From Anaerovoracaceae bacterium (GTDB lineage: Bacteria > Bacillota > Clostridia > Peptostreptococcales > Anaerovoracaceae): a DNA stretch of 64,000 bases. Location of the stretch: the NCBI GenBank assembly GCA_051893555.1, contig JBJFHL010000062.1, forward strand, positions 34,250 through 98,249, read 5' to 3'. This document shows, piece by piece, positions 1 through 64,000 of this stretch. The position numbers were made by a program, and so were the translations under genes. The notes under the pieces were generated by a model. That model did no database searches, was not told where the DNA came from, and was given only the letters and a program-made list of their open reading frames with translations. Every line of letters begins with the position of its first letter. Position 1 is the stretch's first letter.

Positions 1-27
1 AGAGATTAGTATTGAAGAGAATCGCAT

Positions 28-1347
28 ATGGATATCAACCGAAAAACAGCTTATGAAGTGCTGCTGGACATGGAGATGAACCAGTCTTACTCCAATCTGG
101 CGCTGAATCAGTATATCGAAAAAAATAAGCCGGAGAATCCGGCCTTCGTGCGGGAACTGGTATACGGTGTGACGGAAAACCGGATTTTGCTGGACTACTA
201 CCTGGCGGAACAGATTCCGTCCGGTCTTCGAAAGGTAAAAAAACAGGATCTGACCCTGCTGAGAATGGGCATTTATCAGCTTCTGTTCATGGACTCGGTA
301 CCGTCCTATGCCGCCGTCAGTGAAACGGTAGCCATGGCACGCAGGCTGTGCCGTGGCAGGGAAGGCTTCATCAACGGCGTCCTGCGCAGCTTTCAGAGAC
401 GGCTGGAAGGGGAAAACCTTCCTGCACTGCCGGATCGTGAGACAGATCCTGTGGAGTATCTTTCTGTAAGATATTCTGCTGCTCGCTGGCTGGTGGAGTT
501 GTGGATGGATGCCTACGGAACGGAGAAGGCGGAGAAGCTTTTGGAAGCGTCCAATGGAAGACCGCTGCTTTCCATCCGTGTGAATCGGAAAAAGACTGAC
601 CGGGATGCTTTGATGCGACAGCTGCGGCTGGATGGGTTTCAAGTGGAAGCTGGCAGCCTTTCGGACCGGGTGATTCTGGTGACAGGAAAAGGCACCGGCA
701 TCCTGCAGCACCGGCTCTATAAAGAAGGTTGGTTCTCGGTACAGGATCAGGCTTCGGTTCTGGCGGCAGATACGCTGCAACCTGCAGAAGGTAATCTGGT
801 GGTGGATGTCTGTGCCGCACCGGGCGGGAAGAACATGGCGCTGGCTGAGGATATGGGAGCAGATGCAGGAACTTCCGCCGGCGTGATTTATGCCTTTGAC
901 ATTTATGAACATAAGCTGAAGCTGATGACAGAACAGGCGGAACGGCTTGGTATTTCCATCATTAAAACCCGCTGCCAGGATGCCAGGCATGCCTGTGAAG
1001 AACTAAAGGGGAAAGCAGACTGTGTGCTGGCAGATGTACCGTGTTCCGGACTGGGCGTAATCCGAAGAAAACCGGAAATCAAGCTAAAAGAAACGGCAGA
1101 GCTTGACTTTGCAGAACTGGAAGAACGGCAGAAAGAAATCCTGCATGCATCCAGCAGTTATGTAAAGCCGGGAGGCAGTCTGGTATACAGCACATGTACC
1201 ATAAACCCGGCGGAAAACGAAAGGCAGATCGAAGCATTCCTTGCCGGGCATAAAGATTTTGCGGAGAAGAAAAGGATCCAGCTGCTGCCCGGCCGCGAGA
1301 CGGACGGCTTCTTTATCTGCAGACTGGAAAGAGCACAAAAGGAGTAA
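28..1347 (+). CDS. rsmB: 16S rRNA (cytosine967-C5)-methyltransferase RsmB/Sun
   Basis: 439-aa ORF. NusB-like N-terminus followed by a SAM-MTase core with motifs DVCAAPGGK, DVPCSGLG and YSTCT. Confidence 0.9.
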   Translation: MDINRKTAYEVLLDMEMNQSYSNLALNQYIEKNKPENPAFVRELVYGVTENRILLDYYLAEQIPSGLRKVKKQDLTLLRMGIYQLLFMDSVPSYAAVSETVAMARRLCRGREGFINGVLRSFQRRLEGENLPALPDRETDPVEYLSVRYSAARWLVELWMDAYGTEKAEKLLEASNGRPLLSIRVNRKKTDRDALMRQLRLDGFQVEAGSLSDRVILVTGKGTGILQHRLYKEGWFSVQDQASVLAADTLQPAEGNLVVDVCAAPGGKNMALAEDMGADAGTSAGVIYAFDIYEHKLKLMTEQAERLGISIIKTRCQDARHACEELKGKADCVLADVPCSGLGVIRRKPEIKLKETAELDFAELEERQKEILHASSSYVKPGGSLVYSTCTINPAENERQIEAFLAGHKDFAEKKRIQLLPGRETDGFFICRLERAQKE

Positions 1348-1368
1348 GAATCAGGAGGCGATACACAC

Positions 1369-2118
1369 ATGGAGGTTGGATTCAAGTCCGATAAAGGACA
1401 GCGAAGGCAGAACAATGAGGATGCCTGCTTCATTCTTCTGGCGGATAAGGTCTATGTCGTCGCGGATGGCGTGGGCGGCGGAAATGCCGGTGAGATTGCC
1501 AGCAGAACTGCGGTGAGTCAGATTGCAAACTACATAGTGGAGCATCCGATTGAAGAAACCGGGGATAAATATCAGATAGCGTCTTATTTTCAGAATTGTC
1601 TTGACAAGGTGAACGGCCATATTTTTGAGATGGCCAATAAATATACCGCAAACCGCGGAATGGCTACAACCATTGTGGTGGTTTATGCAGGCAGGGGAAA
1701 GGCATACATCACCAATGTGGGAGACAGCCGGGCGTATCTGTTCCGGAGCGGCCAGCTGACACAGCTGACGGAAGATCATACGTATGTGAACACGCTGGTG
1801 AAAGCCGGGGTGCTGACACCGGAGCAGGCGGAAACCGACGAACGTAAAAACGTTATCACCAAAGCCATGGGGGCAGAACCGGATGTGGAACCGGATTTTT
1901 TCCAGGTGGACATCGCGGCAGATGATATCATTATCATGTGCACGGACGGGCTTTACGATGAGGTCAGTGAAGACGAGATCGTGGAAGTTCTCAGCCAGGG
2001 CAGAACCATGTCGGAAACATGTAGTGAACTGGTTCGCAGAGCAAATGATCACGGAGGCCATGACAATATCACGGTCATAAGTTTAAGGGTTACGGAGGAA
2101 GATATCCATGAGCAATAG
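1369..2118 (+). CDS. stp: PP2C-family Ser/Thr protein phosphatase (Stp/PrpC)
   Basis: Motifs ADGVGGG, MCTDGLYD and GGHDNITV. Overlaps the downstream kinase gene, as in the conserved stp-prkC pair. Confidence 0.9.
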   Translation: MEVGFKSDKGQRRQNNEDACFILLADKVYVVADGVGGGNAGEIASRTAVSQIANYIVEHPIEETGDKYQIASYFQNCLDKVNGHIFEMANKYTANRGMATTIVVVYAGRGKAYITNVGDSRAYLFRSGQLTQLTEDHTYVNTLVKAGVLTPEQAETDERKNVITKAMGAEPDVEPDFFQVDIAADDIIIMCTDGLYDEVSEDEIVEVLSQGRTMSETCSELVRRANDHGGHDNITVISLRVTEEDIHEQ

Positions 2119-3970
2119 ATTACTGGCAGGAAGATATGAACTGATCGAAAAAATCGGTGAAGGCGGTATGGCCGTCGTATATAAAGCAAGGTGCCGGCTG
2201 CTGAACCGGTATGTGGCGATCAAAATTCTCAGACCGGAATTTACGAAGGATGAATCCTTCATCGAAAGCTTCAAAAAAGAATCACAGGCAGCTGCCGGGC
2301 TGTCCCATCCGAATATTGTCAGTGTATATGATGTTGGCAAGGAGGGAAATCTTCATTTCATCGTCATGGAACTGGTGGAAGGAAAACCGCTCAGTCAGCT
2401 GATTTCGGAAAAAGGCCGGCTGGATTACAAAGAAGCCATTGAAATTACCAAGCAGGTTGCTTCCGCCCTGAGTCTGGCCCACAAGAACCAGATTATACAT
2501 AGGGATGTGAAGCCGCATAATATTCTGATCACCAGTACCGGCGTAGCCAAGCTGGCTGATTTCGGCATTGCCCAGGCGGTGAGCAACTCTACTATGGTGG
2601 CGGGAAAAGACAACAAGGTCATGGGTTCTGTACATTATCTGTCACCGGAGCAGGCAAGGGGATCTTATGTGGATGAGCGGACGGATATCTATTCGCTCGG
2701 CATTGTCCTTTATGAAATGCTCACCGGCAAGGTGCCGTTTGACGGGGATAATCCGATTTCCATCGCGTTAATGCATATCAATGACCCGATCACGCCGCCG
2801 TCCAGACTGGTTTCCGGCATTCCGCCGCAGCTGGAGAAGATTGTGATGAAAGCAACCGACAAATATCAGAACAACCGGTACAGCACTGCCGACGAAATGA
2901 TCAGGGATCTGGATAACATCGAGTTTATCACCAAGGTGATGGGAAATAAGATCTTTGTCGATGATCCTTCGCAAAATCCGTCTGCAGGGGAGAAGGAACG
3001 CGTGCAGGGCGGTGTTTTCGGTGAAGGAATCGATGAAAAATCCATTTTTTCAGAGGTAGACCAGGATTCCGGCCATTCGGGAAAAGGCGGTAAGGACGGA
3101 AAAGGCGGTAAAAGCGGTAAGAGCGGAAAAGGATCCAATACCCGCCTCATAGCCATTATTGTGGTAGCTGCGGTCATCGTTTTCGGTGCCGGAATTTTCG
3201 CCCTGGGATCTGCCATGGGCTGGTTCGGAGGGGACAGCGAAGATATTCCGGTTCCGGATCTGAAGGGAAAGACGGTAGAAGAAGCACAGGCAGAGCTGGA
3301 GGAACTGGGACTTGTCCTGCAGGAAGGCGAACAGGTATACAGTCCTGACCAGGAGGAAGGAAAGATCACTTCACAGATGCCAAGTGAAGGTACCGTCGTG
3401 GCGAAAGGCCAGACGGTAACGGTAAACGTCAGCAAGGGGAAAAAAGACGGTGTCGTTCCAAGTATTCTGGACAAGGATTATAAAGAGGCGGAAGCGTATC
3501 TGGCTGAATTCGGATTCCAGCTGGGAGAGATCAAGACGGTAAACAGTCCGAAGCCAAAGGGAATTATTCTGTCGCAGACACCAGGTGCAGGGCAGAAAGC
3601 CGCCAGCGGAACCCGTATCGATATTGAAATCAGTGACGGAGCCGGAAAGGAAATGACGAAGGTGCCGAATCTGACCGGAAAGACAAAGGAGCAGGCAGAT
3701 GCAGCCATCGCTGCAGCGGGACTGGTGGTGGATATTGACAACATCAGTTATGAAGAAAATGACCTTGCACCGGCCAATACGGTTATCGCCCAATATCCGG
3801 TGGCCTATACGGAGGTGGAGACCGGATCGAAGGTTTCTTACCGGCTGACGAAAGCACCGGAAGTGGTTCCGCCCGCAGAAGGCGGTGACGATGGTGACGG
3901 AAGCGGTGAGGAAGGAAACGGAGCAGAAGGTGGCGACGGAGATGACGCAGGCGATGATGGAGAAGAATAA
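2108..3970 (+). CDS. prkC: Ser/Thr protein kinase PrkC/PknB with three PASTA repeats
   Basis: Hanks kinase motifs GEGGMAVVY, VAIK, HRDVKPHNIL and DFG. One TM segment (LIAIIVVAAVIVFGAGIFALG). Three PASTA-like repeats (VPDLKGKTVEEA, VPSILDKDYKEA, VPNLTGKTKEQA). Confidence 0.92.
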   Translation: MSNRLLAGRYELIEKIGEGGMAVVYKARCRLLNRYVAIKILRPEFTKDESFIESFKKESQAAAGLSHPNIVSVYDVGKEGNLHFIVMELVEGKPLSQLISEKGRLDYKEAIEITKQVASALSLAHKNQIIHRDVKPHNILITSTGVAKLADFGIAQAVSNSTMVAGKDNKVMGSVHYLSPEQARGSYVDERTDIYSLGIVLYEMLTGKVPFDGDNPISIALMHINDPITPPSRLVSGIPPQLEKIVMKATDKYQNNRYSTADEMIRDLDNIEFITKVMGNKIFVDDPSQNPSAGEKERVQGGVFGEGIDEKSIFSEVDQDSGHSGKGGKDGKGGKSGKSGKGSNTRLIAIIVVAAVIVFGAGIFALGSAMGWFGGDSEDIPVPDLKGKTVEEAQAELEELGLVLQEGEQVYSPDQEEGKITSQMPSEGTVVAKGQTVTVNVSKGKKDGVVPSILDKDYKEAEAYLAEFGFQLGEIKTVNSPKPKGIILSQTPGAGQKAASGTRIDIEISDGAGKEMTKVPNLTGKTKEQADAAIAAAGLVVDIDNISYEENDLAPANTVIAQYPVAYTEVETGSKVSYRLTKAPEVVPPAEGGDDGDGSGEEGNGAEGGDGDDAGDDGEE

Positions 3971-3973
3971 TCT

Positions 3974-4840
3974 ATGACTGGACTGATAACCAAGGGGATC
4001 GGCGGATTCTATTATGTACTGACCGATGAGGGCATCATTGAAGCCAAAGGAAGGGGGATCTTCAAAAAAGACGGGATCACTCTTGCGGTAGGTGATGTGG
4101 TGGAACTGGAGCGAACGGAAGAGGGAAAGGGTGTGATCAACAGCATCCACCCGCGAAAAAACCAGTTCATCCGTCCGCCCATTGTCAATGTGGATACCTT
4201 TCTGGTAGTTTTCGCACCTGCCCGTCCGAAGCCGAATTACATGCTGATCGACAAATTTCTGATCATGGCGGAAATGAACGGCATTGAGCCGGTGCTGTGC
4301 CTGAATAAGTGCGATCTTGTTTCCTCTGCGGAAATCATGGAAATACGTGAGATCTATGATGGAATTTATCCATTTCTAACGATCAGCTGCAAAACAGGAG
4401 AAGGTCTGGCGGAACTGGAACAGCTTGTTTCTGGGAAAAAGGCTGCACTGGCAGGTCCATCCGGCGTGGGAAAATCCACCATCTTAAATCATCTTCATCC
4501 GGAAGCGAATATGGAAACCGGGGCAGTCAGCCAGAAAACCAGCCGGGGGCGCCATACCACACGTCATGTTGAAATTTTTCAGCTGCAAAACGGCGGAATG
4601 ATCTATGATACACCGGGATTTACATCCTTTGAGATACTGGAAGCGGAAGAAGATAACCTGGCCGGGTTTTATCCGGAAATGGAAGCGCTGCGGGGCCGGT
4701 GCAGATATGATGACTGCCGACATCGCAGTGAACCGGACTGCGCAGTACGCAGGGCAGTGGAGGAAGGCCGCATCCACCGGAAGCGGTATGATTCTTATCT
4801 GGCAAATCTGGATGAAATCCGAAGCAGAAAGAAATATTGA
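3974..4840 (+). CDS. rsgA: ribosome small-subunit-dependent GTPase A
   Basis: Circularly permuted GTPase (LNKCDL precedes GPSGVGKST). C-terminal zinc cluster CRYDDCRHRSEPDCAV. Confidence 0.9.
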   Translation: MTGLITKGIGGFYYVLTDEGIIEAKGRGIFKKDGITLAVGDVVELERTEEGKGVINSIHPRKNQFIRPPIVNVDTFLVVFAPARPKPNYMLIDKFLIMAEMNGIEPVLCLNKCDLVSSAEIMEIREIYDGIYPFLTISCKTGEGLAELEQLVSGKKAALAGPSGVGKSTILNHLHPEANMETGAVSQKTSRGRHTTRHVEIFQLQNGGMIYDTPGFTSFEILEAEEDNLAGFYPEMEALRGRCRYDDCRHRSEPDCAVRRAVEEGRIHRKRYDSYLANLDEIRSRKKY

Positions 4841-4879
4841 TGTTATAACAGAACGAATGCTTGAGAAAGGAAAGAAATT

Positions 4880-5530
4880 ATGAAACTTGCACCATCCATT
4901 CTGTCCGCTGATTTTGCGGCGCTGGCAGAGGACGTAAAAAAAATAGAAGAAGGCGGCGCAGACTATGTGCATGTAGACGTGATGGACGGCCACTTCGTAC
5001 CGAATATCAGTTTCGGTGCACCTGTGATGAAAAGCCTGATGGGCAAGACTACGGTGCCGTTTGATGTCCATCTTATGATCGAAAATCCGGATCAGTACAT
5101 TGATGATTTCGTAACGGATCAGACTGCGTACATTACGGTGCATCAGGAAGCGTGCATACATCTGCACAGAACCATACAGCATATCCGGGGAAAAGGTGTG
5201 AAGGCCGGTGTGTCCATCAATCCGGCAACACCGGTTTCCGTGTTATCCTGCATTCTGGAAGATGTGGATCTGGTCCTGATCATGTCTGTGAATCCTGGCT
5301 TCGGTGGGCAGAAATTCATTCCGGGGGCACTGGACAAGGTGAAGAAGCTGGCTGCGGTCCGTGCGGAAAGAGGACTTGATTTTGCCATTGAAATTGACGG
5401 CGGTGTGACACTGCAGAACGCAGCACAGGTGCAGCAGGCCGGTGTGGACATCGCTGTGGCAGGCTCCGCAGTATTCGGTGCAGATGATGTGGTGCAGAGA
5501 GTGAAGGATTTTAAGTTACTGTGTCATTGA
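4880..5530 (+). CDS. rpe: ribulose-phosphate 3-epimerase
   Basis: Motifs PSILSADF, HVDVMDGHFVPN and MSVNPGFGGQKF. Confidence 0.92.
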   Translation: MKLAPSILSADFAALAEDVKKIEEGGADYVHVDVMDGHFVPNISFGAPVMKSLMGKTTVPFDVHLMIENPDQYIDDFVTDQTAYITVHQEACIHLHRTIQHIRGKGVKAGVSINPATPVSVLSCILEDVDLVLIMSVNPGFGGQKFIPGALDKVKKLAAVRAERGLDFAIEIDGGVTLQNAAQVQQAGVDIAVAGSAVFGADDVVQRVKDFKLLCH

Positions 5531-5535
5531 AAAAG

Positions 5536-5577
5536 AAAGGTGCAGCTGCCGGTTTCCCGGTGACTGCACCTTTTTTG
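5536..5577. terminator. bidirectional rho-independent terminator between rpe and the PBP gene
   Basis: Stem aggtgcag/ctgcacct flanked by an A-run and a T-run, between convergent genes. Confidence 0.65.
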
Positions 5578-5586
5578 GCAGATGAT

Positions 5587-8500
5587 TTAATTTACGGATT
5601 CGCCGTTGTTATTCTCTTCTTCCTGATTTGCAGGGTCATCCGGCGCATTCGGATTTTCCGGATTCGGTTCATCCGGATCATCCGGAATGATCGGATCTTC
5701 ACCTTCGTCTGGTTCTTCCGGCTCTGTGAGTTCTCCCGGCTGGACAATGGTCACATCAAGACCTTTTTTCACCTTATAAACATTCGGATCCGGATTGTGC
5801 AGATTGCAGTAGTAATGCGGAAGTTCTTTCCCAATATCCGCAACCCGTTTGTTTGGTGTATATGGACGTAAGATGCCGCTCTTGGTTTCCACATCCGGAC
5901 AGGATGGTGTTGCCTGATATCCGGATTCGGAGCAGACATCCATGGTCTGGTGGAGCGTGTCAGTTTCCGTAGGCTGGGTTCCCTTCGTGAAGTATTCCGT
6001 TCTTACGTCACTGCCGCTTGCTTCCGTCGCAAGCATACCGCTCTTGGTATCGATGGATACGGATATCACATTGGAAGGTTTCGCAGAGTATGTTCCGGAT
6101 GCCACGCCAGGGATCTGGTTCATGATCCGGCCCCAGAGGCGGGCAGCGGTTCCTGACATGGAGGAAAGCTTGATATTGATGTCGCTTCCGATCCATAATG
6201 CCGCAGAATACTTTGCTGTGAATCCGTCAAACCAGATATCGAACTGATCAGAGGTAGTACCGGTTTTACCGCCGGCCTTTGCACCGGATACAGCAGCTGC
6301 ACCTGCAATACCTTCTGTGATATCGGACTGAAGCATATCGCGCATGATCCATGCGACACCCGGATCCAGTACTTCGTTCTCTTTGGTATCCGCTTCCAGA
6401 AGAATATCTCCGCTTCTGGTGGTTACTTTTGTATAGACGTTATAGCTCTTGTGGATACCGTCATTGACAAAGGTAGTATACGCGCTGGCCATTTCCAGTG
6501 TGGTGACACCCCTGGACTGGCCGCCCAGTGCCAGAGCCGCAAGATTATTATCATTAACTTCTCCTTCACGGACCAGTGTGGTCAGACCGAATTTCTCCGC
6601 CAGATCGAAGCAGTAATCAGTTCCTGTCTGCTGCATGATTTTTACGGCACAGATATTCAGAGACTTCTGCAGTGCACGGCGCATGGTCAGCAGGCCGTTA
6701 TACCCGGCAGGGGAGTTCACCGGCCATTTCTTCCCGTTGACGGTAGTTGGCTCATCATCAATGATGGAAGCTGCGGTCAGATAATTGCCCCATAAAGCAT
6801 CCCCCTGATATCCGAAATTCGAATCGATGACAGGGAAGGTTTTTCCTTCTGCCTCCAGTTCAAAGCTCTTCTGCAGAGCTGCGGCGTAAACCGTCAGCGG
6901 TTTAATGGAAGAACCGGACTGACGCGTTGCGACCGCACGGTTTAAAATCATTCTTCCGTTTACTTTTCTTCCGCCGGCCATCGCTTTAACATAACCGGTT
7001 TCATTATCGACAATGGTCATGGCAGCCTGCGGCTGAATCACTCTCTGCTGGAGCGTGAAGCCCTTCGTAATGAGACGTTCACCACTCTGCTTGAAGAAGT
7101 CCGGATAATCCTCGAAGAATTTGGCTGAAACAAGCAGATTTCCATTGCTGTCCTTGGATTTATATTCCTGCGGGATGTTGATGAAGCCGCCGGAAATCGT
7201 GTAGAAGGTTCCGTTATCCACCACATACATGTTTTTGAATTCCACGCTGACATCCGACTGTCCCTGTACTGTGGTATCATAGAGGTTCAGTCTTTTTCCG
7301 GCATATATCGTCAGAGAACCGTCATCATTCCACTGATATTCGGAAGGCTTCAGACGGAAGTATCCCTTGCTTGTGATGTAGTTGGAATACTGATACAGAA
7401 TCACGTTTCCGAATTCATCCAGAATGTTGCCCTGTCCATCCTTCCTGCTAACCACCAGTGTCGGGAAGTTGGCATCGTTTTTGAACTCGGTTTCCACGAT
7501 CTGCTGCATTTCGGTATTCATCGTGGTATAGATATTGAGACCGCCGCTGTAAACCATATTGTGGGCTTTGGTATAGTCGTAGCCAAGCTGTTCCTGCAGA
7601 TCGGAGATGACCTTATTGATCACGTAGTCCGCGAAATAGTTGGTCGTCTTATTCAGGATATCTGTATTCGGATTGACGATATCTTTGATTTCTACGGTTT
7701 TTGCTTCATCATATTCTGCCTGCGTAATATATCCCTGTTCCAGCATAAGTGCAAGACAGGTACGAATCCGCGGAAGGGCAGTGTCATTCCAGACATATGC
7801 CACATCGCCGTCCTTGAAAATCAGGTTGTCGGTATCGTCGTTGATATCATTGGCAGAAACCTGCTGCACCAGTGCGTAGACCGTAGGATACTGCGGCATG
7901 GCAGCCAGAGAGGCACATTCTGCCAGCGTCAGTTCATTGACGTCCTTGCTGAAGTAGGCCTGCGCAGCCGCCTGTACACCATAGGCTTTGCCAAAGTTTA
8001 CCGTATTCAGATAGGCTTCCAGAATCTGATCCTTATTCAGCTTCTTTTCCAGGATTACAGCATAATAAGCCTCGATCACCTTCCGGTTCAGATCCCGCTT
8101 GGACATGGTATCCGGCAGGTAAACATTCCTGGCCAGCTGCTGTGTGATCGTACTGGTGCCGCTGATATGGCCTCCGTTAAAGAATGCATCCTTGATTGCG
8201 CCGAAGATACGGATAATGTTGAATCCGTGATGATCCCGGAACGTTTTGTCCTCCAGTGCGATGAACGCATTCTGCAGATCTTCCGGAATATCCTTCAGTT
8301 CCACTATCGTACGTTTCTGACCGTCCGCACCAACCAGCGTGTCAAGCACCTCGCCCTGATCGTCATAAAGTACAGAACTCTGAGACAGCAGGGAATAGAT
8401 ATTGCTGGTATCGATTTCCGGCGCTTTCATGATTACGGAAGCTGCCCAGCCTACCACAGCTACGCCTGCCAGCATGCAGATACAGAAGCAGACCAGAATG

Positions 8501-8793
8501 AAACGTTTCCAGTTCATGCGATATTTCTTTTTCTTCTTTTCCTTTTTCTCATTCCCCGAAGAAGACGTTGCAGCCGAACCGGAAGCGGACTCCGAAGCTG
8601 CCTCCTGCTGACGCATTTCAAACTTTTCCTTCCGGGAAGGGCGCCTGTGTTTGGCCTCTTCTTTTTTTCGCCTACGGGAGTGCTGTGGGATATCTTCTCC
8701 TGACGGTTTATTCCTATTTTCTTTATCCTCATAATGATTCAAAAAAACCACCCGCTTTCTATCATGATTCCATAGATACAAATAGTATAACAT
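5587..8793 (-). CDS. class A penicillin-binding protein (glycosyltransferase/transpeptidase, PBP1A-like)
   Basis: GT51 motifs EDKTFRDHHGFN and GTSTITQQLARN. Transpeptidase motifs SGSSIKP (SxxK), SLN and KTGTT. Single TM (FILVCFCICMLAGVAVVGWAA). Start uncertain: a TTG at 8742 preceded by GGGTGG is an alternative to 8793. Confidence 0.88.
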   Translation of the reverse strand: MLYYLYLWNHDRKRVVFLNHYEDKENRNKPSGEDIPQHSRRRKKEEAKHRRPSRKEKFEMRQQEAASESASGSAATSSSGNEKKEKKKKKYRMNWKRFILVCFCICMLAGVAVVGWAASVIMKAPEIDTSNIYSLLSQSSVLYDDQGEVLDTLVGADGQKRTIVELKDIPEDLQNAFIALEDKTFRDHHGFNIIRIFGAIKDAFFNGGHISGTSTITQQLARNVYLPDTMSKRDLNRKVIEAYYAVILEKKLNKDQILEAYLNTVNFGKAYGVQAAAQAYFSKDVNELTLAECASLAAMPQYPTVYALVQQVSANDINDDTDNLIFKDGDVAYVWNDTALPRIRTCLALMLEQGYITQAEYDEAKTVEIKDIVNPNTDILNKTTNYFADYVINKVISDLQEQLGYDYTKAHNMVYSGGLNIYTTMNTEMQQIVETEFKNDANFPTLVVSRKDGQGNILDEFGNVILYQYSNYITSKGYFRLKPSEYQWNDDGSLTIYAGKRLNLYDTTVQGQSDVSVEFKNMYVVDNGTFYTISGGFINIPQEYKSKDSNGNLLVSAKFFEDYPDFFKQSGERLITKGFTLQQRVIQPQAAMTIVDNETGYVKAMAGGRKVNGRMILNRAVATRQSGSSIKPLTVYAAALQKSFELEAEGKTFPVIDSNFGYQGDALWGNYLTAASIIDDEPTTVNGKKWPVNSPAGYNGLLTMRRALQKSLNICAVKIMQQTGTDYCFDLAEKFGLTTLVREGEVNDNNLAALALGGQSRGVTTLEMASAYTTFVNDGIHKSYNVYTKVTTRSGDILLEADTKENEVLDPGVAWIMRDMLQSDITEGIAGAAAVSGAKAGGKTGTTSDQFDIWFDGFTAKYSAALWIGSDINIKLSSMSGTAARLWGRIMNQIPGVASGTYSAKPSNVISVSIDTKSGMLATEASGSDVRTEYFTKGTQPTETDTLHQTMDVCSESGYQATPSCPDVETKSGILRPYTPNKRVADIGKELPHYYCNLHNPDPNVYKVKKGLDVTIVQPGELTEPEEPDEGEDPIIPDDPDEPNPENPNAPDDPANQEEENNNGESVN

Positions 8794-8948
8794 AACTCAT
8801 AGACAAAGTTAAGAAATATATTGACGAACTTCTTACAAATCTCCTTCATTTCTCTGTTTTTTTTCTGACAGACAGAAATTCTGGTTGAGATGATACCGTA
8901 AATGTAATATAATGGATATGGATAGCATACCCCCGGAAAGGGGAAAAC

Positions 8949-11063
8949 ATGAGAAGAAATAATCTGATGATCACCATCGGCTTCATTCTGTTGCTGACTC
9001 TGCTGCACAGTGCAGGGTTTTCTTTCGCGCGTTCTGCGATTGCAGAATATGCGGAACCGGATAGAATGAAGCCGGTTTCTGTTTACGGAAAGATTACCGG
9101 AATGGAAGAAAGAGAAAACGGCGGTTATCGGATGGAGATTCTGGCAGAATCCATCGACGGAAACATGCTGAAGAAAAGGGAAAAGATCCTGGTCACCTGC
9201 CCGAAGATACAGGAAAGCCCGGGACAGCTTTTTCGGCACAAAATCCATCTGCAGGGCAACTTACGGCTTCCGGAGAAGCGGCGGAATCCCAGGTGTTTCG
9301 ATTACAGACTCTATCTGAAATCAGAGGGAATTTTTTATCAGATGACGGCAGAAAGATATGTACTGGATGATGATGCAGAGACTGTGACGGATCGGATTGC
9401 GGCATGGCTCATTGACCGTCGGTTTGCATTTCAGCAAAATCTTTCACAAGAATATCGTGGTCTGATCAGCGGCGTGCTTTTCGGCGATACCTCCGATATG
9501 GATGCGGAGATTTATGATTCGTTCCGGGCGAACGGTACAGCCCATATTTTGGCTGTCAGCGGGCTTCACCTTGGCATTTTGTACAGTCTGTATCAGAAAC
9601 TCGCCGGCAATAAGAAAAACCCGGCTGCGGTGATTTTGCTGGGAGCGGCCATATTGGCATATGGGACGGTTTCCATGTGGAGTTCGTCGGTAAAGAGAGC
9701 CGCAGTGATGATCAGTCTGCAGGTTGCTGCGCGTATTCTGGATCTGCGGTATGATATGCTGACCGGTCTGAGCACGGCTGCCATGATACTGATTTTGATG
9801 AATCCCTATGTAATCTTTGGGGCGGGGTTTCAGATGTCCTTCCTTGCGATTGCTTCCATATGCTTCTTTCGTCCGGTCCTGCCGAAGAAGCTTCCTGACA
9901 GTTTTTCCGCCATGGTTTCTGTTCAGTTTGGACTGTTCCTGTATCAGATGTATCAGTTCAACTATGTGTCTCTGACAGCACTGATCGCAAATCTGCCGGT
10001 GGTTTTTCTGGCCGGACTTCTGGTGCCTGCCGCATTGCTCTGCTTTCTCCTGTTTCTTCTGACGGGAAGCGGCGGATTCCTTATGACGGTGACGGACAGC
10101 TTATGCAATCTCCTGCTTGCGGTAAACCGGCTGTCATCTCTGGAAGGCAGGGGCGGTTTCGATGTGATCAGTCCGCCGCTGTGGCTTGTCATCAGCCTGT
10201 ATCTGCTACTGTTTTTCCTTACGTCAGAAACATGCCAGGTACTGCGGCTGCGCGGCAGGCATAAAATGATTTACCTTTTGATGTTTTTCTGCATACTGTT
10301 TGGGTTTGCCTGCGGAATGATGACAGACTCCCCTGTATCCCGGGCGGATCTGGTCTTTGTGGATGTGGGACAGGGGGATTGTATCCATATACGTGACGGA
10401 AACAGAAACATTCTGATCGACGGCGGTGGAAGCTTTACTTATAATGTTGGTAAGAATGTGCTGAAGCCGTATTTACTGAAGAATCGTGCAGCGTGTGTTG
10501 ATCTGGCTGTCGCCACCCATCTGCATACGGATCATTATCAGGGACTGTTGGAACTGTCGAAGGCCTATCGGGTGAAAAAAATAACAGCGGGACTGACGGC
10601 AGGTACCAACATCAAAATATCAGACCGGGTCAGCATTGAAACACTGTGGCCGCAGGAAATCGATCCGGAAAAAGGACAGGAAGAAAACAGCCAGTGTTCC
10701 GTGTTTATGATTCATTATGGCAGATTTCGTATTCTGGTAACGGGAGATCTGGATGCGGAAGGGGAGAAAGAGATGGTGGCGTATTATGCAAAAGCAGGCC
10801 GGCTGGATCATCTCAAGGCGGATATTCTGAAGGTTGGTCACCATGGAAGTGATACCAGTACCAGTGATGAATTTCTGGATGCAGTGCAGCCGAAAGCGGC
10901 TGTGATACAGGTTGGTGTATACAATATATATGGTCATCCAAGTGGAAAAATCATTGAAAAACTTTGCCAAAGGGGTATAATAGTGAAAAGAAATGATTAC
11001 AATGGGGGAATCGGTTTTCTTTTTTATGAAGACGGTTTTCAAATTGATATAGTCATTTCATAA
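8949..11063 (+). CDS. comEC: DNA internalization-related competence protein ComEC/Rec2
   Basis: Polytopic competence domain (GTAHILAVSGLHLG) plus a C-terminal metallo-beta-lactamase domain (VDVGQGDC, HLHTDHYQG, KVGHHGS). Confidence 0.85.
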   Translation: MRRNNLMITIGFILLLTLLHSAGFSFARSAIAEYAEPDRMKPVSVYGKITGMEERENGGYRMEILAESIDGNMLKKREKILVTCPKIQESPGQLFRHKIHLQGNLRLPEKRRNPRCFDYRLYLKSEGIFYQMTAERYVLDDDAETVTDRIAAWLIDRRFAFQQNLSQEYRGLISGVLFGDTSDMDAEIYDSFRANGTAHILAVSGLHLGILYSLYQKLAGNKKNPAAVILLGAAILAYGTVSMWSSSVKRAAVMISLQVAARILDLRYDMLTGLSTAAMILILMNPYVIFGAGFQMSFLAIASICFFRPVLPKKLPDSFSAMVSVQFGLFLYQMYQFNYVSLTALIANLPVVFLAGLLVPAALLCFLLFLLTGSGGFLMTVTDSLCNLLLAVNRLSSLEGRGGFDVISPPLWLVISLYLLLFFLTSETCQVLRLRGRHKMIYLLMFFCILFGFACGMMTDSPVSRADLVFVDVGQGDCIHIRDGNRNILIDGGGSFTYNVGKNVLKPYLLKNRAACVDLAVATHLHTDHYQGLLELSKAYRVKKITAGLTAGTNIKISDRVSIETLWPQEIDPEKGQEENSQCSVFMIHYGRFRILVTGDLDAEGEKEMVAYYAKAGRLDHLKADILKVGHHGSDTSTSDEFLDAVQPKAAVIQVGVYNIYGHPSGKIIEKLCQRGIIVKRNDYNGGIGFLFYEDGFQIDIVIS

Positions 11064-11083
11064 ATGGAGCGAGGGGCAGAAAA

Positions 11084-12133
11084 GTGTATAAAAAAGAGAA
11101 GAAGGAGCATGCCTTTAAAACCTTCAGCAGAGACATCCGGGAAAGTGAGATGCCGCCTGTTCTTTTCCTGTACGGAGAAGAAGGCTATCTGATTCAATGG
11201 GCTGTGGAGACCATTCGGAATCGTTATGTGGATCCTGCCTGTATGGCACTGGATTACGTCCGCTTTCAGGATGAAGGAGAAGATATGGTGTCCATTCTGG
11301 ACGCCTGTAATACTTTTTCCATGATGTCGCAGCGGAGGCTGGTATGGGCGGAGGAATTCCCGCCGCTGAACAGTGTCAGTACCCGGGGGTTTACTTCCGG
11401 TGATCTGGAACTGGCAGATGCTTATTTTTCCGAGCCGAATCCGGGAACCATTCTGGTGTTCACTGCGGAAGCACCTGAGCCAAAGAGTGAACTGGTGAAA
11501 CTGCTGAAAAAGAAAAGCAGGTGCTATGAATTCAGCCAGCTGGACTACAGCACCCTGAGCGGATTTATCTCCAAACGATTCACGGCAGAGGGGGTTTCTG
11601 CAGGAAGGGACACGGTGAAAGCTGTCATAGATCAGTCCGGTTATTTCAATAAGGAAACAGAATACCGACTGTTCCATCTGATCAATGATGTCCGAAAGAT
11701 TGCCGCATACTGCGGCGGGGGTACAGTGACAGAAGAGGATGTTTCACAGGTCATGAATGGAGATATGGATACTTTTATCTTCAGCCTGCTGGATGCAGTC
11801 AGCGGCAACCAGAAGGAGAAGGCATTCGGGCTTTTGCATAATATACTGCGTTCCGGCAGGGAGGTTTTCGGCATCATCGCCATGATGATCAACCAGTTTG
11901 AACTGCTTCTTATGGTTGCAGAACTGAAGGAAGAAGGAAAGAATCTGGGGCAGATTACGGAAATACTGAAATCCAGTGAATTTCGGATCCGGAAAGCCAT
12001 GGGCTATACAGAAAAGTTCTCCGTTGACCGGTTGAAACATGTGCTGAGCCAGCTTTATGAGACAGACAGGAACATTAAGACCGGCCTGCTGGAACAGAAT
12101 CTTGCCCTTGAACTTCTCATCGGGAGGATATAG
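11084..12133 (+). CDS. holA: DNA polymerase III subunit delta
   Basis: 349-aa ORF directly after comEC, which is conserved Firmicute synteny. Overall HolA-like N-terminal and C-terminal pattern. GTG start. Confidence 0.78.
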   Translation: MYKKEKKEHAFKTFSRDIRESEMPPVLFLYGEEGYLIQWAVETIRNRYVDPACMALDYVRFQDEGEDMVSILDACNTFSMMSQRRLVWAEEFPPLNSVSTRGFTSGDLELADAYFSEPNPGTILVFTAEAPEPKSELVKLLKKKSRCYEFSQLDYSTLSGFISKRFTAEGVSAGRDTVKAVIDQSGYFNKETEYRLFHLINDVRKIAAYCGGGTVTEEDVSQVMNGDMDTFIFSLLDAVSGNQKEKAFGLLHNILRSGREVFGIIAMMINQFELLLMVAELKEEGKNLGQITEILKSSEFRIRKAMGYTEKFSVDRLKHVLSQLYETDRNIKTGLLEQNLALELLIGRI

Positions 12134-12138
12134 AGGAA

Positions 12139-13038
12139 ATGAATAAACAATTAAAGGCAGATCTAATGCTGGTGCTGGTGACTCTTTGCTGGGGAATTTC
12201 CTATTATCTGATGGATCTGGCACTGACAGAAATGGATCCTTTTACGCTGAATGCACATCGATTCCTGGGTGCATTTGCGGTGGCAGGACTGCTTTCCTAT
12301 AAGAAAGTAAAGACTGTAAACCGTGCAACATTGAAATACAGTCTGCTGGTGGGAGCAGCACTTGTCTTTGTTTACATAGGTGCTACCTTCGGCGTGAAAT
12401 ATACGACACTTTCCAATTCCGGTTTTCTGTGTGCACTGACAGTGGTATTTACACCGCTGATGGCCTGGATTTTTCTACGTCAGAAACTGGACCGGAAAAT
12501 GACACTGTCCGTAGTGATCTGTTTTATCGGTATCGCACTGCTGACCCTGAAAGATGATTTTTCCATCAATCTGGGAAATCTGAAGGGTGACCTGCTGTGC
12601 ATCATGTGTGCGGTTGCTTATGCGATTGATCTGCTGCTTACAGAAAAGGCAGTCTCCCACAAGGAAGTGGATGCATATCAGCTGGGGGTGTTCCAGCTGG
12701 GTGTGACAGGCCTTTGTAATCTGATTTTAGCCATTATAGTGGAAACACCACATTTCCCTGCGACAGCCAATGTGTGGGGAGCGGTGATTTTCCTTTCTAT
12801 ATTCTGTACCGGGGTCGCATTTGTCGTGCAGCCTGTGGCACAGCAATATACCAGCGCATCCCATGTGGGTGTGATTTTCGCACTGGAGCCGGTGTTTGCC
12901 GGCATTGTGGCTTTTGCGCTGGCTGGCGAAGTTCTCAGCCCGAAATCCTATTTTGGCGCAGTGCTGATGATTGCCAGTCTTTTTATAATGGAAATTGATT
13001 TCAGCCGAATCTTTCACAGAAAGAGAAAGAAAGACTGA
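12139..13038 (+). CDS. EamA/DMT-family permease
   Basis: About 10 predicted TM helices arranged as two EamA-like halves. Confidence 0.78.
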   Translation: MNKQLKADLMLVLVTLCWGISYYLMDLALTEMDPFTLNAHRFLGAFAVAGLLSYKKVKTVNRATLKYSLLVGAALVFVYIGATFGVKYTTLSNSGFLCALTVVFTPLMAWIFLRQKLDRKMTLSVVICFIGIALLTLKDDFSINLGNLKGDLLCIMCAVAYAIDLLLTEKAVSHKEVDAYQLGVFQLGVTGLCNLILAIIVETPHFPATANVWGAVIFLSIFCTGVAFVVQPVAQQYTSASHVGVIFALEPVFAGIVAFALAGEVLSPKSYFGAVLMIASLFIMEIDFSRIFHRKRKKD

Positions 13039-13105
13039 AATCAATGGTATGAGGGAGTAGGATAAGTGGAAAAGCTGGAAGTATTTGCTGACAAGGAGGA
13101 ACGAC

Positions 13106-14956
13106 GTGAACAGACTTTTTATCAAATCAGAAGATGCGATTCAGAAGACGGTGGAAGGCCTGAATAAGGACCTGGAACGCCGTATCATCGCAAGTCCGCC
13201 GGGACAGTGTCCGGTGGACCTGACTGCATCTTTTCTGAGGCTGTGTCATTCTCAGAGCTGCGGCAAGTGTGCACCATGCCGGGTAGGGCTGGGCCAGCTG
13301 CAGATCATGATTGACGGGATCCTGAACATGGATTCCGAATCCTCGATGGAGGATCTGACACTGCTGGAAAAGACAGCAGAAGCAATCAGCGCGACGGCTG
13401 ATTGCGCCATCGGCGCGGAAGCTGCGCAGATGGTGCTGCGGGGAATCCGCGGCTACCGTGAGGACTTCGAGTCCCATATTAAAAATCATTGCTGTACCGA
13501 CAGTCTGAATGACAGGACAGAGCCGGTACCTTGCGTGGCCATGTGCCCTGCAGGTGTGGATGTTCCGGGTTATGTTGCGCTGGTGAGAGCCGGACGGTAC
13601 GACGACGCGGTAAAACTCATTCGAAAGGATAATCCGTTTCCTACGGTTTGTGCACTCATCTGCGAGCATCCGTGCGAGCTGCGCTGCAGAAGAACTCTGA
13701 TCGATGCACCGATCAATATTCGTGGTTTGAAGCGGTTTGCTGTAGATCACTGCGGTGATGTGCCGGTACCGAAAAAAATGGATAAAACAGGGAAGAAGAT
13801 TGCAGTCATCGGCGGAGGACCGAGCGGACTGTCAGCAGCATACTTCCTTTCCATCATGGGTCACGATGTAACCATATTTGAAAAACGTGACAAGCTGGGC
13901 GGCATGCTCCGCTATGGTATTCCAAGCTATCGACTGCCGAGAGAACGGCTCCAGTGGGATATCGATGCCATTCTGTCAACAGGTATCGAGGTGAAGAGAA
14001 ATTACGATGTTTCCACGCCGGAAGCGATTGCTGAGATCCGTGATAACTATGATGCTACATATATTTCCATCGGATCGCATAATGCCAAGGATATCGGTAT
14101 ACCTGGAGAATATGCCAAGGGTGTGATCCCTGCGGTTGAAATGCTTCGGGGAATCGGTGATGATGCTATGCCTGATTTCAATGGAAAAGCAGTTATCGTC
14201 ATTGGCGGAGGCAATGTGGCCATGGATGTGGCACGTACAGCCAAACGTCTCGGAGCCAGCGATGTGAGCATCGTCTACAGAAGAAGAAGAATTGATATGA
14301 CGGCACTGCCGGATGAAGTGGATGGGGCAGTGGCAGAGGGCTGTAATCTGCTGCAGCTCATGGCACCGTCATGGATTGAAACCAATAAAAAAGGCGAAGT
14401 GCAGGCACTTTGGGTAAAACCGCAGATCGCGGGAAAAGCAGACCGGTCCGGACGTCCGAAACCGGTAGATGCGTCCAGTGAGGAGCAGAAGCTGCGGTGT
14501 GATATCATTATTTCTGCCATCGGTCAGGCGACGGATATCCAGTTCTTTGAGGAATACGGAATCCCTGTGTTCCGCGGAAATATTCAGGCAGGCAGAAGCA
14601 GTGTGGTTGACAACGTAAAGGGAACCTATGCCGGCGGAGACTGCGTGACTGGTCCTTCAACCGTGATCAAGGCCATCGGTGCAGGCAAGGTTGCGGCTGC
14701 CAACATTGATGAATATCTGGGCTTCCACCACGTCATCGATACAGACGTGGAAATCCCGCTTCCGGATCCTTCCGACAATCTGCCTTGCGGCCGTGCTGAA
14801 CTGAAGGAGCGCTACGCAAAGCACAGAGGAAACGACTTTGAAGAAGTAGAGCAGGGTATGACACTGGAGGAGGCACTGCAGGAGGCTTCCCGCTGTCTCC
14901 GCTGTGATTATCATGGCTTCGGCTCATTCAGAGGAGGGAGGAATACAGAATGGTAA
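13106..14956 (+). CDS. Fe-S flavoprotein: NuoF C-terminal 4Fe-4S module fused to a GltD-like NAD(P)H oxidoreductase (hydrogenase partner)
   Basis: SCGKCAPCRVG (NuoF-type cluster motif). CPAGVDVPGY and CEHPCELRC (GltD N-terminal clusters). GGGPSGLSAAYFL and GGGNVAMD dinucleotide folds. GTG start at 13106 sits 5 nt after AAGGAGGA. The 3' end overlaps hydA. Confidence 0.8.
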   Translation: MNRLFIKSEDAIQKTVEGLNKDLERRIIASPPGQCPVDLTASFLRLCHSQSCGKCAPCRVGLGQLQIMIDGILNMDSESSMEDLTLLEKTAEAISATADCAIGAEAAQMVLRGIRGYREDFESHIKNHCCTDSLNDRTEPVPCVAMCPAGVDVPGYVALVRAGRYDDAVKLIRKDNPFPTVCALICEHPCELRCRRTLIDAPINIRGLKRFAVDHCGDVPVPKKMDKTGKKIAVIGGGPSGLSAAYFLSIMGHDVTIFEKRDKLGGMLRYGIPSYRLPRERLQWDIDAILSTGIEVKRNYDVSTPEAIAEIRDNYDATYISIGSHNAKDIGIPGEYAKGVIPAVEMLRGIGDDAMPDFNGKAVIVIGGGNVAMDVARTAKRLGASDVSIVYRRRRIDMTALPDEVDGAVAEGCNLLQLMAPSWIETNKKGEVQALWVKPQIAGKADRSGRPKPVDASSEEQKLRCDIIISAIGQATDIQFFEEYGIPVFRGNIQAGRSSVVDNVKGTYAGGDCVTGPSTVIKAIGAGKVAAANIDEYLGFHHVIDTDVEIPLPDPSDNLPCGRAELKERYAKHRGNDFEEVEQGMTLEEALQEASRCLRCDYHGFGSFRGGRNTEW

Positions 14957-16692
14957 ACCTGAAAATCAACGGACAGAAACTCAGTGTAGCAGAAGGTACC
15001 ACCATTATGGAAGCAGCCCGTCAGGTGGGTGTGGAAATTCCTCATCTTTGCTATCTGAAAGAAATCAATGAAATCGGTGCCTGCCGTGTCTGTATTGTGG
15101 AACTGGCAGGGCATAATAAAATGGTAACTGCATGCAATACGGTGTGTCAGGAGGGCATGGAGGTACTCACCAACAGTCCTCGCGTCAGAAGAAACCGTAA
15201 GATCAATGTGGAGCTGATCCTTTCCGACCATCAGTCCAATTGTACCAGCTGCATCCGCAGCGGAAACTGCACGCTGCAGGATATTGCAAATAACCTGGGT
15301 GTTTTCAGCAGTGAATATGAGAATATTGCTGATGTGTTCCGCTGGGACAATAAACTTCCTCTCATCAAAGATGCAACCAAATGCGTGAAGTGCATGCGCT
15401 GCATTCAGATCTGTGATAAGGTGCAGACCATGAATGTGTGGGATCTGCGAAGTTCCGGATACAGAACGGTTGTAGGTACAACGAAAAACAGAGAGTTTAA
15501 TGAATCTGACTGTACGCTTTGCGGACAGTGTATTACCCATTGCCCGGTGGGTGCCCTGACAGAAAGAGATGACAGAGGAATCCTGAATGATGCACTGGCA
15601 AATCCGGATGTGATTACAGTGGCTCAGATTGCACCGGCTGTTCGTACTGCATGGGGACAAGATATTGGTTTGAACGATGTACAGGCGACCACCGGGAAAT
15701 TGGTTCACGCACTGAAGATGATTGGCGTTGACTATGTATTCGATACCAATTACAGTGCAGACCTTACCATCATGGAAGAAGGAAGCGAATTCCTGGAACG
15801 TCTGTCGCACCGTGAAGATTACCAGTGGCCGATGTTTACTTCCTGCTGTCCCGGCTGGCTGCGGTTTATCAAAACCCAGTACCCGGAACTGATTCCGAAT
15901 CTGTCTACAGCCAAGTCACCGCAGCAGATGTTTGGTGCTATGGCCAAGACCTATATCGCAGAAAATCTGGGCTTGGACCCGAAGAACGTATTCTCTATTT
16001 CGGTCATGCCTTGCGTCAGCAAAAAGTATGAACGCAGCGTAGAGGCTGTAAACAGCAGTGGCTGCGGCAGCGATGTGGATCTGGTTCTGACAACAAGAGA
16101 ACTGGATCGCTTTATCCGCGCAGATGCAATTGCCGCACAAAATCTCCGGGAAGCGCCATTTGATGATATTTTCGGTGAAGGTTCCGGCGCTGCCGTCATT
16201 TTCGGAACGACAGGCGGCGTTATGGAAGCGGCGCTTCGCAGTGCCTATTTCCTGGTAACAGGAGAAAACCCTCAGCCGGATGCATTTTCTGAAGTGCGTG
16301 GCATCAAAGGATGGAAAGAAGCAACTTTTGATCTGGCGGGAACGAAACTGCGTGTGGCTGTCGTCAGCGGTCTGGGAAATACCCGCAGACTGATTGAGGC
16401 CGTAAAACGCGGAGAAGTGGAATATGACTTCGTAGAAGTTATGGCATGCCCGGGTGGCTGCGTCGGAGGCGGCGGACAGCCGTTCCGAGAAGGAATCGAA
16501 GCTGCTGAAGCGCGAGGAAAGAAGTTGTATGGTCTGGATGTAAACAATCCGATTCGATTCTCTCATGAAAACACAGCAGTACAGAGAACCTATCAGGAAT
16601 TTTTGGGTGAGCCGTTATCACATAAGGCGCATGAGTTGCTTCATACCGATCTGACGAAATGGGATTTGAAGATGTCAGATATCAGTAAATAG
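14950..16692 (+). CDS. hydA: [FeFe] hydrogenase catalytic subunit (M3-type HydA)
   Basis: N-terminal 2Fe-2S domain and two ferredoxin-like CxxCxxCxxxCP motifs. H-cluster signatures TSCCPGW, MPCVSKKYE and EVMACPGGCVGGGGQP. Confidence 0.92.
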   Translation: MVNLKINGQKLSVAEGTTIMEAARQVGVEIPHLCYLKEINEIGACRVCIVELAGHNKMVTACNTVCQEGMEVLTNSPRVRRNRKINVELILSDHQSNCTSCIRSGNCTLQDIANNLGVFSSEYENIADVFRWDNKLPLIKDATKCVKCMRCIQICDKVQTMNVWDLRSSGYRTVVGTTKNREFNESDCTLCGQCITHCPVGALTERDDRGILNDALANPDVITVAQIAPAVRTAWGQDIGLNDVQATTGKLVHALKMIGVDYVFDTNYSADLTIMEEGSEFLERLSHREDYQWPMFTSCCPGWLRFIKTQYPELIPNLSTAKSPQQMFGAMAKTYIAENLGLDPKNVFSISVMPCVSKKYERSVEAVNSSGCGSDVDLVLTTRELDRFIRADAIAAQNLREAPFDDIFGEGSGAAVIFGTTGGVMEAALRSAYFLVTGENPQPDAFSEVRGIKGWKEATFDLAGTKLRVAVVSGLGNTRRLIEAVKRGEVEYDFVEVMACPGGCVGGGGQPFREGIEAAEARGKKLYGLDVNNPIRFSHENTAVQRTYQEFLGEPLSHKAHELLHTDLTKWDLKMSDISK

Positions 16693-16741
16693 AAATATCT
16701 TGTCATCTTCGTCGATGCAAAGTATTATAGTGAATTAAAAT

Positions 16742-16790
16742 AACCCCGAGGGATCCTTTTCATAGGAAAAAGAATCCTTCGGGGTTTATT
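16742..16790. terminator. bidirectional terminator between hydA and recN
   Basis: Long hairpin aaccccgagggatcc...ggatccttcggggtt followed by a T-rich tract, between convergent genes. Confidence 0.65.
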
Positions 16791-16810
16791 TCTGCATCCG
16801 ATCACGCAGT

Positions 16811-18433
16811 TTACAGGCAGCTTCCGGCGATAAGCTCGCGGGCACTTTCCAGTGTAGTTTCGGTGATGGTGGCACCGCCGAGCAGGCGGGCAATTTCACG
16901 GACCGTTTCCTCCGTATTCAGTGATTCCACGCAGGTGTAGGTGCTGGTCGCATCGGACTCTTTCTGAATCCTGTAATTGTGATCTCCGCAGGCCGCGATC
17001 TGGGGCAGATGGGTGATGCACAGAATCTGTCTGGATCTTGAGATTTCTTTCAGCTTACGGCCGACAATACTTGCAGTAATTCCGCTGATTCCTGTATCAA
17101 TCTCATCGAAAATCAGTGTCGGAATTTGATCGTAAGAACTGATCACATTTTTGAATGCCAGCATGATACGGGACATTTCACCGCCGGATGCAACGCGGGT
17201 CAGCGGTTTTAGCGGTTCGCCCCGGTTGGTGGTAATCAGGATTTCAACTTGATCCATGCCGTTTTCTGTTGGTTTTTCCAGCGGAAGAATGCGAATCTCC
17301 AATTGTGCGTCGGAAAAATTCAGATCTACAAGTTCATTCTGAATGCAGGCGGAAAGCTGTGCAGCGGATTCTTTCCTCGCTTCTGTCAGAATGGAACAAG
17401 CATGGCGAAGCGTTGCTGCAGTTGTTTTCAGTTCCTGTTCCAGAGAGGCCCTGTTGGTCTCGAAGTTTTCAATTACATTTATCTGGGCAGAAATGGAATC
17501 ATAGTATTGAAGAACTTCTTCGATGGAGTCTCCATATTTCTTTTTCATGCTGTTTATCAGTTCCAGACGGCTGATGGCATCGTCCAGTTCTTCAGGATTG
17601 AAAGTGAGCCGGTCTTTTATATCTCTCAGGCTGCGGCAGATATCTTCCAGACGGTAATATACATCGCTGAATTCCTGACTGACTGCACCGATATCCGAAG
17701 AAAAGGATGCGATTTCCTCCACAGAGTGCATGGCTCCGCGCAGGCCATCCATGACAGAGGGCGAAGCATCATAGAGAACGCCGTAGGATTTCTCTATATT
17801 TTCAAAAATCTTTTCACTGTTTTGCAGGAGTGAGATCCGTTCTTCCAGTTCCTGATCCTCACCGGGTCGAAGGGTAGCCTTTTCGATTTCATCTGCTTCG
17901 AAACGGAGAAAATCCAGTTTGCGCCGGTTTTCTTTTTCTGCGGTGAGCAGACTGCCAAGCTGTGATCTTATCTGTGAATATTTGTAATATGACTGCTGCA
18001 CGGTTTCTTTCAGTCCATCGATAACATCATGACGGAAAGCATCTACCAGAACAATGTGATAGTCCGGATTGAGAAGTGACTGGTTATCGTATTGTCCGTG
18101 AATGTCCGCCAGTCTGCGTGCGATCTGGTTCAGTCGGTTCAGCGTCACGATCTCGTCATTGCAGCGGCAAAGATTTTTGCCGGCGGCGGAGATCTCTCTG
18201 GTTAGAAGAATCTCTTCGCCATCCAGCTCTCCGGAAAGCTGAATCACAGCTTTGTCTGTTCCGGTCCTTACATACGAAGAATCAGCCCGACTGCCGAGAG
18301 CCAGACTGATTGCTTCAATTACGATAGATTTCCCGGAACCGGTTTCACCGGTGATGATATTCAGCCCTTCCGCAAAGTCGATTTCCGTATGTTCAATGAT
18401 TGCAAAGTTTTTAATGCTGATATGATGTATCAT
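16811..18433 (-). CDS. recN: DNA repair protein RecN
   Basis: Walker A GETGSGKS, long coiled-coil middle, signature SGGEMSRIMLA. Confidence 0.92.
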   Translation of the reverse strand: MIHHISIKNFAIIEHTEIDFAEGLNIITGETGSGKSIVIEAISLALGSRADSSYVRTGTDKAVIQLSGELDGEEILLTREISAAGKNLCRCNDEIVTLNRLNQIARRLADIHGQYDNQSLLNPDYHIVLVDAFRHDVIDGLKETVQQSYYKYSQIRSQLGSLLTAEKENRRKLDFLRFEADEIEKATLRPGEDQELEERISLLQNSEKIFENIEKSYGVLYDASPSVMDGLRGAMHSVEEIASFSSDIGAVSQEFSDVYYRLEDICRSLRDIKDRLTFNPEELDDAISRLELINSMKKKYGDSIEEVLQYYDSISAQINVIENFETNRASLEQELKTTAATLRHACSILTEARKESAAQLSACIQNELVDLNFSDAQLEIRILPLEKPTENGMDQVEILITTNRGEPLKPLTRVASGGEMSRIMLAFKNVISSYDQIPTLIFDEIDTGISGITASIVGRKLKEISRSRQILCITHLPQIAACGDHNYRIQKESDATSTYTCVESLNTEETVREIARLLGGATITETTLESARELIAGSCL

Positions 18434-18436
18434 GCT

Positions 18437-18898
18437 TTATTTTCCTCTCATCTGGAGCATGTCCTGAAATTCCTGCATGATTTCCGGTATAGCTTCTGTG
18501 GAATCTGCGATCAGAAGCAGGGTGTTGTCACCGGCAATGGAGCCGATGATGTGTGGAAGTCCGCTGTTGTCAATGGCTTCACCTGCAGCTGCTGCGCAGC
18601 CAGAGAGGGTCTTGACCACAATCAGATTTCCGGAGGCTGCAAAGGAAGTGATGGTTTCTCTGAAAATTTTTACAAAACGATCTGAAACCGGCATATCCTT
18701 CGATTTGTTCAGAGCATACTTGTACTTTCCGCTGCTGGAAAGAGTCTTCACCAGCTGCAGATCCTTGATATCCCTGGAAATGGTTGCCTGTGTTACTTCG
18801 AATCCGTTTTCACGAAGCATGGAAGCAAGCTTTTCCTGGGTATCAATTTCATACGAATTAATCAGTTCGATGATCTTGTTCTGCCTGGAATATCGCAT
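18437..18898 (-). CDS. argR: arginine repressor
   Basis: Winged-helix N-terminus (QEKLASMLRENGFEVTQATISRDIKDL) and C-terminal GSIAGDNT motif. ATG at 18898 sits 6 nt after AGGAGG. The longer ORF to 18916 was rejected. Confidence 0.9.
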   Translation of the reverse strand: MRYSRQNKIIELINSYEIDTQEKLASMLRENGFEVTQATISRDIKDLQLVKTLSSSGKYKYALNKSKDMPVSDRFVKIFRETITSFAASGNLIVVKTLSGCAAAAGEAIDNSGLPHIIGSIAGDNTLLLIADSTEAIPEIMQEFQDMLQMRGK

Positions 18899-19134
18899 AT
18901 TATTCCTCCTTATCATACAATCATACTTAGGTGCATTTTATCATAACATGGGCTGATTTTCAAGTAGAACAGAGAATTTTTTCCAAGTGTCGTCTGAAAT
19001 AGAGAATGCATAATTCTATCTGTTTTATAGTATAAATACATATAGACAAACAGATGTTCTCATGATATAATAAAAAAGATAAATATGTCGGACTGCCATT
19101 GAGACTGATCCGACAGAAAAAACTGAGGTAAAGC

Positions 19135-19635
19135 ATGCGAATTTTAGGGATTGACCCCGGATATGCCATTCTGGGATATGGCATTTTGGATAAAACCGGA
19201 AATCATTTTTCTGTGGTAGACTATGGATCCATCCTGACGGATGCAGATCTGGAAATGCCGGAACGACTTCGTATTCTGTATGATGAACTGCGTGCAATTA
19301 TTGAAAAATATCAGCCGGAGGAAGCGGCCATTGAAGAACTGTTTTTCAATAATAATGCCAAGACTGCGATTCTGGTCGGAGAAGCCAGGGGTGTCGCAGT
19401 CCTTGCCTGCGCCCACGGAAATCTGAAGATCAGTGAATATACACCGCTGCAGATTAAGCAGGCACTGGTAGGCTATGGCCGTGCGGACAAGAAACAGGTG
19501 CAGTCCATGGTGAAGGCCATTCTCAATCTGGAGAAAGTTCCGAAACCGGATGATACGGCGGATGCACTGGCTGCCGCCATCTGTCATGGACATTCAGCGG
19601 GAAGCAGCCGTCTCCGGCAGCTGTTGGACAAATAA
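19135..19635 (+). CDS. ruvC: crossover junction endodeoxyribonuclease RuvC
   Basis: [15 protein letters not shown]-terminus and overall RuvC pattern. Lies upstream of ruvAB. Confidence 0.92.
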
Positions 19636-19650
19636 GAAGGCGGTGAAAAA

Positions 19651-20274
19651 ATGATACGATACATAAAAGGAATTTATTCCATGACCTTTGAGAACAGCAT
19701 TATTGTAGAGACACCTTCCGGCATTGGATTTGAGATTTTTATTCCCGCCGGATCACCTCTGTATCGGTATGGTGAAGGCGAGGAGATCATGGTCTACACC
19801 TCCATGGCAGTAAAAGAAGACAATATCAGCCTGTACGGATTTCATAACCGGGAAACGCTGGAACTGTTTGAACTGCTGATCACAGTCAGCGGCATTGGTG
19901 CCAGGGGTGCCATGTCACTTCTCAGTACGCTGCAGCCGACAGAACTGAAACGTGCAATCCTGTTTGAAGACGTGAAAGAAATCAGCAGGGCCAACGGCGT
20001 GGGAAAGAAAACAGCGGAACGGCTCATCCTTGAGCTGAAAGATAAGATTGGAAAGATGAGCAGTGCTGTGAATGATGGATATGGAGCAGCGGAGCTGACA
20101 GGCAGTGCGGCAGATACGGTTCTGCCGGTGTCGGATGATCGAACCGAAGCGGTTAACGCATTGGTGGCGCTGGGGTATTCCAAGGCAGAGGCTTTCAGCG
20201 CAATTTCGCAGGTGTCGGAAGATGGACTGACCTGTGAGGAATATATCAAGAAAGCACTGAAACATCTCTTTTAG
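19651..20274 (+). CDS. ruvA: Holliday junction branch migration protein RuvA
   Basis: OB-fold N-terminus, two HhH motifs (VSGIGARGA, ANGVGKKTAERL) and a C-terminal domain III. Confidence 0.9.
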   Translation: MIRYIKGIYSMTFENSIIVETPSGIGFEIFIPAGSPLYRYGEGEEIMVYTSMAVKEDNISLYGFHNRETLELFELLITVSGIGARGAMSLLSTLQPTELKRAILFEDVKEISRANGVGKKTAERLILELKDKIGKMSSAVNDGYGAAELTGSAADTVLPVSDDRTEAVNALVALGYSKAEAFSAISQVSEDGLTCEEYIKKALKHLF

Positions 20275-20285
20275 GAGTGATATAG

Positions 20286-21299
20286 ATGGAGAAAGAACGT
20301 ATTACATCTGCAGGAATGCAGAAGGGAGAAATGCGGCAGGAAATGAACCTGCGGCCGCAGCATCTTGACGAATATATCGGCCAGCAGAGCGCAAAGGAAA
20401 ATCTGAAAATCTTCATTGAAGCGGCCAGACTACGGGGAGAACCGCTGGATCATGTGCTGTTTTATGGTCCGCCGGGACTGGGTAAGACCACGCTGGCAGG
20501 AATTATTGCCAATGAGCTGGGTGTGGATATCAAGATCACTTCAGGACCTGCCATCGGCAGAGCCGGAGATCTGGCAGCCATACTGACCAACCTGAATGAA
20601 AATGATGTGCTGTTCATCGACGAGATCCACAGACTAAACCGCTCCGTGGAAGAGGTACTGTATTCTGCAATGGAAGATTTTGCACTGGATATTGTCATAG
20701 GGAAAGGTCCGTCCGCCCGTTCCATTCGTCTGGATCTGGCGAAATTCACCCTGATCGGTGCCACCACCAGGGCAGGAAGCCTTTCCGCACCGCTGCGGGA
20801 CCGGTTTGGTGTGATCAGTAAATTTGAAATGTATACTACAGAAGAACTGAAGCAGATCCTTGCCCGCACTGCAGATATTCTGCATGTGGAAGTGGATGAT
20901 GCCTCACTGACGGAAATGGCCAGACGATCCCGGGGAACACCCCGTGTAGCAAACCGCATGCTGAAACGAATCAGGGACTTTTCACAGGTGCGCGGAAATG
21001 GTATAATTACCATTGATATCACCAGAGAGGGTCTGGAAGCACTGGGTGTGGATGAACTGGGACTGGAACGGATCGACAGAGAGATCCTTCGCGCCATCAT
21101 TGAACGATTTCACGGAGGACCGGTTGGGATCGATACCATCGCAGCATCCATCGGTGAAGAACGGGTCACCATCGAAGACTCTTCCGAGCCGTATCTGATT
21201 CAGGCAGGACTTCTTTACCGCACACAGAAGGGACGAATGGTATCTTCGCTGGGATATAAACATCTGGGCCTGGAAATGCCCGGAGACAGAGAGGAATAA
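20286..21299 (+). CDS. ruvB: Holliday junction branch migration DNA helicase RuvB
   Basis: GPPGLGKTT Walker [10 protein letters not shown] Walker [12 protein letters not shown]-like sensor. Confidence 0.95.
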
Positions 21300-21307
21300 G
21301 AGAATTC

Positions 21308-22357
21308 ATGCATATCAATGATTTTGATTATGAACTGCCGAAAGAACTGATTGCCCAGACGCCATCCGAAACACGGGATGGCTGCCGGCTGATGGTGGTC
21401 CACAGAAAGGACGGCAGCGTAGAACACAGACATTTTTACGATATTTTGGAGTATCTGAAACCGGATGACTGCCTTGTGCTGAATAATTCGAAGGTTTTGC
21501 CGGCACGGCTTTTCGGTGTGAAAGAGGGAACCGGCGCGAAGATTGAATTTCTGCTGATCAAACGAATCGAAGGGGATACCTGGGAAACCATGGTGCGTCC
21601 GGGAAAAAGGCTGAAGATCGGAGACAGCGTATCATTCTCCGACGAGAAGCTGTTCAGAGCAACCGTAACAGATTATGGTGAAGACGGAACCAGGATCGTG
21701 GAGTTCCAGTATGAGGGTATCTTTATGGAACGGCTGGAGGAACTGGGAGAAATGCCGCTTCCTCCATATATTGAGAGAGAGAACAACAGCGAGGATAAGG
21801 ACCGGTATCAGACCGTTTACTGCAAGGAAGAAGGTTCTGTAGCCGCACCGACAGCAGGCCTTCATTTTACAGACGAGCTTCTGGAAAAAGTACGGGAAAG
21901 GGGCGTGAAGATTGCATATGTAACGCTTCACGTGGGGATTGGTACATTCCGGCCTGTAAAAGTAGAGAATATTGAAGAGCATCATATGCATTTTGAAGCG
22001 TATTCTATCAGCGCAGAAGCGGCGGATACAATAAATAATACCATTCTGGCAGGCGGGCGGATTGTGTCTGTCGGAACGACTTCAACCCGAACTGTGGAAA
22101 GTGCTGCCGTATTTGACGAAACGGCAGAAAAGTGGCTGGTTCAGGCAGGCTCTGGATCCACCGGCATTTTCATCTATCCAGGGTATGAATTTAAGATCAT
22201 CCGATCACTGATCACCAATTTTCATCTGCCAAAATCCACGCTTCTCATGTTGATCTCCGCATTATATAACCGGGAGGATATTCTTCGGGTGTATGAAATT
22301 GCAGTGAAAGAGCAGTACAGGTTTTTCAGCTACGGTGATGCCATGTTTATTGAATAA
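21308..22357 (+). CDS. queA: S-adenosylmethionine:tRNA ribosyltransferase-isomerase
   Basis: N-terminus [14 protein letters not shown]. Motifs [13 protein letters not shown] and VGTTSTR. Confidence 0.93.
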
Positions 22358-22374
22358 ATACCCAGAAGGAGAGT

Positions 22375-23703
22375 ATGATGGAAACGAAAATAAGAGAACA
22401 ATTTCTGGAAGATCTGAAGGGACTGATTCAGATTCCAAGCGTATCTTCTGCGAAAGAACAGGTGGAAAAAGCGCTGGACTATTTTCTTGATACGGCAAGA
22501 AAATTCGGACTCCGTGCGGAAAAGTTGCTGGACGGCCAGATCGGCACGGTAGAAATCGGGGAGGGCGCAGAAACTGTCGGCATTCTGGTGCATTTGGATG
22601 TGGTGGATATCGGCGATGCTGACCACTGGACCGTAGCTCCTTTCGATGTAACTGTAAAAGATGGCAAGGTATACGGCCGCGGTGTATTGGACGACAAGGG
22701 ACCTGCTATGGCGGCTCTTTATGCCATGAAGGCCGTAAAGGACTGCGGCCGTCCGCTTCGAAAAAAAGTACGTATGATCATTGGAACCCAGGAAGAAGTG
22801 GAATGGACCGATATGAATGCATATGTGGAAAAATATCCGCTTCCGGATTACAGCTTCACACCGGATGGGTATTTTCCAATCGGCAATGTGGAGAAAGGAT
22901 ACTACGATATCGGCATGCGTTTTCCATACGCAGAAGAAGAGAATTCTGACCTTCCGATGATCCGGTCCATGAAGGCGGGTGTCGCGTCCAATGTGGTACC
23001 GGAAAACTGCACTGTGATCCTGAGCAGCGGTGAAACTTTGGAAACACAGGGAAGAGCGGCCCATTCCTGCCTGCCGGATAAGGGTGTCAACGCAGTCTTC
23101 CTGATGAAGGAAAAATTACGGGACAACGATACAATTGGCGAAAATACCTGCAGCCGGGTATTGGATCTGATGTATGACTATTTTCATGATTGTGTCGGTG
23201 AGGCACTGGGCATTGAGAAGAAAGACGAGTATTACAAGGGTGAATATATCCATAAAAATATGTTTACTCCATCTGTTATAAAAACCACAGAGGATGGGGT
23301 GGAAGTCCTGGTGAACTGCAGGTTTGCCTACACCACTTCCAGAGAAGAAATCAGAACTGCTTTTGAAAATATGGCTGCAAAGCTGGGCGGAGAAATTATT
23401 TACGAAGATTTTCTGCCGGCAGTATTCGTCAGCAGAGAGGCACCGTTCCTGAAAGAACTGGCCAGAGCCTACGAAGCTGTGACGGAACAGGAAGCACAGT
23501 TTGTTCTGGACTATGGTGCCTCCTACTGCAAAGCCATGCCGAATATGGTCAGCTACGGACCAATTTTTCCGGGAATGGAAGACAAGTGCCATCAGACCGA
23601 TGAATACATGCCGCTGGATAAAGTGGAGCAGTTGTATGACATTCTGGAGACTGCCCTTGCCGGTATCGTACTCAGTGAGCTTTCCATGAAGCCTGCTGAA
23701 TAA
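22375..23703 (+). CDS. M20-family dipeptidase (Sapep/PepV-like)
   Basis: Motifs HLDVVD and GRGVLDDKGP, with M20 catalytic plus lid domain organisation. Confidence 0.78.
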   Translation: MMETKIREQFLEDLKGLIQIPSVSSAKEQVEKALDYFLDTARKFGLRAEKLLDGQIGTVEIGEGAETVGILVHLDVVDIGDADHWTVAPFDVTVKDGKVYGRGVLDDKGPAMAALYAMKAVKDCGRPLRKKVRMIIGTQEEVEWTDMNAYVEKYPLPDYSFTPDGYFPIGNVEKGYYDIGMRFPYAEEENSDLPMIRSMKAGVASNVVPENCTVILSSGETLETQGRAAHSCLPDKGVNAVFLMKEKLRDNDTIGENTCSRVLDLMYDYFHDCVGEALGIEKKDEYYKGEYIHKNMFTPSVIKTTEDGVEVLVNCRFAYTTSREEIRTAFENMAAKLGGEIIYEDFLPAVFVSREAPFLKELARAYEAVTEQEAQFVLDYGASYCKAMPNMVSYGPIFPGMEDKCHQTDEYMPLDKVEQLYDILETALAGIVLSELSMKPAE

Positions 23704-24963
<1,260 letters not shown>

Positions 24964-24976
24964 GATAGAGGAAACC

Positions 24977-26194
24977 ATGACTGCAGAGAACACCGGTATG
25001 CGCGATAATTGTCCACATTGCGAATTTTGCGGAGGGTGCATCCATCAGGGCGTGCCCTACGAAAGGCAGCTTGCGGAGAAAGAAAGGGAAGTCCGCAGGC
25101 TTTTGGAAGCAAAGAACGTGACGCCGGACCGGATCGATCCCATCGAGGGATGCCCGTCTCAGTACGGTTATCGGAACAAGATGGAATACACCTTCGGCGA
25201 TTTCGTCAAAGATGGGGAAATGACCCTGGGCATGCACCGAAAGAAAAACTTCATGTCCATCGTTACAGTGGATCAGTGTCAGCTGGTGGATTCGGATTTC
25301 AACGTGATCCTGGCGGCGGTGCTTGCGTTTTGCCGGGAGCGGAGCTATAAACCGTATCATAAACGGACCCATAAAGGCCTGATGCGGAACCTGATCATCC
25401 GGAAGGGTGTTCGAACCGGCGAGCTACTGGTCAATGTGGTTACATCTTCGGAGCCGGGGTTTGCGGAGGAGGAATTTGTATCCATGCTTCAAAACCTCTC
25501 TTTGCAAAATACACTGGTCGGGGTTCTGCGGACCTTCAACGACAGTCTTGCGGATGCGGTAATCTGTCAGGAACTGAAGGTACTCTGGGGCAGGGACTAT
25601 TATGTAGAGAAGATTCTGGGTCTCTCCTTCCGGGTCAGTGCGTTTTCTTTCTTCCAGACGAACGTGGAGGCCGTGGAACGGCTGTATTCCGAAGCGCTGG
25701 CACTGGTAGACTCCTTTGAGGGCAAGTCAGCCTTCGATTTGTACTGCGGGACCGGTACCATCAGCCAGGTGCTGGCTTTGCGGGCAGCAAAGGTGCTTGG
25801 GATTGAGCTGGTGGAGGAAGCGGTGGAATCTGCGAAAGAAAATGCGGCGGCCAATGGCCTGACCAACTGCAGTTTTCTGGCCGGCGACGTGTTCGAAGTG
25901 CTTCAGACCGTTTCGGAAAAGCCGGATGTCATCGTAGTGGATCCGCCGCGGGTTGGCATTCAGCCGAAGGCACTGGATAAGATCATCAGCTACGGCGTTC
26001 CGGAGATTGTATACATCTCCTGCAATCCGAAGACCCTGGCAGAAAACCTGAAATATATGGAGTATTACGGCTATCGCTGCAAATATCTGAAACCATTCGA
26101 TAATTTTCCGATGACAAAGCATACAGAGTGCATTACACTGCTGTCAAAGATAACGGAAAACGGAATGAAAATGCACGAAATGGAAGCGAAATAA
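24977..26194 (+). CDS. 23S rRNA (uracil-C5)-methyltransferase, RlmD/RumA/TrmA family
   Basis: N-terminal Cys cluster CPHCEFCGGC. Motifs DLYCGTGTI, DPPRVG and YISCNP. Start ambiguous (24941, 24950 or 24977). 24977 follows AGAGGA and lies after the tgt stop. Confidence 0.85.
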   Translation: MTAENTGMRDNCPHCEFCGGCIHQGVPYERQLAEKEREVRRLLEAKNVTPDRIDPIEGCPSQYGYRNKMEYTFGDFVKDGEMTLGMHRKKNFMSIVTVDQCQLVDSDFNVILAAVLAFCRERSYKPYHKRTHKGLMRNLIIRKGVRTGELLVNVVTSSEPGFAEEEFVSMLQNLSLQNTLVGVLRTFNDSLADAVICQELKVLWGRDYYVEKILGLSFRVSAFSFFQTNVEAVERLYSEALALVDSFEGKSAFDLYCGTGTISQVLALRAAKVLGIELVEEAVESAKENAAANGLTNCSFLAGDVFEVLQTVSEKPDVIVVDPPRVGIQPKALDKIISYGVPEIVYISCNPKTLAENLKYMEYYGYRCKYLKPFDNFPMTKHTECITLLSKITENGMKMHEMEAK

Positions 26195-26203
26195 TAATAA
26201 AGA

Positions 26204-26232
26204 TTGCTATTGTTCCGATAAAAGAATATAAT
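26204..26232 (+). promoter_or_regulatory. putative sigma-A promoter of the R-M block
   Basis: TTGCTA, 17-nt spacer, TATAAT, located about 30 nt upstream of the methyltransferase ATG. Confidence 0.45.
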
Positions 26233-26260
26233 AGTTGCATAGAATGAATGGAGGTTTCAT

Positions 26261-28402
26261 ATGCTGCTTACTTCAACAGAATTAGCTGAAAAATGGGGAA
26301 TCTCTGCCAGACGTATTTCACTTCTATGCAGCGAAGGGAGACTGGAGGGGGCCTTTAAAAAGGGAAAAACATGGTTGATTCCTGATAATACACCAAGACC
26401 GGATGATTTAAGAATAAAAACCAATGGAAAAGAAAATCGGCAGATGCTTGGGATTCAAAACAGGAGATACCTGGGAAATAAATATAAATTACTCGATTTT
26501 ATTGAGGAAACCATAGAAGAACACTGCCCTGGCGTACATTCCATGTTTGACGTATTTGCCGGCACGGGCGTGGTCGCATATCATTTTATGGATCGAATGA
26601 AAGTGGTTACAAATGACATCCTGTACAGCAATTATCTGGCGCATGTAGCATTTATGTCAAATGAAAAAATCGACAGCAAAAAAATCGATCAGACAATTCA
26701 TTTATTCAATTCTCTGAATCCGGCTGATCTGGATGAAAATTACATGTCGATCAATTTTGGTGATACATATTTTTCTCATGACGATTGTAAAAAAATCGGT
26801 TACGCGAGGGAATATATTAAAGCGCGATTTGAGTCAGGTGATTTGAATGCGCGTGAACATGCCATCCTGATTACTGTGATTCTATATGCGATGGACAGAG
26901 TTGCAAATACGTGCGGACATTATGATGCCTATAGAAAGGGAGCAGCGTTTGACCGCATGATAGAGTTTCTGCCCCTTGATCTGACTGCAAAATCAAAACG
27001 GAAAAATCTGTTTTACAACGGGGACGCCAACGAGATTGTAAATGAAGCGGATTTCCCGGCAGTGGACTGTGTATATTGTGATCCGCCGTACAATAGCAGA
27101 AATTACAGTGATCTGTATCATGTGCTTGAAAATGTGGCGAAATGGGAAAAGCCGGAAGTATTCGGCGTTGCCAGAAAAATGGACAGAACGGAATTAAAGA
27201 GCAAGTATTGCGGTAAGGAAGCTGCAGCAGCCTTTGATGATCTGGTTCAGAAACTGAGATGCAAATATATTATATTGTCATACAACAATACCGGAGATCG
27301 TGCGAATGACAGAAGCAATGCACGAATGACGGATCATGATATCATCCGTGTCCTCTCGAAAAAAGGAGATGTGAAGGTATATTCTAAAAAATATAAAGCG
27401 TTTACAACCGGCAAATCAGAGAATGATGCCAATGAAGAACGTTTATTTGTATGTACGGTTTTTTCTGACAAAAAGAATGAAAGAAAAGGGTATGTAAAAT
27501 CTCCGCTCAATTATACTGGTGGTAAAACCAGGTTGCTGCCGCAGCTTTTACCTCTTTTTCCGGATCATATTCACACGTTTTATGATCTGTTTTGCGGGGG
27601 AGCTAATGTTGGGATAAATGTGAAAGCCGATTATGTCGTATATAGTGATTCAAATGCAGATCTGATCGGACTATTCCATACAATATCAAAATACTCTTCC
27701 GATGCGTTATTGAAAAATATTTATGCTGTGATCGATAAATACGGATTGTCAAGATCCGATGAAAATGGATACGCGATGTACGGCTGCAACAGCGCGGATG
27801 GATTAGGAAGTTATAATAAGGAAAAATACGTGCAGTTGCGGAATGATTTTAATTCGCTTTCGGATCGAAATGATGAATACTATTTTATGCTGTATGTATT
27901 GATTGTTTTCTCTTTTAATAACCAGATCCGCTTTAATAAAAAGCATGAATTTAATCTACCTGTTGGGAAAAGAGATTTTAATAAGAACATACGAAATCAT
28001 TTTGTCCGTTTTGCGGAGGAACTTGCTGCACAGAAGTGTATGTTTCAGTGCAGGGATTTCAGAAATCTGACGCTGTCCGAACTTGGACCCAATGATTTCG
28101 TGTACTGTGATCCGCCGTATCTGATTACAACTGCCAGCTATAATGAACAGAATGGGTGGACAGAAAAGGACGAAAAAGATTTGCTGGAGCTGCTGGATCG
28201 ATTAAATGCGCGTGGGATACGCTTTGCGCTTTCCAATGTTATGGTGCATAAAGGCCGAAGCAATGCTTTGCTGATGGAATGGGCAAAGCAGTACCACATA
28301 CATAATCTCTCTTTCCATTACAACAATTCAAATTATCACGGGAAAAATACGGAACAGGAAACGAAAGAAGTTCTTGTGACAAATTATGATGCATTCCGAT
28401 GA
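26261..28402 (+). CDS. Type IIS DNA adenine methyltransferase: N-terminal HTH plus two tandem Dam-like (alpha-class) domains, M.FokI/M.AlwI-like
   Basis: Two complete MTase halves. Half 1: RRYLGNKYKL, FDVFAGTGVVA, VYCDPPY. Half 2: SPLNYTGGKTRLL, DLFCGGANVG, VYCDPPY. About 65 aa of excisionase/MerR-like HTH (TSTELAEKWGISARRISLLCSEGRL) sit in front. Confidence 0.9.
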   Translation: MLLTSTELAEKWGISARRISLLCSEGRLEGAFKKGKTWLIPDNTPRPDDLRIKTNGKENRQMLGIQNRRYLGNKYKLLDFIEETIEEHCPGVHSMFDVFAGTGVVAYHFMDRMKVVTNDILYSNYLAHVAFMSNEKIDSKKIDQTIHLFNSLNPADLDENYMSINFGDTYFSHDDCKKIGYAREYIKARFESGDLNAREHAILITVILYAMDRVANTCGHYDAYRKGAAFDRMIEFLPLDLTAKSKRKNLFYNGDANEIVNEADFPAVDCVYCDPPYNSRNYSDLYHVLENVAKWEKPEVFGVARKMDRTELKSKYCGKEAAAAFDDLVQKLRCKYIILSYNNTGDRANDRSNARMTDHDIIRVLSKKGDVKVYSKKYKAFTTGKSENDANEERLFVCTVFSDKKNERKGYVKSPLNYTGGKTRLLPQLLPLFPDHIHTFYDLFCGGANVGINVKADYVVYSDSNADLIGLFHTISKYSSDALLKNIYAVIDKYGLSRSDENGYAMYGCNSADGLGSYNKEKYVQLRNDFNSLSDRNDEYYFMLYVLIVFSFNNQIRFNKKHEFNLPVGKRDFNKNIRNHFVRFAEELAAQKCMFQCRDFRNLTLSELGPNDFVYCDPPYLITTASYNEQNGWTEKDEKDLLELLDRLNARGIRFALSNVMVHKGRSNALLMEWAKQYHIHNLSFHYNNSNYHGKNTEQETKEVLVTNYDAFR

Positions 28403-28405
28403 GGT

Positions 28406-30409
28406 ATGGATATGGCGAAGCATTTTACGTATAAATCATATGCCTGGAGCCTGGGAACGACCAGCTTCAGAATGGCTGATTTTCACAGAAAAGTGGAGGA
28501 ACAGCTGATTTTATTGGATGCATTCTGGAATGTTCCTGAAAATAAAAGCAGAATCTGGAAATCCAATGCGCAAACGCAGTCATTGTATTATGATTTTCTG
28601 TTTGAAAAGGGATTTATCTCCGGTGAAATACAGAACAGTCCAGATAAGAAATCAAAAACAGCAAGGCAGAAAACGTCCGGACTCGTTGATATAGGTCTGA
28701 TCTATAACGACAGAAGACTGACGCCTGTAGGAAAAAAGCTATTGGACATGTGTCGCTCCGGAGATTTTAGCTGTGATAATGAGTTTCAGATCCCACGGGA
28801 CAGTTATCTGTATTTGAAACAAATATTGAAGACAGTATATAAAACGGAGGATTGGAAGGTACGTCCCTTTTTAGCAGCCGGAAAGGTATTGATGGAATGT
28901 GATGGCTATTTGTCTGAAAAAGAATTTACATACCTGCTTCCATTATGTGTAAGTGAAGATATTACAAAGGAAATTATAAAACAGATAAGAAACTACAGGG
29001 AAGGAAAGACCACGTTGAATCGGATCATTACGGAATCTGTCCTCTGCAGATATAATTATCCTTCTGCATTGCATTACTTTGTGCATTCGGCGAAAACACC
29101 TGAAGATATCATGGTGACAGGAATGAACAGAGATGGGATTCGGCATGATGCGTGCTATACATCGCTGTATCAGGAATTAAAACGAGTATATCTTGATCGA
29201 AAGCAGGAAGCGATTCCTTCTCTGATGAAAGCCGCGCGAGCGGTGAAAAACAAGCCGGGTACTTTGTGGAGAGGTTTGCTGTTTTCGAATGCTCGCAGAT
29301 GTACGAGCTTTTCCGATCTTGCACCGAATGATTTTGATTCTGTGCATACGGAAGAGCAATTTGACAGGTGCTTTTTTTCTTATCTTCATTTAAATAAGAT
29401 CAAGGCAACGCTCCGTGACTATATGGATCTGAACCGAAGGTATTTAAAGATCACGGACGCGTTTCTGTTTGAGGATGGGAAGGTGACATTCACACCTTTC
29501 TTTGATTACTTCTTTCGGACGAATGCGGGAAAGGTGTTTGAAGATACTTTTTCAGACTGTGATTTGCTGACGGAAGATTGTGATATAGAAACCATAAACA
29601 AACATTTACGCTTTCATGAAAATGAAGTCATCCGGATATTCAATGCAGAAAATGCGCTTTCAGCGCATTCCTTGGAGGAAGTTTATGACTTCCTCGAAAA
29701 TGACCGTTATCTGCGGTTTCGTAAGCTGATTGATACGCGATTCCCTGATCCGGTCATTCTATCCATGCTTGATAAATTTGAGAGCCGTGATCAGGATGCA
29801 GATCTGATCAGCCTTGCCGGCGGTGAGGCTGATGTACCTACCATATTCGAATATATCGTTGCAGTTGTCTGGTACAGAATAAGCGGATATACGGGAAAGA
29901 TACTGGATTATATGAATCTGTCACTGGATATGAATCTGCTGCCCAGAACACATGCTGGCGGTGGGGAATCAGATATCGTATATAAATATGCGGAAACACC
30001 GTTTTATCCGTCACATTCCCTTCTGATTGAATGCACGCTTATGGAGGGTACGACGCAGAGACATGGAGAAATGGAACCTGTATCCAGACATCTGGCCAAT
30101 TATATGATCGATGAAGATGAAAATGCATACTGCACCTTTGTTTCCAATAACTTGCATGCCTCTGTTATTTCGGACTTCAGAATGCGAAGAAGTTTTCCGT
30201 ACTATAGAAACGAACGTGACCATGTGAATGGAATGAAGATCATTCCGCTGCATACGAGAGAACTGAAGCGCATCATCGAGAAGAAGCTGTCATATGCACA
30301 GTTATATAAAATATTTGATGACGCATTTGTTTCTGACGAGGAAGAGGCTCCGCCTGCATGGTATGACACCTGTGTCAGGGGAAAAATTGATTCAATACAG
30401 GAGGGATAA
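28406..30409 (+). CDS. AlwI/BstNBI/PleI-family Type IIS restriction endonuclease (or nicking subunit)
   Basis: Starts 3 nt after the MTase stop. C-terminal catalytic region GGESDIVYKY...LLIECTLMEGTTQRHGEMEPVSRHL matches my recollection of the AlwI-family core (D..EhT/S ... EPVxRH). Confidence 0.72.
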   Translation: MDMAKHFTYKSYAWSLGTTSFRMADFHRKVEEQLILLDAFWNVPENKSRIWKSNAQTQSLYYDFLFEKGFISGEIQNSPDKKSKTARQKTSGLVDIGLIYNDRRLTPVGKKLLDMCRSGDFSCDNEFQIPRDSYLYLKQILKTVYKTEDWKVRPFLAAGKVLMECDGYLSEKEFTYLLPLCVSEDITKEIIKQIRNYREGKTTLNRIITESVLCRYNYPSALHYFVHSAKTPEDIMVTGMNRDGIRHDACYTSLYQELKRVYLDRKQEAIPSLMKAARAVKNKPGTLWRGLLFSNARRCTSFSDLAPNDFDSVHTEEQFDRCFFSYLHLNKIKATLRDYMDLNRRYLKITDAFLFEDGKVTFTPFFDYFFRTNAGKVFEDTFSDCDLLTEDCDIETINKHLRFHENEVIRIFNAENALSAHSLEEVYDFLENDRYLRFRKLIDTRFPDPVILSMLDKFESRDQDADLISLAGGEADVPTIFEYIVAVVWYRISGYTGKILDYMNLSLDMNLLPRTHAGGGESDIVYKYAETPFYPSHSLLIECTLMEGTTQRHGEMEPVSRHLANYMIDEDENAYCTFVSNNLHASVISDFRMRRSFPYYRNERDHVNGMKIIPLHTRELKRIIEKKLSYAQLYKIFDDAFVSDEEEAPPAWYDTCVRGKIDSIQEG

Positions 30410-30413
30410 CAAT

Positions 30414-31064
30414 ATGGAAGAGAGTAAAGCATTGGGACATGATGATGCGTCCGGTTTTTTATTCGCAAAGGAAATGCTGAACGGGGATGTTACAGCGGCT
30501 GTAAACTTCGATCGACTTATGAAGCATCCCAGGGAGGGATTTATTATCATGGAGTATCTGCTTTGCGAAGAAGACCAGATGGAAAAGCACAATACGACAC
30601 CATATACAAGCCATCCAAACAAATATTGGAATAAAAACAAAAGAAAATTTCTTTCGCTATGGAGAGCTGCACTGGATTTACATGGTTCACTGTATTTGGT
30701 GAATTACGCGAAAAAAGGAACAAAATTTGAAGATCAGATTCTCTGTATTAAAGTAAAAGGAATGAATGAGTACGGAATCTTTGAACAGGAAACGAAAAAA
30801 TATACCCGTGCTTCATTTCAGGCATGGTTCAGAGCGCTGAACCGGGAATGCCTGGGGCCGGAGGATGAGATCCTTGCGAAACAACCGATATACATCAGAA
30901 ACGGTTTTTACCATTCCAACAACAAGTGCAGTTTTTTAAGAGGAAAAAAGGACTACTCCTGCTGCGATATCCATGATGAATGGTATTACAGTAATTACAC
31001 ATATTGCAGAGAGTGTTATCCAAATGGGATATGTGATAAAATGGAAAATACAAAAACTCCCTAA
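30414..31064 (+). CDS. hypothetical protein, Cys/His-rich C-terminus, coupled to the REase gene
   Basis: ATG at 30414 sits 7 nt after an AGGAGGGA embedded in the REase 3' end, and 4 nt after the REase stop. 216 aa. No family recognised. C-terminus CSFLRGKKDYSCCDIHDEWYYSNYTYCRECYPNGIC. Confidence 0.6.
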   Translation: MEESKALGHDDASGFLFAKEMLNGDVTAAVNFDRLMKHPREGFIIMEYLLCEEDQMEKHNTTPYTSHPNKYWNKNKRKFLSLWRAALDLHGSLYLVNYAKKGTKFEDQILCIKVKGMNEYGIFEQETKKYTRASFQAWFRALNRECLGPEDEILAKQPIYIRNGFYHSNNKCSFLRGKKDYSCCDIHDEWYYSNYTYCRECYPNGICDKMENTKTP

Positions 31065-31110
31065 ACTATGACATTTAAGCCCTAAAAAACGACATTTTTG
31101 AAAAAAAGTT

Positions 31111-31138
31111 TTGCTTTTTCCTGAAAAATCCATATAAT
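31111..31138 (+). promoter_or_regulatory. putative promoter for the paralogous gene pair
   Basis: TTGCTT, 16-nt spacer, TATAAT, followed by a hairpin-rich leader of about 140 nt. Confidence 0.4.
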
Positions 31139-31284
31139 CTGAACCACAGGACCGGTTCAGACCGACGGAGGAATTTCCCGTCTGTGCTGACGAGTGACAG
31201 ATGGAAAAGTCCTGACGTGCAGGTCTGCCGGTCTGTTATATTTTGCGCAGAAAAAGAGGGAAAGCAGAAAGGGGAGAGCAAACC

Positions 31285-32175
31285 TTGAACTACGAAAGCT
31301 TCAAAAAGGAAATACAGAAACAGATCCTGGATCATCTGCCGGAAGGCAAAGAAGGGTGGACTGTAAAAATGGAACAGATTCGAAAGGTGAACCGGCTGCT
31401 GGACGGCATGATCCTTATGCCGCCGAATTACGCACAACCGCCTTATGGTGTGGGACTGACATTTTACATGGAGGAATATTTTGAACTGTATCGAAAGGGT
31501 ACGCCAATCGAAAAAATTCTGGAAGAGATTGCACGGATGACCAAAGAGTATGTGCCGTCAGAGCAACTGACGGATTCATTCTTTCATCCGGAAAAAGTAA
31601 AAAATCAGATCATTATGGAACTGATCCACCGGCAGCGGAACCGGAAACTTCTGGAGACATTGCCGCATCGGGATTTTCTGGATCTGGCGGTGATCTACCG
31701 AATCCTGATGAAGGACGAGGAGCGAGGGTATTATTGCTCGACGGTAAACTATGAAATGATGAAGCTGCTTGCGATGACGGAGGAGAGGCTGTATCAGGCT
31801 GCACGCGAATATATGCCGGCGGAGCTGCCGTTCGCTGCACGGAATTTTGAAAATAAATTCATGATCATTTCCAACCTGCGTGAGATGTTCGGCGCGTCGG
31901 TACTGCTGTTTCCGAATGTGCTGGATCAGGTATGTGAGGAGCTTGGCGGAAATCTGTATATTCTGCCGGCTTCCGGAAATAAGATCTGCGTGGAAAGAGA
32001 AAATCCGAAGCGGCTTGGAGAAATGCAAAAAATGCTGAGAGATTTTTATCATATGAGCAATGATCCGGATGATATGCTTTCCGATCAGGTCTACTTTTAC
32101 CGATGGCATTCCGGACAGGTTGAGATTATGCCGGATGCAGCGGATTTTAAGGATGAGGAAGGAGGAAGAGAATGA
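31285..32175 (+). CDS. hypothetical protein, DUF5688-like (paralog 1)
   Basis: TTG start 8 nt after GGGGAG gives MNYESFKKEIQ, parallel to the paralog's MISYERFRQEV. Shared blocks PHR.FLDLAVIYRI and YILP. The family name is from memory only. Confidence 0.6.
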   Translation: MNYESFKKEIQKQILDHLPEGKEGWTVKMEQIRKVNRLLDGMILMPPNYAQPPYGVGLTFYMEEYFELYRKGTPIEKILEEIARMTKEYVPSEQLTDSFFHPEKVKNQIIMELIHRQRNRKLLETLPHRDFLDLAVIYRILMKDEERGYYCSTVNYEMMKLLAMTEERLYQAAREYMPAELPFAARNFENKFMIISNLREMFGASVLLFPNVLDQVCEELGGNLYILPASGNKICVERENPKRLGEMQKMLRDFYHMSNDPDDMLSDQVYFYRWHSGQVEIMPDAADFKDEEGGRE

Positions 32176-33161
32176 TCAGCTACGAAAGATTTCGTCAGGA
32201 AGTCATGAACCGGATAAAGTCCTATCTGCCGGAAAGCTATGCAGGATGGAAACTGCGTATGGAAACCGAATATAAGATCAATCAGATTCTGGACTGTCTT
32301 ACCCTGTATCCGCCGGGAAATCTGAAACTGACTGCAGTCCCCCAATTCTATCTGCAGGAGTATTATCAATTGTATCTGAAGGGGGTCTCTGCAGATTTTA
32401 TACTGCGTATGATCGCTTCACGAATTGAAAATGTACCATCTCCCGAAGAGGTGGAACAGTCCGGTTTCGATATTCTGAAATTTCAGGACAGTGTGGTAAT
32501 GCAGCTTGTTCATCGGTTTCGAAATCATGTATTTCTGAAAAGCGTGCCGCACCGTCCATTTCTGGATCTGGCGGTGATCTATCGAATCATGGTTTTCGAT
32601 GAAAAGGGAAAGTGGGCAGGTGCTGTGATCAATCACACCATGCTGAACGCCATGGGAATTTCGGAGGAGAAACTGTTTGAACGGGCATACAGACATACTC
32701 CCGAGGCGCTTCCGTTTCAGCTGACAGATACCCGGGAATTGCTGCCGTGTAAGGGAATCTGTCGGGAGGATTGTACTGCGGATTGCGGGGAGAACTGCTG
32801 CAAAGTGCTGCAGAAGTATGCAGACACAGGCGAAGATGGGAAAAACACTTTCGCATGTATATTGCGGGAACAGAAAACGAAAATGCTTATGCTGTCCAAT
32901 GAAAGTGAACAGTTCGGTGCTGCTGCCATGTTATATCCGGAGCAGCTCAATGCGGCATGTGACAAGCTGGACGGCAGCATATACATCCTCCCTGGCAGCA
33001 TGCATGAACTGTATCTTGTCCGTGAAGAGCCGGAGAAACTGGGATTTTACCGGAAACTGGTCATGCATGCGGGAAGTGATGTGGTGGACGAGACGGATTG
33101 GCTGTCTGAACAGGTGTACCGATACAATCCGAAAACCGGGAAGGTGCGAGTGGCATTATAG
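32172..33161 (+). CDS. hypothetical protein, DUF5688-like (paralog 2) with a Cys-rich insertion
   Basis: ATGA start/stop overlap with paralog 1. Blocks PHRPFLDLAVIYRI and YILPGSMHELYLV. Insertion CKGICREDCTADCGENCC. Confidence 0.6.
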   Translation: MISYERFRQEVMNRIKSYLPESYAGWKLRMETEYKINQILDCLTLYPPGNLKLTAVPQFYLQEYYQLYLKGVSADFILRMIASRIENVPSPEEVEQSGFDILKFQDSVVMQLVHRFRNHVFLKSVPHRPFLDLAVIYRIMVFDEKGKWAGAVINHTMLNAMGISEEKLFERAYRHTPEALPFQLTDTRELLPCKGICREDCTADCGENCCKVLQKYADTGEDGKNTFACILREQKTKMLMLSNESEQFGAAAMLYPEQLNAACDKLDGSIYILPGSMHELYLVREEPEKLGFYRKLVMHAGSDVVDETDWLSEQVYRYNPKTGKVRVAL

Positions 33162-33190
33162 CGTCTGACGGATCATGAAAGGACGCCGGC

Positions 33191-33841
33191 TTAAAGCAGG
33201 CGTCCTATGGCTTCCGGAAGATCCCGGATCTCTTGTATTACTGTATTCGCTTCGCAAAATTCATCCTCTCGGCCGTATCCGTAGTTGCAGGCAATGGAGA
33301 GTAACCCGTGCTTTTCTGCGACCTGCATATCGTGAAACCGGTCTCCGATGACAATGTAAGGACCGGGATGATCCTTTTGAATCCGAAGGAAGATTTCATA
33401 TTTCGGCATGTAATCATAGTCTTCGCTGCAGTAAAATCCATCGAAATACCGTTCCAGACCGAAGGCGGACTGATGTTGTTTCATATAGGCTTTTTTACAG
33501 TTACTGAGGAAGAGCAGGCAGTGTCCGGCGTTTTTCAGCTGCAGCAAGGTCTCTTCAGTGCCGGGGAAAAGGCGCGCCTGCCCTTCTGCGATGCGCCGTA
33601 CCATTTCTGCAGTGACAACTGCACTGGCATCCATGAGCCTGCTCCAGGGCTGATTCGGAAGGAGGGTTGTCCACATTTCTTTCGGTGAATACCCAAGCCA
33701 GCTTTTGATCTCCTCGTCCGTGAAGTCCCGGTCCGGAGCCAGTCCGCGCTGCACCAGGGTGCGGTATGCCAGCCGGAAGGCAGGAATATAGATATGGGCT
33801 GTATCATGGAGTGTTCCATCGTAGTCAAAGAGAAGATTCAT
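33191..33841 (-). CDS. HAD-superfamily phosphatase
   Basis: Motif I FDYDGTLHDT, motif II LSN, C-terminal GD..HD. Lies 12 nt downstream of ribH on the same strand. Confidence 0.85.
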   Translation of the reverse strand: MNLLFDYDGTLHDTAHIYIPAFRLAYRTLVQRGLAPDRDFTDEEIKSWLGYSPKEMWTTLLPNQPWSRLMDASAVVTAEMVRRIAEGQARLFPGTEETLLQLKNAGHCLLFLSNCKKAYMKQHQSAFGLERYFDGFYCSEDYDYMPKYEIFLRIQKDHPGPYIVIGDRFHDMQVAEKHGLLSIACNYGYGREDEFCEANTVIQEIRDLPEAIGRLL

Positions 33842-33853
33842 TTTAATGTGCCT

Positions 33854-34330
33854 TTAACCTTCGATGGACCGGATCAGGTTGACCATTTCAATGGCACCTT
33901 CCGCGCATTCGCTGCCCTTGTTTCCAGCTTTCGTACCGGCACGTTCGATGGCCTGCTCGATGTTTTCGGTGGTCAGAACACCGAACATGACAGGAATGCT
34001 GCTGTTTAAGGATACCTGCGCGATGCCCTTGGATACTTCGCTGCAGACATAGTCATAATGGGATGTATTTCCGCGGATCACAGCACCCAGACAGATGATC
34101 GCGTCGTACTTTCCGGTCTGTGCCATCTTGGAAGCGATGAGGGGAATTTCAAACGCGCCAGGCACCCATGCAACATCGATATCATCTTCTTTTACATCAT
34201 GGCGCTGCAGAGTATCGATGGCGCCGGACAGAAGCTTGGATGTGATAAATTCGTTGAATCGTGCGGCAACAATGCCGATTCTGGTGTTTCGGGAGACTAA
34301 TTTTCCTTCGTAAATGTTCATAGTTTTCAT
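33854..34330 (-). CDS. ribH: 6,7-dimethyl-8-ribityllumazine synthase
   Basis: 158 aa. Motifs [17 protein letters not shown] and LGAVIRG.T.HYDYV. Confidence 0.93.
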
Positions 34331-34377
34331 TCCTTTCGTCTTGCTTTTTTCGTGGTGTTCTATTTTTGAGTTTCCGC

Positions 34378-35583
34378 TTAGTATTGAAGCAAATGGCCCA
34401 TTTTTTCCTGTTTTGTTTTCAGGTAGAACAGGTCATGGGTATTGGCGGCGATCTGAATCGGAACGCGCTCGATGATTTCCATACCGAAATCTTTCAGCTG
34501 ATAGACCTTATCCGGGTTGTTTGTCAGAAGGCGTAGGGTTTTCGCACCCAGATCCTGCAGGATCTGGGCACCGATGAAGTATTCCCGCAGGTCGCCTGCG
34601 AAACCGAGGGCCAGGTTGGCTTCCAGGGTATCCATTCCCTGATCCTGCAGCTCATAAGCGCGCAGTTTGTTGATCAGACCGATTCCACGGCCTTCCTGGC
34701 GCATGTACAGGAGAATACCGCGGCCTTCTGCATTGATCTGCTGCATGGCAGCTGCGAACTGCTGTCCGCAGTCACAGCGCTGGGAGCCGAAGGCATCGCC
34801 GGTAAGACACTCGGAATGTACCCGGCAGAGCAGGTTTTCACCGCTTCCTATATCACCCTTGACCAGTGCCACATGGTGTTCACCATTTAACTTGTTCACA
34901 TAGCCGTAGGCGACGAAGTCGCCGTAGCGTGTCGGCATTTTTGTTTTTGCTACCTGTTCCACCAGCTTTTCGTGTTTCTTCCGGTATTCCTGCAGCGCTT
35001 TGACGGAAATAAATTTAATCCCGTATTTTTTTGCAAGCTCCTTCAGTTCCGGTGTGCGCATCATGGTGCCGTCTTCCCGCATGATCTCACAGCAGAGACC
35101 GCATTCTTTCAGTCCCGCCAGGCGCATCAGGTCTACCGTGGCTTCCGTATGACCGTTTCGTTCCAGAACGCCGTTCTTCTTGGCCAGAAGCGGGAACATA
35201 TGGCCGGGTCGCCGGAAATCATCTGCTCTGGCGCCTTCGCTGACACACATTCTGGCAGTATAGCCGCGCTCCTCCGCGGAGATACCGGTGGTGGTGTTTA
35301 CATGGTCGATGGAGACCGTAAAAGCAGTACAATGATTATCTGTGTTGTAGTCCACCATCTGCGGCAGCTGCAGCTTCTGGCAGTAGTAGCTGCTCATGGG
35401 CATACAGATCAGACCTTTTCCGTGAACAGCCATAAAGTTTACATTTTCCGTGGTGGCATATTCTGCTGCACAGATGAAATCGCCTTCATTTTCTCTGTCC
35501 GGATCGTCCGTGCAGAGGATAATCTTTCCCTGCCGCAGATCTTCCAGGGCTTCCTCAATGGTGTTGAATCTGAAATCTTCCAT
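34378..35583 (-). CDS. ribBA: bifunctional 3,4-dihydroxy-2-butanone-4-phosphate synthase / GTP cyclohydrolase II
   Basis: Motifs DRENEGDFI and [20 protein letters not shown]. Start set at the ATG giving [13 protein letters not shown]. The 5' extension of the ORF overlaps ribE. Confidence 0.93.
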
Positions 35584-35599
35584 AATCTCGTTTCCTTTC

Positions 35600-36253
35600 T
35601 TAAAATCCGTATGTTTCAATGAAATCCATGGTAATAGATGAAGTGTCTTTTTTCGGTCGGATCTCTGCAGGCTGCAGCAGTTTCTCCACATATTTGCCGA
35701 TGATATCATTTTCCAGATTAACCATATCGCCCGCCTTTCGTCGGGAAAGGGTGGTCTGTGCTGCGGTATGGGGGATGATGGAAACACTGAAATCTCTACG
35801 GGTAACAGCTGCTACCGTCAGGCTGATTCCATCGATGGTGATGGAACCTTTTTCAATGATGTACCGAAGGATGGCAGGCGATGCATTGATCGTATACCAG
35901 ACTGCAATATCATCCTGACGAATTGCAGCAATGGTTCCTGTACCATCGATGTGTCCCGATACAATGTGGCCGCCGAATCTTCCACCAGCTGCCATTGCAC
36001 GCTCCAGATTTACCGGGCTTCCCTGACGGAGATTTCCCAGTGATGAACGGTTCAGTGTCTCATGCATGACGTCTGCAGTGAAATAACTGCTGCCGTGGGA
36101 AGTGACGGTCAGGCAGACGCCATTTACAGCAATGCTGTCTCCATCTTTTACGTCTTCCAAAACTTTTGCAGCCTGAATCGTAAGAAGGGAACTTGCCGGG
36201 CCGTGCTGTACAGCCTGAATGATTCCGATTTCTTCTATGATTCCTGTAAACAA
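35600..36253 (-). CDS. ribE: riboflavin synthase alpha chain
   Basis: N-terminus [10 protein letters not shown] and a duplicated lumazine-binding repeat ([13 protein letters not shown] / [12 protein letters not shown]). Confidence 0.92.
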
Positions 36254-37365
36254 GGAAGGATCACCTCACTTTCCAGCAAAATATCTCCATCAAAGGTTTG
36301 TATGGACGGCGGCGCCAGATGAACGCAGGCCTGGGGATCCGGAAATCCCTGGCCGCCGATGGGACTGCGGGCCGTGTCACCGCCCAACAGCTTCGGGGCG
36401 ATATAGGTCTGCACCAGATGGACCTGACCGGAGGAAAGGGCTGCCCAGTTCAGGCGGCTTCCGCCCTCCAGAAGGATGCTGTCGATGCCTCTGTTTCCCA
36501 GCTCCTTCATCAGTGCAGGAAGGGAAAGGTGTCCATCTTCTCCGATCGGGATGAAGATAACCTGGCAGCCTGCTGATTCGAGTGCAGCCGTTTTTACTGC
36601 CATTTCCGGATCAAACGTTATCCCTGCAGCGATGATCGTCGGTACTTCTGCCGCTGTCGATACAATTCGGGCTGAGCGGGGAATCTGCAGATGGGTATCA
36701 CAGATGATCCGAACCGGATTCCTGCCGCCTTCGATCCGGCAGGTAAGCAGGGGATCATCCGCCAGAACCGTACCGATGCCAACCATGATTGCGGTATAGC
36801 GGTTACGGTCTTTCTGCACATTTTTTCTTGCGGCCTCCCCGGTAATCCACTGTGATGCACCGGTATATGCTGCAATCTTTCCATCCAGGGTCATGGCATA
36901 TTTCATGACGACATAGGGGGTATGGCAGGTGATATAGTGAAAGAAGACACGGTTGAGACGGTCGCACTGTGCTTTCTGTACACCGCTTACCACTTCAATA
37001 CCGTGGTCCCGAAGAATCTGCAGACCTTTTCCAGCCACCAGTGGGTTGGGATCATCGGAGCCGGTCACGACGCGGGATATGCCTGCTTCGATGATGGCAT
37101 CGGTGCAGGGAGGCGTCTTGCCATGATGGCAGCAGGGCTCCAGTGTTACGTAGATAGACGCGCCTGCAGGATCTTCTCCACGTCTTCTGCAGTCAGCCAG
37201 GGCGTTGCGTTCTGCATGGAGTCCGCCATACTTTGCATGCCAGCCTTCGCCAATGATTTTCCCGTCTTTGACGATGACTGCACCCACCAGGGGATTGGGG
37301 CTCACATGGCCTGCACCTTTTTCCGCCAGAGAAAGGGCAAGCTGCATATAGGTTTCGTCAGACAT
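36235..37365 (-). CDS. ribD: bifunctional diaminohydroxyphosphoribosylaminopyrimidine deaminase / 5-amino-6-(5-phosphoribosylamino)uracil reductase
   Basis: Deaminase zinc motifs HAERNAL and PCCHHGKTPPC, followed by the reductase domain. ATG at 37365 follows AGGAGG. Confidence 0.92.
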   Translation of the reverse strand: MSDETYMQLALSLAEKGAGHVSPNPLVGAVIVKDGKIIGEGWHAKYGGLHAERNALADCRRRGEDPAGASIYVTLEPCCHHGKTPPCTDAIIEAGISRVVTGSDDPNPLVAGKGLQILRDHGIEVVSGVQKAQCDRLNRVFFHYITCHTPYVVMKYAMTLDGKIAAYTGASQWITGEAARKNVQKDRNRYTAIMVGIGTVLADDPLLTCRIEGGRNPVRIICDTHLQIPRSARIVSTAAEVPTIIAAGITFDPEMAVKTAALESAGCQVIFIPIGEDGHLSLPALMKELGNRGIDSILLEGGSRLNWAALSSGQVHLVQTYIAPKLLGGDTARSPIGGQGFPDPQACVHLAPPSIQTFDGDILLESEVILPCLQES

Positions 37366-37413
37366 GTTATAACCTCCTGACACCCTGCCAGCGCCGGCAG
37401 GGTGGATTTTGTC

Positions 37414-37449
37414 AAGAAAAAAAGCTCTGAACAAAAATGCTCAGAGCTC
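37414..37449 (-). terminator. FMN-riboswitch expression-platform terminator
   Basis: On the minus strand: gagctctga-loop-tcagagct followed by TTTTTTT, between the aptamer and ribD. Confidence 0.7.
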
Positions 37450-37494
37450 ATGAAAAAACAAAAACAAAAATTCCGGCAACCAAATGCCGTTTCT

Positions 37495-37610
37495 TTGCCT
37501 TCTTCCATCCAGACTATACTGTCGGTACCGGAGTTGCACCGGTTCCTGCGCTGCTGCGCTCGCGGACTTTACCGCCGATCGGGAATTTCACCCTGCCCTG
37601 AAGACATTCT
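37495..37610 (-). promoter_or_regulatory. FMN riboswitch (RFN element) aptamer
   Basis: The minus strand reads CUUCAGGGCAGGGUGAAAUUCCCGAUCGGCGGUAAAGUCCGCGAGC...GGUGCAACUCCGGUACCGACAGUAUAGUCUGGAUGGAAGAAG. This is the canonical RFN core, located upstream of ribD. Confidence 0.92.
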
Positions 37611-37772
37611 GTGATTCACTTGTATTTCTAACTGTCTTTTATGCTACCACTCCGGATAGAGATTGTCAAGAGAGGAACGAAAAAAATCTGCAGGGCGGCT
37701 GTGGGCATACTGCAGCGGGGAATGTGCATACTATGGAATACAGAATTTATGAAAGATACAGGAGGAAGTGGA

Positions 37773-38369
37773 ATGGGAACTGATTTTATGAACAGCGAAA
37801 CGAAGGTGAACCTGATGCGTGCATTTGCAGGAGAGAGCCAGGCGCGGAACCGGTATACCTTTGCAGCAGATAAGATGAAAAAGCAGAACCTGCAGGTGCT
37901 GGAGCAGGTATTTCTCTTTACGGCAGGGCAGGAGAAGGAGCATGCAGAAATCTTTTATAACCATCTGAAGGATCTGGCAGGGGAAACGATTCTGATGGAA
38001 GGGGGATATCCTGTGGATCCGTCGGATACGGCCGCACAGCTGCCTCGCAGTGCGCAGAGCAACGAGTATGAAGAATGGGAGACCGTATATCAGGCCTTTG
38101 GAGACAAGGCAGTGGAGGAGGGATTTCTTCCGGTGGCCACGTCTTTTTATCGGATTGCGGAGATTGAAAAGACCCATGGTGACCGGTTCGGTATGTTTGC
38201 GGATCTGCTGGAGTCGGGAAAGCTTTTCGCGGCGGATGAGCCGACCCGGTGGATGTGTCTGAATTGCGGACATATTCACACAGGAATGGATGCACCGGAA
38301 ATCTGCCCGGTGTGTCATCATCCACAGGGGTATTTCATTCGGGTGGAGCAGGCACCGTATACCGATTAG
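37773..38369 (+). CDS. rbr: rubrerythrin
   Basis: Di-iron four-helix motifs (ESQARNRY, EKEHAEIF, E..H) plus a C-terminal rubredoxin-like CLNCGH...CPVCHHP. ATG at 37773 follows AGGAGG. Confidence 0.88.
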   Translation: MGTDFMNSETKVNLMRAFAGESQARNRYTFAADKMKKQNLQVLEQVFLFTAGQEKEHAEIFYNHLKDLAGETILMEGGYPVDPSDTAAQLPRSAQSNEYEEWETVYQAFGDKAVEEGFLPVATSFYRIAEIEKTHGDRFGMFADLLESGKLFAADEPTRWMCLNCGHIHTGMDAPEICPVCHHPQGYFIRVEQAPYTD

Positions 38370-38394
38370 AAGCGTTACCGTGAAGCATAAAAGT

Positions 38395-38436
38395 GAAAAC
38401 GCTCCCGACAGCATGACCTGCGAGAGCGTTTTTTCC
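38395..38436. terminator. terminator between rubrerythrin and the PepD-like gene
   Basis: Stem aacgctc/gagcgtt with a TTTTTT tail, between convergent genes. Confidence 0.6.
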
Positions 38437-38441
38437 TTTGT

Positions 38442-39911
38442 TTATTCTTCGTTCACACCCTGATCCAGCCAGGTGACCAGAGCACCGGCAAATTTATGTT
38501 TGGTCTTTTCTGTGATACCACAGTAGAGAATGGTGAGATTTGCGTTTTTCTGGCGAAGGAAGGTGCATGGCGTCAGAACGGCGGTATCTTCTACTTTCAT
38601 GGAATTATCGCCGGTGAATTCCATGAAGGCTTCTTCAAAGGAATCCAGCAGTGCTTCTGTCGTGCCGGTCGGACGTCCTGTCAGTCCGTAAAATACCGGA
38701 TATTCGTTTTTTATTTTGTATTTTACATCGCAGAGCCCGCAGATGGTCTGATAGGATTCACAGATTTCATCCAGCAGGGTCTGATTGCTGCTCATGGCGG
38801 AAACCTGTATTTTCAGCTGCTTATTCTTACAGGATATTTTTCCGATATTGGTGATTGCCGTAATAACGCCTTCGTCATCCCGTTCGTAAACGCCGTCGAA
38901 AACCGTGTACATGAGACTGACCAGATTATCGGTATCACCGGTATCCAGAACGTGGGAAGGAAGATCCACTTCTTCATAGGTATATTCCATTTCCGGATAA
39001 TCCTCGTGGAACTTGTCATAAATCTTTTCAATGGAGTTTTCCATTTTTCGCTGAAATTTTTCGGAATCGCTGTCATTGATAACAACGGTCATAGAGGCAC
39101 TGGAAGGCGTAAAATTCGCCCCGCTTCCGCCGTAAAACGTCCCCAACTCGAAGAGCAGTGAAGTGGATTTGAAGTTTGCCAGCACATTTCCGAGCACTTT
39201 AATCGGATTCGGTACGGAATCCACGTTACCGTCCACCCGAAGGGAAGGACAGTTTTTCAGTGTGATTTTGTAGGCCTTGTTGTAGGATGGTTCCTGATAT
39301 TTCAGCTTATGGGTTATCTGAATCTGACGATATCCTCCGGTGACTGTAGATACTCTGGAGCCCACAGAATTTCCCAGACAAAATATGGATGTGTCATCCG
39401 AAAAGTGTCCGATGTCAAATCCCTGTGCACCAGTTTTTTCTCCATTTTCCTCTGCCAGGAAAACGACGCTCAGTTTTCCGTGATTGACTGCGTTTTTCGC
39501 TGCGCAGAGGGCAACGGCCATCTCTTCTACATGGTTTTCCATATGATCCGCGTCAAAGGAGCAGACAAGGGCGGCAGGCTGCACATTCTCTGCATTTTCG
39601 GATGCCTTGATAGTAAAAATCACGTTCCCTGCGTCATCCGTTGTTGCAGGTATTTCCTTGTTTCGCGCCCAGGAAAGCAGATAACCGGCCACATCCGCGT
39701 TGGTATCCATGGATCCCAGTGAGTCACGAAGATCCGTTTCATAGGCGGTCAGTTTTTCTTCCAGCACTTCTTCCAGGCTGGGTTCTGCTGCTTTTTCCTC
39801 ATGGAGAAAGAAGACCGCTCCAAAAGCACAGACGGCAATTGCTGCAATGACTGCAGCGCCGGTCAGCATTTTCTTTTTATGTTGTTTTATTCTGTTTTTC
39901 AGTTTGCTCAT
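38442..39911 (-). CDS. membrane-anchored PepD (M20C, aminoacyl-histidine dipeptidase)-like protein with degenerate metal-ligand motifs
   Basis: N-terminal TM (LTGAAVIAAIAVCAFGAVFFL). End-to-end collinearity with the PepD pattern (MAVALCAAKNAVNHGKLSVVFLAEENGEKTGAQGF, YKITLKN, GGSGANFTPSSA). Start ATG at 39911. Confidence 0.6.
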   Translation of the reverse strand: MSKLKNRIKQHKKKMLTGAAVIAAIAVCAFGAVFFLHEEKAAEPSLEEVLEEKLTAYETDLRDSLGSMDTNADVAGYLLSWARNKEIPATTDDAGNVIFTIKASENAENVQPAALVCSFDADHMENHVEEMAVALCAAKNAVNHGKLSVVFLAEENGEKTGAQGFDIGHFSDDTSIFCLGNSVGSRVSTVTGGYRQIQITHKLKYQEPSYNKAYKITLKNCPSLRVDGNVDSVPNPIKVLGNVLANFKSTSLLFELGTFYGGSGANFTPSSASMTVVINDSDSEKFQRKMENSIEKIYDKFHEDYPEMEYTYEEVDLPSHVLDTGDTDNLVSLMYTVFDGVYERDDEGVITAITNIGKISCKNKQLKIQVSAMSSNQTLLDEICESYQTICGLCDVKYKIKNEYPVFYGLTGRPTGTTEALLDSFEEAFMEFTGDNSMKVEDTAVLTPCTFLRQKNANLTILYCGITEKTKHKFAGALVTWLDQGVNEE

Positions 39912-40049
39912 TTCCGTTTCCCCTTGAATTTTCAGAAATATTTTTCGATCAAACTTCAAAAAAAGTCTTATATATGATAACATATAAAGATGAAAAAAAA
40001 CAGTGATTCACGAAAAAATCACAAAAACGTAAGAAAACGGAGGGAGAAT

Positions 40050-40616
40050 ATGGATAACGGGAATACAGTGAAAAAAACAGTAGAAACAGAGGAATCCAGA
40101 CTGTATCTGAGAGGAAGTACCTTTGATGACTGCAGATACTTCGCGCAGTGGGAAGTGCAGCCTGCTGTGACAGAGTTTTTCACCATAAATGAAGGACGGG
40201 ATTACGAGGAAGTCGTGCGGGAATTTTTGGAACGTGAGGGAGACGAAACACAGGTTCAGTTCACCGTATGCCTGAAGGAAGGGGATCATCCGGTGGGGAG
40301 GATCTATATCAGCCGTATCGATGATCACTACGATTCACTGGATATTACCAGAATTTATATCGCGGATCCGGCCATGCGGGGGAAAGGTCTGGGTGAGGAG
40401 GCGCTTCGGCTGGCTTTAAAGTATGCGTTTGAAGAAAGAAACTGTGAACGGGTCACATTGGATTACTTTACCGGAAATGATATCGCGTCAACTCTTTATC
40501 GGAAGGTGGGATTCCAGAATGAAGGGAACATGCGGCACGGCGGCAAAAAGAACGGAAAGTATGTAGACCTTCACCTGATGTCCATGCTCCGGGATGAATA
40601 TTTTGCACAGAAATAA
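40050..40616 (+). CDS. GNAT-family N-acetyltransferase (RimJ/RimL-like)
   Basis: Acetyl-CoA motif RGKGLGEEALRLALKYAFE. ATG at 40050 follows GGAGGGA. Confidence 0.8.
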   Translation: MDNGNTVKKTVETEESRLYLRGSTFDDCRYFAQWEVQPAVTEFFTINEGRDYEEVVREFLEREGDETQVQFTVCLKEGDHPVGRIYISRIDDHYDSLDITRIYIADPAMRGKGLGEEALRLALKYAFEERNCERVTLDYFTGNDIASTLYRKVGFQNEGNMRHGGKKNGKYVDLHLMSMLRDEYFAQK

Positions 40617-40642
40617 AAACGCGAAATGTAAATTATTCCTTA

Positions 40643-40697
40643 TTGACTTTTCATTGATGTGGTATATAATTTTTAGTGCATACACTATATGTAGTAT
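40643..40697 (+). promoter_or_regulatory. nrdDG promoter (TTGACT-16-TATAAT) with an NrdR-box-like element just downstream
   Basis: TTGACT at 40643-40648 and TATAAT at 40665-40670. ATACACTATATGTAGTAT at 40680-40697 resembles the NrdR box consensus acaCwAtATaTwGtgt. Confidence 0.5.
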
Positions 40698-40749
40698 GTT
40701 TTTAGAATGAAAGTTATCGACACATAATGAAAGAAAAGGAAGGTTTGAC

Positions 40750-43095
40750 ATGGACTGTATCAGACAGATTGTAAAAAGAGACGGCAGAACCGTACCATTT
40801 GACGTAAATAAGATCGCCGATGCCATTTTCAAGGCAGCACAGGTACTGGGAGGACGGGACAGAGAAATGTCCGTCTACCTGGCGAAACAGGTGGAGCTGT
40901 ATCTTCTTGAAGTCTGTCATAATACCATTCCTACGGTGGAGCAGATTCAGGATGCGGTAGAAAAGATTCTGATTGAAGCCGGACACGCACGGACTGCCAA
41001 GGAATATATCCTCTACCGTGCAGAAAGAACCCGCGTCAGAGACATGAATACCAAGCTGATGCGTATTTATGAGGATCTGACCTTCAAGGAAGCGAAAGAA
41101 AACGAAATTAAGCGTGAAAACGCCAATATCGATGGAAATACAGCCATGGGAACCATGCTGAAATACGGTTCAGAGGGTGCCAAGGAATTCTATAAGATGT
41201 ATGTCATCGATCCGAAGCATGTGAAGGCACATGAAGAAGGCGACATTCATATCCATGATATGGACTTCTATACCCTGACCATGACCTGCTGCCAGATCGA
41301 TCTGCTGAAGCTGCTGGAAGGCGGATTCAGTACAGGACATGGACACCTGCGAGAACCAAATGATATTGAAAGCTATGCAGCGCTGGCTTGCATCGCAATC
41401 CAGTCCAACCAGAATGACCAGCACGGCGGCCAGTCTGTGCCGAATTTTGATTACGGCATGGCACCAGGCGTGCGCAAAGCCTACAAGCGTCTGTACTGGA
41501 CCAATGTGGGCAAGATGCTTGACTTCCTTCACGGTACCGACGACGGCGTGGCGAAGATGAAGGCGCTGGGAAAGAAAATCCAGGACGAATATGGTGTGGA
41601 ACCGTGCATGGCCTGGGATAACAATTATAAAGAAATTGAGCTGGAAGAACTGAAAAAGATCGTAAGTGAAGAAGATGCAAAGCACCTGCAGGCGCAGGCG
41701 ACCAGATACGCAGATCAGGAAATTCGAAGAAAGACCTTCCAGGCGATGGAAGCTTTTATTCATAACCTGAACACCATGCATTCCAGAGCCGGTGCACAGG
41801 TTCCGTTCAGCTCCATTAACTACGGAACCGATACGTCTCCGGAAGGCAGACTGGTTATGGAATGCGTCATGCTTGCAACCGAAGCCGGACTGGGCAATGG
41901 AGAAACACCGATTTTCCCGATTCAGATTTTCAAGGTAAAGGAAGGCGTTAACTATAATCCGGAGGATCCGAACTACGACCTGTTCAAGCTGGCATGCAAG
42001 GTATCCGCCAAGCGCCTGTTCCCGAACTTCTCCTTCCTTGACGCACCGTTTAACAAGCAGTACCTCATCGAAGGACATCCGGAAACAGAATGTGCCTACA
42101 TGGGTTGCCGCACCCGCGTCATCGGCAATGTATATGATCCGACCAGAGAAATCGTATACGGAAGAGGCAATTTGTCCTTTACATCCATCAACCTGCCGCG
42201 GCTGGCCATCAAGGCCAAGGGCGACATCGACTTCTTCTTTGAAAGTCTGGACCGCATGATCGATATTGCCATCGATCAGCTGTATGACCGGTATAAGATT
42301 CAGGCACAGAAGAAAGTAAAGAACTTCCCATTCCTCATGGGCCAGGGTATCTGGATCGATTCCGATAAGCTGGGCCCGGAAGACACCATCGAGGAAGTGA
42401 TCAAGCATGGTACGCTGACCGTAGGCTTCATCGGACTGGCGGAATGCCTGAAGATGCTCACCGGCTATCACCACGGAGAATGCAAGGAATCCCAGTCTCT
42501 GGGTCTGGAAATCGTAGGATACATGAGAAAGCGCATGGACGAGCAGGCCAGAAAAACCGGCCTAAACTGGTCTCTGATCGCTACCCCTGCAGAAGGCCTG
42601 TCCGGACGATTCGTCCGTATCGACCGCGCCAAATACGGTGTGATTCCGGGTGTAACAGACCGGGAATACTACACCAACAGTTTCCACATCCCTGTATATT
42701 ACGAAATCAACGCCTTCGATAAGATTCGTCTGGAAGCGCCGTATCATGAGCTTACCAACGGCGGCCACATTTCCTACATCGAACTGGATGGCGACCCGCT
42801 GAAGAATCTGGAAGCCTTCGAGAAAGTGGTACGCTTCATGAAGGAAGAAGGTATCGGTTACGGTTCCATCAACCATCCGGTAGACCGTGACCCATGCTGT
42901 GGCTATACCGGAATCATCGATAACGAGTGTCCGATGTGTCACCGGAAGGAAGGCGAAGGAGATGTGGGATTCGAACGGATCCGCCGTATCACCGGATACC
43001 TGGTAGGAACCATGGATCACTGGAACACCGCCAAATCTGCGGAGGAAAGAGACCGGGTAAAGCATGCTGTGGATACGGGCCTGGAGACGCTGTAA
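40750..43095 (+). CDS. nrdD: anaerobic ribonucleoside-triphosphate reductase
   Basis: N-terminal ATP-cone. C-terminal zinc site CCGYTG..CPMCH and glycyl-radical motif RRITGYLV. Confidence 0.95.
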   Translation: MDCIRQIVKRDGRTVPFDVNKIADAIFKAAQVLGGRDREMSVYLAKQVELYLLEVCHNTIPTVEQIQDAVEKILIEAGHARTAKEYILYRAERTRVRDMNTKLMRIYEDLTFKEAKENEIKRENANIDGNTAMGTMLKYGSEGAKEFYKMYVIDPKHVKAHEEGDIHIHDMDFYTLTMTCCQIDLLKLLEGGFSTGHGHLREPNDIESYAALACIAIQSNQNDQHGGQSVPNFDYGMAPGVRKAYKRLYWTNVGKMLDFLHGTDDGVAKMKALGKKIQDEYGVEPCMAWDNNYKEIELEELKKIVSEEDAKHLQAQATRYADQEIRRKTFQAMEAFIHNLNTMHSRAGAQVPFSSINYGTDTSPEGRLVMECVMLATEAGLGNGETPIFPIQIFKVKEGVNYNPEDPNYDLFKLACKVSAKRLFPNFSFLDAPFNKQYLIEGHPETECAYMGCRTRVIGNVYDPTREIVYGRGNLSFTSINLPRLAIKAKGDIDFFFESLDRMIDIAIDQLYDRYKIQAQKKVKNFPFLMGQGIWIDSDKLGPEDTIEEVIKHGTLTVGFIGLAECLKMLTGYHHGECKESQSLGLEIVGYMRKRMDEQARKTGLNWSLIATPAEGLSGRFVRIDRAKYGVIPGVTDREYYTNSFHIPVYYEINAFDKIRLEAPYHELTNGGHISYIELDGDPLKNLEAFEKVVRFMKEEGIGYGSINHPVDRDPCCGYTGIIDNECPMCHRKEGEGDVGFERIRRITGYLVGTMDHWNTAKSAEERDRVKHAVDTGLETL

Positions 43096-43619
43096 TGGGT
43101 ATGGACAAAATCCGCATAGCCGGCGTGGTTCGGGAGTCCATCGTGGATGGTCCTGGCTTACGGTTTGTGGTCTTCTGCCAGGGCTGTCCCCACGGCTGCC
43201 CGGGATGCCATAATGAAGCGACCCACGATTTTTCCGGCGGTTACGATTGTGAGATTGAAAAAATTCTGGCGGCAATTGAGAAAGACCCGCTGCTGGACGG
43301 TGTGACATTTTCCGGCGGGGAACCTCTTTGTCAGCCCGCAGCATTCCATGCGCTGGCGCAGGAGATCAAGAGGCGATTTCCCCGTATGAATATTGTGACC
43401 TTTACCGGATTTACCTATGAAGAACTCCAGCCTTTGGCTGCACAGGACCCGGAGATTGCTGGTCTCCTGAATCTGACGGATCTGCTGATCGACGGTCGTT
43501 TCGTGGAAGCCGAAAAGGATTTGACCCTGCAGTTCCGGGGCAGCAGAAACCAGCGGATCATCGATATGAATGCGACCCGGGCTGCAGGACAGGTGGTACT
43601 TTCCGAAAAATACGCATAA
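43095..43619 (+). CDS. nrdG: anaerobic ribonucleotide reductase activating protein (radical SAM)
   Basis: Motif CQGCPHGCPGCHN. TAATG overlap with the nrdD stop. An ATG at 43101 is an alternative start. Confidence 0.9.
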   Translation: MGMDKIRIAGVVRESIVDGPGLRFVVFCQGCPHGCPGCHNEATHDFSGGYDCEIEKILAAIEKDPLLDGVTFSGGEPLCQPAAFHALAQEIKRRFPRMNIVTFTGFTYEELQPLAAQDPEIAGLLNLTDLLIDGRFVEAEKDLTLQFRGSRNQRIIDMNATRAAGQVVLSEKYA

Positions 43620-43780
43620 ACCTGCGAAATTTCATGAGAATTTCCGAGAAATTAAAAAAAGTGCTTGAAATATAGAATGATTTCGTGTATAATATCGATT
43701 GTTCGAGTGCTGAAAAGACGCGAACAGCCAATTTTTGAAACAATGCTATACGCTTGAATATATCAAAGGAGGTGCGGTAG

Positions 43781-43975
43781 ATGTCAAGAAAATGTGAAAT
43801 TTGTGGTAAGGGACAGGTATCCGGAAACGCTGTATCCCACTCTAACAGACACACCAGAAGAAAGTGGAATGCCAACATTCAGACTGTAAGAGTAGCAGAA
43901 GAAAACGGAACCGTTAGAAGAGCGAACGTATGCACGAGATGCATCCGGTCCAATAAAGTGAACCGTGCCATCTAA
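43781..43975 (+). CDS. rpmB: 50S ribosomal protein L28
   Basis: MSRKCEICGKGQVSGNAVSHSNRHTRRKWNANIQ is the typical L28 N-terminus. Confidence 0.93.
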   Translation: MSRKCEICGKGQVSGNAVSHSNRHTRRKWNANIQTVRVAEENGTVRRANVCTRCIRSNKVNRAI

Positions 43976-43991
43976 TTAAAAACGAACTAAA

Positions 43992-44025
43992 GACCCCGGC
44001 GCAGAAATGCGCACGGGGTTTTTTC
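43992..44025 (+). terminator. rpmB terminator
   Basis: ccccggcgc-loop-gcgcacgggg followed by TTTTTT. Confidence 0.75.
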
Positions 44026-44078
44026 TTTGTGACGATTATGACGTAACGATTATGACATTACGGCCGCAGGCGTACAGC

Positions 44079-44279
44079 CTACGGCCTTTTCATGAGGGTG
44101 AAACCACAGATCATCAGGAGCACACCAAGCAGGATAATCCACGCCTTAGGAGGGAGGAAAAAGGCACAGATGGTTACTGTACCGAAAACCAGCAGGACGA
44201 ATCCGATATCCTTCGTCTCCTTATTGAATTCAAAACATTTCCGTTTCCGGCAATCATTTTTCCGCCAGTCATTCCGCAT
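44079..44279 (-). CDS. small basic two-TM membrane protein (hypothetical)
   Basis: 66 aa. Basic N-terminus followed by two hydrophobic helices (IGFVLLVFGTVTICAFFL, WIILLGVLLMICGF). Coding status unverified. A 114-aa ORF overlaps it on the plus strand. Confidence 0.4.
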   Translation of the reverse strand: MRNDWRKNDCRKRKCFEFNKETKDIGFVLLVFGTVTICAFFLPPKAWIILLGVLLMICGFTLMKRP

Positions 44280-44378
44280 ATTTTCACCCCCTGTTATTCT
44301 ATGAAAAAGGTTAGTAAAGTGTTCGGAAATATGTTAAAATATTTACAGTGAAAAAAAAGTACGGAAAGGGGAACCGGG

Positions 44379-44780
44379 ATGGAACGAAAGAACGAAAAGG
44401 GAACCATTAAAATAAATGACCATATTTTTGCCAGAATTGTAGGAGACGCGATTTCACAAGCAGGCGGAAAAGCCTTCCCGGCATCGGAAAAAGGAAAAAT
44501 ACTGACCGGAATCGGCGGAAGCATGCCGGGCGTGGGGGAATTGGCGGATAATCTGGTGGTGCGTGAAGAAGCGGATGGAAGCGTTTATCTGGAGTGGTAT
44601 ATCATCATGTCCTTCGGCACCAGTATACACAGAGCAACCAAACTGATGCTGGACTATACGGAAAAGGAACTGAAGTCCATGTTTCCGGACCAGCCGGGCA
44701 GAGCGGTGGTGCGGATTGTCGGCGTGAAGTCCAGGCTAATCGCAGTCAGAAACCTTGAGGTGGAACGGAAATGGAACTGA
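44379..44780 (+). CDS. Asp23/Gls24-family envelope stress protein
   Basis: GTIKINDHIFARIVGDAISQ-type N-terminus. Conserved position next to rpmB and recG. Confidence 0.78.
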   Translation: MERKNEKGTIKINDHIFARIVGDAISQAGGKAFPASEKGKILTGIGGSMPGVGELADNLVVREEADGSVYLEWYIIMSFGTSIHRATKLMLDYTEKELKSMFPDQPGRAVVRIVGVKSRLIAVRNLEVERKWN

Positions 44781-46822
44781 ATCTGAAAGACAGTGTATCG
44801 AAGGTGAAAGGCGTCGGCCCGAAAAAGAAGGAAATGCTGGCACATCTTCATATTGAAAACGTGGAGGATCTATTGAGCTTTTTTCCGAGAAAATATGAAG
44901 ACCGATCCCATGTGTCAAGTATTATGGAGGCGCCCTTCGACCGGGATGTACTGATTTGCGGCAAGGTGGTTTCAAAGAAAGCCGCAGCAAGTGCATATAA
45001 CCGCAAAGTACCTCTCCGGATCCTGGTGGAAGACAATACTGGTTCGGTGGAACTGGTATTTTTCAATGCAAGGTATCTGCAGAACTATTTTCTGGTGGGG
45101 CAGGAGTATGCACTGTTTGGAAAGATCACACTGAACTATGGCAGGAGACAGATGGCCCATCCGGAATTCCACAAACTGGGTGATAAGGACGATGTACGGG
45201 GGATTCTCCCGGTTTATCCACTGACAGAAGGGATAACACAGAACCAGATGCGAAGCTGGCAGATGGCAGTAAAGGATGCGGCAGAGCAGGTGGAAGAGTG
45301 GCTGCCGAACCATGTGGTGATAGATAATCACCTATGCAGTCCGGCCTATGCCATCCGCAACATTCATTTTCCGACGGATACCCAAAAGGTAAAGGAAAGC
45401 CGTTTTCGTATGGTATTTGAAGAACTGCTGGTCCTGCAGACGGGCCTCTTTTATATTAAAAAAGGAAGAAGCAGTCAGGCGGAGGGCATATCCATCCCGA
45501 AAACCGTCTCCGTAGAACCTTTCCTGAAACAGCTGCCTTTTAACCTGACGCCCGGACAGAAAAAGGTCTGGGACGAAATTGAACAGGACCTTGCAGCACA
45601 TAAGCCTATGAACCGTCTGGTGCAGGGCGATGTAGGCTCCGGAAAAACCGCTGTTGCAGAGCTGGCCATGTATAAGGCCGTGAAAGGCGGCTATCAGGCA
45701 GTGATGATGGCGCCGACGGAACTACTGGCCAAACAGCATCTGTCATCTTTACGGCGGGATCTGGAGCCGCTGGGCCTTCATGTGGAGCTTCTCAGCAGCG
45801 GAACCCGCGGAAAGGAAAGAGCACGAATCCTGGAAGAACTGGAGCGGGGAAAGATCGATGTGCTGGTGGGAACCCATGCCATCATTCAGCCGGATGTCCG
45901 GTTCCGGAAGCTTGGTATCGTAATCACTGACGAACAGCATCGTTTCGGTGTCAATCAGCGTGCACTTCTGACGGAAAAAGGGCAGAATCCCAACGTGCTG
46001 GTCATGACGGCAACACCAATCCCAAGGACCTTGGCTGTAATTCTGTTCGGAGATCTGGATATTTCGGTCATCGACACCATGCCTACCGGAAGAAAGCCAA
46101 TCCGGACCTATCTTCGCTACAATGATGCCAGAAAAAAAGTCTACGACTTTCTGGCTTCCCAGGTGGCAGAGGGCCGTCAGTGCTATGTGGTGGCGCCGCT
46201 GATTGAAGAGTCGGAGAATCTGGACTGCCGTTCGGCAGAGGAATTATACGAAGAAATATCGAAAGGCTATCCGAAACTGCGGGTCGGGCTGGTGCACGGC
46301 GGTATGAAGCAGGAAGAGAAAGACGCGGTGATGGAGAAATTCGCAGACGGTGCAATTGATATTCTTGTGTCCACTGTAGTTATCGAAGTGGGCATTGATG
46401 TCGCCAATGCGACGGTCATGGTCATCGAAAACTGTGAAAGATTCGGACTGGCTCAGCTCCATCAGCTGCGTGGCAGAGTCGGCAGAAGTGACAAACAATC
46501 CCACTGTATTCTGATCTGCGGCAAGGAAACAGAAGTCGCAGCCAAACGAAACGAGATCATGGTAAACAGTACGGATGGCTTCACCATTGCGGAAGAGGAC
46601 CTGAAACTGCGGGGCCCCGGCGAGATTTTCGGCACCCGGCAGCATGGCCTGCCGGAACTGAACATCGCGGACCTGGTGAAGCATGTGGATATTCTGGATC
46701 AGGTAAAAGATGTGGCCAAGGATATTTTGGAAGAAGATCCGTACCTGCGGGATCCGGACAACCAGGTGCTTCGAGATAAAGTGAAAAAGATGTTCGGGGA
46801 AAACATCCAGCTGCAACTGTAG
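44771..46822 (+). CDS. recG: ATP-dependent DNA helicase RecG
   Basis: Wedge domain followed by GDVGSGKTAVA, DEQHRFG, TATPIPRT and QLRGRVGR. Confidence 0.93.
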   Translation: MELNLKDSVSKVKGVGPKKKEMLAHLHIENVEDLLSFFPRKYEDRSHVSSIMEAPFDRDVLICGKVVSKKAAASAYNRKVPLRILVEDNTGSVELVFFNARYLQNYFLVGQEYALFGKITLNYGRRQMAHPEFHKLGDKDDVRGILPVYPLTEGITQNQMRSWQMAVKDAAEQVEEWLPNHVVIDNHLCSPAYAIRNIHFPTDTQKVKESRFRMVFEELLVLQTGLFYIKKGRSSQAEGISIPKTVSVEPFLKQLPFNLTPGQKKVWDEIEQDLAAHKPMNRLVQGDVGSGKTAVAELAMYKAVKGGYQAVMMAPTELLAKQHLSSLRRDLEPLGLHVELLSSGTRGKERARILEELERGKIDVLVGTHAIIQPDVRFRKLGIVITDEQHRFGVNQRALLTEKGQNPNVLVMTATPIPRTLAVILFGDLDISVIDTMPTGRKPIRTYLRYNDARKKVYDFLASQVAEGRQCYVVAPLIEESENLDCRSAEELYEEISKGYPKLRVGLVHGGMKQEEKDAVMEKFADGAIDILVSTVVIEVGIDVANATVMVIENCERFGLAQLHQLRGRVGRSDKQSHCILICGKETEVAAKRNEIMVNSTDGFTIAEEDLKLRGPGEIFGTRQHGLPELNIADLVKHVDILDQVKDVAKDILEEDPYLRDPDNQVLRDKVKKMFGENIQLQL

Positions 46823-46857
46823 ATGGACGGAGGTCAAGATGGTTTACCGATGAAACA

Positions 46858-47544
46858 ATGGCAGGAAGCTTCGAAGGAAGTGCATATACCATCAGAATCA
46901 GCAAACCGGTACATCATGACTGGCAGATGGCAGTGTGTGACTTCATCTGCTTCCATGAAAGCAGAAAGATGAACTGCATCCTTGTTATGACCGAAGAGGA
47001 GATGAAGGAAGCAGGATGTTTCTATGAAGGTCACCGGTATGATGATACAATCTTGCGGCCCTGTGAACCGGATGTTCTGGTTCACAGCACGACACTGGAA
47101 AACTGGGAAAAGATTCGGTCAGATGGTTGCCTGAAAAGCTGGAACTGCCTGAAACGTGAGAGTAACATGCATGAAGACTCTCCCATTGGGGCAGTGCTGG
47201 GCGATCCGGAAGATTTTCGAAATTTTATCATGTTCGGCAGCGGAACGGCCTGCGAAATTGTGGTAAATTCAAAACAGTCCGGCAGAATCGTGATGGATGC
47301 ACAGGCAGAGTATCTGACCGGTGCTCGTCTGTATTTCGATGCGGTAAAGATGGCAGCAGATGGTCTTCTTCTGCGGGATGGAGCGCATTTGAAGGTGGAA
47401 AATATGCTTCCACTGAAGCCGTACCTGCTTTTTTCTGCTACCTGGGAAACGGTTGGACTGCCTTCGCGTATTTCTACACCAGAAATATTCGCAAGAGAAG
47501 CGGACCGGTGCTTTCTGCGTGACAGATGCAGTCGAATTGAGTGA
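46858..47544 (+). CDS. hypothetical protein (start uncertain)
   Basis: 228-aa ORF with no strong RBS at any candidate start. No family recognised with confidence (see findings). Confidence 0.45.
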   Translation: MAGSFEGSAYTIRISKPVHHDWQMAVCDFICFHESRKMNCILVMTEEEMKEAGCFYEGHRYDDTILRPCEPDVLVHSTTLENWEKIRSDGCLKSWNCLKRESNMHEDSPIGAVLGDPEDFRNFIMFGSGTACEIVVNSKQSGRIVMDAQAEYLTGARLYFDAVKMAADGLLLRDGAHLKVENMLPLKPYLLFSATWETVGLPSRISTPEIFAREADRCFLRDRCSRIE

Positions 47545-47638
47545 CAGATAAATTCCAGTTTTTAGAGATGGTAAACTTAATTATATGAACAGTGGAGCAA
47601 TTAGTGAAGAGCTTTCTTTGTAAAAATATAATTTTGTC

Positions 47639-47669
47639 TTGACCTTAACGTAACGTGAAGTCTTATAGT
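47639..47669 (+). promoter_or_regulatory. MerR-type promoter with a 19-nt spacer
   Basis: TTGACC (47639-47644), 19-nt spacer containing the imperfect dyad TTAACGTAACGTGAAG, then TATAGT (47664-47669). Lies directly upstream of a MerR-family gene. Confidence 0.55.
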
Positions 47670-47700
47670 ATTGACATCAAGAGACAGGAGGCATTTCATT

Positions 47701-48440
47701 ATGATGACAATTAAGGAAATGTCAGAATTGACAGGTGTCAGTGCACGGACACTTCGATATTATGACGAAATTGGATTATTCCATCCAAATGGGAGAAGCG
47801 AGGCCGGATACAGATTATATGATGAAAAAGAGTTGGAAGTGCTTCGACAGATTCTATACTTTCGTGAGCTTGACATCCCTCTGCGGATCATAAAAGAAAT
47901 CATTGAAAACCCTGCTCTTGACAGAAAAAGTATTTTGCAAACGCAGAAAAAGATGCTGATCTCAGAAAAAGAACGTCTGGAGCGTTTGATTGAAAGTATC
48001 GATGCGGCATTGAAAGGAGTAAGCACTATGGATTTTGCGGTTTTCAACAAAGAGGAATCTTCAAAAATGTTTTCGGCTATGCTTGAACATATGCCAAGAC
48101 TGTTGCGTGGTATGGTGGTAAAGAAACGTACATTAATACGGTTTTGAATCCATTGAGCGAGGAGATCAGGAAAGGATATAAAAGGCAGATCGATCATGTA
48201 CTCGATAAGTTATCCAAAAAACAGAAACAAGATATCAATAGCTTTGAAATTCGTGAGCTGATTGGAGAATATGGATTTGTACTAAAGCAGCTTTTGCAGA
48301 TAAAGGACGAAAAAAGCATGATGCTTGCACAGGCCGAAACATATCTTGATTTGAGAGTTGCAACGGTTACGGATGAGCAATATGAAGATGGGTTTTCCAA
48401 TTTCCTTCATCGTGCGATAATAGCATGTTATGAGAGATAA
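47701..48440 (+). pseudogene. MerR-family regulator with a TipAS-like C-terminal domain, split by a frameshift near 48087-48100
   Basis: The HTH MTIKEMSELTGVSARTLRYYDEIGL is in one frame. The continuation AKTVAWYGGKETY...ETYLDLRVATVTDEQYEDGFSNFLHRAII is in the +1 frame and is open from 48087. Confidence 0.6.
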
Positions 48441-48507
48441 GAGGATGCCCACAGCGCCACCGGTTTTTCGGGTGGGACAGCGTGCAGTGCTGAATCAGAG
48501 GTTGAAT

Positions 48508-49236
48508 ATGAAGAAAAAAACAAAAATAATACTTGCCGTGTGCTTGATTGCACTTCTTGTCATTGGAATCGGATCGTATGCCTATGTGTCCGACTACTAT
48601 CACGCGGATGAGATGGCCATGGAAGCTATGGCCATAAAGACGGATGATGTGCAGATCGAGCAGAACGGGGATGTAATTTGGTTTCTCCCCGAAAAGTCGA
48701 CGATTGGACTGATCTTTTACCCCGGAGGCAAGGTAGAATATACGGCATATGCGCCACTGCTGCGAGCCTGCGCGGAACAGGGAATCTCCTGTGCACTGGT
48801 GCAGATGCCAGGTAATCTGGCGGTGCTGGATGCTGACGCTGCAGACGGACTCCAACAAGAACATCCGGAAATCACCACCTGGTACATAGCAGGACACTCT
48901 TTGGGCGGGGCGATGGCTGCAAGCTATGCGGCGGCACATCACACGGATTTCGATGGATTGATTCTGCTGGCAGCTTATTCCACCAAGGATCTCACGCAGA
49001 CGACACTGAGAGTGCTTTCCGTCTATGGTTCAGAGGATGATGTGATGAATCGGGAAGCTTATGAAAAGAATCGTGCAAATCTTCCAGCGGATACCACGGA
49101 GTTGGTGCTGAATGGCGGCTGCCACGCTCAGTTTGGAAGCTACGGGCCACAGGATGGCGACGGTGTCCCCACGATTTCGGGAGAAGAACAGATCCGGCAA
49201 ACCGCAGATGCCATCTCGGCGTTCATCGGACGGTGA
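48508..49236 (+). CDS. alpha/beta hydrolase with an N-terminal membrane anchor
   Basis: TM KIILAVCLIALLVIGIG. Nucleophile elbow GHSLGG. Start at the ATG giving MKKKTKI. Confidence 0.75.
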   Translation: MKKKTKIILAVCLIALLVIGIGSYAYVSDYYHADEMAMEAMAIKTDDVQIEQNGDVIWFLPEKSTIGLIFYPGGKVEYTAYAPLLRACAEQGISCALVQMPGNLAVLDADAADGLQQEHPEITTWYIAGHSLGGAMAASYAAAHHTDFDGLILLAAYSTKDLTQTTLRVLSVYGSEDDVMNREAYEKNRANLPADTTELVLNGGCHAQFGSYGPQDGDGVPTISGEEQIRQTADAISAFIGR

Positions 49237-49269
49237 GGAAGCGCTGCGCTTTGGAGGATTTGACTGACG

Positions 49270-49685
49270 ATGGGAAAGGAACTGTTGGAGATGACGCTGG
49301 AAGAATTGTGGGAATTGTTTCCGATTTTTCTTGTCCAGCACGACGATAAGTGGGAAGACGACTACAAAGAGATAGAAGCCACAATAAAAAAACTGTTGCA
49401 AGACTATCCTGTTGAAAGGATCAGCCACATCGGCAGCACAGCGATACAGGGCATATGGGCAAAGTCAGATGCACCGGCGATAATGATGAACTGTATTTTC
49501 GTGACTATCTGAACGAGCATCCGCAGGTCGCAAAGGAGTATGAATCTTTGAAGCTGGAATTATGGAAGAAATATGAGCATAACAGAGACGCCTATACCGA
49601 TGCAAAAACGGAATTCATTCGGAAGTGGACAACAGAGGCTCGCAGGATATATGGCGATAGATATGGGATAAATCGGCTGATTTGA
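49270..49685 (+). pseudogene. GrpB-family gene with an internal out-of-frame deletion
   Basis: The N-terminal part (EELWELFPIFL...HIGSTAIQGIWAK) and the C-terminal part (GDNDELYFRDYLNEHPQVAKEYESLKLEL..YEHNRDAYTDAKTEFI) lie in different frames. The central segment of about 70 aa expected for GrpB is absent. Confidence 0.65.
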
Positions 49686-49703
49686 AGCTGAGGGAGGGGA
49701 ACG

Positions 49704-50315
49704 ATGGGACGGAAATGCAAAGAATTCTTCGCAAAACATAAAGTCGCGGCGTTTTTTGTCGTCATTGGCATTGTGGCGATTTTGGGGCTTACGATGTCCA
49801 ATCGAATAAGCGGCAGATTCTCTGGAAGCGGCGCAGCAGGAGCCGATCTGATTCAGGAGATGAAAACGATTTACGGAGAAGATCATCCAAAGAAAATCGA
49901 ATGTCTTTCAAAAGAAGGAGAATGTGAAGAATGGGAATATGAACAGGTACAGTATACAGTAGAACCCATCAGAGAGTTCCGTTTCGGAAAAAAGAAGACT
50001 TTCGGTGAAGCAGGCGAAAAATTAGGGCTGGAAGATCTGGAAAAAATAGCGGAGTGCTTCGAAATCGAGATACCGCAAGACGGAATCCTGGACAATCAGC
50101 CGATTGGAAAGAGTATTTCAGGAGCACTCTACAAGGTAACAGCTACCTTCACGCGGTGGACGGAGGTAAACGGCGCAGAAGAAACAAATGATGTAACTGT
50201 ATCGAACAAGCGCGTCGTGAAAGAAGTGACACATTATGGAATCAATCCTTATGAAAATTCTGTCCGCGCCATGCTTATTGACGGTGGACATTCAGAAGGG
50301 AAGCTTAATCGATAG
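49704..50315 (+). CDS. hypothetical membrane-anchored protein
   Basis: 203-aa ORF with an N-terminal TM (VAAFFVVIGIVAILGL). No family recognised. Confidence 0.5.
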   Translation: MGRKCKEFFAKHKVAAFFVVIGIVAILGLTMSNRISGRFSGSGAAGADLIQEMKTIYGEDHPKKIECLSKEGECEEWEYEQVQYTVEPIREFRFGKKKTFGEAGEKLGLEDLEKIAECFEIEIPQDGILDNQPIGKSISGALYKVTATFTRWTEVNGAEETNDVTVSNKRVVKEVTHYGINPYENSVRAMLIDGGHSEGKLNR

Positions 50316-50353
50316 AAAACAGCTAGATCGGGATTTGAGGAGGTCCAGGGAAA

Positions 50354-50593
50354 ATGACATTGAAAGATATTAGTAATGGGCCTGAGTGGGTGTTATGGGT
50401 AGTATTTTGGCTTTTTTTGATGATCAGTATTGTATTCATCTCCGGACATGGCGAAAATCTGATTGCAGGGTATAATACTGCAAGCAAAGAAGAGAAAAGC
50501 AGGTACAATACAAAAAAACTATGCCGTGTAGTAGGTGCGGGGTTCTTAATCATCACGCTGATGATTCTGGCTAATACAATATGCAGAAAATGA
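50354..50593 (+). CDS. small membrane protein, DUF3784-like
   Basis: NLIAGYNTASKEEKSRYNTKKLCRVVG flanked by TM helices. The family name is from memory. Confidence 0.55.
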   Translation: MTLKDISNGPEWVLWVVFWLFLMISIVFISGHGENLIAGYNTASKEEKSRYNTKKLCRVVGAGFLIITLMILANTICRK

Positions 50594-50634
50594 TAATGAG
50601 GTGCAGGATACAGTAAAGCTTTGGAAATGCTTGA

Positions 50635-50796
50635 CTCCTACAATCATATTTCGTAACAAAAAATCATAGTTTTCTGGATGGAAACAAGAGAATTGCAGCT
50701 ACATTGTTTCTGTATTTTCTGGATAAGAACGGTGTGCTGTTTATAAATGATGATTACAGTTATTATGAATTGTTTAAGGCCTTAAACGCGGAATAA
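50635..50796 (+). pseudogene. remnant of a Fic/Doc-family gene (C-terminal fragment)
   Basis: The frame opens right after a TGA and reads ...KNHSFLDGNKRIAATLFLYFLDKNGVLF..., which is the Fic core HxFxDGN(G/K)R. There is no start codon or N-terminal part. Confidence 0.55.
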
Positions 50797-50801
50797 TAAT
50801 C

Positions 50802-51236
50802 ATGTCAAAATCGAAATTTGCGGAGGAATTTGAGATGGAAATCAGAGAATATAAAGAGTATAAGGCAGATGATATCCGGTGCCTTTATACAGAGGTTGGC
50901 TGGACTGCATATACGGAGAATATGGCGGTGTTGGAGCAGGGGTATAGGCATTCGCTGCTGGTCCTGGCAGCATACGAAGATGATGAATTGCTTGGGATTA
51001 TAAGGGCCGTTGGTGATGGTTTTACCATTGTATTTATTCAGGATATTTTGGTGTATCCGAAAAAGCAGCGTCAGGGGATTGGGACAGCTTTGATAAATGC
51101 AGTTCTGAACCGATATCCCGCTGTTCGGCAAATTCAACTGACAACAGACAACACACCTAAAACAGTGGCTTTCTATCAATCGCTGGGCTTCTCTGAATAC
51201 TCTGAGATAGGCTGTTGCGGATTTATGAGATGTTGA
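50802..51236 (+). CDS. GNAT-family N-acetyltransferase
   Basis: Acetyl-CoA binding motif QRQGIGTALINAVL. Confidence 0.8.
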   Translation: MSKSKFAEEFEMEIREYKEYKADDIRCLYTEVGWTAYTENMAVLEQGYRHSLLVLAAYEDDELLGIIRAVGDGFTIVFIQDILVYPKKQRQGIGTALINAVLNRYPAVRQIQLTTDNTPKTVAFYQSLGFSEYSEIGCCGFMRC

Positions 51237-51263
51237 CAAATCAAAAGTTATAAAGGTGGTGAA

Positions 51264-51671
51264 GTGCCTGTGAAATGTGTTGTCTTTTATGAATGCTGGC
51301 AAATGGAATGTTGTGGAACACCATTTTCTATAGGAGACATAGTAAAGTGGCCTGTTATGAAACCAGAGTGTTTTACATCTCCTATTGATGTAGGTGTAAT
51401 TGATTATATATATCAAGCTCATAGTTCGGAATGGGAAAAAATATATGTATTAGAAGGCAAAGTTGAGATAATTAAGACTTTATATCAAAGATATGCACCA
51501 TCTGAACATAATATTCGTTTCTTAGTGCCTGTGGATGGGGAGTTGATTGAAGTAAAAAAAGCAAAAGGTTTTGACAATCAGTTCAAAGAAATGGAAGCAA
51601 GTGGGTATGTTGTTACTTTAAATGATTTTTTATTTCGACCTGCAAAAAAAGAAGAAGTAACTTTTAGATAA
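51264..51671 (+). CDS. hypothetical protein (WQMECCGTPF motif)
   Basis: 135-aa ORF. The N-terminal YECWQMECCGTPFSIGD motif resembles a DUF family (DUF6578-like, from memory). Confidence 0.5.
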   Translation: MPVKCVVFYECWQMECCGTPFSIGDIVKWPVMKPECFTSPIDVGVIDYIYQAHSSEWEKIYVLEGKVEIIKTLYQRYAPSEHNIRFLVPVDGELIEVKKAKGFDNQFKEMEASGYVVTLNDFLFRPAKKEEVTFR

Positions 51672-51695
51672 ACCGGAATTTGTCGAGGTGATGAT

Positions 51696-52004
51696 ATGTG
51701 CAAAAATAAGAAATTGGTACTTCGGATTATTGCTGTCTCATTGATTGCTTTGGGACTGGTATTGAGTGTTACATGGAATGGCGTTAGGTATTGCATCGGT
51801 GATGAACTTTTTGTTGCATTAGGTATATCACCGTGGTCAAATGGCTCAAGTGGAACACACTATCCTGCTGTTATTGGTTGCTTTGTCATTTTAGTTGGAA
51901 TTAGCATGTTGAACTTGACCTTAAATAAAAAAACTCGATTGTGGATTTGGACTACAGTTATTCTGTTACTCATTGTTTATAACTTAATTATCACTTATAT
52001 GTAA
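51696..52004 (+). CDS. hypothetical small membrane protein
   Basis: 102 aa with three hydrophobic helices. Confidence 0.45.
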   Translation: MCKNKKLVLRIIAVSLIALGLVLSVTWNGVRYCIGDELFVALGISPWSNGSSGTHYPAVIGCFVILVGISMLNLTLNKKTRLWIWTTVILLLIVYNLIITYM

Positions 52005-52067
52005 TTGACCAATTCCGGTTTTAAAATCTGGAGGAATCGGAAAATCTGGATTACAGGAGTAAAATCA

Positions 52068-52751
52068 ATGAAAACGTATCAAAAGTTTTTACGGCTTGGC
52101 ATCAGCCTTGCATCGGTTGGAATTGAAACGGGGAACGATGATGTATTATACTTTTGTACACCAAAGGGAGCGTCCTTCATTGGCTGGGCTGTAATAGATG
52201 GTATCCACTACTGCTTTATTCGAGGCTTCGGGGAAATGGTTTTTGCGGTCAGTCCCATGAATACTGCCCCTGATTTTGTACACCCTCTGGCAGAGAATTT
52301 TACGGACTTCCTGCGTTTGCTGTTGGCATGTGGAGATGCGGCTGCTTTGGAACAGGCATGGATGTGGGATAAAGCACAGTTTGAATCCTATTTGAAAGAG
52401 AATCCTGCAACCGAAAATCAGAAGAAAACCCTGGCTGAGATTGCTGATAAGATGAAACTGACGGCATTAAAGCAGCCGTGGGAGTATATCAAGTCACTGC
52501 AATCATCCTTTGATTACAGCAAGATTAGGTACACGGAAGAGTATTACGACATAGATTTGAACCCGTCAGCAGAACCTGCTGCTCCGGAATGGAAGGTCCA
52601 TTTTGAAGGTAACTTCTGGGGGCATCAGGGAAGGGATCACGCCGGAAAGATAATTTCCATTGGAAAGCAGTTTGAGTGGGCGGGACACCATTGGCTGATC
52701 CCTGCAGCTTACTCCTGCAGCTTACTCCTGCAGCAAGGGCTTGGTTCTTGA
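52068..52751 (+). CDS. hypothetical protein, 3' end altered by a 13-bp tandem duplication
   Basis: ATG at 52068 follows ACAGGAG. The duplication tgcagcttactcc x2 at 52703-52728 changes the frame 7 codons before the stop. Confidence 0.5.
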   Translation: MKTYQKFLRLGISLASVGIETGNDDVLYFCTPKGASFIGWAVIDGIHYCFIRGFGEMVFAVSPMNTAPDFVHPLAENFTDFLRLLLACGDAAALEQAWMWDKAQFESYLKENPATENQKKTLAEIADKMKLTALKQPWEYIKSLQSSFDYSKIRYTEEYYDIDLNPSAEPAAPEWKVHFEGNFWGHQGRDHAGKIISIGKQFEWAGHHWLIPAAYSCSLLLQQGLGS

Positions 52752-52854
52752 TTTTTGTATGCGTGTTGAGACAGATGAAATCCGTGCTTTCATGAAAAAG
52801 TGGAATCAAAATTGTGAGAGTGACACATGTGAAAACCATACACGGGAGTAGCAG

Positions 52855-53283
52855 ATGGAACTGGAGATGGACGATCCATTATGCCTTCATTTCAATCCAC
52901 GACTGGAGCTGAACGGGCATGCGCTGCGTACATCTCACGGCTGCGCCGTGACATATAATCCCTGTCTGCCGGATGGAACCGGCATTGAGTTGGAAGCAAA
53001 ATGGGTTGTGGAGCATTATGGTCTGGATACTTCATACGGTTGGGTCATTTGCAGAGATTCCTTTGAACCAACTGTGAGCGGAGATACTGCCTGTGTCGGA
53101 ATGATCGGTGGAGCAGACGGACCAACAGCAATTGCGTTTGGAGGAAGTTCACAAGGCAAGCTCTGCGCTGCGTGTTCTGCATTGCATTTCGAACCTGTGC
53201 AGCATGACATTGCGTGGCGAATTATATTTCATGAAAAAAGATATATTGATTGTTCCATTCTACTAATGAATGGAAGCGTTTGA
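52855..53283 (+). CDS. hypothetical protein (possibly the C-terminal part of the preceding disrupted gene)
   Basis: 142-aa ORF. It is in the same frame the upstream gene would adopt without the 13-bp duplication, separated from it by one TAG at 52849. Confidence 0.45.
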   Translation: MELEMDDPLCLHFNPRLELNGHALRTSHGCAVTYNPCLPDGTGIELEAKWVVEHYGLDTSYGWVICRDSFEPTVSGDTACVGMIGGADGPTAIAFGGSSQGKLCAACSALHFEPVQHDIAWRIIFHEKRYIDCSILLMNGSV

Positions 53284-53382
53284 AAATACAGAACATGCAG
53301 AGCCGATACCGATTGATGAAGAAAACGGCTTCATTCCGAGTAATCTTATCTAAACCATATCTTAATCTTAGGAGGAAAAATT

Positions 53383-53865
53383 ATGTTCAGACCGATTCGA
53401 AAAAAGGTAAATGAAATCAGCATTGACATGGCGAAGGAGCTGCTTCGCTGTTCTCGACGGGGTATTCTGGCAGTACAGGGTGATAATGGGTATCCCTATG
53501 CCATACCAATCAATTATCTGTATGATGAAGATACAGAGACAATTCTTTTTCATGGCGCGAAGGCAGGGCACAAAGTGGATTCTTTGAAAGCGTGTGACAA
53601 GGTATGTTTTACTGTTTACGGAAACGAAACGGTAAGAGATAAAGCCTGGGCACCATATGTGCAGAGTACGGTTGTCTTTGGAAGATGTCACCTGATTGGG
53701 CATGACGAGAGTGAGCATGCAGAGGAACTATTAAAAAAATTTGCAATGAAATATTATCCAAATGAGGATATGGTTCTTGAAGAAATTGCAGCCTCAGGCA
53801 AGGCAACCCAGATGTTTCAGATTGAGATCGAACATATCAGCGGCAAAGAAGTGCAGGAAATATAA
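53383..53865 (+). CDS. pyridoxamine 5'-phosphate oxidase-family flavoprotein (NimA-like)
   Basis: MFRPIRKK..., GILAVQGDNGYPYAIPINY and ILFHGAKAGHK, typical of the split-barrel flavin-binding family. Confidence 0.78.
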   Translation: MFRPIRKKVNEISIDMAKELLRCSRRGILAVQGDNGYPYAIPINYLYDEDTETILFHGAKAGHKVDSLKACDKVCFTVYGNETVRDKAWAPYVQSTVVFGRCHLIGHDESEHAEELLKKFAMKYYPNEDMVLEEIAASGKATQMFQIEIEHISGKEVQEI

Positions 53866-53924
53866 GTTCTGATTTTATTTGTAATACACAGGGATGCACC
53901 AGGGGCAGAAGGGGGATTTCGAAT

Positions 53925-54395
53925 ATGCTTAAGATTACTACACCAAGTTTTATTGAAGGCGGATGGATACCTGATTATCATGCAGGATTTGGAGAAGATC
54001 AATCTCCGGAATTTCATATCGAAGGAATTGACGAAAACGCAGAAACCATGGTGATTACTTTGGATGATCTTGGTCATCCTATCGAACCGGGATACAATCA
54101 TTGGATCGCCTGGAACATTGCGCCTGCCGAATGTATTCCGGGTGGCATTGCCAAAGGAAGTGTTATTGAAGAACCGATACATATGGAACAGGGAATCGCT
54201 TATGGAAAACACTGTTATCGAGGACCAAAGCCTCCGTTCAACTGGAATCATGAGTATGTCTTCACCCTTTATACGCTGGATTGCAAATTAGAGGCAAACG
54301 AAACGTCAAAAAAAGAAGACATTCTGAAATTAGCAGAAGGGCACATTCTTCAAAAAGCGGAGCTGAGAGGAAGATATCAGCGTAAACATCGATGA
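53925..54395 (+). CDS. YbhB/YbcL-family PEBP (Raf kinase inhibitor-like) protein
   Basis: Motifs SPEFHI, HWIAWNI, YRGPKPP and HEYVFTLYTLD. Confidence 0.85.
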   Translation: MLKITTPSFIEGGWIPDYHAGFGEDQSPEFHIEGIDENAETMVITLDDLGHPIEPGYNHWIAWNIAPAECIPGGIAKGSVIEEPIHMEQGIAYGKHCYRGPKPPFNWNHEYVFTLYTLDCKLEANETSKKEDILKLAEGHILQKAELRGRYQRKHR

Positions 54396-54413
54396 GGAAA
54401 GGAATACATAACC

Positions 54414-55337
54414 ATGATAAATGAAACATTTGAATTTGACGGGTATCAGGGGTTCTCGCTTCCTGCCACATTATGGCTGCCGGAGCAGGAGCCGAGGTGC
54501 ATTTTGCAGATTGCTCATGGGATGACGGAACATATTGGCCGTTACACGGCCTTGGCCCAGGAATTAACGGAACATCACATTATTGTGGCAGGGTTTGACC
54601 TACGAGGGCATGGAAGAAATCCCGGAGACCCTGACATTGCTTCCTTTGGCGAAGACGGCTGGGAGGCCTCCATCCAGGACATGCACATGTTCTTTGAGGT
54701 TCTGGCAGAACGTTTTCCTGAAATTCCACATTTTATGTTGGGTTTCTCGCTCGGTTCCTTTCTCCTGCGGGAATACCTTGGCCGCTATTCGGAAAACGTG
54801 GCAGGTGCCGCCATTCTGGGGACTGGCTTCCAGCCAGGACCGGTGTTGGATATTATGATGACAATTGTAAAAAGCCAGATTAGAAAGGCCGGTTTTGATG
54901 GCACCACCGACCTTGTCAAGCAGCTATCCTTCGGCAATTATAATCAGAAATTCAAGCCAAACCGGACGATTGCCGATTGGCTCTGTGCCGATGACGCACA
55001 GCTTGATGCTTATCTTTCCGATTCCCTGTGCCGAAAAACCATCTCTGCAGGTCTATTTTGGCAGCTTTTAGGCGCCATGAAGCGCACCGGAAGCAAGGAC
55101 GCCTATCACGGCTGGAATAAAGATACGCCAATCCTGCTGCTGTCCGGTCAGGAGGATCCTGTGGGCGATTACGGAAAGGGCGTACTTTCCGTCAAGCAGC
55201 GTATGGAGAAAGCTGGCATTTGCAGCGTTTCCATGCAGCTGTTCCCAAATGCCCGTCACGATCTGCTGCATGAAGAATCCACCGCAGCTCCATCTGCGAG
55301 AGATTCACTGCTTGACTGGATTTCCCGCCTGCTGTAA
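54414..55337 (+). CDS. alpha/beta hydrolase (lysophospholipase/monoacylglycerol lipase-like)
   Basis: Motifs HGMTEHIGRY, GFSLGS nucleophile elbow and a C-terminal ARHDLLHE. Confidence 0.8.
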   Translation: MINETFEFDGYQGFSLPATLWLPEQEPRCILQIAHGMTEHIGRYTALAQELTEHHIIVAGFDLRGHGRNPGDPDIASFGEDGWEASIQDMHMFFEVLAERFPEIPHFMLGFSLGSFLLREYLGRYSENVAGAAILGTGFQPGPVLDIMMTIVKSQIRKAGFDGTTDLVKQLSFGNYNQKFKPNRTIADWLCADDAQLDAYLSDSLCRKTISAGLFWQLLGAMKRTGSKDAYHGWNKDTPILLLSGQEDPVGDYGKGVLSVKQRMEKAGICSVSMQLFPNARHDLLHEESTAAPSARDSLLDWISRLL

Positions 55338-55433
55338 TGGATAACCTTACAACATGTTAATATGTGTTGCTTGCGGCAACGGGCAGGTTCTCATACAATC
55401 GAGGTAACAACGGAAAGAAAGAAGGTTATCCAG

Positions 55434-55943
55434 ATGTTAAATGAAAACTTAAAAGCGGTCAGAAAATCAAAAGGACTTTCGCAGGAAGAACTTGCCATTA
55501 AGTTGAACGTGGTGCGTCAGACCATCTCGAAATGGGAGCAGGGACTGTCTGTTCCGGATTCGGATATGTTAATTTCCATATCGGAAGCACTTGAAACACC
55601 TGTAAGCACGTTGCTTGGAGAAACGATTACCGAAACGAAAGCGGATGAATTAAAGGCGATTTCCGAAAAACTGGAAATTATAAACTTACAGCTGGCACAA
55701 AGGAAAAACACAAGGCGAAACATACTCCATTGGCTGTTTATCACATTGTGTGCAGTCATGGTCATCATTTCTGCGGTCTTGTTTTTTTTCAACAGTCCTT
55801 ACCTGGACTGGGATTACAGTGATCCGGAAACCGCTGTTGCCGGAACAGCTTTACACGCATTTGAATGGCTGTTTGTCAGAGCGGCACCGATTCTTCTTAC
55901 AGGGGCAATCGTTGGAATTATCCTGACGCGAAAGAAAGTATAG
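55434..55943 (+). CDS. XRE-family HTH regulator with C-terminal TM helices
   Basis: HTH LKAVRKSKGLSQEELAIKLNVVRQTISKWEQG followed by two hydrophobic helices. Confidence 0.8.
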   Translation: MLNENLKAVRKSKGLSQEELAIKLNVVRQTISKWEQGLSVPDSDMLISISEALETPVSTLLGETITETKADELKAISEKLEIINLQLAQRKNTRRNILHWLFITLCAVMVIISAVLFFFNSPYLDWDYSDPETAVAGTALHAFEWLFVRAAPILLTGAIVGIILTRKKV

Positions 55944-56004
55944 AGGTGAAACGTTTTGCCATCAGTTCTTTGCATAAATAATGAACTTCAGGAGGGAGAA
56001 TATT

Positions 56005-56412
56005 ATGAAGAAGAAAATGATTTTGGTTGTAATTGCAGTGTTGATCCTTGGAATTGTAATATTTCTTGCAAGCCCGCAGCTGCGTGTCAAAGCTTTTGTG
56101 AGCCTGTACGGCGATAAGATCGAAGCCGGGCTGCAGAATGGCAGCGGGATTCCCGGTCATTTAGGTGAGTATAGTTTCAATACCTGGGAAGGTGAACATG
56201 ACATGCTGGAATTTGTACTCTTTACAAGAGGAGACACGTATTATGGGTGTTACTATTCCTATGATAATGTTCCACTTGCCTTTCAGAATACGGAAGCGGA
56301 ACTGACGCAAAATGGTCATGATTATTGGGAATGGTCTGCCGAAAATGGCAGTCATGGCTCTACATCTGAGATAACGGACCACTGGTACTACTTTGAAGCG
56401 GCATTCGAATAA
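56005..56412 (+). CDS. hypothetical membrane-anchored protein
   Basis: ATG after AGGAGGGA. N-terminal TM MILVVIAVLILGIVIFL. Confidence 0.5.
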   Translation: MKKKMILVVIAVLILGIVIFLASPQLRVKAFVSLYGDKIEAGLQNGSGIPGHLGEYSFNTWEGEHDMLEFVLFTRGDTYYGCYYSYDNVPLAFQNTEAELTQNGHDYWEWSAENGSHGSTSEITDHWYYFEAAFE

Positions 56413-56426
56413 CATAGCTATATGGC

Positions 56427-56460
56427 AAAAAGGACAGTTCGTACGAAGCTGTCCTTTCTG
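56427..56460. terminator. bidirectional terminator
   Basis: aaaaaggacag...ctgtcctttct between convergent genes. Confidence 0.6.
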
Positions 56461-56545
56461 CATTTATCCAAATTTGATTGTCGTGCGCTGCGGCGCGTGT
56501 GTCACGCAGTATCAGCGCTTCAGGTGAGTTTCTGAAAACTCGGTC

Positions 56546-56746
56546 CTACTTACCGGCTAACTGTCTTTCAGCCATTTCGACCAGTCTCTTGGTCATATAA
56601 CCGCCGACATAGCCATTCTGTCTTGCAGTCAGGTTGCCCTTGTCCTGCTGTTCATAGTTCGCCAGGCCAAGTTCATTGGCAATCTCTGTCTTCAGACTGT
56701 TTAATGCAGGTTTTGCATTCACATTCATCTTATCTTGTAATGACAT
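56546..56746 (-). CDS. alpha/beta-type small acid-soluble spore protein
   Basis: LKTEIANELGL and TARQNGYVGGYMTKRLVEMAE match SASP signatures. ATG at 56746 follows AGGAGG. Confidence 0.88.
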   Translation of the reverse strand: MSLQDKMNVNAKPALNSLKTEIANELGLANYEQQDKGNLTARQNGYVGGYMTKRLVEMAERQLAGK

Positions 56747-56902
56747 GTTTTGTTCACCTCCTATTACATTCATAGTGTTGCACCGGTGCGTTCTTTTTAT
56801 GACTTGAAATAAATGGCGGTGTTAGTAGACAGCTCCCATTGATTTTCTGCGGCAGATAGGTTAATATATATAGAAGAAAATTTTTTTATGAGGTGAATGC
56901 TT

Positions 56903-57439
56903 ATGAGAATCGTTGCAGGGGATTTCAAAGGTCGCAGGCTGGAGACCCCAGACAATTATGATATACGTCCCACATCGGAAAAAGTGAAAGAAGCGCTGTT
57001 CAGCATTATTTCCGGAAATCTGTATGACGCCGTTTGCTGTGATCTGTTCGCAGGCACAGGAAATCTGGGTCTGGAGGCCCTGTCCAGAGGCGCATCGAAA
57101 TGCTATTTCGGTGATAATTCCAGAACCAGCATCGAGTTAGTGCGCCGAAATGTGGAGCACTGCAGGGCAGAGGAATGGAGCCAGGTGATCTTCGGCGATT
57201 ATGAAAAAGTTCTGACCAAAATCCACGAACCCGTGGATATCTTTTTCCTGGACCCTCCCTATAAGAAGGGGCTTTATGAAGACTGTTTCCGGTTGATTTC
57301 CGATCTGGAACTTCTGGCGGAAGAAGGAATCATCGTGGCAGAGCACGCCAGCGAAGACGAATTTCCGGAGGAAATCGAAGGTTTCATCAAATTAAAGGAA
57401 CGGCGGTACGGCTCCATGACTATCACCATTTACGGCTGA
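56903..57439 (+). CDS. rsmD: 16S rRNA (guanine966-N2)-methyltransferase RsmD
   Basis: Motifs RPTSEKVKEALF, DLFAGTGNLGLEA and FLDPPY. An ATG at 56897 is an alternative start. Confidence 0.88.
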   Translation: MRIVAGDFKGRRLETPDNYDIRPTSEKVKEALFSIISGNLYDAVCCDLFAGTGNLGLEALSRGASKCYFGDNSRTSIELVRRNVEHCRAEEWSQVIFGDYEKVLTKIHEPVDIFFLDPPYKKGLYEDCFRLISDLELLAEEGIIVAEHASEDEFPEEIEGFIKLKERRYGSMTITIYG

Positions 57440-57536
57440 TATATTGATTCTTCCCGGAAACTGTGATAAAATGTAACCGCAGGCTTCCGAAATTTTTCGG
57501 GACTTGTGATTTTGACGGAAAGCACTGGTAGAAGCA

Positions 57537-58019
57537 ATGAACACAAAAGCCCTGTATGCCGGTTCCTTTGATCCCCTGACGCTGGGACATCTGGATATTA
57601 TCGAACGGGCAGCCAATATTTTTGATGAAGTCGTGGTTGGTGTGGTCGTGAATCTGGAAAAAAAGACCATGTTTACCTTCGAGGAACGCATGGAAATGAT
57701 TGAGGAGGCAACGGCACATCTGCCCAATGTACGGGTATCGCAGTGCCGTGGACTTCTGGCAGACTATGTGAATAACAACGGTTTTAACGTGGTGGTGCGG
57801 GGATTGCGATGCATGAGCGATTTTGACAGCGAGCAGCAGATGGCCCATCTCCACGAACATCTATATCATGATAAAATTGAAACGGTATTTCTCATGGCAG
57901 ACGCGAAGTATTCTTTTGTCAGCTCTACCATGGCCAAGCAGGTGATTTCTCTGGGAGGAGACGGAGAGATGCTGGTACCTGCCAATGTACTGAAACGAAT
58001 GAAAGGGAAAGCGTACTGA
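57537..58019 (+). CDS. coaD: phosphopantetheine adenylyltransferase
   Basis: Motif YAGSFDPLTLGHLDII and overall CoaD length. Confidence 0.93.
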   Translation: MNTKALYAGSFDPLTLGHLDIIERAANIFDEVVVGVVVNLEKKTMFTFEERMEMIEEATAHLPNVRVSQCRGLLADYVNNNGFNVVVRGLRCMSDFDSEQQMAHLHEHLYHDKIETVFLMADAKYSFVSSTMAKQVISLGGDGEMLVPANVLKRMKGKAY

Positions 58020-58021
58020 TT

Positions 58022-58579
58022 ATGGAAGACACGATGAAGGTTTTAGAACTGCTGGAAGAAATTGAAGATTTAGTAGACGAAGCACCGGGACTGCCCCTGA
58101 CGGGAAAGATCATGCTGGACGCCGAAGAAGTGTTCCAGCTTGTCAGAGAAATCCGCCTGGCCCTTCCGGACGATGTACAGCAGGCCAAGTGGATCCGGGA
58201 CGAACGTGACCGGATTCTTGCAGAAGCCAAGGCAGAGTATGAGAGAATTATCCGGGAAGCCAAGAAACAGGCGGATTATCTGGTGGAAACCGATGATATT
58301 ACGCTGCGTGCGACCAAGCTGGCAGAGCAGATCCGGCAGGATGCGGAAACGCATGCCAAGGTGCTGAAAATGCGCACTTATGATTATGTAGACAAGATGC
58401 TTTTCGATATGCAGGGAAAGATGGATGAGCTGAACATGAAGTACTTCGGTGAAATGTATTCCAACCTGGAAAAGACGTTTGCGGATATCAATGACACACT
58501 GGCAAGTAACCGGGAAGAAATGAAGATTCTGGCCTATAAGACACAGAATGAAGGCCCGGCCCAGGAAATCGAAGAATAG
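58022..58579 (+). CDS. coiled-coil protein of unknown function
   Basis: 185 aa, highly charged, heptad-like sequence (AKWIRDERDRILAEAKAEYERIIREAKKQADYL). Confidence 0.5.
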   Translation: MEDTMKVLELLEEIEDLVDEAPGLPLTGKIMLDAEEVFQLVREIRLALPDDVQQAKWIRDERDRILAEAKAEYERIIREAKKQADYLVETDDITLRATKLAEQIRQDAETHAKVLKMRTYDYVDKMLFDMQGKMDELNMKYFGEMYSNLEKTFADINDTLASNREEMKILAYKTQNEGPAQEIEE

Positions 58580-58623
58580 AATAAATGAAAGAATAAGCCC
58601 ATGAAAGAGTCATATACTTTATC

Positions 58624-59559
58624 ATGGGCTTTCATTTATTGAACAGAAACAAATTGATACTTGCACTTGTGACGGTATTTACTGCGGCGATGGTTCTGTT
58701 TCCGCAGGTGACGGAAGCAGGTTCCAAGTCGGCCATCATCATCTGGGCCAATTCCATCGTGCCGGTGCTTCTGCCTTTTTTCATTTTCTCTGACTTCATC
58801 AAACGGACCGGGAACTTGGAGAAGCTACCGCCTCGAATTTATCCTTTCGCTGTGGCCTGCCTGTCCGGCTATCCCATGGGAGCCAGAGTATCGGCGGATA
58901 TGGTGAAAACCGGTGCTTTATGTCTGGAAGACGGAAAGTGGGTGCTCAGTTACGCCATGGTAACGGGACCGGCGTTTCTCATGGGTACCATCGGCGGTTT
59001 TCTGGGGAGCACCCGGGCGGCGGCGGTGGTGACAGCAGCTCATTACGGTGCCGCATTACTGAACGGCTTTTTCTGGAAAACCAGTCCCGGAACCAATGGG
59101 AGACGAAACGGAAAGAATCATAAGCTGCCGGGAAAAAATCCGGGAAGTGCACACGGCGCCGCAGGACTTCTGGATTCCTTTACCCAGTCCATTCTGTCGG
59201 GATTTCGGGCCATGGCGCTGATCCTTGCGTATCTGATCCTCTTCATGATCGGTATGCAGCTGCTGGATGCTATGGGCTTGTTTCGCCTGATTGGCAATGA
59301 GGCGGTATGTTCTCTCCTGAAAGGTCTGCTGGAAATGACAGCAGGCTCCAGCATGGTCAGCGCCTGCAATATTTCGCTGCAGCTGAAGAGTGTGCTGATT
59401 ACAGTTCTGGTCTCCTTCGGCGGTCTGTCGGTCATCGGCCAGTCGGTGTCCATGGCAGAAGGATCCGGCATCGGAATGAAGGACATTCTGCAGCGCAAGG
59501 CAACCCATGGACTTCTGGCCGGAATTCTTGCTGTATTCCTGGCAGGGATTATGATATAA
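58624..59559 (+). CDS. ylbJ: sporulation integral membrane protein YlbJ-like (nucleoside-recognition domains)
   Basis: Polytopic membrane protein in the conserved rsmD-coaD-ylbJ-ylbM context known from Bacillus. Confidence 0.72.
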   Translation: MGFHLLNRNKLILALVTVFTAAMVLFPQVTEAGSKSAIIIWANSIVPVLLPFFIFSDFIKRTGNLEKLPPRIYPFAVACLSGYPMGARVSADMVKTGALCLEDGKWVLSYAMVTGPAFLMGTIGGFLGSTRAAAVVTAAHYGAALLNGFFWKTSPGTNGRRNGKNHKLPGKNPGSAHGAAGLLDSFTQSILSGFRAMALILAYLILFMIGMQLLDAMGLFRLIGNEAVCSLLKGLLEMTAGSSMVSACNISLQLKSVLITVLVSFGGLSVIGQSVSMAEGSGIGMKDILQRKATHGLLAGILAVFLAGIMI

Positions 59560-59596
59560 TACACATGAAAAGGTTTGGAAGAAATGAGGGAATCCA

Positions 59597-60790
59597 ATGC
59601 ATGAGATTTCAAGTGCCGGTATCGTGGCGGAGTACAATCCGTTTCATAACGGCCATCTGTGGCATATACAGGAAACCAGAAGGATCACCGGTGCGGAGGT
59701 GATTTTGGTTGTCATGAGCGGAAATTTCACCCAGCGGGGCGGCATGGCTATGGAGGATAAGTGGAGCCGGGCAGCGAGTGCTGTCAGAAACGGCGCGGAT
59801 CTGGTGGTGGAACTTCCGACAGTGTCGGCGGTCAGCAGTGCCGGCAATTTCGCACGGGCAGGAGTGAATATTCTCCAAAATCTGGGCGCGGACTTTATTT
59901 CCTTCGGCAGCGAGTCGGGTGATCTTTCTGCGCTTCTTACGATAAAGGACAAGCTGCAGGCTTCGAAAGAGGAAATGGAGCAGAGAATGCTGCCTCTGGT
60001 GAAGGAGGGCTTTTCCTGGCCGAGAGCACGTCAGCAGGTCCTGAAGGGTATTCTGAACGAAGAGGAACAGGACATGCTCCAGGGTCCCAATCATATCCTT
60101 GCCCTGGAGTATCTGAAATATATGGACAAGGCGAAACCGATTACCGTAAAACGGCAGGGAGCCGGTTACCATGATCCGCTGCCTGCAGGCAGATTTGCTT
60201 CAGCCACTGCCATTCGGCAGATGGCAGCCAGCGGACTTGATGTATCAGGCTGGGTCCCGGATGACCTGCAGGTCAGTGGGGAAACGCTGAAAAACAGAAA
60301 AGAAATGTACTTCCGCATGGTTGCCCAGAAGATTCTTACCACGCCGGCGGAGATACTGGATCTGGCGGAGGCCGGCGGGGAAGGCCTCGGAAACAAAGCA
60401 CGAAATGAAATCCGAAGATGCCAATCTATGGAGGACCTCTATGAAACATTGAAATCAAAACGATACACCAGGACGAGAATGCAAAGGTTTGCCGCCCAGA
60501 TTTTGCTGGGAATTACGAAGAAAGACGTTAACGCAGGCAGGGATTACGTCCGGGTGCTGGCCCTGAACGAGAGGGGGAGCCGATATCTGAAGGCTGTGAA
60601 AAAGGGTGGGATTTGCGGGCTTCCTGTGATCACCAATGTGAACCGGGATCTGGAAAAGGCGCCGGAAATCGAAGATCTGCTCCGAAAGGACATGCTGGCT
60701 GCAGACCTCTATAATCTGGCGTCCGGAAGAAACCTGTATGACCACTGTGATATGGTGGAAAGGGTGCGGTTTTTTAAGGAAAATACTTGA
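59597..60790 (+). CDS. tmcAL: tRNA(Met) cytidine acetate ligase TmcAL (YlbM/UPF0348)
   Basis: Nucleotidyltransferase motif [13 protein letters not shown] plus synteny with ylbJ. Confidence 0.85.
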
Positions 60791-60864
60791 AATGTGGAAT
60801 ACAGAAGTGTATAATATTTAAGGCTAAGTTATCGTCAATTAATTTAATGGAGGATATGAAATAC

Positions 60865-62067
60865 ATGAAAGTTTTAGTAATCAATTGCGGCAGCTCTTCA
60901 TTAAAATATCAGGTTCTGGATATGACCAATGAAGTATTACTGGCAAAGGGCCTGGTGGAAAGAATCGGCATGGAAGGCTCTGTTATCACACATGAAAAGA
61001 TCGGCATGGATAAGTTCAAGCTGGTGACTCCGATGGAAGACCATAAGGACGCTATCGCGCAGGTTCTGATGGCAATTCAGGATAAGGATCACGGCGTGGT
61101 TGCTTCCATGGATGAAATCGGTGCAGTTGGTCACAGAGTTGTGCATGCAGGTGAAAAGTATGCAGATTCCGTTCTGATCACCGAAGAAGTCATCAAGGCA
61201 CTGGAAGAGTGCGTGGAACTGGCTCCGCTGCATAACCCGCCTAACCTGCTGGGTATTGCAGCCTGCAAAGAACTGATGCCGGATACACCGATGGTTGGTG
61301 TATTTGATACTGCATTCCATCAGACCATGCCGGCAGAATCCTATATCTATGCGCTGCCTTATGAATATTATACCAAGTACGGTGTAAGAAGATACGGCTT
61401 CCACGGAACATCCCACAAGTATGTTTCCCAGAGAGCCGCTGACATTCTGAACGTAAACATCAACGATCTGAAGATCATTACCTGCCACCTGGGCAACGGT
61501 GCATCCGTTTCCGCAATCAAGGGCGGCAAGTGTATCGATACTTCCATGGGCTTCACTCCGCTGGAAGGTCTGGTAATGGGTACCCGTTCCGGAGATATCG
61601 ACCCGGCTATCGTAAACTTCATCGCCAAGAAGGAAGGCCTGTCCCAGGCAGAAATGGACAATATTATGAACAAGAAGTCCGGCGTTCTGGGTATTTCCGG
61701 CGTTTCCTCCGACTTCAGAGATATCGAAGCTGCAGTGGAAGACGGCAATGAAAGAGCAGATCTGGCCCTGAGAGTCTTCGCACATAAGGTAAGATTCTAC
61801 ATCGGTGCATATATTGCTGAAATGAACGGCGTAGATGCTATCGTATTCACTGCCGGCGTAGGCGAAAATGACGCATCCATGAGAGAAATCATCTGCCACG
61901 AACTGGGCAACCTGGGCATCAAGCTGGATCCGGTGAAGAACAAGGTTAGAGGTAAGGAAACGATCATCTCCACCGATGATGCAAGAGTAAAGCTGCTTCT
62001 GATCCCGACCAACGAAGAGCTGATGATCGCAAGAGACACTCTGAACATTGTAAGCAAATTAAAATAA
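60865..62067 (+). CDS. ackA: acetate kinase
   Basis: Motifs [33 protein letters not shown] and FTAGVGEN. The 5' extension of the ORF was rejected. Confidence 0.95.
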
Positions 62068-62070
62068 CTG

Positions 62071-62099
62071 TTGACAAATTCGGTCACCAAGTGTATAAT
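62071..62099 (+). promoter_or_regulatory. consensus sigma-A promoter upstream of rpmF
   Basis: TTGACA, 17-nt spacer, extended -10 TGTATAAT. Confidence 0.6.
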
Positions 62100-62173
62100 G
62101 AAGTGGTTGACGGTGTTGACATATTTTGTATGCAATGATATACAGAAAATGACGCACAAGGAGGTGTTAAAAT

Positions 62174-62353
62174 ATGGCAGTACCTAAGAGAAAAACTTCT
62201 AAGGCTAGAAGAGACAAGAGAAGATCCGCTAACATGAAGATGACCGCACCGGGCTTATCCATTTGCCCACAGTGTCACGAACCGAAACTTCCGCACAGAG
62301 TTTGCCCGAACTGCAACTACTATGACGGTAAGGAAGTAGTGGCTGAAGCTTAA
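62174..62353 (+). CDS. rpmF: 50S ribosomal protein L32
   Basis: Not in the ORF track because it is 59 aa. Translates to [68 protein letters not shown] upstream. Confidence 0.9.
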
Positions 62354-62384
62354 TTTTCAGAAATAAATTAGTTGATCAACTTTT

Positions 62385-62425
62385 GAACGGCAGAATGTAC
62401 AGTCTGCCGTTCTTTGTCGTTTTTG
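62385..62425 (+). terminator. rpmF terminator
   Basis: gaacggcag-loop-ctgccgttc followed by a T-rich tract. Confidence 0.65.
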
Positions 62426-62454
62426 AACCTCAATCTGTCAGGCGTTTTTCGCTG

Positions 62455-63336
62455 TTATTCCACCAGCCCGCACTTTTTCAGGGTATCATAGAGGAGATAC
62501 TGGGTCTTATTGGTCGGCGGGCAGAGCGGAAGCCGGTATTCCATTTCGCATAGTCCCATCATGCTCAGAGCTGCTTTCAGAGGAACCGGATTGACCTCCG
62601 TGAAAATTGCGTCGATCAGCGGTTTCATCGCAATCTGTTCCGCAGCAGCGCCGGCAGTATCTCCTGACAACCAGTTGTGGATCATAGAAGAAAACCGTCC
62701 TGGTATCAGGTTAGATACCGTGGATATACAGCCTGCTCCGCCCAGAGACAGGAACGGTACGGCTAAGTCGTCGTTTCCGGCATAGATCTGAAAATCATCG
62801 CTGACGTACTGTGCCATGGCGCAGACCTGACTCATGTTTCCACTGGCTTCCTTGATCCCGGCGATACCCGGGTGCCGACTCAGGACTTCCACTGCCGATG
62901 GAGAAATATTGACACCGGTTCTGGAAGGGACAGAATAAAGAATCATGGGAATGCTTACACTGTCTGCAATTTTCTCGTAATGGGCGATCATGCCGCTTTC
63001 CGTACATTTATTGTAATATGGAGTGACCACCAGAATACCGTCGGCTCCGGCAGCTTCGATCTCTCGGGACAGATCCAGCGTAAAGCGAGTGTTGTTGCTT
63101 CCGGTACCGGCCAGTACCGGCACTCTGCCTTTGACCAGATCTGTCACAAACCGGGTCAGCTGAACTCGTTCTTTTCCGGATAAAGTCGATGCTTCTCCTG
63201 TGGTTCCACAGACCACCAGTGCGTCCACACCTTCTTTGATCTGCCATTCTACCAGCTTTCCCAGTGTCACGTAGTCAATTTTTCCGCCCCGGAAGGGAGT
63301 CACCAGTGCGGTTGCTGTACCAGTAAAAATAGCCAT
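62455..63336 (-). CDS. dapA: 4-hydroxy-tetrahydrodipicolinate synthase
   Basis: Motifs TALVTPF, GTTGE, TPYYNK and the active-site Lys context GIKEASG. ATG at 63336. Confidence 0.93.
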   Translation of the reverse strand: MAIFTGTATALVTPFRGGKIDYVTLGKLVEWQIKEGVDALVVCGTTGEASTLSGKERVQLTRFVTDLVKGRVPVLAGTGSNNTRFTLDLSREIEAAGADGILVVTPYYNKCTESGMIAHYEKIADSVSIPMILYSVPSRTGVNISPSAVEVLSRHPGIAGIKEASGNMSQVCAMAQYVSDDFQIYAGNDDLAVPFLSLGGAGCISTVSNLIPGRFSSMIHNWLSGDTAGAAAEQIAMKPLIDAIFTEVNPVPLKAALSMMGLCEMEYRLPLCPPTNKTQYLLYDTLKKCGLVE

Positions 63337-63382
63337 CGTTTCACCACCTTTCAAATTATTATATTCCGATGAATGGATTTTG

Positions 63383-63411
63383 TTGAAAAACCAATGGAAA
63401 AGTGGTACAAT
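63383..63411 (+). promoter_or_regulatory. putative asd promoter
   Basis: TTGAAA, 17-nt spacer, TACAAT. Confidence 0.45.
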
Positions 63412-63459
63412 AAATTGTTAAAGATACGAAGAATAAGAACGAGAGGAGCTTGAAAAGAG

Positions 63460-64000
63460 ATGTCAGAGAAATTAAGAGTAGGAATTCTGGGCGGAACCGG
63501 TATGGTCGGTCAGAGATTCATTTCATTGCTTGCGGATCACCCATGGTTTGAGGTCGTGACCATTGCGGCCAGTGCCAGAAGCGAAGGGCAGACCTATGAG
63601 GAAGCGGTTGCAGGCAGATGGAAAATGGATACACCGATTCCGGAAGCGGTAAAAGGCATCCGTGTTATGAATGTCAACGATGTGGAGAAGGTTGCCGCAA
63701 CCGTTGACTTCGTTTTCAGCGCCGTAGATATGACAAAAGAAGAAATCAAAGCCATCGAAGAAGCTTATGCGAAGACGGAGACTCCGGTGGTATCCAATAA
63801 CAGTGCACATCGCTGGACACCGGATGTACCGATGGTGATTCCTGAAATCAATCCGGAGCATTTCCAGGTCATCGAAGCACAGAAGAAGCGTCTGGGCACT
63901 ACCCGTGGCTTTATCGCTGTAAAGCCGAACTGTTCCATCCAGAGCTATGTGCCTGCACTGAACGCCTGGAAGGAATTCGAACCGTATGAGTGCGTAATCA
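63460..64000 (+). CDS. asd: aspartate-semialdehyde dehydrogenase (5' part, runs off the window)
   Basis: Manual translation gives MSEKLRVGILGGTGMVGQRF... with the active-site context KPNCSIQ. There is no stop before the window end. Confidence 0.9.
   Translation, partial: MSEKLRVGILGGTGMVGQRFISLLADHPWFEVVTIAASARSEGQTYEEAVAGRWKMDTPIPEAVKGIRVMNVNDVEKVAATVDFVFSAVDMTKEEIKAIEEAYAKTETPVVSNNSAHRWTPDVPMVIPEINPEHFQVIEAQKKRLGTTRGFIAVKPNCSIQSYVPALNAWKEFEPYECVI

Follow-up and report, generated by a model that had tools for sequence, protein, structure and literature searches.

We report that a restriction-modification (R-M) cassette in an Anaerovoracaceae genome carries a third gene, here referred to as X, whose 216-residue product represents an undescribed and probably nuclease-like family that is joined to many different adenine-methylating restriction systems. 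All coordinates refer to the window, i.e. the whole 64,000-nucleotide stretch of DNA that was analysed. We regard X, with moderate confidence, as an optional, self-contained accessory module of restriction systems that acts on DNA independently of sequence. The best explanation overall, to which we assign a probability of roughly one in three, is more specific: X would be an optional, interchangeable R-M add-on, a divergent nuclease that acts in trans on the products of restriction.

The X gene and its expression with the R-M genes

The first gene of the cassette (26261-28402, + strand) encodes a 713-residue adenine methyltransferase (M), in which Pfam and PADLOC identify an HTH_17 domain (residues 2-41) followed by two D12-class N6-adenine methyltransferase domains (Pfam MethyltransfD12, E = 8e-60 over two stretches; PADLOC MTase_II, E = 6e-212). 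The second gene (28406-30409, + strand) encodes an AlwI-family Type IIS restriction endonuclease (REase, R) of 667 residues (Pfam RE_AlwI, E = 1.6e-65); it matches Nt.BspD6I in the PDB over the catalytic region (E = 6e-7) and has retained ESD...IEC...EPVSRH. Both genes are as stated in a preliminary description of the window, which was made from the sequence alone. X follows on the same strand at 30414-31064 (stop codon 31062-31064), as predicted from the ORF list and the sequence, and a database search identified an identical 216-residue protein (P0001) from an Anaerovoracaceae MAG. An alternative in-frame start at 30294 would give a protein of 256 residues; the start at 30414 is backed by P0001 and by the homologues, since all of these begin with M-x-x-S-K. 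The REase stop codon (TAA, 30407-30409) and the X ATG are separated by a 4-nt gap, and the Shine-Dalgarno sequence of X, AGGAGGGA (30399-30406, + strand), is read within the final REase codons, with GGAGG positioned 9 nt 5' of the ATG. The preliminary description had placed both the start of X and its Shine-Dalgarno sequence in this way, and the two observations were confirmed.

The GC content of M, R and X is 0.397, 0.416 and 0.395, respectively, and that of the flanks 0.47-0.51, figures that agree with the AT-rich composition earlier noted as common to X and the R-M genes. A consensus scan revealed a promoter-like site, TTGCTA-17-TATAAT, ahead of the M-R-X cassette (26204-26232, + strand; 10 of 12 positions, a pattern match only), and none on the + strand between 27383 and X. 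Past the X stop codon, the first hairpin that resembles a terminator (31219-31236, + strand) is weak and a candidate only, and a second match of the terminator scanner is positioned within X itself (30526-30540); such matches were no more numerous than in shuffled sequence. Co-expression of X with the R-M genes, as proposed in the preliminary description, is well supported because of the 4-nt gap, the internal Shine-Dalgarno sequence, the common low GC content and the absence of a promoter close to X. Judging from the sequence, the best explanation is that the M-R-X cassette was acquired horizontally, with X as its third gene, and that X shares its mRNA with the AlwI-family REase without being a subunit of that enzyme.

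Distribution and gene neighbourhoods of the X family

The conserved N-terminal domain of X (residues 1-147; 30414-30854, + strand) is supported by alignments, conservation and weak Foldseek matches. Neither as a single sequence nor as a profile does it match Pfam, NCBIfam, PHROGs or PDB sequences, and no description of the X family was found in the literature on BspD6I, the AlwI family, DUF3820, Type III third genes or S24 fusions. That no family could be recognised, as had been stated before, holds for these four databases, while PADLOC gives one match: the REase_II model PDLC03429 (E = 1.4e-12; X residues 11-143 against profile positions 151-282 of 324), REase_II being the only PADLOC system that X matched. 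The length and layout of PDLC03429 fit tandem X' proteins of 324-327 residues, which are encoded between M and an AlwI-family R in Bacillaceae, and the REase_II label is the listing of such genes by its source and no demonstration of cleavage. Tandem-duplicated forms with a degenerate first copy are found both in the X' family and in P0166. A match to the hAT-dimerisation family (E = 0.005-0.17) was below threshold and was taken as chance.

In total, 209 homologues of X were found, and the family is rare, with 298 clusters at 50% identity among 1.84 billion representatives. Its members are ≈55-65% identical regardless of partner and ≈60% identical across phyla, including archaea; as judged from these sequences, such identity in a rare and patchy gene indicates horizontal spread. 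The family is present in 0 of 50,697 phage records and in three of 2.9 million viral contigs, and on these grounds we rejected the idea of a phage anti-restriction protein.

A methyltransferase gene is located no more than three genes from the X family gene in 36 of 55 dereplicated loci. Specifically, AlwI Type IIS systems account for 10 loci, Type III mod/res systems for 14, Eco57I/helicase-methylase (ISP-like) systems for seven and a methyltransferase alone for five, with no methyltransferase nearby in the other 19. Hence the homologues do not always follow AlwI-family REases, a point raised in the preliminary description (present in 10 and absent in 45 of the 55 loci), and, given the 36 methyltransferase-linked loci, they are not chiefly found away from R-M or defence settings. 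The distance between the X family gene and its neighbour is usually ≤20 nt, or the two genes overlap, and in the mod-X-res and M-X'-R operons X directly precedes the nuclease gene. Moreover, methyltransferase-X pairs with no detectable REase are found at L025, L035, L052 and L054. Partners are exchanged even within a clade of at least 72% identity, and relatives that are 72-76% identical to X and have the same zinc tail are also found without R-M genes. Solitary copies constitute single-gene islands of low GC content; close relatives adjoin cas3, GmrSD, McrBC, NERD and STAND NTPases, and some copies are positioned among housekeeping genes (purH, a PBP gene, an RNA methyltransferase gene). In the window, the upstream rlmD-like gene is an orthologue of its counterpart at L001 (48% identity). 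The RNA methyltransferase ahead of the solitary X at L047 is only 33% identical, so we do not claim that loci with and without M-R occupy one chromosomal site.

Conserved residues, predicted fold and C-terminal modules

Among 77 cluster representatives (<50% identical to one another), the near-invariant residues of the N-terminal domain are D33 (30510-30512; conserved in 74 of 77), E47 (30552-30554; 73 of 77), H67, K78 (30645-30647; 76 of 77), N97 and Y98. Near-invariant aromatic residues are Y71, W72, F79, W83, Y98 and F135, and a basic helix, which includes RYWNKNKRKF, covers residues 68-88. According to the alignments, the segment TPYTSHPNKYWNKNKRKFLSLW, which the preliminary description had singled out, is the most conserved stretch across the whole X family.

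The AF2 model of X has a mean pLDDT of 90.6 (87.9 for a second AF2 model) and the predicted order of secondary structure elements is alpha-beta-beta-alpha-beta-beta-beta-alpha, with D33 directly before the first strand of a hairpin and E47 on its second strand. The position two residues after E47, where the canonical Lys would be expected, is Leu in 68 of the 77 representatives, and K78 is located on the next helix; that K78 is the catalytic lysine is an assumption. None of the three Foldseek runs gave a significant match (best E = 0.047 against the PDB and 2e-3 against BFVD, the latter to an unnamed protein). The top PDB matches of the N-domain model were mainly nucleases of the PD-(D/E)xK fold (E ≥ 0.047, TM ≤ 0.52), and the neighbours comprise SPARDA DREN, tRNA-splicing endonuclease (probability 0.72, TM 0.52), Hjc, cap-snatching endonuclease, HincII and CidB, while UL24 and PDDEXK proteins were matched in BFVD. 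We tentatively assign the modelled N-domain to the PD-(D/E)xK fold class. Small members of this class, e.g. Hjc, tRNA-splicing endonuclease and minimal Type IIP enzymes (PvuII), resemble X in size (≈140-160 residues), in the alpha/beta core predicted for it, in a putative acidic pair on a beta-hairpin combined with a lysine and in being dimers, as X is likely to be, and they are its best, albeit weak, Foldseek neighbours. Unlike in these nucleases, the lysine of X is outside the (D/E)xK position, and the match is not significant; they have nothing equivalent to the additional S-H-P..Y-W motif, which is invariant and lies in a helix, or to the S-K-x-L tail at the N-terminus of X.

Residues 148-216 (30855-31061, + strand) constitute a small putative zinc-binding module, as suggested by conserved ligands, pLDDT values of 90-97 and Foldseek. 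A zinc-binding cluster rich in Cys and His had been proposed for this part of X in the preliminary description, and half of its eight Cys/His residues bear this out: H167 (30912-30914), C172 (30927-30929), C198 (31005-31007) and C201 (31014-31016) are retained as H167-x4-C172 and C198-x2-C201 in 25-26 of the 26 relatives that share the X tail, and the tail has a weak BFVD match to 'Metal binding domain of Ada' (E = 0.024, probability 0.99). The other four, C183, C184, H187 and C207, are not conserved among the same 26 relatives. In other members the tail is swapped for ExoX-like_C (39 of 98 members) or for zinc ribbons, including Zn_ribbon_Top1; the C-terminus of ExoX binds MutL. The layout of X plus zinc ribbon parallels that of NERD plus Zn_ribbon_Top1, which is present at L015. 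The X domain is also fused to an EcoRI-like adenine methylase (P0147) and to LexA-like S24 peptidases (P0184 and P0190), where it occupies the usual place of the DNA-binding domain; in other proteins, S24 domains of that clade are joined to parts of HsdS and HsdR.

Proposed function and alternative explanations

We propose that the members of the X family are optional and interchangeable add-ons to R-M systems with amino (mostly N6-adenine) methyltransferases. The N-domain would be a very divergent metal-dependent DNA enzyme of the PD-(D/E)xK type, with D33 and E47 on the beta-hairpin and K78 contributed by the basic helix that follows. X may work as a dimer, for which the tandem-duplicated X' and P0166 count, and the exchangeable C-terminal module, here an H-C-C-C zinc knuckle, would hold it on DNA. 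Since the identity of ≈55-65% is maintained whatever the specificity of the partner, the ligand is expected to be sequence-independent. Candidates are DNA structures or states that arise in the course of restriction, such as nicks, ends, and intermediates that are branched or hemimethylated. According to the literature on AlwI, FokI and Type ISP enzymes, nucleases with a single nuclease domain need two protomers to break both strands, and the partner nucleases that were examined each have a single recognisable nuclease domain or motif. X would process the nicked or cleaved products of these partners in trans, and in this way reinforce or safeguard restriction. Against this speak the M-X pairs without REase and the 19 solitary loci, which a methylation-linked or independent role fits at least as well; moreover, a nuclease that acts on nicks or branches should endanger the host, and an immunity or control factor is not evident. 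Among the hypotheses in the preliminary description, that of an independent module on the operon fits best, with 36 of 55 loci linked to a methyltransferase, and that of a regulator or specificity accessory of one R-M system is too narrow in view of the Type IIS, Type III and helicase-methylase partners and the solitary copies.

The remaining hypothesis of the preliminary description, that X is the second-strand subunit and the 667-residue protein a nickase as in BspD6I, draws on the likeness of X to the small subunit of R.BspD6I (ss.BspD6I; PDB 2P14). Both are small and co-translated with a large AlwI-family protein whose gene directly precedes theirs, and X is possibly also a nuclease; the ss.BspD6I gene sits at the same position, right after the gene for the large protein. 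X is likewise directly downstream of the AlwI-family large gene at L001, L016, L037 and L039, the AlwI partners in the 10 loci come from three REase clades, and the tandem form is listed under PADLOC REase_II. However, ss.BspD6I duplicates the AlwI catalytic domain, to which X has no sequence, profile or fold relation: there was no match of X to Pfam RE_AlwI, to 2P14 or 2EWF (phmmer against the PDB) or, for the X models, to BspD6I or FokI (Foldseek), BLAST against the small subunit of L034 gave nothing, and hhalign of the X and REase families returned a probability of 1.3%. In addition, X coexists with a true small subunit in L034, an archaeal operon that encodes a large subunit, a stand-alone AlwI catalytic small subunit, X and M. 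The X family is missing from 80 of 80 loci having REases 42-62% identical to that of the window (the positive control for this search worked) and from 40 of 41 AlwI-bearing plasmids, one carrying it. It also serves non-AlwI systems whose Type III and helicase-methylase enzymes have nuclease motifs of their own; specifically, the Type III Res proteins adjoining X retain a PD...ExK motif that Pfam RE_endonuc misses. The second-strand reading is close to refuted and we consider it extremely unlikely. We also rejected the idea that X supplies a nuclease which its partners lack, since the Res proteins keep PD..ExK and the AlwI REases their catalytic core. That X acts in M-X pairs as a conventional Type II REase was rejected by reasoning, because the family is ≈55-65% identical across partners of different methyltransferase classes and a sequence-specific REase would be lethal if alone, yet solitary copies occur.

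A possible, if doubtful, alternative is that X reads the methylation state, or is a methyl-directed nickase, recognising N6-methyladenine or hemimethylated DNA irrespective of sequence. Using the mark set by the neighbouring methyltransferase, it would either recruit or direct the R-M enzyme so that self DNA is protected once it has been replicated or repaired, or nick the strand that lacks methylation, in the manner of MutH at GATC. The constant partner being an amino-methyltransferase of any class (D12, Type III Mod (N6_N4), Eco57I-type, and the P0147 fusion), including the pairs without REase, is consistent with this, as are the many near-invariant aromatics and the high conservation whatever the partner, which calls for a sequence-independent ligand. 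The commonest alternative tail, the ExoX C-terminal domain, points in the same direction, ExoX being a mismatch-repair exonuclease (PMC8744996). YTH m6A-reader domains were among the best, insignificant, matches of the full-length model in the first Foldseek run; this lead was dropped, as the probability was ≤0.44 and the match was nearly lost with the N-domain-only model, and among 98 members there is no Pfam match to YTH, EVE, ASCH or RAMA at E-values up to 1. Further points against a reader are the 19 of 55 loci without a nearby methyltransferase, that some of the N6_N4 partner enzymes may make m4C, and that the near-invariant D, E and K suggest catalysis over pure binding. For a companion enzyme of methyltransferases as such, the best precedent is Vsr, a small protein with an endonuclease fold and a role outside the restriction activity; Vsr goes with Dcm-type C5 methyltransferases and repairs T:G mismatches, whereas X goes with amino (adenine-type) methylases, and the two are not homologous. 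MutH, which belongs to the PD-(D/E)xK proteins and whose activity is governed by the Dam adenine mark, is a proposed parallel; in contrast to X, which would read methylation independently of sequence, it is GATC-specific, monomeric, 229 residues long and Sau3AI-related, and again there is no homology. Quite improbably, the X domain could be a portable 'MutH-like' sensor-nickase for the adenine-methylation state, with any N6-adenine methyltransferase marking the parental strand. If so, it would serve strand-directed nicking, repair or self/non-self discrimination, and the ExoX C-terminal, zinc-ribbon and SOS-responsive S24 tails would tie the domain to repair or to the signalling of damage; a link between X and mismatch repair is speculative.

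We also find it rather unlikely that X is a free-standing defence or toxin gene, functionally uncoupled from its neighbours and hitch-hiking in R-M operons and defence islands, e.g. a Type IV-like modification-dependent nuclease or an abortive-infection guardian like PrrC in Type I loci. The solitary low-GC islands, the relatives that adjoin other defence genes, the exchange of partners within a clade and the 0 of 80 loci, by which X is optional for the REase family, would all fit. However, with overlaps, few-nucleotide gaps and the mod-X-res order, the link to methyltransferases (36 of 55 loci) goes far beyond mere presence in one island. The fusions of X with a methylase and with S24 domains that are elsewhere on HsdS and HsdR parts, a PADLOC match restricted to REase_II, and the size of the domain, 147 residues being small for sensing plus killing, argue in the same direction. 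PrrC and the rlo genes resemble X as unrelated, co-expressed accessories inside R-M operons, but the anticodon nuclease PrrC is tied to one particular Type I enzyme, whereas X is joined to several R-M types and to lone methyltransferases, with no trigger or RNA target indicated. Little weight is given to X as a DNA-repair or housekeeping factor, or as a selfish gene tolerated after methyltransferase genes. Copies near purH, the PBP gene and the RNA methyltransferase gene, and the rare and patchy occurrence at ≈60% identity across phyla including archaea, would agree with this; it is contradicted by the strong bias to R-M genes and defence islands, by the absence from phage records and near absence from plasmids, and by purifying selection on the putative active site. 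Finally, we judge it very unlikely that X is a dimeric transcriptional controller that times or limits REase expression. Like X, C proteins are small, present in R-M operons, often before R, and optional within an enzyme family, and they are dimeric, as X may be; the M-X'-R and mod-X-res orders correspond to C genes placed before the nuclease gene, X replaces the usual DNA-binding domain in the LexA-like P0184 and P0190, and the basic helix and zinc-ribbon tails would suit a DNA-binding protein. C proteins are, however, HTH regulators with C-boxes, whereas X matches no HTH family (Pfam, NCBIfam), is modelled as mixed alpha/beta and has enzyme-like invariant residues, among which the acidic ones argue against a controller. 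Moreover, in the upstream regions of 48 operons we found no common operator-like 8-10-mer above shuffle level (a weak test, the taxa being distant), and regulators with specific operators would not be expected to be conserved so uniformly among unrelated systems and phyla. X comes after R in the window, and the methyltransferase already has an HTH, and the S24 clade is also fused to enzymatic R-M parts.

For annotation, our data imply that the label 'Type II restriction enzyme' is unwarranted for the X family, and that an AlwI-family enzyme followed by X should not be read as a BspD6I-like heterodimer. R-M systems are usually seen as closed two-component units, and X recurs as an optional third gene in R-M systems of three classes that differ in mechanism. 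If X acts on restriction intermediates or on the methylation state, it would represent an overlooked general accessory activity of R-M systems, with a bearing on how restriction enzymes with a single active site make double-strand breaks or on how self-restriction is avoided, and it might provide a new structure-specific or state-specific DNA tool.

The M-R-X cassette and its surroundings

X, a 216-aa protein, is encoded on the plus strand at 30414-31064, the position assigned in the preliminary description, following genes for a methyltransferase, M (26261-28402; an HTH and two D12 adenine-methyltransferase domains), and an AlwI-family restriction endonuclease (REase), R (28406-30409; RE_AlwI match, E = 1.6e-65). 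The REase stop codon, TAA, occupies 30407-30409 with the X ATG 4 nt further on, and AGGAGGGA (30399-30406) constitutes the final REase codons, with GGAGG 9 nt 5' of that ATG. An alternative in-frame ATG at 30294 (256 aa) is countered by the 216-aa protein P0001 from an Anaerovoracaceae MAG, which is identical to X, and by the M-x-x-S-K start of all X homologues. The GC content of M (0.40), R (0.42) and X (0.40) is low compared with the flanks (0.47-0.51), and we detected a promoter-like site 5' of M at 26204-26232 and none on the plus strand from position 27383 to X. On the basis of the 4-nt spacing, the internal GGAGG, the common low GC and the promoter scan, co-expression of X with M and R, as originally proposed, can be soundly inferred.

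The M protein carries an N-terminal HTH_17 (residues 2-41), and the octamer GTTGCATA is present directly 5' of the M-gene Shine-Dalgarno in the window (26194-26275) and in three related cassettes (L001 3617-3861; L016 3527-3879; L039 1518-1857). Farther upstream, L016 and L039 have the inverted repeat GGATGCTAAT...ATTAGCATCC, one half of which is found in L001 and in the locus L035; octamer and repeat may represent an autoregulatory operator or a leader of the cassette. Directly 3' of the cassette are two tandem DUF5688 genes (31243-33161; 310 and 329 aa; E = 5.6e-59 and 5.8e-58), while in L001, the closest related cassette (its X is 80% identical to that of the window), their place is taken by a GmrSD-type Type IV enzyme (8644-10677; GmrSD_N, GmrSD_C and DUF4357) 16 nt past X. 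The cassette is flanked by housekeeping genes (23734-26194 and 33191-36253): upstream a tgt-like ORF and a tRNA/rRNA U5-methyltransferase-like gene, the latter assigned from 48% identity to a Pfam-annotated L001 gene, and downstream, on the minus strand, an unassigned 216-aa ORF (33191-33841) and riboflavin-synthesis-like ORFs, with all other flank assignments made from reading the translations only. Given these genes on both sides, the cassette is a predicted insertion into the core chromosome.

The X family and its predicted structure

The conserved unit of the family is the N-domain (X residues 1-147). A word-indexed search gave 209 homologues, and 1.84 billion representatives searched exhaustively by HMM yielded 298 clusters at 50% identity. 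The earlier remark that X belongs to no recognised family was borne out by Pfam, NCBIfam, PHROG and PDB sequence searches, which gave zero matches, and a description of the family was not found in a literature search. The sole library match was the PADLOC REase_II model PDLC03429 (E = 1.4e-12), whose length and layout are those of the tandem-duplicated form, X'. Members from Bacillota, Bacteroidota, Chloroflexota, Desulfobacterota and Methanosarcinales share 55-65% identity, only 44 loci were recovered from 185,579 species genomes, and viruses are all but devoid of the family (0/50,697 phage records; 3 of 2.9 million viral contigs).

The N-domain occurs alone (~145 aa) or with an exchangeable tail, i.e. 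a zinc knuckle as in X, other zinc ribbons including Zn_ribbon_Top1, or an ExoX C-terminal domain (39 of 98 members). It also follows an EcoRI-like adenine methylase in one fusion (P0147), precedes a LexA-like S24 peptidase in others (P0184 and P0190), and is duplicated in tandem in the X' proteins (324-327 aa), with a degenerate first copy in the 324-aa proteins (hhalign probability 99.5%). Such duplications, in which one of the copies has degenerated, point to a dimer.

An AlphaFold2 model of X, built with 98 homologues (pLDDT 90.6), has an alpha/beta domain at residues 1-147 (helix 12-22; hairpin 35-38 and 42-50; long basic helix 68-88; strands 92-98, 109-118 and 121-130; helix 132-146) and a compact tail (148-205). 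Conservation in the tail is limited to H167, C172, C198 and C201, kept in 25-26 of 26 relatives with the same tail type. In the Cys/His cluster first proposed as a zinc module, the remaining four Cys/His are variable; a single predicted zinc site is supported by the H-x4-C ... C-x2-C layout, by the high pLDDT and by BFVD, where the Ada metal-binding domain is weakly matched (E = 0.024).

Among 77 cluster representatives, D33 (74), E47 (73) and K78 (76) are conserved together with H67 (69), P68 (74), Y71 (70), N97 (71) and Y98 (74), and these residues are retained in the archaeal, Campylobacter, tandem, methylase-fused and S24-fused forms. In the model D33 immediately precedes the first hairpin strand and E47 lies in the second, the positions of "D" and "(D/E)" in PD-(D/E)xK nucleases; unlike in these, the E47 +2 residue is Leu, and the invariant lysine is on the following helix. 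For a second, N-domain-only model (pLDDT 87.9) the PDB neighbours were mostly PD-(D/E)xK-fold nucleases, all non-significant (best E = 0.047); those named were SPARDA DREN, tRNA-splicing endonuclease (probability 0.72, TM 0.52), Hjc, bunyavirus cap-snatching endonuclease, HincII and CidB. The BFVD neighbours, UL24 and PDDEXK proteins, were likewise non-significant, and the YTH domain matches of the first Foldseek run largely disappeared with this model. Our reading of the N-domain as a restriction-endonuclease-like enzyme domain that has diverged strongly has about even odds.

Genomic contexts and partner systems

The census comprises 55 dereplicated loci from annotated look-ups, our own gene calls and seed searches. 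Whether homologues always follow AlwI-family REases had been raised as a question, and AlwI-family Type IIS systems account for only 10 of the 55 (three REase clades; orders M-R-X, R-X-M, M-X'-R and R-ss-X-M, where ss is a stand-alone AlwI catalytic domain). Type III systems are found at 14 loci (mod-X-res or mod-res-X), and an Eco57I-type methyltransferase with a ResIII helicase-nuclease, or a fused helicase-methylase enzyme, at seven; the two X-S24 fusions fall into this class and lie 2-3 nt past a 1333-1355-aa ResIII-Eco57I protein. Five loci have a methyltransferase with the REase undetected, and at 19 a methyltransferase is absent nearby. X and its neighbour usually overlap or are ≤20 nt apart. 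The nearest X relatives (72-76% identical, same zinc tail) are R-M-free, located either downstream of a gene for an RNA methyltransferase or upstream of cas3, and solitary X genes form single-gene low-GC islands (L047 5965-6618, 0.39 vs 0.47-0.50; L019 8001-8648, 0.37 vs 0.45-0.46); the X gene appears to move on its own.

Type III Res proteins adjoining X retain a clear PDF...E-x-K motif, which rules out X as a stand-in for an absent partner nuclease. The Res genes of the mod-X-res loci L023, L038, L059, L060 and L065 (also L055, L066 and L070) are missed by Pfam RE_endonuc (PF19778) and nonetheless encode a C-terminal PDF...E-x-K-G motif, a predicted divergent subgroup of the Res nuclease domain. 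In Bacteroidales, LexA-like S24 domains of one clade (P0296-P0397; L073 and L076) are fused to HsdS (PF01420), the HsdR C-terminus (PF11867), a DUF2075/SLFN helicase or the X domain; from these fusions the clade marks R-M components, not only repressors, and restriction components may be switched in an SOS- or RecA-responsive manner.

The favoured proposal of the preliminary description, X as the second-strand subunit of a BspD6I-type enzyme, fails. The real small subunit (PDB 2P14) duplicates the AlwI catalytic domain, and the window REase matches Nt.BspD6I and weakly also 2P14. For X, phmmer gave nothing against PDB sequences, hhalign of the X and REase families a probability of 1.3%, and Foldseek no match to BspD6I or FokI. 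Moreover, a true small subunit and X coexist in L034 (Methanosarcinales MAG), where the operon order is AlwI large subunit (653 aa), 206-aa stand-alone AlwI catalytic domain, X and methyltransferase. X is also optional for AlwI-family enzymes, since none of 80 metagenome loci (REases 42-62% identical to that of the window) encodes X or X' within 4 kb, in a pipeline that recovered the window X at E = 2e-74 as positive control, and only 1/41 plasmids with AlwI-family REases carries a family member. Together these data virtually eliminate the proposal.

In L034 itself (CAZKIP010000001.1, 3412-7217) the small-subunit gene overlaps that of the large protein and the methyltransferase is N6_N4; the operon looks like an archaeal example of a BspD6I-type heterodimeric Type IIS system. 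A Priestia megaterium plasmid (L026; NZ_CP069398.1, 1667-9773) has two AlwI-family REases (652 and 706 aa, only 26% identical) flanking one double Dam-type methyltransferase and a 327-aa tandem X' gene, which could be two systems with a common methylase or a pair of strand-specific enzymes.

Possible roles of X

X is nearly the same protein regardless of partner specificity; it therefore cannot read the partner's site and must recognise a sequence-independent feature. Our preferred reading, at a probability of roughly 0.35, casts X as an optional DNA enzyme, complete in itself, that would act in trans on DNA structures or states produced during restriction. Each partner nuclease seen has a single recognisable nuclease domain or motif, and according to the literature such enzymes require two protomers to cut both strands; X would convert or process their nicked and cleaved products, a benefit common to all partners. 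Of the three original proposals, the third, an independent effector carried along with the operon, fits best. The main rival, in which X senses the adenine-methylation state as a reader or MutH-like nickase, accounts better than product processing for the M-X pairs and the methylase fusion but is without structural support, and we consider it possible, if doubtful.

That X is a fully independent defence or toxin gene and a mere hitch-hiker would account for the solitary copies, but leaves the intimate methyltransferase linkage unexplained; we find it unlikely. A role unrelated to defence is improbable. The BspD6I small subunit, C proteins, Vsr and PrrC all occupy the same genomic niche, but X lacks the defining features of the first two and is a member of neither Vsr nor PrrC; a C-protein-like controller is quite improbable, X having no HTH and acidic invariant residues, with no shared operator found, and a BspD6I-type subunit is the least probable of all. 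The R-M cassettes studied here carry an undescribed, widely shared accessory domain, which would gain much in interest should methylation sensing or nick processing be confirmed.

Follow-up and report, generated by a model that had tools for sequence, protein, structure and literature searches.

Overlapping canonical and motif-degenerate DUF5688 paralogs at a conserved chromosomal site of an Anaerovoracaceae bacterium

RESULTS

Two overlapping DUF5688 genes

The locus described here lies within the window, the stretch of 64,000 nucleotides that was analysed as a whole. It consists of two consecutive genes that meet at a four-nucleotide overlap.

31285..32175, + strand: paralog 1, 296 aa, TTG start; degenerate DUF5688 copy (PF18941, E 4.5e-59)
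32172..33161, + strand: paralog 2, 329 aa, ATG start; canonical DUF5688 copy (PF18941, E 5.8e-58)
32155..32175, + strand: coupling junction; SD sequence GAGGAAGGAGG, then the ATGA stop/start overlap

A first-pass annotation of the DNA had described two homologous reading frames overlapping by ATGA, and both features are present: the proteins align over their full length at 32% identity (BLASTP, E 1e-58), and the ATGA at 32172-32175 is common to the stop of paralog 1 and the start of paralog 2. All the motifs quoted in that annotation were found in the paralogs by BLASTP and alignment, and the Y-E-x-F, PHRxFLDLAVIYRI and YILP blocks are common to both. Paralog 1 begins with TTG, not ATG, 8 nt behind a GGGGAG at 31271-31276, and this arrangement is identical in relatives. 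The ORF listing would also allow an extended frame that opens at a TTG further 5', at 31243, but the start at 31285 has an SD sequence and agrees with both the relatives and the N-terminus of the DUF5688 family. At the junction a GGAGG (32161-32165) is located 6 nt 5' of the paralog 2 ATG. The SD sequence and the ATGA overlap are kept in the relatives L007, L013 and L018, with GTGA in L020, and in five lineages overall.

Both proteins belong to a large uncharacterised family

The assignment to DUF5688 made in the first-pass annotation was correct: PF18941 matches paralog 1 with 200.8 bits and paralog 2 with 197.1 bits, end to end and at E values of about 1e-58, far above the curated gathering cut-off of 34.5 bits. 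A profile built from close relatives retrieved 17,639 cluster representatives from a 50%-identity library at E <= 0.001, and 6,074 at E <= 1e-30. A DUF5688 match occurs in 34 of the 121 genomes of the window's own bacterial family (a count that includes the window's genome), in 28 of the 399 genomes of a class sample (made up mostly of two further families) and in none of 14 control genomes. DUF5688 is a very large gut-Clostridia family that is so far uncharacterised. No paper on DUF5688 or PF18941 was found in the literature searched, neither paralog matches PHROGs, NCBIfam or PADLOC profiles, and no relative was detected among PDB sequences by phmmer or by a 61-sequence DUF5688 profile. Moreover, a second Pfam domain is absent from the ten longer family members examined.

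Residue conservation was counted over 222 aligned DUF5688 members.

P274: 222/222
S276, N118, Y316: 221/222 each
N37, G249: 219/222 each
D132: 218/222
N301: 215/222 (97%)
E279: 212/222
K35: 210/222
H278: 193/222 (87%)
H127: 184/222

Canonical single-copy members from Clostridia are about 300 aa long and match the profile over their full length, as do both paralogs. They have K35, N37, N118, P126-H-R, D132, N243, G249-A250, P274, S276, L311-S312, Y316 and Y318 in common with the two window proteins, both of which also carry F7. The locus differs from the single-copy members in having two coupled copies and in the residue at position 301, which is Tyr in paralog 1 and Gly in paralog 2. The S-x-H-E motif of canonical members is present in paralog 2 and replaced in paralog 1, and paralog 2 is set apart in addition by a Cys-rich loop of 47 aa. 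The pair adds new members, as a tidy paired variant, to a known uncharacterised family.

Paralog 1 has a replaced motif and a long stem branch

The two copies diverge most visibly at one short motif.

32997..33008, + strand: S-M-H-E, canonical motif of paralog 2, within ILPGSMHELYLV
31972..31983, + strand: S-G-N-K of paralog 1, in place of S-x-H-E, within ILPASGNKICVE

Conservation of S-x-H-E across homologs, which had been put forward as a point to check, is borne out by the counts for S (221/222), H (193/222) and E (212/222). The proposed loss of the H-E pair in paralog 1 is likewise real and is kept in all paralog-1 orthologues, which carry S-G-D-K, S-R-D-K or S-G-D-Q at the motif site. Paralog 1 differs from the family at H278 (Asn), E279 (Lys) and N301 (Tyr), and all other invariant residues are retained. 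Lys or Gln at the E279 position is confined to the paralog-1 clade (4/222 sequences), and all paralog-1 orthologues, even L020 and P0089 with 57% identity, carry P-x-S-G-[ND]-[KQ] together with Tyr301. The one departure of paralog 2 from the canonical pattern is Gly at family position 301 (codon GGA at 33072-33074).

In the maximum-likelihood tree the paralog-1 and paralog-2 clades nest in one local clade (support 98/92). The stem of the paralog-1 clade measures 1.25 substitutions per site, and that of the adjoining clade of paralog 2, P0020 and P0086 measures 0.32. The local placement and the long paralog-1 stem show a duplication made within this lineage, followed by asymmetric divergence of paralog 1 in a burst. 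Measured against the L007 orthologues, paralog 1 has a dN/dS of 0.225 and paralog 2 one of 0.126; flanking housekeeping genes fall at 0.05-0.12.

The loss of H278, E279 and N301 and the long stem branch could also be seen as marks of a duplicate in decay, a pseudogene in the making. This is exceedingly unlikely. The frame of paralog 1 is intact, its dN/dS is that of a constrained gene, the other invariant residues are all kept, and orthologues at 57-70% identity have retained the same replacement motif. Divergence after the burst has been no faster than that of paralog 2, identity to L020 being 57% for paralog 1 and 51% for paralog 2. By these measures paralog 1 has been maintained under purifying selection with an altered site, and is not a decaying copy.

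The pair is a chromosomal resident with its own leader

The R-M genes lie directly upstream of the pair, and the region between the R-M block and paralog 1 holds a conserved leader.

26144..31030, + strand: low-GC R-M island, 4.9 kb; L007 has a GGDEF gene in its place, and the flanks are collinear
31050..31284, + strand: promoter/leader; its identity to relatives exceeds that of the following coding sequence
31058-31086, leader: two direct repeats TCCCTAAA..CCCTAAA
31111, leader: -35-like TTGCTT
31133-31138, leader: -10-like TATAAT
31139-31160, leader: palindrome CTGAACC-N8-GGTTCAG
31271-31276, leader: SD sequence GGGGAG ahead of paralog 1

In the window the pair is flanked by tgt, an rlmD-like gene, the R-M island, a HAD gene and the rib operon. 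The Anaerovoracaceae MAG L007 is collinear with the window at 87% DNA identity on both sides and differs from it in two places: 26144-31030 replaces a 1.2-kb GGDEF gene, and 32739-32880 is missing in L007. A pair of 296-aa and ~281-303-aa proteins is encoded at the same site in L007-L010, L013, L018 and L020, with the rlmD-like gene to one side of the site in relatives and the rib operon to the other. Other, more distant relatives have one DUF5688 gene there, and it is canonical: L012 has one of 40% identity with a patatin gene before it, and in L015 and L016 the gene is 56% identical and follows an M56 peptidase or some other gene. In a genome of the same genus, the lone copy at the site shares just 29% identity, between flanks that match at 68-89%. 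In relatives the slot upstream of the DUF5688 gene holds GGDEF, patatin, M56 peptidase, ABC-2 permease or other genes. Judged from these alignments, the slot is a variable cargo site of which the R-M system is one occupant among many, and the pair itself is a resident of the chromosome of an Anaerovoracaceae-like gut bacterium and not R-M cargo.

The leader is more similar to its counterparts in relatives (92%, 91% and 83-88% identity) than is the adjoining coding sequence (73%, 76% and 66%), and it is also found upstream of single-copy orthologues. It has no Rfam match, and a consensus promoter scan did not list it. The pair has what appears to be a promoter region of its own, more conserved than the genes behind it.

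The adjacency of the R-M genes had suggested an anti-restriction or defence-associated role for the pair, a suggestion that the comparison does not support, the R-M system being a 4.9-kb replacement island that the relatives are without. The island encodes a fused double D12 methyltransferase, an AlwI-family endonuclease and a 216-aa accessory ORF, and its GC content is 0.39-0.43 against ~0.5 in the flanks. That the pair could serve the adjacent Type IIS-like R-M system, as an anti-restriction protein, regulator or defence partner, is very improbable. The pair shares the strand of the R-M block and follows it after 220 nt, and DUF5688 does occur in conjugative-element regions, where anti-restriction genes are frequent. 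However, in relatives the pair and its leader stand at this site beside other genes that take the place of R-M, the island is a low-GC unit with separate boundaries (26144-31030), PADLOC gave no matches, and the pair comes with a conserved promoter-like region of its own. In addition, the pI of the two proteins is 5.2-5.9 (family median 4.9), and since they are only mildly acidic DUF5688 proteins do not look like DNA mimics. The R-M system is probably a later, unrelated insertion beside the pair, and because occupancy of the upstream slot is variable its adjacency is uninformative on the pair's function.

The Cys-rich insert of paralog 2 is a variable loop

The second difference from L007 lies inside paralog 2.

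32739..32880, + strand: lineage-specific loop expansion, residues ~190-236, ~47 residues; absent from L007
32748-32801, + strand: Cys run CKGICREDCTADCGENCC, residues 193-210 of paralog 2

The bounds of the insert were set by comparison with L007. The first-pass annotation had noted a Cys-rich insertion and had raised the possibility of a metal or disulfide cluster. The insertion is indeed Cys-rich and about 47 residues long, but a conserved cluster is unlikely. Close orthologues of 329, 319, 311, 293 and 281 aa have 7, 4, 5, 1 and 0 Cys in the loop, respectively, and the alignment places the insert in the most length-variable loop of DUF5688. In the tree the 281-aa and 319-aa forms are sisters, so the loop has been trimmed repeatedly. 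The insert is also the sole uncertain part of the structural model of paralog 2 (residues ~190-235, pLDDT ~57). The Cys-rich loop is probably an optional decoration, and the version in this strain could still hold an optional metal site.

The predicted fold has no relative of solved structure

An AlphaFold2 model of paralog 2, computed from a 61-sequence alignment, is a confidently predicted alpha/beta structure with pLDDT 89.3 and pTM 0.85. S276, H278 and E279 are placed at a beta-hairpin turn between strands 270-276 and 279-284, and the remaining invariant polar residues are at strand ends or helix starts. In this model the placement of the polar residues would be as is typical for alpha/beta enzymes that bind small molecules or nucleotides. 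Foldseek searches against the PDB returned nothing significant for the paralog 2 model (best E 0.047, TM at most 0.13) and no relative for the model of a second family member, a two-unit fusion (best E 0.4, TM at most 0.13). Against BFVD the sole matches were to one sub-domain: a 139-aa phage protein that has no name (E 6e-3) and several proteins of ~80 aa.

Five of 61 DUF5688 members match the DinI-like Pfam model PF06183, the best with 24.8 bits against a cut-off of 24.2; neither window paralog does. The DinI-like family includes DinI, which binds RecA filaments, and Tum of phage 186. The matched part is an N-terminal helix and beta-hairpin (residues ~3-46), which aligns with helix 1 and strands 2-3 of DinI. 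The acidic C-terminal helix of DinI, which contacts RecA, lies beyond the matched part of the model. The likeness to DinI was set aside as evidence of function after a profile-profile comparison by hhalign, in which a DinI alignment built from eight phage genes matched the family alignment with 6% probability (E 0.006) over 36 columns.

DUF5688 genes occur in many contexts and sometimes in two copies

A neighbourhood census covered 68 DUF5688 loci and did not find a single conserved partner gene. Sixteen of these loci adjoin the large TQ/SpaA/NlpC adhesin of conjugative elements, with RadC, topoisomerase III, CD1107-like, Toprim-primase and relaxase genes nearby; nine follow rsgA-rpe-thiN (thiamine pyrophosphokinase), and seven lie between efp and an SH3 protein gene. 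The statement that the family is usually seen on conjugative elements therefore holds only in part: 16/68 loci are beside an element adhesin, but many others are chromosomal. A plasmid collection gave one match, whose neighbours are mostly hypothetical proteins, and a phage collection gave seven matching faecal contigs, all unannotated.

Tandem pairs are the exception, and most members are single copies. None of 58 other matching genomes that were sampled has two full-length DUF5688 matches side by side. The genome of the window has a second pair, borne on an element on contig C21, whose motifs are S-V-E-E and S-L-D-E, and a Faecalimonas locus (L021) combines an S-R-Q-E with an S-I-H-E copy. 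Both resemble the window pair: the paralogs are neighbours, have diverged, and at least one of them has another residue for the motif His. Unlike the window pair, which is chromosomal and syntenic, the element-borne tandem copies have an adhesin, relaxase, coupling protein, RadC or DUF3846 gene next to them, arose by separate duplications and are encoded by genes without overlap. In the C21 copies the PHR block, which both window paralogs keep, is gone as well.

Two DUF5688 units are in addition found fused in proteins of ~640 aa, which form three clusters (P0105, P0233 and P0234; 49-61% identity). Unit 1 of the fusions is always S-x-H-E, and unit 2 has D-E, H-E or N-E. A canonical unit is therefore combined, at a fixed 1:1 ratio, with what is often a His-variant unit (D or N). 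The order from canonical to variant is the reverse of that in the window, and Glu is kept in both fusion units. The AlphaFold2 model of a fusion (pLDDT 87.9, pTM 0.58) has a disordered linker and no fixed interface between the units, its alignment holding three two-unit sequences.

Could the window pair be what is left of a conjugative element after domestication, with the element's function retained and directed at DNA entering the cell or at the host's response while the element establishes itself? The loci beside the element adhesin and the accompanying topoisomerase III, RadC, CD1107-like, Toprim-primase and relaxase genes would fit such a descent, as would the C21 pair on an element of this type in the same genome and the few members that resemble DinI at their N-terminus. 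However, conjugation, relaxase, integrase and adhesin genes are all absent near the pair in the window, and the site, which has a conserved promoter region, stays syntenic across lineages in which protein identity falls to 29-40%. Furthermore, the element-borne pair forms a separate clade and stems from a separate duplication, and the likeness to DinI is not significant by profile-profile comparison. We consider this origin unlikely.

DISCUSSION

Based on the arrangement of the two genes and their distribution among relatives, we propose a tentative model in which the canonical paralog 2 and its degenerate partner paralog 1 form a two-subunit complex; we would put the probability of this reading at roughly 0.4. 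One transcript would carry both genes, the ATGA overlap would couple their translation, and the two products would join as subunits. Paralog 2 would supply the functional S-x-H-E pocket, catalytic or ligand-binding, and paralog 1 would act as a non-catalytic structural or regulatory partner. The coupling is conserved in five lineages, down to 51-57% identity, and both copies are under purifying selection. The degenerate paralog-1 type is seen only with a canonical copy directly downstream, and the single-gene loci at this site (L012, L015 and L016) are always canonical. Natural two-unit DUF5688 fusions exist, and the independent tandem pairs also combine a His variant with another copy.

Several observations weigh on the other side. 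The fusion model, built on three two-unit sequences only, shows no fixed interface (pTM 0.58), and most DUF5688 genes are single copies. H278 is only 87% conserved, and for this reason the residue may not be catalytic. Paralog 2 itself carries Gly in place of the 97%-conserved Asn301, and searches by fold, by profile against solved structures and by domain fusion gave no support to an enzymatic reading.

A possible, though somewhat doubtful, alternative is that the two are independent paralogs whose function has been split or whose specificity has changed, each acting alone on a separate ligand or target, with the overlap reflecting nothing other than a compact operon. The prevalence of single genes in DUF5688 and the fusion model without a fixed interface are compatible with this view. 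Moreover, paralog 1 keeps nearly all invariant residues and has gained the new conserved motif P-x-S-G-[ND]-[KQ], a change that does not resemble random decay. On the other hand, independent action does not account for a degenerate copy that is never found without a canonical copy directly downstream, for translational coupling conserved down to 51-57% identity or for the existence of fusion proteins.

The two-subunit complex can be set in a wider frame, to which we give little weight. DUF5688 might be a family of enzymes or ligand-binding proteins with a new fold, whose S-x-H-E pocket is tuned by degenerate paralogs. The window pair would then be a complex of a canonical protein and a pseudoenzyme with its own conserved regulator, and the degenerate copies borne on elements might serve, on entry, as decoys or modulators of the canonical protein of the host.

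What are the implications of this locus for the family? DUF5688 is among the large uncharacterised families of gut Clostridia, with 17,639 cluster representatives and no solved relative or paper found. The comparison with relatives removes a misleading lead, as the nearby restriction system says nothing on the function of the pair. The locus is a clean natural experiment, in which a canonical and a motif-degenerate copy have been kept coupled over a long evolutionary distance. Because the copies are paired and coupled behind a regulatory region more conserved than the genes themselves, it offers a good entry point for a first structure, for an interaction test and for a mutational test of the S-x-H-E motif.

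The region upstream of the DUF5688 pair

What lies between the restriction-modification genes and the two overlapping DUF5688 genes? The restriction-modification block itself (window 26144-31030) is a 4.9-kb low-GC replacement island whose boundaries are defined against one relative; the right boundary falls within the final ~34 nt of the 216-aa ORF (30414-31064), which matches the PADLOC Type II REase model PDLC03429 (2e-12). A non-coding segment leads up to the pair:

Window 31050-31284: non-coding upstream region of the DUF5688 pair

This segment looks like a promoter accompanied by putative protein-binding sites, rather than a riboswitch. It contains a -35/-10 pair, two copies of the direct repeat TCCCTAAA..CCCTAAA, a further direct repeat, GGTCTGCCGGTCTG, and the palindrome CTGAACC-N8-GGTTCAG. 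In L012, a more distant relative with a single DUF5688 gene at the same site, the palindrome carries a compensated change (GTGAACC..GGTTCAC). A search of the region against Rfam returned no matches. The non-coding region is more conserved than the DUF5688 genes themselves: its identity to relatives is 92%, 91% and 83-88%, versus 73%, 76% and 66% for the coding sequence.

The first ~74 nt, comprising the two repeats and the -35 element, are found at two further sites in the same genome:

C16:36357-36430, minus strand: recurrence of the upstream region (locus L095)
C57:38544-38596, plus strand: recurrence of the upstream region (locus L096)

Their identity to the upstream region is 78% (E 7e-11) and 75%, respectively. 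One recurrence falls between genes for a flavin reductase and an S33 hydrolase; directly downstream of the other is a 232-aa ORF for which a Pfam search gave no match. The recurring segment may mark a small regulon, or else be a repeat element.

Other DUF5688 genes and variation within the family

The single DUF5688 gene in the syntenic slot of a same-genus genome (L035) is likewise preceded by these promoter repeats, in diverged form. Because this gene is just 29% identical to paralog 2, whereas its rib and rlmD neighbours show 68-89% identity, either the protein has evolved very fast or another family member has taken its place.

The window's own genome harbours further copies:

C21 (locus L011) 6330-8263, minus strand: second DUF5688 pair
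C3:375-503 (locus L006): short DUF5688 C-terminal fragment (profile 246-289)

The C21 pair, duplicated independently of the window pair, has lost the PHR block and bears the motifs S-V-E-E and S-L-D-E. The pair belongs to a conjugative element: on one flank is a TED/TQ/SpaA adhesin of 2175 aa, and on the other are DUF3846, an AAA_21 ATPase, a NikA-like gene, a relaxase and a coupling protein. The C3 fragment contains an in-frame TGA and is probably a gene remnant at the end of the contig.

Within paralog 2, GGA (window 33072-33074) places Gly at Asn301, a position 97% conserved across the family; close orthologues retain the Asn. Since DUF5688 forms of ~200-240 aa without the N-terminal ~100 residues occur on phage contigs (H34-H38) and among several genome matches, the N-terminal helix-hairpin domain of the family is a separable module.
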